Source of the DNA: a virus
Taxonomy: Duplodnaviria; Heunggongvirae; Uroviricota; Caudoviricetes
Strand: one strand, 5' to 3'
Length of the DNA stretch: 8,050 bases
Virus record (IMG/VR): IMGVR_UViG_2778261269_000007
Location: 1-8,050 of that record
How positions within the stretch are numbered: position 1 is the stretch's first letter; each line of letters starts with the position of its first letter. The translations under genes were made by a program, and so were the position numbers. This document shows, one piece after another, positions 1 to 8,050 of the stretch. The notes below the pieces were generated by a model. That model was not told the origin of the DNA and did no database searches. It was given only the letters and a program-made list of their open reading frames with translations.

Positions 1-201
1 TTACCCATTGGCGCGGCTTAAGAGTTTATTTTTGAACTCACAATGGTCACGATATAACCATCTTGCTCGCCCGTGGATAACTTTGGCTTTAGGCAGGTCT
101 CCGGACTTAATCCGGTCATAGATGAAGGTTTTACCGAAGCCAGTATCGGCCATGATGAATTTCAAATCAACCAGTGAATCAGGTTGTAGTTCGTGTTGCA
201 T
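1..201 (-). CDS. Putative excisionase / AlpA-family DNA-binding protein (66 aa)
   Basis: Complete minus-strand ORF (ATG 199-201, stop TAA 1-3) with GGAGA 8 nt upstream. The motif DTGFGKTFIYDRIKSGDLP...RWLYRDHCEFKNKL fits the AlpA/Xis winged-helix pattern. It sits at the distal end of the leftward early operon, where xis lies in lambdoid phages. It is not lambda Xis by sequence. Confidence 0.6.
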   Translation of the reverse strand: MQHELQPDSLVDLKFIMADTGFGKTFIYDRIKSGDLPKAKVIHGRARWLYRDHCEFKNKLLSRANG

Positions 202-240
202 GAGTGCTATCTCCGAATAGGGAATCGAACCTGCAAATCA

Positions 241-267
241 GGCAATAAAAAACCGCCATCAGGCGGC
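241..267 (-). terminator. Rho-independent terminator-like hairpin (minus strand)
   Basis: The minus strand reads GCCGCC-TGAT-GGCGG followed by TTTTTTATT. Stem arms lie at 253-257 and 262-266, with the U-tract encoded by the A-run at 244-251. Confidence 0.5.
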
Positions 268-426
268 TTGGTGTTCTTTCAGTTCTTCAATTCGAATATT
301 GGTTATGTCTGCATGTGCTATCTGCGCCCATATCATCCAGTGGTCATAGCAGTCGTTGATGTTCTCCGCTTCGATAACTCTGTTGAATGGTTCTCCATTC
401 CATTCACCTGTGACTCGGAAGTGCAT
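259..426 (-). CDS. Small hypothetical phage protein (55 aa, MHFRVTGEWNGEPFNRVIEAENINDCYDHWMIWAQIAHADITNIRIEELKEHQAA)
   Basis: Hand-translated minus-strand ORF below the ORF-track size cut-off. ATG at 424-426 is preceded by GGAGA; the stop TGA (259-261) lies in the loop of the terminator hairpin. It fills the gap between the Ea8.5-like gene and the excisionase gene. Confidence 0.4.
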   Translation of the reverse strand: MHFRVTGEWNGEPFNRVIEAENINDCYDHWMIWAQIAHADITNIRIEELKEHQAA

Positions 427-439
427 TTATCATCTCCAT

Positions 440-464
440 AAAACAAAACTCGCCGTAGCGAGTT
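440..464 (-). terminator. Rho-independent terminator-like hairpin (minus strand)
   Basis: The minus strand reads AACTCGC-TACG-GCGAGTT followed by TTTGTTTT. Arms lie at 447-453 and 458-464, directly downstream of the 515..796 gene. Confidence 0.45.
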
Positions 465-514
465 CAGATAAAAGAAATCCCCGCGAGTGCGAGGATAGTT
501 ACTTGTTCATATTA

Positions 515-796
515 TTAATCGTCAATGTATTTTGAGCATTGTGGGCAATCATCAATCCCACAATACGATTCATATGCATCCTTTATTGCGTCGCGGGCTT
601 CAGTAAGAGTATTGAATAAGTTGCAGCTATTATCTTTTTGATATAGGTAAGTTCCTAATTTATAAGCAGAAGAAGCATCATTTCCGCTGTCTAAAATTAC
701 ATCGTTATGGATTCTGCACCTTGCAAGAACTCCTGATCCCATAAGGGTCTGCATAGCCCATTGCTCTTGATCTTCACACAAATCATGAATGCTCAT
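515..796 (-). CDS. Ea8.5-like small protein with C-terminal CxxC (93 aa from the internal ATG)
   Basis: Minus-strand ORF 515..814 in the track. The ATG at 794-796 has a GAGAGGTG Shine-Dalgarno 5-7 nt upstream, so the start is probably MSIHDLCEDQEQWA. C-terminal ...YCGIDDCPQCSKYIDD, the length, and the position between the ea22-like gene and xis resemble the lambdoid Ea8.5 family; the family assignment is from memory. Confidence 0.5.
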   Translation of the reverse strand: MSIHDLCEDQEQWAMQTLMGSGVLARCRIHNDVILDSGNDASSAYKLGTYLYQKDNSCNLFNTLTEARDAIKDAYESYCGIDDCPQCSKYIDD

Positions 797-910
797 TTCA
801 ACACCTCTCTTCACGTTTCACACACGTTAAGATTAACAGTGTTTTTACATGTTTTGGAAGATTTATTTTATAAAAACTCTTTTAATACAAATAGATATAA
901 TAGTTCACTA

Positions 911-1384
911 TTATAGCTCCTTTAATCGAGGCGGTTCAGGTAGAGGCATCCAGTGGGTTACCTCTTTGAGATACAGGTCTTCGCCATCACCGTCATCCCA
1001 AGTGGGATTGCCATCATTAAACCAGTCGCCATATACGCCGACCTGAGTGTTGGGGATGTTTGGTGGGTAGTTGTTTTTAAAGTCAGCTGCTAACACATAG
1101 CATTGTCGCTCTCCCATTTCTGGCATTCGCTCACTACAGCTTATCCAACCATCCGGAGTTACCGGAGAGTTGCCCGACAGCTCGTTCAACTTGTAAGTCT
1201 GGCTTACAGGCTCGACTTCCAGTGATGCCAGCGCAATTCGTGCCAGTTCTAGTTCTCGTGCAACCATCTCAATAACAACTTTGCAGTCCGCACCTTCTTT
1301 GCTAACACGTCCTTTCAAGTCTTCCAGATAACTAACGCTTTCGCGTGCATGGGAGATTAACTGTTCTTTGGTAAATGTTGTCAT
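911..1384 (-). CDS. Phage protein with C-terminal DUF551-like domain (157 aa)
   Basis: Minus-strand ORF with GAGG upstream of ATG 1382-1384. The C-terminal GWISCSERMPE...VTHWMPLPEPP matches the characteristic DUF551 signature common in E. coli prophage accessory regions. Confidence 0.55.
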   Translation of the reverse strand: MTTFTKEQLISHARESVSYLEDLKGRVSKEGADCKVVIEMVARELELARIALASLEVEPVSQTYKLNELSGNSPVTPDGWISCSERMPEMGERQCYVLAADFKNNYPPNIPNTQVGVYGDWFNDGNPTWDDGDGEDLYLKEVTHWMPLPEPPRLKEL

Positions 1385-1578
1385 TGATAGCCTCTACTTA
1401 TATTTTGGGGTTCGATCACACATAAGGAATCCAGTCACGTATGAGTAAGCACAATCCCACTTATCCCCCTTGCTGATAGCAACTCCTTCACTTAATCCAC
1501 GGTTATAGCCAGCACTCTCACCGACTCAAATGCCGCCAAAACCAAAAACAAATGCGATAACAATGGTGTAAAGTTGTC

Positions 1579-2202
1579 TCATGCCTTCTCCTGCTGGCTA
1601 ATAACTTCGTGTTCTCTACTGCTTTCCAACACTGATACAGCCTGGAAAGCCTCTTTAAGCACCCAGTCAACAGCGTCTTTCCATGCTCCTGTTTCGACTG
1701 GCGGATTTTCACGCTTAACCTGTTCATAGAAGCTCACTGCTTTAACCAGTCCTTCCGGCACTACTGGCGATGGCTGTTTAGCTTCTAAATCAGCAATTCT
1801 GTCAACAACGGCATCAACGGCATCAGAAAAGCCGAACCAGTTACTCCACTCCGGCCTATCCCCGGTTGCTGCAAAGTACATATCAGCTAAAGCAGACTCA
1901 GCATGGTCACGCTCATTAATGAGTTGCTCTTCGCTTTTCTCCAGCTCTGCAATGCGTTTGCTTTGAGCTTCCAGTTCATCAAGAAGCGCAAGCACGGTAG
2001 CCGGATTAGCCTTGGCAACAAAATCCCGGACTGGCTTACAATCAATCTCCGCAATGGGTTGATACAATGTGTAGCCATGCTGTCTTGTATAACTACCGTG
2101 ACGAATAACGAAAAAATCACCATTTATTTTTTTAGCCTGCCACTTATCTTCACCTGCTTTCTCTGCCGCCTCACGCAGTACCTGATAGTCAATCTTGCTC
2201 AC
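1579..2202 (-). CDS. Ead/Ea22-like family protein (207 aa)
   Basis: Minus-strand ORF starting at GTG 2200-2202 with GGAGG 6 nt upstream. The N-terminus [17 protein letters not shown] is the typical start of ead/Ea22-like prophage proteins, followed by coiled-coil-like LEAQSKRIAELEKSEEQL. Confidence 0.6.
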   Translation of the reverse strand: MSKIDYQVLREAAEKAGEDKWQAKKINGDFFVIRHGSYTRQHGYTLYQPIAEIDCKPVRDFVAKANPATVLALLDELEAQSKRIAELEKSEEQLINERDHAESALADMYFAATGDRPEWSNWFGFSDAVDAVVDRIADLEAKQPSPVVPEGLVKAVSFYEQVKRENPPVETGAWKDAVDWVLKEAFQAVSVLESSREHEVISQQEKA

Positions 2203-2455
2203 TGGTTGCCTCCGTTTCCCACGTTTTCAGACTTTCACCACAGAACGGGCAAAATAAAACCCGAATCGGCGATTTAGAAAACTCGCCTGACCGAAGCATG
2301 ATCAGATCTTGTGAATGAATTAATTCATGGTTATAGATTTTGTATTTCAGCAGACCTTTTCGCGTCGTGTATTCAGCGTCATGCTCCAAGGATTGCGTCA
2401 ACGCCGAGCACGGTTCTATCTTATTGCCATTAATTTGGCATTTTGACTCACTCAC
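2189..2455 (-). CDS. Hypothetical Cys-containing small protein (88 aa; Cys at 6, 16, 69, 72 including CPFC)
   Basis: Minus-strand ORF with GTG start at 2453-2455 and AAGGAGG 6 nt upstream. Its 3' end overlaps the ea22-like start. Four cysteines suggest a possible metal-binding ribbon. No recognisable family. Confidence 0.45.
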
Positions 2456-2619
2456 TGGTTGCCTCCTTTACGCCACATCGCATTCAGATATTTGTTTTGA
2501 TTTACTGATGGAAAAGAATTTCTCTTAAGTAATTCCTCTCTCGATGGCATTGGCTTTACGCGTTGGCGAATAATCATTTCTGCCAGAAGAATGCCGGGAT
2601 TGTATGCAAGTCCTCTCAT
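2452..2619 (-). CDS. Small hypothetical protein (55 aa, [55 protein letters not shown])
   Basis: Hand-translated minus-strand ORF below the track cut-off. ATG at 2617-2619; stop TGA at 2452-2454 overlaps the GTG start of the downstream gene in a GTGA arrangement typical of translational coupling. The Shine-Dalgarno is weak. Confidence 0.3.
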
Positions 2620-2635
2620 GGTAAATTCCACTTTG

Positions 2636-2956
2636 TTAATTTATTCGTATTCCTGTTCTCTCTTCATCGAGTTTTTTTAGCTTGTATCGCATAGCCCTTA
2701 CTGAATAAATTGAGCGGCAGGTTGCAATTGCTATTTCTTCTGCGGAGAACTTACCGAAAAGTGATACTTCGGCTCTTGTCCATCGTCTTCCACGAAGTCG
2801 GCTAACAATGTCAGCGCCAATCCTTGTTGCTTTCGCCATAACTGCTTTTTCAGTCCTTTCCAGTTTTTCAGCGATAACTTCAACTGGCATTGTCGCCGCT
2901 ACTTCGCGCAAGAAATCGACTTCCCATTTCTCCCATGGAGTCTTTTTCATAGGCAA
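2636..2956 (-). CDS. Hypothetical protein with two tandem helix-turn-helix-like (Myb/SANT-like) repeats (106 aa)
   Basis: Minus-strand ORF. Internal repeat [12 protein letters not shown]...[19 protein letters not shown] and [36 protein letters not shown] indicates a duplicated small DNA-binding-like module. Domain assignment is by pattern only. Confidence 0.45.
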
Positions 2957-2961
2957 TACCG

Positions 2962-3444
2962 TTATTTGATAAGAAGTGAAGGTTTCCCAACTTTGAGTTG
3001 AGCGCCGGGGATATTTATTCCTGCTTTTAGTTGGTGTTTGATTGCCAGTTTGTCGGCTTTAATTGTCGTTTCAAACTCAACGTATTCAGGAGGAAGGGCG
3101 CTTGAGTCGATTATTTCTACAATTTCTGACGGTTTGCGGATTGTTACCTGGTGAATACCTGCTCGAATATTTTTCTTGCCAACCATTTCAAGCGATGACG
3201 CTATATATGATTTGATGCTGTCAATCTTATTTTGAATTACTGCGGCTCGCTCATTCAGTGACTTTGCCTCTTCCTTGAGGCGTTCGGCATAACCAGATTC
3301 ATTTTTAATGACGGAAAGAAGTTGTTCTATTTTATCGGTAAATTCTCCTTCCATGCCTTCTATTGTGTCAGCAATCATCTCTGGTTCTAAATCTGAATCC
3401 ATCAATTTTGCGTATTCATTGGCAATTTCATACAGTTTGCTCAC
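2962..3444 (-). CDS. Phage protein, coiled-coil rich, possibly Gp157-family, encoded immediately downstream of recT (about 160 aa)
   Basis: Track ORF 2962..3450. GGAGG lies at 3451-3455, immediately adjacent to the TTG, so the start is more likely GTG 3442-3444. It overlaps the recT 3' end by 17 nt. The N-terminal half is charged and helical (EYAKLMDSDLEPEMIADTIEGMEGEFTDKIEQLL...RLKEEAKSLNERAAVIQNKIDSIK). The family name is a low-confidence recollection. Confidence 0.5.
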   Translation of the reverse strand: MSKLYEIANEYAKLMDSDLEPEMIADTIEGMEGEFTDKIEQLLSVIKNESGYAERLKEEAKSLNERAAVIQNKIDSIKSYIASSLEMVGKKNIRAGIHQVTIRKPSEIVEIIDSSALPPEYVEFETTIKADKLAIKHQLKAGINIPGAQLKVGKPSLLIK

Positions 3445-4330
3445 TGGCAACCTCCAGTTTAGCTTTGCATTCTGCGTAAATGGCTTGTACGTTCTGCTGC
3501 AATTTCATTCCAGATGTCAGGCGATATGCTTCTGCAAAATATCGCTTCAAATCATCCATGTTTTCTGCCTGAGCCATTTCATCACAAAGAAGTTGTGCTT
3601 TATCCATTATTTCCTTCTGGCGTTTCCGTTCATCTTCGCGTATATCTTCCTCTGATTTGTGCGGCATAACTGGTTCCTGATGCATACCTTCATCCTCGTT
3701 AAGCAGGTGAATGGCATTATCCAGTCGCTGGGCTTTAGGCCAGTATTTGCTGGCGCGTTTAACTATTGTTTTACGCGCCATCTCTTCCCAGAATGTCTTC
3801 CACGGTCCATTCTTTGCCTTGCTCGTTGCTTCCACAGCTTTAATTTCTGCCAGACTCATTTCTTCAGTCAGGTAGTCACCATCTGCTGTTTTAACCGTGC
3901 AATAACCACCAACAATAGAGCCTCGCTCACCAAATGCGTTGTATTTGTGGGTTGGTGCTGAATCAAGGCCGTTTGATTCATAGGTGTCGTTTGAGTACAC
4001 CAGTTTGCATTGCCCCCACTTAATTGAGCCTGTCGATTGCGCAAGATGAAGTAATCCCATATAGCTGATATCAAGGCAAACCATGCCGTCGCGCGGAACC
4101 AGATAAGCCAGTTTGCTGGCCGGGTTTAAGGTGATGCCGATCGCCGCAACATTGATGATGGCGTTCTGTGCGCTGGTTGGATTTGCCAGTGCCGTTTTAG
4201 CAAGGTAATCGTTTTTCTGGAAATACTGAATTGCAAACTGGCTTTCCTTAGCCCATGTAACCGTCTGTTCAGTCAATGCTCCGCAGAATAACTGCTCCTG
4301 CTGTTTAACGAATTCAACGATATTGCTCAT
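3428..4330 (-). CDS. recT: RecT-family single-strand annealing recombinase (300 aa)
   Basis: Minus-strand ORF. The C-terminal region NGPWKTFWEEMARKTIVKRASKYWP parallels the E. coli RecT segment NNGPWVTHWEEMAKKTAIRRLFKYLP, and the overall architecture is RecT/Red-beta like. It occupies the position of bet in the lambda PL operon. Confidence 0.8.
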   Translation of the reverse strand: MSNIVEFVKQQEQLFCGALTEQTVTWAKESQFAIQYFQKNDYLAKTALANPTSAQNAIINVAAIGITLNPASKLAYLVPRDGMVCLDISYMGLLHLAQSTGSIKWGQCKLVYSNDTYESNGLDSAPTHKYNAFGERGSIVGGYCTVKTADGDYLTEEMSLAEIKAVEATSKAKNGPWKTFWEEMARKTIVKRASKYWPKAQRLDNAIHLLNEDEGMHQEPVMPHKSEEDIREDERKRQKEIMDKAQLLCDEMAQAENMDDLKRYFAEAYRLTSGMKLQQNVQAIYAECKAKLEVASEQTV

Positions 4331-4638
4331 GCAGCTTCTCCAAAAATGTGTCTGCGTTTGAATATTGCGAAGGCATATTCAGCCTTAACTCTTTCGGTTA
4401 TTGCATCCCAGAACCATTCAGCGGCTTTTTCCTGATAGTTACAGTCATCATCTTCCAGCCAGTCGATAGCGTCCTTAGTGTGTTCATCTGGTTTATATGA
4501 GCGAAGCATTTCGCTTATTGGGTCGCAACGTTTGCAGAGGCGATCAACTTCACTGTTGATTCGCTCGTAATCTTCATCAGTAAAACTTGCGATTATTTGC
4601 GATATTTCACGCTTATCATTCAGAGTCAGAATCATCAT
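4327..4638 (-). CDS. Hypothetical acidic protein translationally coupled to recT (103 aa); candidate host-nuclease modulator
   Basis: Minus-strand ORF whose stop overlaps the recT ATG (ATGA at 4327-4330). It occupies the gam/abc position immediately upstream of the recombinase. No family recognised from sequence. Confidence 0.55.
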   Translation of the reverse strand: MMILTLNDKREISQIIASFTDEDYERINSEVDRLCKRCDPISEMLRSYKPDEHTKDAIDWLEDDDCNYQEKAAEWFWDAITERVKAEYAFAIFKRRHIFGEAA

Positions 4639-4723
4639 CTTTCTCCTGTTCTTTGTGCTGATTGAGCATTTTGTTCATCTGACGAATGAATTCTTCGTCT
4701 GACCAGTTATCTGTAAAACTCAT
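4616..4723 (-). CDS. Small acidic hypothetical protein (35 aa, MSFTDNWSDEEFIRQMNKMLNQHKEQEKDDDSDSE) in the kil position
   Basis: Hand-translated ORF. ATG 4721-4723 overlaps the stop of the cIII-like gene (ATGA), and the 3' end overlaps the start of the 103-aa gene. Positionally equivalent to lambda kil but with no sequence resemblance that I can confirm. Confidence 0.3.
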   Translation of the reverse strand: MSFTDNWSDEEFIRQMNKMLNQHKEQEKDDDSDSE

Positions 4724-4890
4724 GGGCGGCCTTGTTGTTTCAAAATATCCCAAAGCTTTTCGAGCAAACTTTTCATTCTTGGTTGTTTAAAGTCTGCTCC
4801 GGTTAAAATATTTTTTCGTGAATGCTGTACCGATAAAATCGGGTTGAAAGGGCGAACCGATGCCGCCCCTGCAATAGCGAACTGTTGCAT
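4720..4890 (-). CDS. cIII: cIII-like protein (56 aa from the internal ATG)
   Basis: The track ORF 4720..4995 has an internal ATG at 4888-4890 with AAGGAG 7 nt upstream. From there the product MQQFAIAG...SLLEKLWDILKQQGRP resembles lambda CIII (MQYAIAG...LLERI...LIDILNQPG). The upstream part of the track ORF spans a terminator hairpin and is unlikely to be coding. Confidence 0.45.
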   Translation of the reverse strand: MQQFAIAGAASVRPFNPILSVQHSRKNILTGADFKQPRMKSLLEKLWDILKQQGRP

Positions 4891-4956
4891 AGGATGCTCC
4901 TTCTGTTTGATTGCATAACGAAAACGCCTCGAGTGAAGCGTTATTGGTATGCATAT

Positions 4957-4980
4957 AAAAAGGCCCTCACACTGGAGGGC
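4957..4980 (-). terminator. Rho-independent terminator-like hairpin between ral and the cIII-like gene (tL2-like position)
   Basis: The minus strand reads GCCCTC-CAGTGT-GAGGGC followed by CTTTTT. Arms at 4963-4968 and 4975-4980; the U-tract is encoded by the A-run at 4957-4961. Confidence 0.45.
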
Positions 4981-5116
4981 AAAGAAGATTTCCAATAATC
5001 AGAACAAGTCGGCTCCTGTTTGGTTACGAGCGACATTGCTCCGTGTATTCACTCGTTGGAATGAATACACAGTGCAGTGTTTATTCTGTTGTTTATGCCA
5101 AAAATAAAGGCCACTA

Positions 5117-5317
5117 TCAGGCAGCTTTGTTGTTCTGTTTACCAAGTTCTCTGGCAATCATTGCCGTCGTTCGTATTGCCCATTTATCGACATATTTCCC
5201 ATCTTCCATTACAGGAAACATTTCTTCAGGCTTAACCATGCATTCCGATTGCAGCTTGCATCCATTGCATCGCTTGAATTGTCCACACCATTGATTTTTA
5301 TCAATAGTCGTAGTCAT
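5117..5317 (-). CDS. ral: Ral, restriction alleviation protein (66 aa)
   Basis: The minus-strand ORF MTTTIDKNQWCGQFKRCNGCKLQSECMVKPEE... matches my recollection of lambda Ral in length and sequence, and it lies downstream of N as in lambda. Confidence 0.7.
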   Translation of the reverse strand: MTTTIDKNQWCGQFKRCNGCKLQSECMVKPEEMFPVMEDGKYVDKWAIRTTAMIARELGKQNNKAA

Positions 5318-5387
5318 ACGGATAGTCCTGGTATTGTTCCATCACATCCTGAGGATGCTCTTCGAACTCTTCAAATTCTTCTTCCAT
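5301..5387 (-). CDS. Small acidic ORF (28 aa, MEEEFEEFEEHPQDVMEQYQDYPYDYDY), lambda orf28-like
   Basis: Hand-translated ORF. ATG 5385-5387 is preceded by GAGGTGA; the stop at 5301-5303 overlaps the ral start by 17 nt. Length and position between N and ral match the lambda orf28 annotation as I recall it. Confidence 0.4.
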   Translation of the reverse strand: MEEEFEEFEEHPQDVMEQYQDYPYDYDY

Positions 5388-5395
5388 ATATCACC

Positions 5396-5722
5396 TCAAA
5401 TAAGTGGTTTGCTGCCTAATTTCATTTTCTGGCGACCAACACAAGTCACACCCATTTCACTGCATGGCTTGCTGTACCATGTGCGCTGATTCTTGCGTTC
5501 AATACGTTGCAGGTTGCTTTCAATCTGTTCGTGGTATTCAGCCAGCACCGTAAGGTCTATCGGATTAAGTGCGCTGTCTACTCGTGATTTCGGTTTGCGA
5601 TTCAGCGAGAGAATAGGGCGGTTAACTGGTTTTGCGCTTACCCCAACCAACAGGGGATTTGCTGCTTTCCATTGAGCCTGTTTCTCTGCGCGACGTTCGC
5701 GGCGGCGTGTTTGTGCATCCAT
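5396..5722 (-). CDS. N: Antitermination protein N (108 aa)
   Basis: The minus-strand ORF MDAQTRRRERRAEKQAQWKAANPLLVGVSAKPVNRPILSLNRKPKSR... is near-identical to lambda N as recalled, including the arginine-rich boxB-binding motif at the N-terminus. AGGAG lies upstream of the ATG. Confidence 0.9.
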   Translation of the reverse strand: MDAQTRRRERRAEKQAQWKAANPLLVGVSAKPVNRPILSLNRKPKSRVDSALNPIDLTVLAEYHEQIESNLQRIERKNQRTWYSKPCSEMGVTCVGRQKMKLGSKPLI

Positions 5723-5920
5723 CTGGATTCTCCTGTCAGTTAGCTTTGGTGATTGGATGGCCGGCGCTGAACCCCGGCTTACTGGTTAGAGCGCCCGCAC
5801 TACCAGTGACGCTGTCTTGAGGCGCAGATTGGTTACTGCTTGCCATGAGCGCTGTTTATACATTGGTCGAGCATCAGCCTGCTCATTCATCCAATCCCAA
5901 AGCCTTCTGCTTTGAATGCT

Positions 5921-5951
5921 GCCCTTCTTCAGGGCTTAATTTTTAAGAGCC
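5921..5951 (-). promoter_or_regulatory. nutL site (boxA variant plus boxB hairpin)
   Basis: The minus strand reads GGCTCTTAAAAATTAAGCCCTGAAGAAGGGC. boxB GCCCTGAAGAAGGGC (plus 5921-5935) is identical to lambda nutL boxB. boxA is GGCTCTTA (plus 5944-5951), against CGCTCTTA in lambda. Confidence 0.8.
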
Positions 5952-5983
5952 TCACCTTCATGGTGGTTAGTACGTCCTGCTGA

Positions 5984-6019
5984 TGGCTAAATAGTACGAT
6001 TTGTACTTTATTGAGTCAA
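5984..6019 (-). promoter_or_regulatory. PL early leftward promoter
   Basis: The minus strand reads TTGACT (-35, plus 6014-6019), a 17-nt spacer, TACTAT (-10, plus 5991-5996), then the start at the A of ATCAGCAGGACG (about 5984), which is the lambda PL transcript start sequence. Confidence 0.7.
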
Positions 6020-6032
6020 TACAAAATGTTCT
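5993..6032. promoter_or_regulatory. Putative OL operators (palindromic repressor sites overlapping PL)
   Basis: A perfect palindrome AGTAC-N5-GTACT at 5993-6007 overlaps the -10. A related site AATAC-N5-GTTCT at 6018-6032 overlaps the -35. The pattern differs from lambda OL (TATCACCGC...), consistent with a different immunity. Confidence 0.45.
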
Positions 6033-6083
6033 AAATATAATTAGTTTTTTATAACGCTTTGTATTTAATGGGTTTATATTTTG

Positions 6084-6114
6084 GAAAAAGAAAACCCGAC
6101 GCTAAGGTCGGGTT
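6084..6114 (-). terminator. Rho-independent terminator downstream of cI
   Basis: The minus strand reads AACCCGAC-CTTAGC-GTCGGGTT followed by TTCTTTTT. Arms at 6093-6100 and 6107-6114, about 30 nt after the cI stop. Confidence 0.5.
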
Positions 6115-6144
6115 ATTGTTGTGTGTTTTAGAGTTGTGAGGCTG

Positions 6145-6798
6145 TTAACTAAATGTCTCTTCAGGCCACTGGCTGGCGATAACTTTCCCTACTACGGAAC
6201 AGCTATCATTGCATGGAATCATTGGATATTGCGGGTTTAGTGGCTGTAGGAACACCTGACCGCTATCCCTGATCAGTTTCTTGAAGGTAAACTCGTCACC
6301 ACCAAGTCTGGCTATGCAGAAATCACCTGGCTCAACAGCCTGCTCAGGGTCAACGAGAATTAACATCCCGTCAGGAAAGCTTGGCTTGGATCCTGTTGGA
6401 GCGGTCATGGAATTACCTTCAACTTCAAGCCAGAACGCACAATCACTGGCTTTTTTGGTTGTGCTTACCCATCTCTCCGCATCACCTTTGGTAAAGGTTC
6501 TAAGCTCAGGCGAGAACATCCCGGCCTGAACATGAGAAAAAACAGGGTACTCATATTGTTTTTTAACGGGGGCAGATGAGTATTCGCCAACAGGTGAAAA
6601 TGTACCGTCGTGGTTGAATGAGACGTTATCAATACCAAGGTATTTAAACACCACACCAATCTCGTCAAGAGATGGATGACGAGATCCGCGCAACCAGTGA
6701 CCAATTCCACCCTGCGTCATACCAAGCTCTTCAGCTAACTTCTCTTGAGTTATGCCGAGCTCTTTCATTCTGGATCTAGCCAGTTCATACCATTTCAT
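6145..6798 (-). CDS. cI: CI-type prophage repressor (HTH N-terminal domain plus S24 LexA-like C-terminal domain)
   Basis: The C-terminal 130 or so residues ([29 protein letters not shown]...[28 protein letters not shown]...[28 protein letters not shown]...) are near-identical to lambda cI as recalled, including the GNSM serine and the catalytic lysine region. The N-terminal HTH ([23 protein letters not shown]) is unlike lambda. The track ORF extends to a TTG at 6846, but an operator-like palindrome at 6814-6828 and an AAGGG Shine-Dalgarno favour ATG 6796-6798 (or 6802-6804). Confidence 0.85.
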
Positions 6799-6813
6799 TT
6801 TCATACCCTTATT

Positions 6814-6896
6814 ATTACGCTCTGTACTAAAACCATCCATGCACAAGATGTATTTTTTGTTTGCATTCTAAAAGTACATATCGTATTATTGTTTCA
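6814..6896. promoter_or_regulatory. OR operator region with PR (plus strand) and the presumed PRM (minus strand)
   Basis: PR: TTGCAT (6861-6866), 17-nt spacer, TATTAT (6884-6889), start near 6896, followed by GGAGGG and the cro ATG. Operator-like palindromes AGTAC-N5-GTATT (6872-6886, over the PR spacer and -10) and ATTAC-N5-GTACT (6814-6828) belong to the same family as the OL sites. The PRM hexamers could not be placed with confidence. Confidence 0.55.
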
Positions 6897-6915
6897 TGGT
6901 TACTATGGAGGGCAT

Positions 6916-7131
6916 ATGAGCAACCTACGAAAATATCGAGAGTCACTGAATATCTCTCAAACAACACTTGCTAAGGCAGTTGGATGCACACAGGGAGCTA
7001 TCGGACATTGGGAATCTGGTCGTCGCTTCCCAGACCTTAAAACATGCCGTGCTCTTGTTGAGTGCCTAAACAAGTTAGGCGCAAAAGTCAGTCTTGATGA
7101 CGTGTTCCCGCCGGAACACAAAGCCGCTTAA
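6916..7131 (+). CDS. cro: Cro-like repressor (71 aa, XRE-family HTH)
   Basis: First plus-strand gene after PR, with GGAGGG 4 nt before the ATG. The HTH QTTLAKAVGCTQGAIGHWESG resembles the HTH of the adjacent cI N-terminus. Not lambda Cro by sequence. The track ORF 6745..7131 is 5'-extended through the operator region. Confidence 0.8.
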   Translation: MSNLRKYRESLNISQTTLAKAVGCTQGAIGHWESGRRFPDLKTCRALVECLNKLGAKVSLDDVFPPEHKAA

Positions 7132-7139
7132 GACATTCC

Positions 7140-7171
7140 CGCTCTTACACATCCCAGCCCTGAAAAAGGGC
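7140..7171 (+). promoter_or_regulatory. nutR site (boxA CGCTCTTA plus boxB GCCCTGAAAAAGGGC)
   Basis: The sequence CGCTCTTACACATCCCAGCCCTGAAAAAGGGC matches lambda nutR as recalled. The following segment up to the cII start also matches the lambda tR1 / cII leader. Confidence 0.8.
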
Positions 7172-7227
7172 ATCAAATTAAACCACACCTATGGTGTATG
7201 CATTTATTTGCATACATTCAATCAATT

Positions 7228-7273
7228 GTTATCTAAGGAAATACTTACATATGGTTCGTGCAAACAAACGCAA
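7228..7273 (-). promoter_or_regulatory. PRE (cII-activated repressor-establishment promoter) with TTGC-N6-TTGC cII-binding repeats
   Basis: The minus strand across the cII start reads TTGCGTTTGTTTGCACGAACCATATGTAAGTATTTCC, the lambda PRE arrangement as recalled. The direct repeats TTGC...TTGC lie at plus 7260-7273. Confidence 0.6.
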
Positions 7274-7544
7274 CGAGGCTCTACGAATCGAGAGTGCGTT
7301 GCTTAACAAAATCGCAATGCTTGGAACTGAGAAGACAGCGGAAGCTGTGGGCGTTGATAAGTCGCAGATCAGCAGGTGGAAGAGGGACTGGATTCCAAAG
7401 TTCTCAATGCTGCTTGCTGTTCTTGAATGGGGTGTCGTTGACGACGACATGGCTCGATTGGCACGACAAGTTGCTTCGATTCTCACCAATAAAAAACGCC
7501 CGGCGGCAACCGAGCGTTCTGAACAAATCCAGATGGAATTCTGA
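7251..7544 (+). CDS. cII: Transcriptional activator CII (97 aa)
   Basis: From ATG 7251 the product MVRANKRNEALRIESALLNKIAMLGTEKTAEAVGVDKSQISRWKRDW... is essentially identical to lambda CII as recalled. The track ORF 7191..7544 is 5'-extended. Confidence 0.9.
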   Translation: MVRANKRNEALRIESALLNKIAMLGTEKTAEAVGVDKSQISRWKRDWIPKFSMLLAVLEWGVVDDDMARLARQVASILTNKKRPAATERSEQIQMEF

Positions 7545-7566
7545 GGTCATTACTGGATCTATCAAC
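7490..7566 (-). ncRNA. oop: oop antisense RNA (overlaps the cII 3' end)
   Basis: The minus strand from about 7566 reads GTTGATAGATCCAGTAATGACCTCAGAA...GTTGCCGCCGGGCGTTTTTTATT, matching lambda OOP RNA with its terminator as recalled. The ends are approximate. Confidence 0.55.
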
Positions 7567-7576
7567 AGGAGTCATT

Positions 7577-8050
7577 ATGACAAATACAGCAAAAATACTC
7601 AACTTCGGCAGAGGTAACTTTGCCGGACAGGAGCGTAATGTGGCAGATCTCGATGATGGTTACGCCAGACTATCAAATATGCTGCTTGAGGCTTATTCAG
7701 GCGCAGATCTGACCAAGCGACAGTTTAAAGTGCTGCTTGCCATTCTGCGTAAAACCTATGGGTGGAATAAACCAATGGACAGAATCACCGATTCTCAACT
7801 TAGCGAGATTACAAAGTTACCTGTCAAACGGTGCAATGAAGCCAAGTTAGAACTCGTCAGAATGAATATTATCAAGCAGCAAGGCGGCATGTTTGGACCA
7901 AACAAAAACATCTCAGAATGGTGCATCCCTCAAAACGAGGGAAAACCCCCTAAAACGAGGGATAAAACATCCCTCAAATTGGGGGATTGCTATCCCTCAA
8001 AACAGGGTAAGCGTCAACGGAGCACCGTATTGACGCTTATTTATTGGTGA
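7577..8050 (+). CDS. O: Replication initiator O, N-terminal iteron-binding part; frame terminates prematurely at 157 codons
   Basis: The product MTNTAKILNFGRGNFAGQERNVADLDDGYARLSNMLLEAYSGADLTKRQFKVLLAILRKTYGW... matches lambda O through about residue 145, then diverges (lambda ...SKQGDTKDT versus here ...SKQGKRQRSTVLTLIYW stop). Full-length lambda O is about 299 aa. CAGGAG lies upstream of the ATG. Confidence 0.85.
   Translation: MTNTAKILNFGRGNFAGQERNVADLDDGYARLSNMLLEAYSGADLTKRQFKVLLAILRKTYGWNKPMDRITDSQLSEITKLPVKRCNEAKLELVRMNIIKQQGGMFGPNKNISEWCIPQNEGKPPKTRDKTSLKLGDCYPSKQGKRQRSTVLTLIYW
7926..8007 (+). repeat. ori-lambda iterons (four O-binding repeats; the fourth is truncated)
   Basis: Four direct repeats of the TCCCTCAAA(A/T)...GGGA type at about 7926-7942, 7946-7962, 7970-7986 and 7993-8007, inside the O coding sequence as in lambda. 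The right arm of the fourth repeat is replaced by unrelated sequence. Confidence 0.8.

Follow-up and report, generated by a model that had tools for sequence, protein, structure and literature searches.

Between recT and an Ead/Ea22-like gene, the window (the whole stretch that was analysed, 8,050 nucleotides, positions 1 to 8,050 of the Caudoviricetes record IMGVR_UViG_2778261269_000007) carries four minus-strand, translationally coupled genes that encode proteins of 160, 104, 55 and 88 aa. The initial annotation saw in them a possible host-takeover or anti-defence module. The question is whether these genes form one functional unit, and what their products are. We found that all four are catalogued genes of lambdoid/P22-like phages, that the locus is a common part of a prophage recombination region which had been sequenced before, rather than a new anti-defence operon, and that the genes do not form a single module but comprise the end of a recombination (Rec) module and the start of the variable 'ea' region. 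The features of the locus are the following:

1579..2202, minus strand: Ead/Ea22-like gene, start of the variable 'ea' region (Pfam Ead_Ea22, 1.4e-17)
2189..2455, minus strand: 88-aa Cys4 gene, GTG start (phrog_4030, 5.9e-42)
2198..2213, minus strand: 16-nt junction GGAGGCAACCAGTGAG, downstream copy at the boundary of the 88-aa and Ea22-like genes, exact repeat
2451..2466, minus strand: 16-nt junction GGAGGCAACCAGTGAG, upstream copy at the boundary of the DUF2737 and 88-aa genes, exact repeat
2452..2619, minus strand: DUF2737 gene, 55 aa, ATG start (PF10930, 5.4e-30; phrog_1117, 2.7e-35)
2636..2950, minus strand: abc1L, tandem-HTH gene, 104 aa, ATG start (phrog_11492, 4.7e-23; phrog_323, 8.3e-21)
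2962..3444, minus strand: gp157-like gene, 160 aa, GGAGG-N6-GTG start (Pfam PF05565, 2.4e-37; phrog_253, 5e-54)
3428..4330, minus strand: recT, RecT-family single-strand annealing protein (Pfam RecT, 2.6e-33; phrog_148, 9.3e-92)
4327..4638, minus strand: phrog_3486 gene, 103 aa, conserved proximal flank of the Rec module (phrog_3486, 3.7e-59)

The gp157-like gene starts at a GTG located 6 nt past a GGAGG and overlaps the recT stop by 17 nt; its mechanical open reading frame begins earlier, at a TTG at position 3450. The lengths of 160, 55 and 88 aa given by the initial annotation were retained, whereas its 106 aa for the tandem-HTH protein depended on an upstream TTG at 2956, and the relatives are annotated with 104 aa. 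The GTG start of the 88-aa gene lies within a GTGA overlap with the stop of the preceding DUF2737 gene, and at its 3' end it shares 14 nt with the start of the Ead/Ea22-like gene. Compared to relatives, substitutions in all four genes are biased toward the third codon position, and dN/dS is 0.08-0.23 for the 88-aa gene, 0.11-0.44 for the 55-aa gene, 0.16-0.24 for the 104-aa gene and 0.12-0.17 for the 160-aa gene. All four genes are real and subject to purifying selection (dN/dS 0.08-0.44), and the description of four tightly packed, coupled genes on one strand was confirmed. Within the four-gene stretch, no promoter-like or terminator-like sites were detected beyond shuffle expectation, and there was no Rfam match, which fits a single polycistronic early-left transcript; the Rec-module end and the first 'ea' cassette would all be read from it. 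The genes are tightly coupled, of the dispensable early-left type and adjoin the recombinase, in which respect the initial annotation was right. There is no exonuclease or SSB gene in the window, recT being the sole core recombinase gene, and an NCBIfam scan contributed nothing new besides RecT.

Over the whole block, nucleotide identity to the sequenced phages Kapi1, Gally, mEpX1 and HK140 amounts to 95-98%. The arrangement recT-gp157-abc1L(-DUF2737) is kept in almost every one of the 80 closest loci; conversely, the 88-aa gene occurs in none of these 80 gp157 loci. Therefore, the four genes are not one module. The 88-aa gene is present in P7, D6, Rac-SA53 and Cornellvirus, and in the first three it travels with Ead/Ea22-like genes. 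It is flanked in the window by the two exact copies of the 16-nt junction GGAGGCAACCAGTGAG, a Shine-Dalgarno (SD) sequence followed by a GTG start that overlaps a TGA stop, compared to 0.01 copies expected by chance. This junction also stands at the head of many alternative Ead/Ea22-like genes (in approximately 30 related loci). Absence from the closest relatives, together with the bracketing repeat, points to a swappable cassette; the 88-aa gene would thus be an independent mobile element, with a copy of a conserved gene-junction sequence on either side of its insertion. Its protein family (phrog_4030) includes P7 Upf87.4/Rac-SA53 rac21, and the label 'Cys4' is justified because C6, C16, C69 and C72 are invariant in sets of 14 and of 10 sequences, down to 32% identity. 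The protein contains an FCPFCG motif, and several models matched below threshold (DUF6980, 0.007-0.02; DUF7835; Zn_Ribbon_1, 0.038, one member). A PDB sequence search yielded no significant match (E>=0.06), and the AlphaFold2 (AF2) model is unreliable (pLDDT 47) and too poor for a structure search. The protein is probably metal-binding.

The 160-aa protein is a full-length member of the Sipho_Gp157 family (PF05565, 128.9 bits versus a cut-off of 28.6, model positions 1-162 of 162). The earlier label 'coiled-coil' holds loosely, as the N-terminal half has weak matches to coiled-coil segments; the statement that no function was recognisable was wrong for this protein (Sipho_Gp157, 2.4e-37) and for the 55-aa protein (DUF2737, 5.4e-30). 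In PHROGs, the family (phrog_253) is labelled 'Mu Gam-like end protection', and PGAP names the protein 'siphovirus Gp157 family protein'. A PDB sequence search gave no significant match, and a scan of viral contigs with the Gp157 alignment returned near-identical loci only, which provided context and no deeper profile. The genomic company of the gene is consistent: here it adjoins an SSAP gene, overlapping recT; in five Gram-positive phages whose genomes were fetched (of Listeria, Streptococcus agalactiae, Staphylococcus, S. thermophilus and Lactobacillus), it lies directly beside a Sak4/Erf recombinase or SSB gene; and in Bacillus phage 022DV001 an Erf gene is one gene away. In many phages, the recombinase next to the family is RecT, Erf or Sak4, which belong to three unrelated families. 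It has been reported that gam-like, gp157-like, DUF2483 and DUF1351 genes share the slot beside SSAP genes, 'implying analogous function' (PMC8093625). A 2025 survey classed the copy in HK140, which carries the same block at approximately 95% identity, as a 'MuGam' anti-RecBCD gene, MuGam binding DNA ends, and the HK140 Rec module as SAP type 4 with no nuclease, no SSB and MuGam (PMC12315714).

Comparisons to Mu Gam itself gave a fainter signal. The 160-aa protein had no match to Phage_Mu_Gam (PF07352) at E<=0.1, other Gp157 members likewise lacked a PF07352 match, and BLASTP of the 160-aa protein against Mu Gam showed no meaningful similarity (E 1.2). The hhalign probability was 1% with a shallow profile and 18-20% with more diverse profiles (E ~1e-3, colinear across 107-138 columns), compared to 0.4% for the reversed control. 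Since this profile test is no more than weakly positive, DNA-end protection is an inferred role. PDB entry 2P2U is the solved comparator for the Mu Gam/Ku fold; biochemical characterisation of a Gp157 protein was not found in the searched literature. None of the four proteins matched lambda Gam (PF06064) or P22 Abc2 (phrog_656) at the sequence level, and BLASTP revealed no similarity between the 160-aa protein and P22 Abc2. It should be noted that HK140 has 4 Chi sites on one strand versus approximately 0.6 expected, so that the Chi avoidance reported in phages with RecBCD inhibitors (PMC3784561) is absent from HK140. In mosaic genomes of 40 kb, Chi counts have too little power to serve as a proxy for RecBCD inhibition.

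The description of the 104-aa protein as a tandem HTH was upheld. Its AlphaFold2 model (mean pLDDT 81) contains six helices arranged in two three-helix units (8-17, 23-30 and 34-44; 59-66, 70-77 and 81-99), and a single repeat type, present in Mu gp9 and in multi-repeat proteins, is matched by each of the two halves; three-repeat paralogues exist. According to the model, the protein is built of two Myb/sigma-70-region-4-like HTH repeats. BLASTP of one half versus the other produced no alignment. Structure matches in BFVD are phage two-HTH proteins of approximately 100 aa (E down to 6e-5), and Foldseek against the PDB returned HTH matches only, all non-significant (E>=0.16), probably due to the flexible link between the two domains of the model. 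Across the 160-, 104- and 88-aa proteins, PDB searches by sequence, and further ones with two family profiles, found nothing significant. At the profile level, the protein is identified as a remote homologue of P22 Abc1 and Mu gp9: the family profile (16 sequences) aligned with Abc1 over 77 columns in hhalign (probability 95.5%, E 1.6e-8; hmmsearch, 6.3e-5) and with Mu gp9 (probability 93.9%, E 1.5e-7). Phrog_323 is matched by both the 104-aa protein and Abc1, and the intermediate P0366 is 37% identical to the former and 35% to the latter; pairwise BLASTP detected nothing against Abc1 and nothing useful against Abc2. The HTH repeat is widespread (2,539 representative proteins at E<=1e-3), and the likeness of Abc1L to Abc1 rests on such common repeats and so may be partly generic. 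Genes of this type are distal in other Rec cores, i.e., P22 Erf-Abc1-Abc2, Mu gp9-Gam, ExoVIII-like-phrog_11517-Abc1L-DUF2737 and lambda Gam-phrog_21613-YqaJ-Abc1L; Abc1L, a small protein of two HTH units, thereby recurs in the distal position next to many different Rec cores.

The 55-aa protein scores 103.5 bits against PF10930 (cut-off 25) and is 75% identical to P22 orf56 across 52 aa (E 2e-30), an alignment that identifies it as the orf56 equivalent. In the window, as well as in P22 and a Stx2a phage (Sak4-SSB-Abc2), DUF2737 comes after the last Rec gene, and it probably represents a conserved boundary gene at this point of several module types. Jersey-like and Kaguna-like phages, which are virulent, also have its conserved C-terminal motif, at sites distant from any Rec module.

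Four known systems resemble the locus to different extents. The Rec modules of HK140, mEpX1, Kapi1 and Gally have RecT, 'MuGam', a D5-like regulator and DUF2737 in identical order; however, in HK140 and 683R2 the HTH gene and DUF2737 are separated by an additional gene of 93 aa (phrog_154) that is missing from the window, and these two phages lack the 88-aa Cys4 gene, which the window has. In P22 (erf-abc1-abc2-orf56), a recombinase is likewise followed by small accessory genes in the matching operon position, two of which correspond to ours (Abc1 at the profile level, orf56 by close identity). P22 uses Erf in place of RecT; against RecBCD it has Abc2, a protein that binds RecC and shows no similarity to the Gp157 of the window; and Abc1 precedes the anti-RecBCD gene, whereas abc1L lies behind Gp157. 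Phage Mu has a two-HTH phrog_323 protein of approximately 100 aa, gp9 (E8), directly beside the end-protection gene, but Mu Gam belongs to PF07352 and the window protein to PF05565, a weakly supported link; the gene order is reversed, there is no RecT in Mu, and the gp9-gam adjacency is limited to close Mu relatives (49 of 80 loci of Mu-like phages). Siphoviruses of Gram-positive hosts also pair Gp157 with an SSAP (S. thermophilus Sfi21 orf157 type; Listeria LP-101, Staphylococcus SA75 and Lactobacillus Lrm1). These pairs share the Pfam family (PF05565, 26-36% identity) and the position beside an annealing protein; they differ in that Gp157 is upstream of Sak4 or Erf, with SSB alongside, and in that Abc1-like and DUF2737 genes are missing. 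We also considered whether a small HTH gene beside Gp157 is a general rule; this was rejected, since in Bacillus phage 022DV001 the adjacent HTH is of the XRE type and unrelated, and since an Abc1-like gene is missing from Gram-positive Gp157 loci.

With regard to the individual roles, Gp157 is most likely a RecT partner that binds or shields double-stranded DNA ends in the manner of Mu Gam. The shielded phage ends would escape RecBCD and stay open to RecT, the module itself lacking both a nuclease and an SSB. Alternatively, Gp157 might be another kind of recombinase accessory, such as a mediator or loader that acts with the annealing protein, in which case the label 'Mu Gam-like' over-extends a weak similarity. 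Strict adjacency to three unrelated recombinase families, the lack of a significant sequence link to PF07352, the profile-profile probability of no more than 18-20% and the unavoided Chi of HK140 speak for this. Against it, the weak alignment runs colinearly through the greater part of the two proteins and is distinctly better than the reversed control, PHROGs and the specialist survey group Gp157 with Mu Gam, and true gam-like genes hold the same SSAP-adjacent slot in other phages; we regard such another accessory role as unlikely, albeit not negligible. For the 104-aa protein, the precedent is P22 Abc1, which aids recombination according to genetics (PMC12315714), contains an HTH domain and causes cell death that depends on P4, perhaps by perturbing P4 transcription, as proposed by Silas et al. 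(bioRxiv 10.1101/2023.04.06.535777), and from which several phages gain fitness in wild E. coli (PMC12373910). By analogy, Abc1L is probably a DNA-binding accessory of recombination or host modulation. There is a comparably small chance that it is a plain transcription regulator of phage or host genes with an incidental recombination neighbourhood: phrog_323 is annotated 'transcriptional regulator, D5-like', the two HTH units resemble sigma-70 region 4 and Myb, and the proposal on P4 transcription points in the same direction; however, the protein recurs beside at least five differently composed recombination/end-protection modules, and the P22 genetics favour recombination. A regulatory function of this kind is compatible with the main explanation.

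Taken as a whole, the stretch is, with moderate confidence, the promoter-distal end of a lambdoid/P22-like prophage Rec module plus the first 'ea' cassette, with Gp157, Abc1L, DUF2737 and the Cys4 protein in the roles proposed above. Joint action of the four genes as one host-takeover or anti-defence operon, the view taken initially, is improbable. Their tight coupling, the counter-defence-like phenotypes of P22 Abc1 and the status of RecBCD as a defence hub that Gam-type proteins neutralise speak for it, and host manipulation is indeed plausible for the 160-aa protein ('MuGam' class) and for the 104-aa protein (Abc1 homology). As a property of all four genes, it conflicts with the absence of the 88-aa gene from 80 of 80 closest loci and its presence in unrelated contexts, with the extra gene that splits abc1L from DUF2737 in HK140 and 683R2, with the occurrence of DUF2737 alone in virulent phages, and with PADLOC, whose defence models matched none of the four proteins. 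Furthermore, Abc1L and DUF2737 persist where the RecT-Gp157 core has been replaced. It is conceivable, although rather doubtful, that an Abc1-like gene, often with DUF2737, forms a conserved distal flank of enterobacterial phage Rec modules with a host-directed function. Such a function would account for both effects of P22 Abc1, which helps recombination and also makes wild E. coli more sensitive to unrelated phages. The cores swapped next to such a flank would be RecT with Gp157, Erf with Abc2, an ExoVIII-like nuclease with phrog_11517, and lambda Gam with YqaJ exonuclease, and the host-directed function would be counter-defence or control of host DNA-repair genes.

The arrangement holds no surprise for a phage specialist; the practical value of the analysis is in correct annotation. 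RecT is accompanied by its probable Gp157/'MuGam-type' partner (the 'coiled-coil' protein) and by a relative of Abc1 (the 'tandem-HTH' protein), and the 55-aa protein is P22 orf56. The Abc1-like, DUF2737 and Cys4 families are widespread in enterobacterial prophages. The comparative pattern is one of Abc1-like and DUF2737 genes that stay constant around swappable recombination cores, with the Cys4 gene as a cassette between junction repeats. In an Enterobacter prophage, a gene of the phrog_3486 family likewise lies on the proximal side, ahead of a Rec core of another kind.

The four tightly packed open reading frames between recT and the Ead/Ea22-like gene are real but ordinary: the stretch takes in the accessory genes that close a recombination module of known type (RecT, Gp157 and an Abc1-like protein, then DUF2737), joined to one mobile cassette of the 'ea' region. 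Literature and databases already contain this block of sequence and its classification. In a lambdoid/P22-like (Lederbergvirus-type) prophage, the window corresponds to the immunity and early-left region; going from the cI-like repressor along the minus strand, the order is N-like, kil-like, phrog_3486, recT, the four genes, Ead/Ea22-like, DUF551 and xis. The features are located as follows:

6145-6846, cI-like repressor, the start point of the minus-strand reading
4327-4638, minus strand, phrog_3486 gene (103 aa), upstream of recT
3428-4330, minus strand, recT
3444, minus strand, GTG start of the 160-aa Gp157 gene, six bases past GGAGG; the gene overlaps the recT stop
2950, minus strand, most likely ATG start of the 104-aa HTH (Abc1-like) gene
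2619, minus strand, start of the 55-aa DUF2737 gene
2455, minus strand, GTG start of the 88-aa Cys4 gene, with a GTGA start/stop overlap and a 14-nt overlap with the Ea22-like start
2451-2466 and 2198-2213, minus strand, exact copies of the 16-nt direct repeat GGAGGCAACCAGTGAG bracketing the 88-aa gene
1579-2202, minus strand, Ead/Ea22-like gene

All four reading frames described in the initial annotation are present and coupled. In each of them third codon positions carry most of the substitutions relative to homologs, and dN/dS ranges from 0.08 to 0.44, indicating that the genes are real and under selection. Promoter-like and terminator-like sites in the stretch did not exceed shuffled expectation, and no Rfam matches were found there. 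The 1.4-kb four-gene stretch shows 95-98% identity to phages vB_EcoP_Kapi1, Gally, mEpX1, HK140 and vB_EcoP-683R2, and parts of window positions 1500-4400 (2.9 kb) are matched in 2,235 of 5,426 complete E. coli genomes, where PGAP names the products 'RecT family recombinase', 'siphovirus Gp157 family protein', 'DUF2737 family protein' and 'hypothetical protein'. The recombinase gene of the module is recT; exonuclease and SSB genes are absent across the 8-kb window, and the module must use host nucleases or ends generated in another way. In HK140 and vB_EcoP-683R2 the Abc1-like and DUF2737 genes are separated by an additional 93-aa gene (25736-26017 of the HK140 record and 4005-4286 of the 683R2 record), a phrog_154 member labelled 'replication initiation protein' and similar to Sf6 gene 24, whereas the window is without it.

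The Sipho_Gp157 domain is complete in the 160-aa protein (2.4e-37), which also falls in phrog_253, 'Mu Gam-like end protection' (5e-54). Homologues were found by tblastn in 599 phage records, the majority of them Gram-positive siphoviruses. Among fetched examples, a Sak4 or Erf recombinase gene directly adjoins the Gp157 gene in Listeria LP-101, Staphylococcus SA75, S. thermophilus ALQ13.2 and Lactobacillus Lrm1; its neighbors are two SSB-annotated genes in Streptococcus phage Javan34, Erf is one gene away in Bacillus phage 022DV001, and an exonuclease gene is its neighbor in Vibrio phage D60. A survey of Firmicutes SSAPs places gam-like, orf157-like, DUF2483 and DUF1351 genes in one slot, 'implying analogous function' (PMC8093625). 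Among the 325 lambdoid phages surveyed in a 2025 paper, HK140, whose module is the same as that of the window, is placed in SAP type 4: it lacks both nuclease and SSB and has a 'MuGam' protein against RecBCD. The paper describes MuGam as binding DNA ends (PMC12315714). In direct comparisons, the 160-aa protein had no PF07352 match and no BLASTP similarity to Mu Gam. With a shallow Gp157 profile, hhalign against Mu Gam gave 1%; when 14 diverse Gp157 sequences were compared to a profile of the Mu Gam family to which a PDB 2P2U fragment had been added, the result was a weak 18-20% (E about 1e-3), colinear over 107-138 columns, compared to 0.4% for the reversed control. Because this test of the Gam link is weak, we infer, and go no further, that Gp157 probably protects DNA ends, which is the leading reading of its function.

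Phages encoding RecBCD inhibitors are described as Chi-avoiding (PMC3784561). The whole HK140 genome contains four Chi sites (GCTGGTGG; record positions 2143, 13519, 15106 and 16201), on one strand only and all in the late region, against an expectation of about 0.6 per strand; P22 contains no Chi site. The HK140 count is at odds with Chi avoidance, in what is a low-power test, and would be surprising if the Gp157 protein blocks RecBCD fully.

The AlphaFold2 model of the 104-aa protein (pLDDT 81) is a linker-joined pair of three-helix units, and three-repeat versions exist among its relatives. An exhaustive profile search collected 2,539 representative proteins of this repeat family, many with 3-11 copies, which score in Pfam as Myb-like or sigma-70 region 4 domains. 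The Gally counterpart is annotated 'Abc1-like'. BLASTP detected no similarity between the 104-aa protein and P22 Abc1; phrog_323 is matched by both and by Mu gp9 (E8), and intermediate sequences connect all three. A 16-sequence family profile aligned with both repeats of P22 Abc1 at a probability of 95.5% (E 1.6e-8), and with Mu gp9 at 93.9%. P22 Abc1 is reported to aid recombination (PMC12315714), and it is described as an HTH-domain protein that sets off P4-dependent cell death (bioRxiv 10.1101/2023.04.06.535777); several phages are reported to be fitter in wild E. coli with it (PMC12373910).

The HTH gene recurs at the distal end of recombination modules of differing composition, as follows from its contexts in P22, Mu, an Enterobacter prophage and a Salmonella contig. 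P22 has erf, then abc1. In phage Mu (1483-2326 of the fetched record), gp9, which has two HTH units and shares its PHROG with P22 Abc1, is encoded immediately upstream of gam; this pairing holds in 49 of 80 Mu-like loci, only where Gam shares about 90% identity or more with that of Mu, and is lost in every more divergent locus. The Enterobacter hormaechei prophage has the order phrog_3486, ExoVIII-like, phrog_11517, Abc1L (51% identical to that of the window) and DUF2737. The phrog_3486 gene precedes different sets of core recombination genes, recT in the window (4327-4638) and ExoVIII-like plus phrog_11517 in this prophage (1806-2114 of its record); with Abc1-like and DUF2737 genes after both, it is the core that changes while the flanks stay the same. 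In the Salmonella contig (2082-3959), lambda Gam, phrog_21613 (167 aa) and a YqaJ exonuclease are followed by a three-repeat 152-aa Abc1-like protein. The 167-aa protein and the 189-aa phrog_11517 protein, both without annotation, fill the slot expected for an annealing protein.

The initial annotation had also suggested that the four genes would fit a host-takeover or anti-defence module. The anti-defence idea is partly right, only insofar as genes of the Gam and Abc1 types cope with RecBCD or with barriers of the host. The four genes do not make up one system, and known defence models are matched by none of their products.

The 55-aa protein matches DUF2737 (5.4e-30) and is 75% identical to P22 orf56. 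Its gene comes after the final recombination gene in the window, in P22 (where that gene is abc2) and in a Stx2a phage (Sak4-SSB-Abc2-DUF2737). In the literature text searched, DUF2737 was mentioned only in a report on Salmonella phage vB_SalP_NW15. Virulent Jersey-like and Kaguna-like phages keep the C-terminal ~30 residues in very small genes that lie between lysis and terminase genes, outside any recombination module (Salmonella phage vB_SenS-EnJE6, 2289-2444 of its record, and other Jersey/Kagunavirus records), and this suggests a short motif with a function of its own.

The 88-aa protein is a phrog_4030 member without a Pfam family. Its relatives keep the four cysteines (C-x9-C ... CPFC) invariant down to 32% identity; the structure model of the protein is unreliable, and its zinc-ribbon-like matches are sub-threshold. 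The gene is present in 0 of the 80 closest Gp157 loci. The family occurs in P1-like phages (P7 Upf87.4, SJ46, D6), Rac-SA53 (rac21), mEp460, a Stx2k phage and a virulent Cornellvirus, usually close to Ead/Ea22-like genes. The bracketing repeat, of which 0.01 would be expected by chance, consists of an SD followed by a GTG start overlapping a TGA stop, and about 30 related loci have this junction ahead of many alternative Ead/Ea22-like genes. Together these are a signature of cassette exchange where the boundary between genes is conserved, and the repeat looks like a mosaic boundary for such exchange.

Follow-up and report, generated by a model that had tools for sequence, protein, structure and literature searches.

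Two copies of a short sequence at gene junctions on the minus strand of a phage operon appear to be a concrete instance of the "linkers" long proposed to underlie mosaic evolution in phages. The best reading, to which we give a probability of roughly 70%, is that of a translation-initiation and coupling signal which doubles as a homology linker of the Botstein/Clark type for cassette exchange. It draws on the anatomy and distribution of the motif, the combinatorial nature of its flanks, the breakpoints that lie at it and the empty and alternative fillings of one gene slot.

The origin of phage mosaicism is the subject of a long-standing argument, in which homologous exchange at conserved linkers is set against random illegitimate joining followed by selection. 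The linker described here is a concrete and very abundant test case: a block of 16–19 nt that hundreds of phages and about 15% of complete E. coli genomes carry, and that joins at least seven upstream and at least seven downstream gene families. As empty, filled and alternative states of one slot are available and a RecT gene lies nearby, the question is directly testable. The linker also explains why unrelated small phage proteins have odd C-terminal tails in common (KGGNQ, EATSEQD), a point of importance for annotation. The linker concept itself is not new and would not surprise a specialist in lambdoid genomics.

Anatomy of the three start sites

The window analysed is the whole stretch of 8,050 nt, to which all positions refer. 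A sequence-only reading had described three near-identical start contexts on its minus strand, and all three were located, with pattern GGAGGNNNCCAGTGAG matching exactly three sites in the window, namely the three starts. Linker copy 1 (AAAGGAGGCAACCAGTGAGT, 2450..2469) is found at the junction of the DUF2737 gene (2452..2619) with an 88-aa gene (phrog_4030, 2189..2455), and linker copy 2 (AACGGAGGCAACCAGTGAGC, 2197..2216) at the junction of this 88-aa gene with an Ead/Ea22-like gene (1579..2202). The third is a look-alike initiation region (ACTGGAGGTTGCCAGTGAGC, 3439..3458) at the junction of recT (3428..4330), identified by profile matches as encoding a RecT-family single-strand annealing protein, with the downstream Sipho_Gp157/Mu Gam-like gene (2962..3444). 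All of these features are on the minus strand. The 16-mer GGAGGCAACCAGTGAG is indeed present in two identical copies (2213..2198 and 2466..2451), and the core of the third site is GGAGGTTGCCAGTGAG (3455..3440). The 17-nt minus-strand forms are GGAGGCAACCAGTGAGC (2213..2197), GGAGGCAACCAGTGAGT (2466..2450) and GGAGGTTGCCAGTGAGC (3455..3439), and a direct-repeat search returned the three sites as its first family (D1, 19 nt; 100, 95 and 74% identity). The two linker copies are 253 bp apart and enclose the phrog_4030 gene, which carries a CxxC ...CPFCG motif.

At all three sites the Shine-Dalgarno (SD) sequence lies within the upstream ORF, with GGAGG 6 nt ahead of GTG. Linker copy 1 comprises GGAGG (2462-2466), the spacer CAACCA (2456-2461) and GTG (2453-2455); it encodes the last five codons of the DUF2737 gene (KGGNQ*), whose stop TGA at 2452-2454 forms a GTGA overlap with the start of the 88-aa gene. 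In copy 2 (SD 2209-2213, spacer 2203-2208, GTG 2200-2202), the 88-aa gene runs through the linker as ...EATSEQD and stops at 2189-2191. At the third site the SD is at 3451-3455, the GTG at 3442-3444 and the recT stop at 3428-3430. The description of GTG starts overlapping the upstream gene, with products beginning MSK, MSE and MSK, was also borne out: the starts are at 2202 (Ead/Ea22-like, MSKIDY), 2455 (88 aa, MSESKC) and 3444 (Sipho_Gp157, MSKLYE), with overlaps of 14, 4 (GTGA) and 17 nt, respectively. These start predictions are backed by profile matches beginning at residues 1-3 and by the RefSeq record of HK620, in which hkaG is annotated from the GTG of the same motif.

GGAGG-N6-GTGAG occurs at only these three of the 15 leftward gene starts of the window, and the same sites account for three of the four GTG starts. 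Their SD:anti-SD pairing (-9.5 to -11.6 kcal/mol) is among the strongest in the operon, the sole other start within this range being that of phrog_676 (-9.9). Translational coupling would fit such an anatomy of strong SD, 6-nt spacing, GTG and stop/start overlap. Folding gave no stable RNA structure at the three junctions (z-scores 1.67, -0.01 and 0.25), and an RNA structure or riboregulator at the junctions was rejected on these scores; a weak 5-bp hairpin (ACUGG/CCAGU) can form at the third site, the only one to have one. Promoter-like or terminator-like sites were absent from the two CAACCA linker copies, while one terminator-like pattern was present at the third site on the opposite strand. 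With no such sites at the linkers and no significant fold, a promoter/terminator cassette of the PeSL type was rejected. A Chi-like hotspot was likewise set aside on inspection by eye, the reverse complement CTCACTGGTTGCCTCC not containing GCTGGTGG.

Distribution, flanking genes and breakpoints

The 16-mer is present in more than 120 IMG/VR phage contigs, a sample conditioned on the presence of the motif because most occurrences were collected by a search for the motif itself. The longest shared homology patch is a 62-bp conserved island (2155..2216, minus strand), consisting of linker copy 2 and the first ~15 codons of the Ead/Ea22-like gene, with matches in 408 phage records of GenBank and in 789 of 5,426 complete E. 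coli genomes. Across 117 unique occurrences conservation was limited to about 80 bp, information content being high only from about -20 to +60 of the motif start and approximately zero beyond. Within the Ead/Ea22-like gene of the window there is mosaicism as well, with matches to 19 PHROG families.

The motif sits at gene boundaries. In 118 of 121 occurrences the upstream stop is 12-22 nt from the motif start, and the downstream ORF begins at the motif GTG, in agreement with the annotation of HK620, which has the linker with one mismatch at hkaH/hkaG and lacks it at the hkaI/hkaH junction. Clustering of the flanks of these 121 occurrences gave 39 groups upstream and 42 downstream, found in 79 combinations with 15 four-gamete quartets. 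At least seven unrelated Pfam families (Ead_Ea22, DUF1627, DUF4752, DUF4406, DUF2737, DUF7446 and Lar) are represented among the upstream genes. The commonest downstream partner is an Ead/Ea22-like gene, and others include phrog_4030, MSNSARLQ, MSV(Y/C)LIDK, M(S/T/N)NRFYMM, MSGKRMTN and MSVTVEKI. The motif is translated in two frames by upstream ORFs, of which 83 end ...KGGNQ* and 35 end ...EATSE(Q/R)x* or EATSE*; given the two frames and the unrelated families, the conservation is at the level of nucleotides and not of peptides. In unbiased phrog_4030 loci the motif was found at the majority of starts and 3' ends, and was joined to several different genes on either side. The linker is absent from about 30-40% of phrog_4030 junctions and, as some junctions of the same genes do not have it, other exchange routes must exist.

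Mosaic breakpoints were found at the motif. There was a pile-up of 43 HSP endpoints at 2450-2474 (linker copy 1), and nearly all of the HSPs overlapping linker copy 2 (n = 126) end at 2213-2216. Only one match extends upstream of the motif among the 408 GenBank phage records that match the 62-bp island. For pairs sharing the upstream flank only (n = 182), identity stops 0-5 nt past the 16-mer in 76 and 15-40 nt past it in 91; for pairs sharing the downstream flank only (n = 163), it stops 0-20 nt before the motif in 128. The breakpoints are scattered over about 40 nt. The sequence-only reading had proposed that related phages be searched for the 16-mer at gene junctions and for mosaic breakpoints at the motif, naming in advance the absence of these as the outcome that would count against it, and both were found.

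Some phages have nothing in the slot after DUF2737; in others it holds one of at least six alternative genes, always joined via the linker. The empty arrangement (L196) is DUF2737-linker-Ea22, that of the window is DUF2737-linker-phrog_4030-linker-Ea22, and an alternative filling (L095, L140, L210 and L224) has the 84-aa MSNSARLQ gene between the two linkers. The junction of linker copy 1 was present with 0-2 mismatches in all 79 DUF2737 loci examined, in a scan whose peptide pattern included part of the linker-encoded tail, and at least seven alternative downstream genes were joined through it in these loci. The 88-aa gene is an insertion/replacement polymorphism.

The third site was rejected as a mosaic linker. 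Of 120 matches to its exact motif, about 105 lay between the same recT 3' end and gp157 start, and its flanks were the same in 80 of 80 recT–gp157 loci, a scan that returned only relatives at 96-99% identity and had distant contexts outside its reach. This site is probably a fixed, vertically inherited intra-module junction with the same initiation-signal architecture. The notion of one cassette reused three times was therefore too strong, since the recT/gp157 copy is not a mosaic boundary. The accompanying proposal of module-boundary linkers stood for the two CAACCA copies, on their siting at junctions, many unrelated flanks, breakpoint pile-up and slot polymorphism, and fell for the third, whose flanks are fixed.

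Proposed mechanism and alternatives

According to the linker reading, AAAGGAGGCAACCAGTGAG would serve as a portable initiation and coupling region for many small genes in the leftward early "ea" (exo-xis) region of lambdoid phages. Its parts are a strong SD, (A)AGGAGG, a 6-nt spacer and a GTG, with the upstream stop on or just past the start. As the same nucleotides stand ahead of many unrelated genes, they provide a short homology patch amid otherwise unrelated DNA, as in the linkers of Botstein's modular theory. A crossover in or beside this patch would insert, delete or replace single-gene cassettes and keep translation of the operon intact, and the 88-aa gene would be such a cassette, placed between two linkers in the DUF2737/Ea22-like slot. 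Rad52-like phage annealases would be the likeliest agents, among them the RecT whose gene lies 1 kb upstream. Recombinases of this type use short or diverged homology, the minimal pairing segment of Red-beta being 23-27 bp (PMC3945230), and RecT (3428..4330), a product of the same operon, is a candidate for catalysing such short-homology exchange. The homology on offer amounts to the 16-mer itself, or to about 19-23 nt for a partner that is not Ea22-like, and exchange at the linker would be inefficient because this length is at or below the Red-beta minimum. We infer that coupled translation is driven by the motif and that the pattern probably arose from crossovers in it rather than from selection on random joints.

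An unlikely alternative, though the one that survives best, is that the motif is purely a translation signal, an optimal SD-spacer-GTG arrangement kept or repeatedly reached by selection, with mosaicism arising by illegitimate recombination and survival of functional joints and the motif having no role in recombination. The strong SD pairing, optimal spacing, unstructured RNA and stop/start overlap would all be expected of such a signal, and the recT/gp157 site has the same architecture without mosaicism. The spacer variants CAAGCA and CAGCCA tend to go with particular downstream genes, which suggests that the element is primarily each gene's own leader. However, CAACCA and the flanking AAA are not needed for an SD and are nevertheless identical before at least seven unrelated genes, and convergence on 16-19 identical bases is implausible. 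Selection on initiation also sits poorly with the gain of the same linker-encoded tails by unrelated upstream genes in two frames, and with breakpoints only a few nt away from the motif on either side.

A more far-reaching version of exchange is speculative and improbable. The linker would then be more than passive homology: linker and ORF together would make up a pool of mobile single-gene cassettes, actively excised as small circles and re-inserted by a phage annealase (RecT, Erf, Sak4 or Bet) during lytic growth, and would circulate among lambdoid phages and P1-like phage-plasmids such as SJ46 as an integron-like exchange system built on a ribosome-binding site.

It is quite improbable that the motif is the mere 5' edge of the conserved Ead/Ea22 start, occurring at junctions since Ea22-like genes are common and often in tandem. 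About three quarters of the sampled downstream genes do begin MS(K/E)I(D/N)YQ, many of the upstream products ending in ...LRKGGNQ are of the Ea22-like or a related coiled-coil type, and the island reaches about 45 nt into the Ea22 coding sequence. Against this, the linker precedes phrog_4030, MSNSARLQ and other non-Ea22 genes, as copy 1 does in the window, and has largely been seen already to stand before such genes far more often than other Ea22-adjacent sequence. In lambda, the conserved coding start of ea22 is preserved behind a different SD and spacer, so that the linker is separable from Ea22. On these two grounds the motif was rejected as a mere part of Ea22.

Very little weight can be given to a dedicated site of site-specific or targeted recombination, with integron-like capture and excision of cassettes, even though single genes lie between direct copies, alternative cassettes occupy one slot and the same type of array was found in a P1-like phage-plasmid. 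Neither folding nor a repeat search revealed an inverted repeat at or around the linker, which has no attC-like structure. No cassette-associated recombinase was seen among the ORFs of the window, and none is consistently adjacent to the motif; the scatter of the breakpoints also differs from cutting at one phosphodiester bond. Resemblance of the three sites by chance can be dismissed, as it has in its favor only that GGAGG and GTG are common signals, with 0.03 sites expected, 0 of 200 dinucleotide-preserving shuffles reaching three and hundreds of identical copies in other phages; for the two identical copies it is refuted.

Comparison with known systems

A full-text literature search for the motif string gave only unrelated primer matches. 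Like the attC cassettes of integrons, the genes here are arrayed, promoterless single genes, each bounded by a recurring sequence and with alternative occupants at a position. Unlike in integrons, there is no attC-type imperfect inverted repeat, integrase or single crossover point, and expression relies on operon read-through together with the SD of each gene.

The ATGA/GTGA stop-start overlaps of the lambdoid nin and early operons (Kroger & Hobom 1982; Cheng et al. 1995, as cited in PMC8022706) share with the linker junctions a tight packing in which the upstream stop lies over the downstream start, implying translational coupling. The reports as covered in PMC8022706 concern a 4-nt overlap, whereas here a block of 16-19 nt spanning SD, spacer and start is identical among unrelated genes.

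The PeSL (promoter-early stem-loop) cassettes of T4-type phages are an experimentally supported analogue of linkers (Arbiol et al. 2010, PMC2839356). Both are repeated expression signals that lie on either side of non-essential ORFans in a hyperplastic region; in both, presence/absence polymorphism of ORFs is bounded by the repeat, and excision and insertion via homologous recombination between repeats are proposed. PeSLs are intergenic units of about 100 bp that combine a sigma-70 promoter with a terminator stem-loop and an SD, whereas the element described here has no promoter or stem-loop, is a translational rather than a transcriptional unit and overlaps the upstream ORF. For PeSLs, mini-circles have been demonstrated.

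Close precedents are found in the linkers of modular theory (Botstein 1980; Susskind & Botstein 1978) and in the conserved short sequences that flank modules of lambdoid phages, reported for HK620 (Clark et al. 2001), both as summarised in PMC2839356 and PMC2327257. The element here differs in its length, about 19 nt, or about 60-80 nt with an Ea22-like partner, in lying partly within upstream coding sequence and in bounding single small genes rather than functional modules. The third site (3439-3458) departs from these linkers in that its flanks do not differ among relatives. The two linker copies resemble them in being short sequences conserved amid non-homologous flanks, situated at gene boundaries and joining alternative modules, with the same sequence flanking the different occupants of one slot and the incoming module remaining correctly expressed.

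Three start sites in the leftward early region

The window comprises the leftward early and immunity regions of a mosaic lambdoid prophage, in which the genes of interest, in order of transcription, encode RecT (3428-4330), a Sipho_Gp157/Mu Gam-like protein (2962-3444), a D5-like regulator fragment (2636-2950), DUF2737 (2452-2619), an 88-aa phrog_4030 protein (2189-2455), an Ead/Ea22-like protein (1579-2202) and DUF551 (911-1384). The three near-identical minus-strand start contexts noted in the sequence-only reading are real and non-random. These sites, GGAGGCAACCAGTGAGC (2213..2197), GGAGGCAACCAGTGAGT (2466..2450) and GGAGGTTGCCAGTGAGC (3455..3439), are exactly the three matches in the window to the pattern GGAGGNNNCCAGTGAG, for which a mean of 0.03 sites is expected and three were reached in 0 of 200 shuffles; they were also the first direct-repeat family in an independent repeat search. 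They start ORFs beginning MSKIDY (GTG at 2202), MSESKC (GTG at 2455) and MSKLYE (GTG at 3444), which overlap their upstream ORFs by 14, 4 and 17 nt, respectively, and this SD/start arrangement is absent from the remaining 12 leftward gene starts inspected in the window. Given the gene order, the two identical 16-mers (GGAGG, spacer CAACCA, GTG; hereafter the linker) bracket the 88-aa gene, and the third site lies at the junction of recT and gp157.

The SD:anti-SD pairing of the three sites (-9.5 to -11.6 kcal/mol) was among the strongest of 13 starts tested, with only the phrog_676 start (-9.9) also in this range, and the sites serve three of the four GTG starts. RNA folding showed them not to be structured (z-scores 1.67, -0.01 and 0.25), and no promoter or terminator signal was found at the two linker copies. 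Together, these features fit an initiation site that is both strong and accessible, coupled to the upstream gene by termination-reinitiation, which we infer to be the probable function of the linker.

The 104-aa ORF at 2636-2950 matches the 'D5-like transcriptional regulator' PHROG only over profile positions 145-268 of 319 and could represent either a truncated remnant or a domain in its own right; it was co-inherited with recT-gp157 in 80/80 loci examined. Separate segments of the Ead/Ea22-like protein matched 19 different PHROG families; the protein is a patchwork, with its N-terminal ~15 residues conserved, a coiled coil, and a C-terminus that varies, consistent with known mosaic Ea22 variants (PMC10834534). 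Of the 16 linker positions, 11 are matched by the DUF551 start context (1385-1400, minus strand; AGAGGCTATCAATGAC), with an SD-like GAGG, ...TCA and ATGA; it could be a degenerate relative, or the resemblance could be accidental. A cI-like repressor ORF (6145-6846, minus strand), seen in the ORF list alone, presumably combines a C-terminal half resembling lambda cI with an N-terminal DNA-binding half of another kind, which would make this immunity-region gene an intragenic mosaic.

Homology around the linker in other phages

The proposal that the start contexts are module-boundary linkers is supported by comparative evidence for the two identical copies and fails for the third site. An exact search of IMG/VR with the 16-mer returned at least 120 contigs, and among the 117 unique occurrences listed, conservation extended only from about -20 to +60 of the motif start, being near zero beyond. 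Outside this conserved span, the matches listed fell into 39 upstream and 42 downstream flank clusters in 79 combinations, with 15 four-gamete quartets. Of 182 pairs with only the upstream flank in common, 76 lost identity 0-5 nt past the 16-mer and 91 lost it 15-40 nt past; of 163 pairs with only the downstream flank in common, 128 lost it 0-20 nt ahead of the motif. Homology breakpoints thus sit at the motif, and the window itself follows this pattern. Its junction near 2213 was covered by 126 BLAST HSPs, nearly all limited to 2155-2216, and HSP ends accumulated at 2450-2474 (43) and 2625-2649 (30), both edges of DUF2737. A 62-bp island (2155..2216), consisting of the linker copy at 2213..2197 and the first ~15 codons of the Ea22-like gene, matched 408 phage records in GenBank (Escherichia, Stx-converting, Salmonella and Shigella), with just one match running on upstream of the motif. 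It is present in 789 of 5,426 complete E. coli genomes, in up to six copies per genome, with RefSeq gene pairs including ead/Ea22-like with DUF2737 and other combinations.

Upstream ORFs traverse the motif in two frames: 83 terminate at the GTGA overlap with the tail ...KGGNQ, and 35 have the tail ...EATSE(Q/R)x or EATSE, with the stop 4-10 nt further on. Representative upstream proteins belong to mutually unrelated Pfam families (Ead_Ea22, DUF1627, DUF4752, DUF4406, DUF2737, DUF7446 and Lar), and one more has only weak helix-turn-helix matches. The two frames and unrelated families indicate that the final residues of these proteins are encoded by a transplanted nucleotide block, and what is conserved at the junctions is DNA rather than peptide. 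Tails of ...LRKGGNQ or ...EATSEQD/N/H are common to unrelated small phage proteins at many loci (e.g., L010, L018, L021 and L069); such tails come from the linker and are not inherited with the protein. Many ...LRKGGNQ proteins also have an internal TPATDAFLAEVRAQG block in common.

At the third site, GGAGGTTGCCAGTGAG is almost confined to one context: ~105 of 120 matches are flanked by the same end of recT and the same start of gp157, and junction and neighbors were identical in 80/80 gp157 loci, all from relatives at 96-99% identity. A mosaic linker is rejected here on these constant flanks, and the site appears to be an ordinary, fixed junction within the recombination module. As GGAGG...CCAGTGAGCAA is common to both elements and the additional spacer variants CAGCCA and CTGCCA occur, common descent of third site and linker is possible, if not demonstrable. 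The third site (3443-3458, minus strand; ACUGGAGGUUGCCAGU) can form a 5-bp hairpin, ACUGG/CCAGU, in which the opening G of the GTG and some of the SD are paired. Translation of gp157 could thereby become dependent on ribosomes that complete recT; this hairpin cannot form in the CAACCA linker.

The cassette slot and its occupants

Between the same DUF2737 allele and Ea22-like genes, three states were found: an empty slot with one linker (related locus L196), phrog_4030 between two linkers (the window), and an unrelated 84-aa gene (MSNSARLQ...) between two linkers (L095, L140, L210 and L224). The DUF2737 3' end carried the linker (0-2 mismatches) with the GTGA overlap in 79/79 loci, in a scan somewhat biased toward the linker-encoded tail, and was followed by at least seven kinds of gene (Ea22-like, phrog_4030, MSV(Y/C)LIDK, M(S/T/N)NRFYMM, MSNSARLQ, MSGKRMTN and MTGHAAIL). 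In loci located via the 88-aa protein alone, the motif, exact or with one mismatch, was present at the majority of 5' and of 3' ends, with several different partners on either side; where the motif is lacking, homology stops at the same position.

In HK620, the hkaH/hkaG junction is a linker with one mismatch, the annotated hkaG start being the motif's GTG. Its DUF2737 gene (hkaI) leads to hkaH by a different junction, ...ATGTGGCGGAGTGGGAAGAAATGA (L309 3986-4030). Homology of hkaI to the window is lost right after ATGTGGCG, a few bases short of the expected linker start; the hkaI end is an example of exchange beside the linker, not through it. In lambda ea22 the conserved coding start GTGAGCGAAATTAAC... 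is retained behind a different SD and spacer, and the linker is thus separable from the Ea22 family.

An ea-type array is also carried by Salmonella phage SJ46 (L390, NC_031129; 1000-4100), a P1-like phage-plasmid (Punavirus), and by contigs of 90-103 kb among L229-L262. In SJ46 a 193-aa gene comes first, followed by a phrog_4030 homolog bracketed by linker variants with ATG (GGGGGCAACCAATGAG and GGAGGCAACCAATGAA), a 214-aa MNNRFYMM gene, an Ea22-like one and lastly one for a DUF551 protein. On plasmids, 149 island matches were found in E. coli genomes. This array and the plasmid matches indicate that the cassette array crosses phage groups.

Proposed exchange mechanism and known systems

Under linker exchange, each small gene would bring the same leader, overlapping any upstream gene and supplying its stop codon, and the common bases would form a homology patch of ~19-23 nt, or ~60-80 nt at roughly 90% identity if an Ea22-like gene follows. 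If the window's two copies recombined, the 88-aa gene would be lost and the arrangement of L196 would result; a cassette would be gained or replaced through the opposite event or through unequal exchange with a second phage. RecT is encoded in the same operon as the linkers. Rad52-like phage recombinases act on short and diverged homology: Red-beta has a minimal pairing segment of 23-27 bp, whereas that of RecA is 31-34 bp, and Rac and phi80 RecT are similar in behavior to Red-beta (PMC3945230). Two points count against such exchange as a complete explanation: the exact repeat does not exceed the efficient pairing length, and the linker is absent from some junctions of the same genes.

The linker is not attC-like. 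Among papers open to full-text search, none contained the motif string. ATGA overlaps of nin genes are known (PMC8022706), whereas the window linker is a longer, 16-19-nt identical block. In the way it would work, the linker resembles the PeSL cassettes of T4-type phages (PMC2839356), where mini-circles have been demonstrated, but it lacks the PeSL promoter and stem-loop and is therefore not a member of that family. As far as these accounts describe them, it matches both the linkers of Botstein's concept (PMC2839356) and the short conserved flanking sequences in lambdoid phages for which Clark et al. (2001) is cited (PMC2327257), and is an element of an already known type.

Follow-up and report, generated by a model that had tools for sequence, protein, structure and literature searches.

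The divergent cI-cro region and its promoters

The stretch of DNA analyzed here (the window; 8,050 nucleotides, from a lambdoid prophage) contains the divergent regulatory genes cI and cro, with dyad sites lying between them and a second set of such sites at the leftward early promoter. The genes, promoters, and terminator of this region are as follows.

6145..6804, minus strand: cI repressor, with an HTH_3 N-terminal domain (recognition helix TQGGIGHW) and a Peptidase_S24 C-terminal domain
6916..7131, plus strand: cro, 71 aa, of the HTH_3 type (recognition helix TQGAIGHW)
5991..6019, minus strand: PL, with −35 TTGACT (6019-6014), a 17-nt spacer, and −10 TACTAT (5996-5991), found by consensus scan
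6860..6889, plus strand: PR, with −35 TTGCAT (6861-6866) and −10 TATTAT (6884-6889), found by consensus scan and sequence reading
6805..6840, minus strand: putative weak PRM, with −10 TAATAA at about 6817-6812 and −35 at about 6839-6834, from sequence reading
6093..6114: bidirectional terminator hairpin, lying between OL3 (a site of the left set) and the end of cI

PL reads leftward into nutL and N, and PR reads rightward into cro; for PR, the consensus scan itself returned TTTGCA at 6860, followed by a spacer of 18 nt. The same scan did not pick up PRM, of which a counterpart is annotated as a "putative maintenance promoter for cI" in both AP005153 and AP000422. The hairpin at 6093..6114, whose counterpart is annotated in AP000422, would mark the end of the PRM transcript. 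Another hairpin of terminator-like appearance, at 5921-5935, is actually the lambda nutL boxB and no terminator.

The cI reading frame has two in-frame ATGs, at 6804 and 6798. Its Peptidase_S24 domain (Pfam PF00717; E=9e-29) is of the LexA-like self-cleaving type, and the hinge and C-terminal domain together are about 98% identical to those of lambda cI (C-terminal match to structures 3bdn and 8gmu).

A family of six dyads at the early promoters

A preliminary description of this DNA had pointed to a recurrent 15-bp pattern, A(G/A/T)TAC-N5-GT(A/T)(C/T)T, as a candidate operator family, and the recurrence is real: the pattern is found at four places in the window (AGTACGATTTGTACT at 5993-6007, AATACAAAATGTTCT at 6018-6032, ATTACGCTCTGTACT at 6814-6828, and AGTACATATCGTATT at 6873-6887) and nowhere else within it. 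When the 8,050 bases were scanned with ADTAC-N5-GTWYT, 6 strand-matches were obtained versus 0.12 expected by chance, a count reached by none of 200 shuffles. The first three of these sites had been placed correctly, whereas the fourth had been put one base off, at 6872-6886; the "perfect palindrome" claimed for 5993-6007 applies to its two arms of five bases only, as symmetry is broken at the centre (GATTT) and in the flanking T/T. A search for the palindrome beyond the window, in a 46-kb record of a related phage, recovered the same four sites and one stray match, at 12133, which is at chance level (0.73 expected).

The four sites listed at first all belong to the family, but the family has six members, since two weaker ones had been overlooked: OL3, with core ATAACGCTTTGTATT at 6051-6065, and OR2, with core TGCACAAGATGTATT at 6840-6854. 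The full operator set consists of three plus three sites flanking cI.

5992..6008: OL1, 17-mer TAGTACGATTTGTACTT, core 5993-6007; best match to the family, overlaps the PL −10
6017..6033: OL2, 17-mer CAATACAAAATGTTCTA, core 6018-6032; overlaps the PL −35 by 2-3 bp
6050..6066: OL3, 17-mer TATAACGCTTTGTATTT, core 6051-6065; degenerate
6813..6829: OR3, 17-mer TATTACGCTCTGTACTA, core 6814-6828; adjoins the cI start and overlaps the −10 and spacer of the putative PRM
6839..6855: OR2, 17-mer ATGCACAAGATGTATTT, core 6840-6854; degenerate, abuts the −35 of the putative PRM
6872..6888: OR1, 17-mer AAGTACATATCGTATTA, core 6873-6887; between the PR −35 and −10, overlaps the −10

The consensus of the six is a 17-bp dyad, WADTACR-N3-YGTAHTW, in which A-4 and C-3 are invariant in 12 of 12 half-sites. 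Measured from centre to centre, OL1 and OL2 are 25 bp apart, OL2 and OL3 33 bp, OR2 and OR3 26 bp, and OR1 and OR2 33 bp; the distance from OL1 to OR1 is 880 bp. That the sites lie over PL and PR, as had also been proposed, was confirmed by an independent promoter consensus scan: site 1 on each side falls between the −35 and −10 elements of PL or PR and overlaps the −10. Between OR2 and the PR −35 there is no overlap but a gap of 5 bp.

The pattern ADTAC-N5-GTWYT was derived from the same sites that it detects, and a noncircular cross-validation was therefore carried out with half-site matrices. The matrix trained on OR ranked OL1, OL3, and OL2 at 1, 5, and 7 of 8034 positions, and the matrix trained on OL ranked OR1, OR3, and OR2 at 2, 5, and 7 of the same 8034 window positions; in both cases, the positions outranking the held-out operators were mostly the training sites themselves. 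Two strays of the matrices are at chance level, one centred at 2339, inside a coding ORF, and the other at 6041, in the A/T-rich spacer between OL2 and OL3. A candidate fourth left site downstream of PL, at 5969-5983 (AGTACGTCCTGCTGA), was rejected: its right arm is mismatched, and its AGTAC is not kept in related loci, where homology breaks near 5972. A generic inverted-repeat finder returned only OL1 and OL2, taken as one long imperfect pair, without separating the single operators.

Conservation of the sites and their likely readers

Conservation among relatives is selective for the arms of the dyads. Across 59 OL and 27 OR haplotypes, variable columns numbered 2 of 60 in the arms, 8 of 30 in the centres, and 37 of 85 outside the operators (Fisher p=1e-8 for arm-selective conservation; p=0.002 is also reported for the haplotype column comparison). 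The IMG/VR loci (n=80) all carry a 100% identical cI and are thus informative on flank and operator variation only. The OL region of an Stx1-converting phage contains a mosaic breakpoint: its spacers and the N gene next to it are different, yet all three sites are kept.

The sites can also be followed into phages of four other genera, namely, Salmonella, Erwinia, Klebsiella, and Vibrio. Four phages whose N-terminal domains are 49-56% identical have TAC-N5-GTA dyads at the same positions; in their cI-cro spacers, two such dyads are accompanied by a weaker middle site, and 17 of the 23 spacer columns that are invariant among the distant relatives are TAC/GTA cores.

Position, conservation, distant relatives, and the co-variation of recognition helices described below all argue for the interpretation, already put forward in the preliminary description, that the dyads are operators for cI and Cro. 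On this sequence evidence, the sites are very probably the tripartite OL1-3 and OR1-3 of a lambdoid prophage with VT2-Sakai-type immunity.

Whether all six dyads act as operators deserves consideration, since OL3 and OR2 each have 3 mismatches to AGTAC-N5-GTACT and low cross-validated ranks, OR2 is clear of the PR −35, and only two OL sites are reported for 933W. These two dyads could accordingly be nonfunctional look-alikes, leaving four sites with two operators per promoter as at 933W OL, but we regard this as improbable: both were placed in the top 7 of 8034 by matrices never trained on them, and A-4 and C-3 are kept in every one of their half-sites. Moreover, six diverged cI-cro spacers all share the TAC...TG of OR2, the Stx1-converting phage retains OL3 next to a spacer that is not conserved, and the centre of OR2, about 43 bp upstream from the cI start, is at the position expected of a PRM activator.

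The second question is who reads the dyads. Overall identity between Cro and the cI N-terminal domain is only 35%, and there are lambdoid phages in which the two regulators have different folds and site preferences, which would fit a division of labour in which cI alone or Cro alone reads the dyads and the other regulator recognizes different or offset sequences. Such an arrangement appears highly improbable here, as both proteins are of the HTH_3 type and the 117-bp cI-cro spacer yielded no further repeated motif. The helix strings TQGGIGHW (cI) and TQGAIGHW (Cro), previously noted as similar, are indeed present and match in 7 of 8 residues, and the starts of the cI/Cro helices co-vary phage by phage in five independent phages (TQG/TQG, TKG/TRG, TKG/TKG, TQG/SQG, and SQS/SQS). 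The residue that opens the cI helix, Gln28 in MKW numbering (the Q of TQGG), is Q, K, or R in relatives, and His34 is invariant.

That the matches reflect only chance or the A+T-rich composition of promoters, and no protein-binding sites, has a negligible probability: it could draw on the post hoc definition of the pattern and on a relaxed search of the whole window, which with 3 mismatches allowed stays at an uninformative chance level (22 matches versus 18.5 expected), but it is effectively refuted by the shuffles, by a cross-validation that does not depend on the pattern definition, by the arm-specific conservation, and by the alignment of distant spacers with cores at the same positions in four other genera.

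If all six dyads are operators shared by cI and Cro, two kinds of dimer would recognize each 17-bp dyad, one formed by the N-terminal HTH_3 domain of cI and the other by the paralogous Cro. Bound at OL1 and OL2, cI would cover the −10 and −35 of PL, and bound at OR1 it would cover the −10 and spacer of PR, so that early transcription both leftward (N) and rightward (cro-cII-O) would be shut off. At OR2, cI probably activates the weak PRM, while OR3 may serve both for PRM autoregulation and as the entry point at which Cro shuts off cI. Because the C-terminal domain is almost identical to that of lambda cI, dimerization, pairwise cooperativity, RecA-stimulated self-cleavage, and possibly OL-OR looping over the 880 bp would be expected to proceed as in lambda. 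Immunity specificity would reside in the cI N-terminal domain, cro, and the six sites.

Relation to known immunity systems

The six operators are of the VT2-Sakai type, which was annotated and published more than 20 years ago, and they are not new. Each of the window 17-mers differs from the "putative operators" of VT2-Sakai (Sp5; AP000422) by 1-2 mismatches, mostly at the centre or edge, with OL1 having one central mismatch and OL2 two; the six sites also correspond, again with 1-2 mismatches each, to putative operators of the Stx1-converting phage (AP005153), and OL3 and OR2 are both annotated as such in the two records. The AP000422 operator sequences are identical to those in Table S5 of Yin 2015 (PMC4587872), which lists the same operators citing Fattah 2000 (Genes Genet Syst 75:223), a study whose treatment of these operators is taken here as cited by Yin 2015 and PMC10742460. 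Carriers of these OL/OR putative operators include VT2-Sakai, the Stx1-converting phage, Stx2 phage II, Nil2, 2851, and the PA/PST1 phages (Makino 1999; Fattah 2000; Yin 2015, PMC4587872). In the classification of Fagerlund 2022 (PMC8951638), the repressor falls into CI "Clade I".

The proteins agree with this assignment. Compared with the AP005153 cI, the cI protein is 97% identical over 218 aa, with residues 1-45 and the HTH region identical; its N-terminal domain is 96% identical to that of the VT2-Sakai cI, and Cro is one residue apart from the VT2-Sakai Cro (VECL versus VACL). VT2-Sakai has the same order of sites and the same placement relative to PL, PR, and PRM, with spacings of 25 and 33 bp at OL and of 26 and 32 bp at OR, compared with 25/33 and 26/33 here. 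The surroundings differ: the flanks here are lambda-type (N, nutL, nutR, cII, and the cII site), whereas the Stx phages compared here carry an HK97/933W-type N. VT2-Sakai further has an insert of about 1.5 kb, with extra ORFs, between cI and OL, which is absent here, and its OL1-OR1 distance is about 2.3 kb rather than 880 bp. No stx context was seen here, and the prophage is most closely related to non-Stx prophages and P22-like phages.

A literature search returned no report of cognate-repressor binding, footprint, or reporter work on Sakai-type operators; the only EMSA found in it concerns lambda CI on VT2-Sakai sites, with micromolar affinities. The Koudelka-lab papers on 933W and BAA2326 and the preprint on the "bully phage" phi1720a-02 do not mention these sites, and the operator sequences of 933W and BAA2326 differ from them.

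The immunity type is widespread: among 5426 complete E. coli genomes, 187 contain the OL-cI-OR segment in full (80% or more of the query), and partial matches occur in 1420. In E. coli O157:H7, the VT2-Sakai immunity type controls induction of the Stx1 and Stx2 prophages of the Sakai type and, with it, the release of toxin. For the window, the outcome is a correct annotation, that of a lambda-like prophage in which lambda N/nut/cII flanks surround a Sakai-type immunity cassette; existing knowledge is unchanged by the finding.

More distantly related modules share the architecture with changes in detail. SPN9CC and epsilon34 (Salmonella), Midgardsormr38 (Erwinia), ST11-VIM1phi8.3 (Klebsiella), and H8 (Vibrio), whose N-terminal domains belong to the same family at 49-56% identity, resemble the present module in their core dyads, in a distance of 58-59 bp between the outer dyads (OR1-OR3), and in matched cI and Cro helices. 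They differ from it in the outer arm bases (TATAC or GATAC in SPN9CC and ATTAC in Vibrio H8, versus AGTAC or AATAC here) and in helix residues (TKGAVSHW, SQSAIAHW), and their C-terminal domains are not lambda-like, with SPN9CC a partial exception. These phages are presumably heteroimmune to the present prophage.

In relation to lambda, the preliminary description had recognized an arrangement that follows OL/OR with a different sequence, and this holds. As in lambda, three 17-bp dyads lie between divergent cI and cro and three lie at PL, with site 1 on the −10 of PL or PR, and the N/nut and cII/PRE elements of this prophage are lambda-type. The operator sequence itself is unrelated: the lambda operator consensus (of the TATCACCG-N-CGGTGATA type) has no match with up to 3 mismatches in 5900-6950, and its only match in the window, at 1462-1478, is at chance level. 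With no lambda-type operator at OL or OR, lambda immunity (imm-lambda) is ruled out. Identity to lambda cI is about 21% in the N-terminal domain, which lacks the N-terminal arm of the lambda protein. Cro here is of the HTH_3 type, all-helical, and akin to the N-terminal domain of cI, whereas lambda Cro has a different fold; rexAB, present in lambda, is absent.

The geometry of the sites also departs from that of lambda. Lambda operators are spaced 24 and 23 bp apart at OR and 24 and 20 bp apart at OL; the OR1-OR2 spacing here is 33 bp versus 24 bp in lambda, and OR2, unlike its lambda counterpart, is clear of the PR −35. Lambda-style cooperativity between OR1 and OR2 is assumed here by analogy. 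Given a spacing unlike that of lambda in combination with a lambda-like C-terminal domain, the cooperative pairs may differ, for instance, by involving OR2 and OR3, which we consider unlikely; if such pairing did occur, it would imply stronger PRM autorepression, low repressor levels, and a "hair-trigger" induction of the kind put forward for other Stx phages. OL-OR looping in this compact prophage would span only 0.88 kb. Mixed oligomers with lambda cI could form via the shared C-terminal domain, and these might underlie the reported cross-immunity between lambda and VT2-Sakai.

Early-control region and its flanks

The window is a lambdoid early-control region. Its promoters PL and PR were placed by a consensus promoter scan that was blind to the operator finding.

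Genes, promoters and other elements of the region
5396-5722, minus: N, lambda-type (Pfam N36)
5921-5935 and 5942-5950, minus: nutL, lambda-type, boxB GCCCTGAAGAAGGGC and boxA
6019-6014 and 5996-5991, minus: PL, -35 TTGACT and -10 TACTAT, 17-nt spacer
6093-6114: bidirectional hairpin terminator, directly after the cI stop (6145) and followed by OL3
6145-6804, minus: cI repressor (HTH_3, Peptidase_S24)
6860/6861 and 6884-6889, plus: PR, -35 and -10 TATTAT
6916-7131, plus: cro, 71 aa, divergent from cI (HTH_3)
7140-7147 and 7157-7171, plus: nutR, lambda-type, boxA CGCTCTTA and boxB GCCCTGAAAAAGGGC
7251-7544: cII, lambda-type
7577 (start): O-like gene

Since the nut sites are lambda-type, the flanks are lambda-like despite the Sakai-type immunity; judged by sequence, the window is mosaic, with lambda-type N, nut and cII flanking a Sakai-type immunity cassette. 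A scan hairpin at 5921-5935 that appeared terminator-like is actually the nutL boxB. At the start of cII, the minus strand carries lambda's cII-binding repeat TTGC-N6-TTGC (TTGCGTTTGTTTGC, 7260-7273), which implies a PRE of the lambda kind whose transcript would run back across cro into cI. There are two in-frame cI ATGs, at 6804 (MKMKW...) and 6798 (MKW...), the latter being the start annotated in VT2-Sakai; an AAGGG Shine-Dalgarno sequence fits the ATG at 6798. With the -10-like TAATAA at 6817-6812, a PRM transcript would begin near 6804 and the cI mRNA would be leaderless, as in lambda.

Six putative operator sites around cI

The preliminary description proposed that the 15-bp pattern ADTAC-N5-GTWYT recurs at four places as a candidate operator family. 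This recurrence was borne out at OL1, OL2, OR3 and OR1, with no further match in the 8,050 bases (0.12 expected; the observed count was reached in 0 of 200 shuffles). Three of the four positions were exact, and the one given as 6872-6886 is 6873-6887. The site described as a perfect palindrome, OL1, has perfect 5+5 arms (AGTAC/GTACT) around an asymmetric centre, GATTT. All four sites stand, and the family is larger than proposed: a search with mismatches allowed added OL3 (ATAACGCTTTGTATT) and OR2 (TGCACAAGATGTATT), making six.

Putative operator sites (15-bp cores)
5993-6007: OL1, centre 6000
6018-6032: OL2, centre 6025, 25 bp from OL1
6051-6065: OL3, centre 6058, 33 bp from OL2
6873-6887: OR1, centre 6880
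6840-6854: OR2, centre 6847, 33 bp from OR1
6814-6828: OR3, centre 6821, 26 bp from OR2

Because the pattern had been derived from the sites themselves, half-site weight matrices were cross-validated. A matrix built from the three OR sites alone placed OL1, OL3 and OL2 at ranks 1, 5 and 7 of 8034 positions, and one built from the three OL sites alone placed OR1, OR3 and OR2 at ranks 2, 5 and 7. The half-site consensus is W-A-D-T-A-C-R (n = 12 half-sites): A (-4) and C (-3) never vary, -2 is a purine throughout, and 11 of the 12 carry A at -7. This makes the site a 17-bp dyad, WADTACR-N3-YGTAHTW. The refuting outcome named in the preliminary description, a comparable density of the motif in unrelated DNA, did not appear: ON470605, the closest phage (complete record, 46 kb, some of it host DNA), has only these four matches and a single stray (0.73 expected).

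Conservation in close relatives follows the dyads. Eighty IMG/VR loci with identical cI and varied flanks gave 59 OL and 27 OR haplotypes, in which 2 of 60 operator-arm columns were variable, against 37 of 85 non-operator columns (Fisher p = 1e-8) and 8 of 30 columns in the central five bases (p = 0.002). In the Stx1-converting phage, OL has a different N gene as its neighbour and its distance from cI is greater by about 1.5 kb; it retains all three sites, and the OL2-OL3 spacer is rewritten. A candidate site at 5969-5983 lacked conservation and was ruled out. A lambda-operator-like palindrome (TATCCCCCTTGCTGATA) in an intergenic gap at 1462-1478, three mismatches away from the lambda consensus, is no better than chance (equalled in 14 of 200 shuffles) and probably meaningless.

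The promoter overlaps originally claimed were right: OL1 lies on the PL -10, OL2 on the PL -35 (sharing 2-3 bp), and OR1 between the PR -35 and -10, overlapping the -10. Together, these findings support the operator interpretation at the sequence level. Repressor at OL1/OL2 and OR1 would occlude the -10/-35 elements of PL and PR. OR2 adjoins a weak -35, and its distance upstream of the cI start is about 43 bp; lambda cI activates PRM from an equivalent position, and OR2-bound cI may do likewise. OR3, 10 bp from the cI start, would cover the predicted PRM -10 and spacer, allowing autorepression and Cro shut-off of cI.

Sakai-type immunity and a wider module family

The immunity cassette, common in E. 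coli prophages, is by its proteins of the VT2-Sakai type: cI shares 97% identity with that of the Stx1-converting phage (HTH region identical), its N-terminal domain is 96% identical to that of VT2-Sakai cI, and Cro has a single residue changed relative to VT2-Sakai Cro. The putative operator sites are already known. Annotations of VT2-Sakai (AP000422) and the Stx1-converting phage (AP005153) carry six 17-bp "putative operators" with PL, PR and PRM at equivalent positions; Yin et al. 2015 (PMC4587872, Table S5, PST1) list the same six sequences, credited to Fattah et al. 2000, with L/R labels swapped relative to gene order. The window's 17-mers have one or two mismatches each to their published counterparts; with few exceptions these lie at the outermost base or the three central ones. 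Fagerlund 2022 assigned the repressor to CI "Clade I". Two studies (PMC9803871, PMC10742460) took these sites as VT2-Sakai operators and measured only lambda CI binding (micromolar apparent Kd); the literature searched yielded neither footprints nor EMSAs of the cognate repressor on these sites.

By tblastn, the cI N-terminal domain is 49-56% identical in phages of Salmonella (SPN9CC, epsilon34), Erwinia (Midgardsormr38), Klebsiella (ST11-VIM1phi8.3) and Vibrio (H8). The four cI-cro spacers fetched (all but epsilon34) each hold two perfect TAC-N5-GTA dyads 58-59 bp apart, compared with 59 bp in this window and 58 bp in VT2-Sakai; in the six-spacer alignment, 17 of 23 invariant columns are the OR1/OR3 TAC/GTA cores and OR2 TAC..TG. 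These modules form a wider cI/Cro family across several Gammaproteobacteria with a common core and fixed OR1-OR3 distance. The similar HTH strings noted earlier, TQGGIGHW (cI) and TQGAIGHW (Cro), are present, and the recognition helices co-vary per phage (TQG/TQG, TKG/TRG, TKG/TKG, TQG/SQG, SQS/SQS), as would be expected of two proteins reading common sites, and all 11 cI and Cro proteins keep one His. The co-variation also suggests that outer arm bases and first recognition-helix residues set specificity. Both differ between members of the family, which would lend itself to studies of diverging immunity specificity.

Repressor proteins and comparison with lambda

cI looks like a domain chimera: its hinge and C-terminal domain (6145-6560) match lambda cI (PDB 3bdn, 8gmu) at about 98% identity, and its N-terminal domain is only about 21% identical to lambda's. 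Given this C-terminal identity, dimerisation, pairwise cooperativity, octamer looping and RecA-stimulated cleavage would be expected to be lambda-like. It is conceivable that mixed oligomers form with lambda cI, and this might bear on the lambda/VT2-Sakai cross-immunity attributed to Fattah 2000. The closest solved structure to Cro is the "lambda repressor-like protein" PDB 28tn (82 aa, E = 2e-16, residues 1-69 alignable), with P22 c2 N-terminal domains as distant matches; Cro is therefore an all-helical HTH_3 protein, without the lambda Cro fold.

The region differs from lambda in several respects. The operator sequence is unrelated, and the N-terminal arm of lambda cI is absent. This Cro, unlike lambda's, is paralogous to the N-terminal domain of cI (35% identity over 62 residues, E = 3e-13). 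The 33-bp OR1-OR2 spacing leaves OR2 clear of the PR -35. The immunity region is also compact, the 6040-6145 stretch containing neither rexAB nor VT2-Sakai's extra cI-OL ORFs, and only 880 bp separate OL1 from OR1.

Follow-up and report, generated by a model that had tools for sequence, protein, structure and literature searches.

The question that this locus raises is how a repressor gene whose cleavage and dimerisation half is nearly that of phage lambda has come to stand with a DNA-binding half, a cro gene and operators that are not those of lambda, and which immunity the resulting switch would specify. The window that we have analysed is a stretch of 8,050 nucleotides from a virus of the Caudoviricetes (IMG/VR record IMGVR_UViG_2778261269_000007, positions 1 to 8,050); an earlier note, made from its letters alone, had read cI as a chimera, with one recombination breakpoint between the two domains of the repressor and another near the 3' end of cro. 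Our comparison leads us to the view that the window is very probably the early region of a lambda-like prophage that belongs, by its immunity specificity, to the VT2-Sakai group; the chimeric cI is a real, correctly read mosaic, and it is an ordinary instance of lambdoid module shuffling that has been described previously. The features on which this view is based are collected in Table 1.

Table 1. Features of the immunity region and its flanks, followed by the blocks of the window that match lambda DNA (positions are those of the window).
Feature	Positions	Strand	Remarks
N	5396-5722	minus	Pfam N36, E 1.6e-26; lambda-like
nutL boxB hairpin	5921..5935	minus	GCCCTGAAGAAGGGC on the minus strand; lambda-type
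PL promoter-like site	5991..6019	minus	TTGACT, 17-nt spacer, TACTAT
OL1	5992..6008		TAGTACGATTTGTACTT; overlaps PL -10
OL2	6017..6033		CAATACAAAATGTTCTA; overlaps PL -35
OL3	6050..6066		TATAACGCTTTGTATTT
Intrinsic terminator of the cI transcript	6093..6114	minus	hairpin, then UUUUCUUUUU
cI open reading frame	6145-6846	minus	intact open frame
cI repressor gene	6145..6804	minus	219 aa from ATG at 6804 (likely start)
Alternative cI start	ATG 6798	minus	217 aa, as annotated in VT2-Sakai and 683R2
Alternative cI starts	in-frame ATG 6840 or TTG 6846	minus	231/233 aa; inside or adjoining OR2
Lambda-type part of cI	6145..6555	minus	residues 84-219; cleavage-site linker region and C-terminal domain (dimerisation, cooperativity, autocleavage)
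N-terminal HTH DNA-binding domain and first linker part	6556..6804	minus	residues 1-83; VT2-Sakai type
PRM (putative)	6811..6839	minus	-10 TAATAA at 6817-6812, weak -35; equivalent of "putative maintenance promoter for cI" in AP000422
OR3	6813..6829		TATTACGCTCTGTACTA; overlaps putative PRM -10; counterpart of "putative operator" in AP000422, AP005153
OR2	6839..6855		ATGCACAAGATGTATTT; centre ~42-43 bp upstream of ATG 6804
PR promoter-like site	6860..6889	plus	TTTGCA, 18-nt spacer, TATTAT; position matches annotated PR of VT2-Sakai
OR1	6872..6888		AAGTACATATCGTATTA; overlaps spacer and -10 of PR
cro	6916..7131	plus	71 aa; HTH_3 type, E 1.4e-12
nutR boxB hairpin	7157..7171	plus	GCCCTGAAAAAGGGC; lambda-type
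cII	7242-7544		Pfam Phage_CII, E 1.9e-48; lambda-like
PRE CII-binding motif TTGC-N6-TTGC	7260..7273	minus	inside cII; in segment 99% identical to lambda
O, start	from 7577		lambda-like
Lambda-matching block	4953-5412		ea10-ral, 98%
Lambda-matching block	5421-5751		N, 93.7%
Lambda-matching block	5896-5985		nutL up to PL start, 96.7%
Lambda-matching block	6087-6122		terminator, 32/36
Lambda-matching block	6151-6555		3' part of cI, 94%
Lambda-matching block	7138-8007		nutR, cII, O, 99.1%

The surroundings of the immunity region are lambda-like, as had been claimed for N, nutL, nutR and cII, and PRE, if it functions as in lambda, would read leftward through cro into cI. The N leader (approximately 5744-5904) is a different module, which also occurs in IME10, Gally and some Stx2c phages; lambda 34381-35062, a segment that includes sieB, has no counterpart between positions 5412 and 5421 of the window. 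A scan of the whole window against Rfam (E up to 0.1) has returned no match. At the right edge, the similarity of O to lambda ends at approximately position 8007, inside ori iteron 4, and the final 42 nt that follow the break (GTAAGCGTCAACGGAGCACCGTATTGACGC...) are the end of an IS66-family element, with the junction at approximately 8008 and an in-frame stop at 8048; this 42-nt end recurs at thousands of sites in E. coli genomes, among them one in strain OV24 that directly adjoins an ISEc23 transposase gene.

Since O is cut by the IS66-family end, the prophage may be defective: it is probably unable to replicate, and there may be no viable phage left for the switch to control. A further-reaching reading, according to which the immunity module itself has ceased to function and is decaying within a dead prophage, would appeal to this same interruption and to the absence of sieB and rexAB; we regard it as improbable, because cI, cro, cII and N are all intact open frames, all six operators and the terminator are intact, the C-terminal half of cI differs from that of lambda by 23 synonymous and 3 non-synonymous codons, cI, OR and cro match the DNA of the isolated phage 683R2 at 99-100%, and phage Dewey encodes an identical cI protein. 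Immunity, moreover, would still be possible from a defective prophage.

The cI gene likely starts at the ATG at 6804, or else at the ATG at 6798. Its product combines an HTH_3 domain (residues 11-58, 42.2 bits against a cutoff of 23, E 8.3e-11) with a Peptidase_S24 domain that is matched over its full length (1-116 of 116, E 8.9e-29), and the Ala-Gly cleavage site (VQAG), the Ser of GNSM and the Lys of FKKL are identical in this repressor and in lambda cI; i.e. the N-terminal HTH, the S24 domain, the Ser/Lys dyad and the Ala-Gly site of the LexA/lambda-cI-type self-cleaving repressors are all present. From the 98% identity of the cleavage module to that of lambda, we infer that autocleavage would be stimulated by RecA.

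The BLASTP alignment of the whole protein with lambda cI contains 149 identities in 211 positions, and these are very unevenly distributed. From Tyr84 (YEYPVF...) to the end, 133 of the 136 residues are identical to lambda cI, and equally 133 of 136 to HK97 cI, with a DNA identity to lambda of 93-94% across 6145-6555; this part matches the lambda cI chains 3bdn (E 2e-96), 8gmu, 2ho0 and 1f39 of the PDB, and can, on this resemblance, be regarded as essentially the solved lambda structure. In residues 1-83, identity to lambda cI falls to 19 of 83 positions (23%), and the N-terminal arm of lambda cI is missing; the search of the PDB with this domain has found no close solved structure (best E 1e-4), phmmer relates it to the lambda N-terminal domain with an E of only 7e-4 to 5e-3, and the N-terminal domains of 434 and P22 in the PDB are insignificant matches (E 0.27 and 0.35). 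When other repressors are compared domain by domain, with the split at residues 1-83 and 84-219 of the window cI, the two identities are 23% and 98% for lambda cI, 94% and 96% for VT2-Sakai cI, 49% and 79% for the epsilon34 repressor, 22% and 44% for P22 c2, and 23% and 43% for the phage 21 repressor. The domain-by-domain alignment thus agrees with the earlier note in that the cleavage and dimerisation domain is nearly that of lambda and the N-terminal HTH is not.

The comparison of the window with lambda DNA has revealed no lambda counterpart for positions 5986-6086 (OL) and 6556-7137 (5' part of cI, OR and cro), and the alignments across the junctions locate the edges of these segments closely. 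Inside cI, similarity to lambda ends sharply at the codon boundary between Q83 and Y84, i.e. in the inter-domain linker, where the first breakpoint had been placed. The second breakpoint, which had been placed near the 3' end of cro, does lie at the end of this gene, but not within it: similarity to lambda starts at approximately 7141, about 10 bp past the cro stop codon. At the left edge, similarity resumes at approximately 5985, the position of the lambda PL transcription start, and at the 3' end of cI it ceases at the last two codons. The boundary in cI corresponds to lambda residue 101 (mature numbering), which is located ten residues before the Ala111-Gly112 cleavage site, so that the cleavage-site region and the catalytic domain stay together in the exchange; the lambda crystal constructs cI101-229 (2ho0, 2hnf), which are named from the same residue, match residues 83-212 of the window cI.

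We have searched the C-terminal 136 residues against 5.8 billion protein clusters and have split the 120 cluster representatives found at the position of YEYPVF. At least five unrelated classes can be distinguished among their N-terminal parts, all joined to lambda-family C-terminal domains: the class of the window (41 representatives), a third class of the HTH_19 type (41), the lambda class (25) and two minor classes. Among the lambda-family representatives, C-terminal identity does not go with the N-terminal class; a lambda-class representative from E. coli is 97.8% identical to the window cI in its C-terminal half, and representatives of the window's own N-terminal class, which are 84-87% identical in the N-terminal half, are only 81-85% identical in the C-terminal half; for the relatives of this class in other genera the two values are 84-86% and 83-85%. 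We take this pattern as the signature of exchange at the linker, in agreement with the recombination that had been proposed; going by these identities, trees of the N- and C-terminal halves would be incongruent.

A history without recombination, in which a lambda-like cI is the vertical ancestor of the gene, and only its DNA-binding half, along with cro and the operators, has diverged fast under selection for new immunity, would account for the retention of the equivalents of lambda Gln33 and Gln44, for the GM.Q.G.G motif that is common to both proteins, and for the agreement of the operator half-sites at positions 1, 2, 5 and 6 (TAGTACAA in the window, TATCACCG in lambda). We nevertheless hold it to be very improbable: DNA identity jumps from unalignable to 94% at one codon boundary; the N-terminal class is a deep family of its own, with members that are 50-87% identical in phages of Salmonella, Citrobacter, Enterobacter, Vibrio and Pseudomonas; the relatives that share this N-terminal class are more distant in the C-terminal half than is lambda, at 98%; and Cro is without detectable similarity to lambda Cro, being a different kind of protein.

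The exchange at the linker is old and not recent. The C-terminal coding DNA of the window differs from that of lambda at 27 of 411 positions, distributed over the 23 synonymous and 3 non-synonymous codons mentioned above, which argues against a recent acquisition of this part from lambda itself; the C-terminal coding sequences of the window, lambda and VT2-Sakai are approximately equidistant (91.5-93.4% nucleotide identity). The excess of synonymous codons indicates long purifying selection on a shared C-terminal module. Relatives of the same immunity type all carry the lambda-like C-terminal half too, and the chimera is a long-established allele family, common to hundreds of phages and prophages, and not an event in the present genome.

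A search for AGTAC-N5-GTACT with up to two mismatches gives four matches in OL and OR, and six 17-bp palindromic sites, three on each side, fit the half-site of the window, with A5 and C6 present in all 12 half-sites and A2 missing from only one of them; these are the six top-scoring positions of the window on their weight matrix, and, when each site is held out in turn, it ranks 1st to 6th among 8034 positions. The centre-to-centre spacings (25 and 33 bp in OL, 33 and 26 bp in OR) differ from those of lambda. We have also looked for an alternative OR2 at a lambda-like spacing of approximately 25 bp from OR1, but no 17-mer between OR2 and OR1 is among the 15 best-scoring sites of the window. 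The centres of OR1 and OR2 are 33 bp apart, compared with 24 bp in lambda, and the way in which dimers cooperate in pairs at OR may therefore depart somewhat from the lambda arrangement.

The divergent cI and cro genes, approximately 110 bp apart, with three palindromes over PR and PRM and three over PL, form the arrangement of a lambdoid bistable switch. PRM would start at or adjoining the ATG at 6804, so that its mRNA, like that of lambda, would have no leader or almost none. The number of promoter-like sites in the window equals that expected from shuffled sequences, and a promoter-like match inside cro (6960-6932, minus strand) has been taken as chance. The cro product, for which BLASTP has returned no alignment to lambda Cro, in keeping with the claim that this gene is not lambda's, is 35% identical to the N-terminal domain of the window cI, and the recognition helices of the two proteins are nearly the same (TQGAIGHW and TQGGIGHW).

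On the weight matrix of the window, the lambda operators (of the TATCACCGCCAGTGGTA type) score -6 to +4.6 bits, compared with 14-20 bits for the window's own sites; on the lambda matrix, the six sites of the window score -10.7 to +1.5 bits, compared with 15-22 bits for lambda's own. By these scores the two immunities are to be considered distinct, and the suggestion that the repressor is of the imm lambda type with a somewhat diverged N-terminus, such that a lysogen would be fully immune to lambda, is exceedingly improbable, given an N-terminal domain without the arm and with 23% identity, no lambda-type operator at OR or OL, and an unrelated Cro. The operators are thus not those of lambda, as the earlier note had recognised; they are new only with respect to lambda, since all six are exact counterparts of the "putative operators" that are already annotated in the GenBank records of VT2-Sakai and of the Stx1 phage.

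This correspondence extends to the whole DNA-binding half, and the "different" half of cI is, on comparison, the well-known VT2-Sakai immunity type. In a tblastn search with residues 1-83, 63 phage records are at least 95% identical, including the Stx1 phage of Morioka V526, Stx2 phage 1717, the PA-series Stx2a phages, phi-8 and 2B8. The full-length cI is 96.8-97.2% identical to its counterparts in VT2-Sakai, Stx2-II, 2851 and phi-8, 96% to that of the Stx1 phage of Morioka V526, and 99-100% to those of the isolated phages Dewey (100%), 683R2, 720R6 and phi458, the last of which matches residues 1-83 at 100%. With respect to VT2-Sakai (Sp5; AP000422), 78 of 81 aligned N-terminal residues are identical, and the three substitutions fall outside the recognition helix, which is itself identical; cro is 98.1% identical in nucleotides; and the same six operators occur with conserved half-sites and the same spacing, each differing at 1-2 of 17 positions, mostly central ones. 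The VT2-Sakai module, whose cI likewise has a lambda-like C-terminal half, is also found in the Stx1 and Stx2-II phages of E. coli O157:H7 Morioka V526 (AP005153, AP005154), 2851, 1717, phi-8 and the PA-series Stx2a phages. DNA identity between this group and the window is 91-95% across cI, but only 85% in OR, which makes the module of the window a sister sub-lineage; furthermore, VT2-Sakai has two ORFs between cI and OL and a different N, whereas in the window this slot is empty and N, nut and cII are of the lambda type.

The closest relatives are isolated coliphages that differ from the window in their surrounding genome. The segment from OL through the terminator, cI, OR and cro to cII is 98-100% identical in 683R2 (vB_EcoP-683R2), a P22-like phage (Lederbergvirus) that likewise has this terminator and leaves the slot empty; Louie, Dewey, 720R6 and phi458 are also closely similar from OL to cII, with the difference that phi458 carries a 348-aa ORF after cI. 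Lambda and HK97, whose cI proteins are nearly identical, share with the window the hinge and C-terminal domain of cI, including the Ala-Gly site and the Ser/Lys dyad; lambda also shares the divergent cI and cro, three operators per side, the terminator of the cI operon and the N, nut, cII, PRE and O flanks, and differs in the N-terminal domain and its arm, in the operators, in the Cro family and in the possession of rexAB and sieB. The repressor of Salmonella phage epsilon34 (gene 46) and its relatives SPN9CC and g341c display the same two-part pattern, with 49-55% N-terminal and 79% C-terminal identity to the window, and the operator proposed for epsilon34, WTACRAWWTGTAT (PMC2629481), resembles the TAC-N5-GTA core of the window; both halves of the repressor being more distant, the immunity specificity of this type is expected to differ from that of the window.

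The two-part nature of such repressors is already known from several sources. The GenBank record of VT2-Sakai labels its cI "similar to bacteriophage lambda CI" and marks the operators, PR, PRM and PL; Fattah et al. (2000), as summarised in PMC10742460, found the homology of VT2-Sa cI to lambda cI to be high in the C-terminal and low in the N-terminal part; Villafane et al. (2008; PMC2629481) described the same pattern for epsilon34, with VT2-Sa among its closest N-terminal relatives; and, in a 2022 survey that covers 260 CI proteins of Stx phages, lambda CI shares a clade with Stx-phage repressors, at approximately 61% overall identity.

Downstream of cI, the window lacks rexA and rexB, as had been noticed: lambda 35835-37226 has no match in the window, the terminator is only 30 nt away from the cI stop, and the co-transcription of rexA and rexB with cI that belongs to imm lambda does not occur. 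The terminator hairpin (dG -12.4 kcal/mol, z -4.6, with 0 of 200 shuffles as good) does start about 30 nt after the cI stop, where it had been described, but the proposal that it occupies the place of rexAB as a replacement does not hold: it aligns at 32 of 36 positions with lambda 35799-35834, a hairpin located just downstream of rexB, and one pair of its stem is changed on both sides, from G-C to A-U, a compensatory change. By this homology, the end of the cI operon is that of lambda, and nothing intervenes before it; the slot on the OL side of cI is simply empty, and the terminator is not a foreign replacement. The slot behaves like a usual variable cargo slot, holding rexA and rexB in lambda, two unrelated ORFs in VT2-Sakai, the 348-aa ORF in phi458, two orphan genes in epsilon34 and nothing in 683R2.

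Taken as the product of an old exchange at the inter-domain linker, the cI gene would operate as follows. Dimers of cI would bind the six operators through their own HTH domain, and occupation of OR1 and OR2 and of OL1 and OL2 would shut off PR and PL; occupation of OR2, whose centre is ~42 bp upstream of the cI start, would probably stimulate PRM as in lambda. The cognate Cro, with its nearly identical recognition helix, should compete for the same operators, and cI synthesis should be established from the lambda-type PRE once CII, the product of the lambda-type cII gene, activates this promoter, the cI transcript presumably ending at the conserved terminator. From ten residues before the Ala-Gly site to the C-terminus, cI consists of the lambda module, with the cleavage site, the catalytic Ser and Lys and all of the oligomerisation surface of lambda cI. 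The repressor should therefore dimerise, cooperate both in pairs and over long range, and cleave itself under RecA stimulation in the manner of lambda cI, and SOS-activated RecA would lead to self-cleavage at the Ala-Gly site. We would predict homoimmunity with VT2-Sakai-type phages and heteroimmunity to lambda.

The separation from lambda may, nevertheless, be incomplete. In lambda co-crystal structures, Gln33 and Gln44 contact operator position 2, and both have Gln equivalents in the window cI. Position 2 is also among the half-site positions that the window and lambda operators share. Lambda cI binds the VT2-Sa operators weakly, with an apparent KD of 3.7-6.4 uM compared with 0.2-3 uM on lambda sites (PMC10742460), and this weak binding, together with the shared half-site positions and the retained Gln residues, makes some weak cross-recognition between the two immunities plausible. 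[quoted passage not shown]

The shared half of the repressor offers a second, more speculative route to cross-talk. In enterobacterial prophages, at least three common N-terminal classes carry this C-terminal module, and, the hinge and C-terminal domain being 98% identical to those of lambda, it is conceivable, though we consider it unlikely, that repressors which differ in immunity type but share a cell assemble into mixed dimers, tetramers or octamers. [quoted passage not shown]

This arrangement is already known, and our finding adds little new knowledge; what it offers is a clean textbook example of how lambdoid phages are mosaics, in which the junction falls within a gene, at a domain linker. 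The module is widespread: a query of 1152 bp from OL to cro is present over at least 80% of its length in 776 of 5426 complete E. coli genomes (approximately one in seven), some of which carry more than one match. The full 8 kb is covered to at least 80% in no complete E. coli genome searched; the exact combination of modules is thus absent from this set, though each module is present in it. In practice, the immunity of the prophage can be identified as that of the VT2-Sakai type, which is carried by many Shiga-toxin phages, and a host with this module is predicted to resist superinfection by Stx phages of VT2-Sakai immunity.

In lambda, the segment at 34381-35062 contains sieB, a gene for superinfection exclusion, together with the final codons of N; this segment, which would fall at 5412-5421, has no counterpart in the window, just as rexAB is absent, and the phage therefore carries neither of the two exclusion cassettes of lambda (sieB, rexAB). 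On the other side of N, the leader that extends from nutL to the N start codon is also non-lambda and forms a mosaic patch of its own; phages IME10, Gally and vB_EcoP-611R6, as well as some Stx2c phages, have a segment with which it shares 98% identity. The left two thirds of the window (1-5390) contain many small early-left ORFs, in addition to the two ORFs that are listed first in the table. Among complete E. coli genomes, none has at least 80% of the 8-kb window matched at one place, so the exact combination of modules is absent from that genome set.

Features of the window and annotated lengths of the repressor
Feature	Position	Remark
Excisionase-like ORF	1-201	
RecT-family recombinase	3428-4330	
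N leader	5744-5904	nutL to N start codon
Terminator hairpin after cI	6093-6114	
cI start region	6798-6846	
217-aa cI		annotated in VT2-Sakai, 683R2
231-aa cI		Stx1 phage record; protein cluster with 1686 member sequences
Cro	6916-7131	
IS66-family terminal sequence	8008-8050	
In-frame stop of interrupted O	8048-8050	

The terminator hairpin that follows the repressor gene cI differs from its lambda equivalent (locus L002, 2036-2057) at one stem pair, which has changed from G-C to A-U; the compensatory nature of this change argues that the hairpin itself is under selection.

Public annotations conflict on the start of cI, giving a protein of 217, 219 or 231 aa. The start of the 231-aa form falls within the operator OR2, upstream of the inferred cI promoter PRM, so it would be usable, if at all, only on transcripts from the CII-dependent promoter PRE; an AAGGG Shine-Dalgarno-like motif is located 7 nt upstream of the ATG at 6798.

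The cI of HK97 (L007, 2740-3453) differs from that of lambda at 2 of 237 residues, and thus adds no independent comparison to the domain-by-domain alignment that the earlier note had proposed. In the laboratory hybrid Lambda h434 imm21 (OM418627; L008, 301-930), an in-frame stop interrupts the phage-21-type repressor about 52 codons from its start; only the portion beyond this stop is annotated in the record, where it is described as ‘shorter than phage 21 equivalent’. Among solved structures, residues 1-69 of Cro have a clear relative in PDB 28tn chain A (E 2.4e-16), titled ‘lambda repressor-like protein’, and the N-terminal domain of cI has no match better than E 1e-4.

At the right edge of the window, the lambda similarity of the O gene ends within ori iteron 4, and what comes next is one end of an insertion element of the IS66 family (GTAAGCGTCAACGGAGCACCGTATTGACGC...). 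This 42-nt end has thousands of matches across E. coli genomes, and in strain OV24 these 42 nt adjoin an ISEc23 transposase gene. The prophage is probably replication-defective.

What the first reader, a model, noticed from the sequence alone, without database searches (positions are those of the whole stretch)
7993..8050. O gene and replication origin are broken inside the fourth iteron by a junction with unrelated sequence that carries a terminator-like hairpin
Up to about 8006 the sequence follows lambda O and its ori. At CAGGG|TAAGCG the match ends and the O frame stops 14 codons later. The new sequence has a perfect 10-bp inverted repeat (TAAGCGTCAA at 8008-8017 and TTGACGCTTA at 8030-8039, with a 12-nt loop) followed by TTTATT. 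The AT-rich half of ori and the P-interacting C-terminal domain of O are therefore absent. This could be an insertion, a deletion scar of a defective prophage, or a recombination junction to a different replication module. The final bases GGTGA are too few to call an IS end.
Basis: partly seen in the sequence, partly recalled or inferred. Interest (0 to 1): 0.6.

Follow-up and report, generated by a model that had tools for sequence, protein, structure and literature searches.

The report
IS66-family insertion sequence splits lambda O/ori
The "unrelated sequence with a hairpin" is the first 44 bases of a common E. coli jumping gene (an ISEc23-like IS66-family insertion sequence) that landed inside the fourth origin repeat of a prophage's lambda-type replication gene O; this is an ordinary way for a prophage to be disabled.

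Summary
The window matches lambda O and ori through base 8007, then diverges.

The new sequence can be identified. From G8007 it is the right terminal inverted repeat of an ISEc23/IS682-like IS66-family insertion sequence. Its transposase gene tnpC lies on the minus strand, with its stop codon at 8037-8039. The same 44 bases occur at about 15,000 places in 4,591 of 5,426 complete E. coli genomes. The hairpin belongs to that IS end, and the final GGTGA is IS66 sequence, not an IS1 end.

The window is identical to the end of an E. coli draft contig that breaks 33 bp further into the IS.

I predicted the ORF expected on the far side of a simple insertion with an 8-bp target duplication (AAAACAGG): 11 IS-coded residues followed by O residues 142-299. 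That exact 169-aa protein exists in GenBank. Its accession numbers lie close to those of the truncated O, so it comes from the same assemblies.

This is therefore a simple IS insertion. It is not a deletion scar and not a module junction. It most likely leaves the prophage unable to replicate. The finding is ordinary and of low interest.

The parts
7577..8050 (+). Truncated O::IS fusion ORF of 157 aa: O residues 1-144, then 13 IS-encoded residues, then a TGA stop
   Evidence: Pfam Phage_rep_O matches residues 22-115 (E = 1.6e-36). The exact protein is found on 8 NCBI E. coli contigs.
7925..7942 (+). ori iteron 1 (intact)
   Evidence: Mapped from the lambda annotation 39034-39051 through the alignment offset
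7945..7962 (+). ori iteron 2, with a T-to-C change at 7946 relative to lambda (gives O S123P)
7969..7986 (+). ori iteron 3 (intact)
7992..8009 (+). ori iteron 4, disrupted at its 3' end: 16 of 18 bases still match lambda, and the last two are IS bases
7999..8006 (.). Target sequence AAAACAGG, the left copy of the inferred 8-bp target-site duplication
   Evidence: The reference ISEc23 copy has an 8-bp duplication, ACGTCAGG. The far-side ORF predicted with this duplication exists exactly in GenBank as P0106.
8007..8050 (-). First 44 bp of the right end (IRR side) of an ISEc23/IS682-like IS66-family insertion sequence, with its genes on the minus strand
   Evidence: 100% identical to IS66-family right ends at about 15,000 places in 4,591 of 5,426 complete E. 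coli genomes. The reference copy L002 3504-6035 carries tnpA, tnpB and tnpC. Sister contigs continue 153 bp further into tnpC.
8007..8030 (.). 24-bp terminal inverted repeat (IRR), GTAAGCGTCAACGGAGCACCGTAT
   Evidence: It pairs with IRL of the reference copy at 83% over 24 nt (I1). A GTAAGCGT terminus is also reported for Pseudomonas IS66-family members (PMC12888890).
8008..8039 (.). IS-internal hairpin: arms at 8008-8017 and 8030-8039, with a 12-nt loop that holds a further 4-bp inner stem
   Evidence: (I24)
8037..8050 (-). 3' end of the transposase gene tnpC: stop codon TAA on the complement of 8037-8039, plus the last codons (...T N K)
   Evidence: The transposase CDS of the reference copy ends at L002 3534, which corresponds to window 8037. 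The 54-aa gene fragment in L004 matches PF13817 DDE_Tnp_IS66_C (E = 9e-18).

Best explanation
An ISEc23/IS682-like member of the IS66 family (about 2.5 kb, with tnpA, tnpB and tnpC) transposed into the sequence AAAACAGG inside iteron 4 of a lambda-type ori. That ori lies within gene O of a prophage at the dsdC/argW locus of E. coli. The IS is oriented with its genes opposite to O, so the window ends in the IS right end.

Shown here:
- The identity of the 44 bases and the position of the tnpC stop codon.
- The junction occurs in several independent assemblies.
- O is cut after residue 144 and gains a 13-residue IS-coded tail.
- A protein exists that fuses 11 residues coded by the IS left end to O residues 142-299, exactly as a simple insertion with an 8-bp duplication predicts.

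Inferred:
- The IS is complete.
- Iterons 1-4 are now about 2.5 kb from the AT-rich unwinding region, and the origin-binding and P-binding halves of O are uncoupled. The origin is therefore defective in cis and O is defective in trans.
- The prophage can no longer replicate after induction.

The hairpin is a structural feature of the IS right end. IS bases 2-11 are repeated in inverted orientation at bases 24-33, and the repeat overlaps the tnpC stop codon. Read from outside it is followed by UUUAUU, so it may damp read-in transcription antisense to tnpC. That role is conjecture.
For: - Lambda identity ends at 8007.
- From 8007 on, the 44 bases match IS66-family right ends at 100% in thousands of E. 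coli genomes.
- The annotated reference copy has tnpA, tnpB, tnpC, a 24-bp terminal inverted repeat and the 8-bp duplication ACGTCAGG.
- The window is identical to L003 (NLGD01000035.1), a contig that ends 33 bp after the window. Four sister contigs carry the same junction and run on into a PF13817 IS66 transposase C-terminus.
- The predicted far-side ORF is MATYGGQFTLT + KQG + DTKD...VDL. It is found as an exact 169-aa GenBank protein, P0106: TNP59762.1, TNP87662.1, TNR44596.1, TNS44066.1, on 7 contigs of up to 194,787 bp.
- The truncated O is TNP58003.1, TNP87929.1 and TNR41177.1, in the same accession series as P0106.
- The truncated O keeps the whole Phage_rep_O domain.
Against: - No DNA was obtained for the far junction or for the interior of the IS.
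- Completeness of the IS and the target duplication therefore rest on one exact protein match plus the proximity of accession numbers.
- No complete E. coli genome in the collection carries this junction, so no finished assembly confirms the layout.
- Loss of replication is inferred from knowledge of lambda ori and O, and was not tested.
Confidence: 0.92

Rival explanations
1. IS-associated deletion or rearrangement. An IS66 element abuts iteron 4, but the 3' part of O, the AT-rich region and perhaps P and later genes were lost or moved by a deletion or inversion between IS copies. The prophage would then be a truncated remnant.
For: The source contig ends inside the IS, so nothing downstream is seen directly. 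IS66 copies are numerous in E. coli, with a median of 3 places per genome, which allows recombination between copies.
Against: The exact fusion protein expected from the untouched far junction (IS left end, then the duplicated KQ(G) codons, then O residues 145-299) exists in what appear from accession proximity to be the same assemblies, on contigs of up to 195 kb. A deletion or inversion would destroy that junction.
Confidence: 0.05
2. Recombination junction to a different replication module, or a naturally short O family: the frame continues into a different initiator or ends naturally here.
For: Lambdoid O genes are mosaic around ori. Many O fragments of 141-174 aa share the same protein cluster.
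Against: The sequence after the junction is an IS terminal repeat with a transposase gene on the opposite strand. The other short cluster members are contig-end partials or frameshifts with normal lambda sequence beyond residue 144. Close relatives have full 299-aa O proteins.
Confidence: 0.01
3. Assembly artefact: a chimeric contig end that joins prophage reads to a repeat.
For: The junction lies 77 bp from a contig end, and contigs often break or mis-join at repeats.
Against: The identical junction is present in 8 contigs from several independent assemblies, with different contig ends 33-153 bp past the window. The reciprocal junction is seen at the protein level.
Confidence: 0.02
4. The hairpin is a functional intrinsic terminator that is carried by the IS and stops the pR/O transcript here.
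For: The fold is stable (-19.3 kcal/mol, z = -4.1) and is followed by UUUAUU. The hairpin exists only at the right end, not at the left end.
Against: - The consensus terminator scan does not call it, in either the sister contig or the reference IS.
- The stem is only 40% G+C.
- The predicted fold pairs the first U residues with GGG of the flank, which shortens the free U tract.
- Diverged IS66 right ends show mismatches or wobbles in the stem and no compensatory change.
- From general knowledge of lambda, N-modified polymerase reads through such terminators.
Confidence: 0.2

Closest known systems
ISEc23 / IS682 / ISEc8 group of the IS66 family (names as used in RefSeq annotation)
   Same: The 44 window bases are 100% identical to the right end of annotated ISEc23 copies. 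They share the 24-bp inverted repeat that starts GTAAGCGT, with the tnpC stop 31 bp from the tip. Sister contigs match the tnpC 3' end with 1 mismatch in 153 bp. The IS-coded residues of the far-side protein match the ISEc23 left end exactly.
   Different: Only the tips of the element are seen here. About 200 bp cannot separate ISEc23 from IS682, since each differs from the sister contig at one position. This insertion site, in iteron 4 of ori-lambda, is not present in any of the 5,426 complete E. coli genomes searched.
Bacteriophage lambda O gene with ori-lambda (four iterons followed by an AT-rich region)
   Same: 99.3% DNA identity over O codons 1-144, including all four iterons. The O N-terminal Phage_rep_O domain is intact.
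   Different: There is a T-to-C change in iteron 2 (S123P). Iteron 4 loses its last 2 bp. The AT-rich region and O residues 145-299 are separated from the iterons by the IS. The surrounding prophage is not lambda: it is a mosaic with RecT, Ea22 and TorI at the dsdC/argW locus.
IS-inactivated cryptic lambdoid prophages of E. coli (general phenomenon)
   Same: A transposable element disrupts an essential early gene and leaves a prophage that cannot complete lytic growth.
   Different: Here one insertion hits both the initiator gene and its origin, because ori lies inside O. No phenotype data are available.

Membership tests
IS66 family insertion sequence | Terminal inverted repeats of about 20-30 bp beginning GTAAGCG | tested here: met
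   Window 8007-8030 reads GTAAGCGTCAACGGAGCACCGTAT, which is identical to the IRR of the annotated ISEc23 copy and pairs with its IRL at 83% over 24 nt. The GTAAGCGT start is invariant in 6 diverged right ends. The same terminus is reported for Pseudomonas IS66 members (PMC12888890).
IS66 family insertion sequence | DDE transposase TnpC adjacent to the IRR | tested here: met
   The window holds only the stop codon and the last 3 full codons. Sister contig L004 adds 54 aa that match PF13817 DDE_Tnp_IS66_C (E = 9e-18). The full reference protein matches NF033517 (452 bits).
IS66 family insertion sequence | Accessory genes tnpA and tnpB upstream of tnpC | not testable with these tools
   All contigs that carry the junction end inside tnpC. 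Both genes are present in the reference copy L002.
IS66 family insertion sequence | 8-bp target-site duplication flanking a complete element | tested here: met
   Indirect, at the protein level. The ORF predicted from the IS left end + AAAACAGG + lambda exists exactly as the GenBank protein P0106, in the same accession series as the truncated O. The reference copy has the 8-bp duplication ACGTCAGG. The far junction was not seen as DNA.
Lambda-type O initiator with ori | N-terminal origin-binding domain (Pfam Phage_rep_O) | tested here: met
   PF04492 matches residues 22-115, 125 bits
Lambda-type O initiator with ori | Four 18-bp iterons directly followed by the AT-rich region, inside one continuous O reading frame that has the P-binding C-terminal domain | tested here: not met
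   The iterons are present, but the frame and ori are interrupted at 8007. The C-terminal part is coded elsewhere in the genome.
Rho-independent (intrinsic) terminator | G+C-rich stem, a short loop of 3-8 nt, and a U tract immediately 3' of the stem | tested here: not met
   The consensus scan does not report it on either strand. The stem is 40% G+C with a 12-nt loop, or a bulged inner stem. The fold itself is stable.
   Sister contigs and ISEc23 continue GGTGAGTACTACGTTCC..., inside tnpC. The IS1 terminus GGTGATGCTGCC is recalled from memory and was not checked here.

The most novel reading that the evidence does not exclude
Iteron 4 of lambda-type origins may be a recurrent target for insertion sequences, with such hits retained because they yield replication-dead, domesticated prophages. 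The same protein cluster holds other O forms that break at or next to iteron 4: P0003 ends ...YPSN and is found on 62 contigs, and P0113 carries foreign N-terminal residues joined at YPSKQG. A further possibility is that the IS-supplied ATG allows expression of a free O C-terminal (P-binding) fragment that interferes with superinfecting lambdoid phages.
Probability: 0.07. Interest if true: 0.35.

Novelty: already known. Interest (0 to 1): 0.1.

Why it matters
The finding matters mainly for annotation. The 157-aa and 169-aa proteins deposited as 'replication protein' and 'replication protein O' are the two halves of one IS-disrupted gene. The prophage should be flagged as probably unable to replicate.

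It also shows why draft contigs end here: the assembly breaks on a multi-copy IS. No new biology is implied. IS insertions into prophage genes are common, and both the IS and the target are well-known elements.

Tried and rejected
- Junction scans of viral contigs and metagenome contigs: no matches.
- Complete E. coli genomes: none carries the junction, and none carries a closely matching whole prophage; the best hit covers 67% of the window.
- Search for the far side through O C-terminal homologues:
  - P0034 proved to be a frameshifted O in another prophage.
  - P0019 proved to be a contig-end partial.
  - The far side was then found by exact look-up of predicted fusion sequences: 1 of 10 guessed variants hit.
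- PDB sequence search with the truncated O: no hits.
- Outward promoter at the IS left end that could drive the far-side ORF: none found by consensus scan.
- Han et al. 2001 (IS679/IS66): could not be retrieved.
- IS1-end reading of GGTGA: rejected.
- Covariation support for the hairpin: sought in 6 diverged right ends and not found.

Full report
**Observation**

The last 474 bases of the window (7577-8050) form an ORF of 157 codons. Bases 7578-8007 align to lambda 38687-39116 at 99.3% identity, and at up to 99.8% to other lambda-like phages. A three-way alignment shows the match to lambda ending after CAGGG, at 8007.

Lambda's annotated iterons map to window 7925-7942, 7945-7962, 7969-7986 and 7992-8009. 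The break therefore removes only the last two bases of iteron 4.

Translation gives O residues 1-144, with one substitution (S123P). These are followed by KRQRSTVLTLIYW and a TGA stop at 8048-8050.

As RNA it folds at -19.3 kcal/mol on the + strand (z = -4.1) and -17.0 kcal/mol on the - strand (z = -4.6).

**What the foreign sequence is**

A search with window 8004-8050 against 5,426 complete E. coli genomes found 15,232 places in 4,591 genomes. Most are 100% identical from base 8007 onward, and they lie under features annotated as IS66-family (ISEc23, IS682) transposases.

In one annotated copy (E. coli AR_0086, locus L002) the element spans 3504-6035, or 2,532 bp. It starts GTAAGCGTCAACGG... 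and ends ...TTTACGCTTAC. It is flanked by an 8-bp direct repeat, ACGTCAGG, and carries tnpA, tnpB and tnpC. These genes match the NCBIfam IS66 models: IS66_TnpB and the IS66 transposase model clear their curated cut-offs, and TnpA clears the cut-off of the ISRel24-type TnpA model. Its ends form a 24-bp imperfect inverted repeat (I1).

The window matches the tnpC-proximal (right) end. The transposase CDS on the opposite strand ends at the position that corresponds to window 8037. The complement of 8037-8039 is therefore the tnpC stop codon, and 8040-8050 is the complement of its last codons.

A GTAAGCGT terminus and the three-gene layout are also described for classic IS66-family members in PMC12888890.

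The 10-bp hairpin is part of the IS: bases 2-11 of the element are repeated in inverted orientation at bases 24-33 (I24). The left end has no counterpart.

**Where the window comes from**

An exact-protein look-up of the 157-aa ORF found it on 8 contigs of NCBI E. coli draft assemblies. The window is identical, with 0 mismatches, to L003 2425-10474 (NLGD01000035.1, GCA_002225685.1), and that contig stops 33 bp after the window ends.

Four other contigs carry the same junction and extend up to 153 bp further. That extra sequence matches the 3' end of tnpC with one mismatch to ISEc23. The 54-aa fragment it encodes matches Pfam DDE_Tnp_IS66_C (E = 9e-18).

The junction is therefore real. The contigs end there because the assemblies break on a multi-copy IS. 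No complete E. coli genome in the collection has this junction, and scans of viral and metagenome contigs found none.

**Insertion or deletion?**

I built the sequence expected on the far side of a simple insertion: the ISEc23 left end, then the duplicated AAAACAGG, then lambda. In the O frame it gives an ORF that starts at an ATG inside the IS: MATYGGQFTLT, then K142-Q143-G144, then the rest of O.

I joined that prefix to ten natural O C-terminal variants collected, and looked them up as exact sequences. One of them is in the collection. It is P0106, 169 aa, annotated 'replication protein O [Escherichia coli]', with accessions TNP59762.1, TNP87662.1, TNR44596.1 and TNS44066.1. It occurs on 7 contigs, the longest of 194,787 bp.

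The truncated O of the window is TNP58003.1, TNP87929.1 and TNR41177.1, on 8 contigs. Accessions in the same series, as little as 267 apart, indicate the same genome submissions.

An exact 169-residue match, including 11 residues that only the IS left end in this frame and register can encode, is strong evidence on three points:
- both IS ends are present;
- the 8-bp duplication is AAAACAGG;
- the 3' part of O follows directly.

The DNA itself could not be fetched. The interior of the IS and the physical linkage of the two junctions therefore remain inferred.

**Consequences (inferred)**

The truncated protein keeps the whole Phage_rep_O domain (residues 22-115) but lacks the C-terminal half. 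From established knowledge of lambda, that half contacts P.

The iterons are separated by about 2.5 kb from the AT-rich region where unwinding starts. The origin should therefore be defective in cis and O defective in trans. The prophage should fail to replicate after induction.

**The hairpin as a terminator**

The evidence is weak:
- The consensus scan does not report it in the sister contig or in the reference IS.
- The stem is only 40% G+C.
- The best fold uses the first U residues to pair with GGG of the flank.
- Three diverged IS66 right ends (EcPF40, JNE120393, ISKox1) show a wobble or mismatches in the stem, with no compensatory change.

It may still reduce read-in transcription antisense to tnpC. 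That remains conjecture.

**Context**

The source contig has dsdX and dsdC immediately to the left of the window. Window 1-201 (- strand) is torI. The prophage therefore sits at the dsdC/argW locus.

Its early region (Ea22, RecT, gp157, Ral, N, cI, cro, cII) is a mosaic. It most resembles P22/HK620-like E. coli podophages and other prophages, with at most 67% of the window covered by any one genome.

**Comparison and verdict**

This is a known IS (ISEc23/IS682 group, IS66 family) inserted into a known gene and origin (lambda-type O and ori).

The event is an ordinary prophage-disabling IS insertion seen in one E. coli lineage. Its value is for annotation, and interest is low.

The only reading with some novelty is that iteron 4 is hit recurrently. 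It is hinted at by other broken O forms in the same protein cluster and was not tested.

Noticed in passing
window 1-201 (- strand); L003 1-2425: The first gene of the window is torI (a KplE1-type excisionase), and the source contig has dsdC and dsdX directly to its left. The prophage therefore sits at the argW/dsdC locus with its recombination module split between the two ends. It combines a P22/HK620-like early region with a lambda-type O/ori.
   Followed up: partly
window 7493-7520 (- strand): A strong terminator-like hairpin (12 pairs, 6 of them G-C, followed by a T run) lies antisense at the 3' end of cII. From memory, this is the position of lambda's oop RNA terminator. The scan found it in sister contig L004 at 4195-4168.
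   Followed up: no
window 7946: There is a T-to-C change relative to lambda in the second base of iteron 2 (ATCCCC to ACCCCC). It also changes O residue 123 from Ser to Pro. All close relatives that were examined have Ser.
   Followed up: no
protein cluster of the truncated O (P0003, P0004, P0113): Other E. coli assemblies carry different O lesions around iteron 4. P0003 (142 aa, ending ...YPSN) is on 62 contigs. P0113 has foreign residues MSGTCSHLP joined at YPSKQG, which looks like the far side of another insertion. P0004 is a frameshift in the A-run after the iterons and is on 39 contigs. This could point to recurrent disruption of this spot.
   Followed up: no
far side of the IS (not in the window); P0106: The IS left end supplies an in-frame ATG. 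As a result the orphan O C-terminal half is deposited in GenBank as a complete 169-aa 'replication protein O'. No promoter-like site facing outward was found near that IS end.
   Followed up: partly
L002 3496-3503 and window 7999-8006: The two insertion targets seen here, ACGTCAGG and AAAACAGG, both end in CAGG. Five other IS66 right-end flanks do not, so this is probably coincidence.
   Followed up: partly
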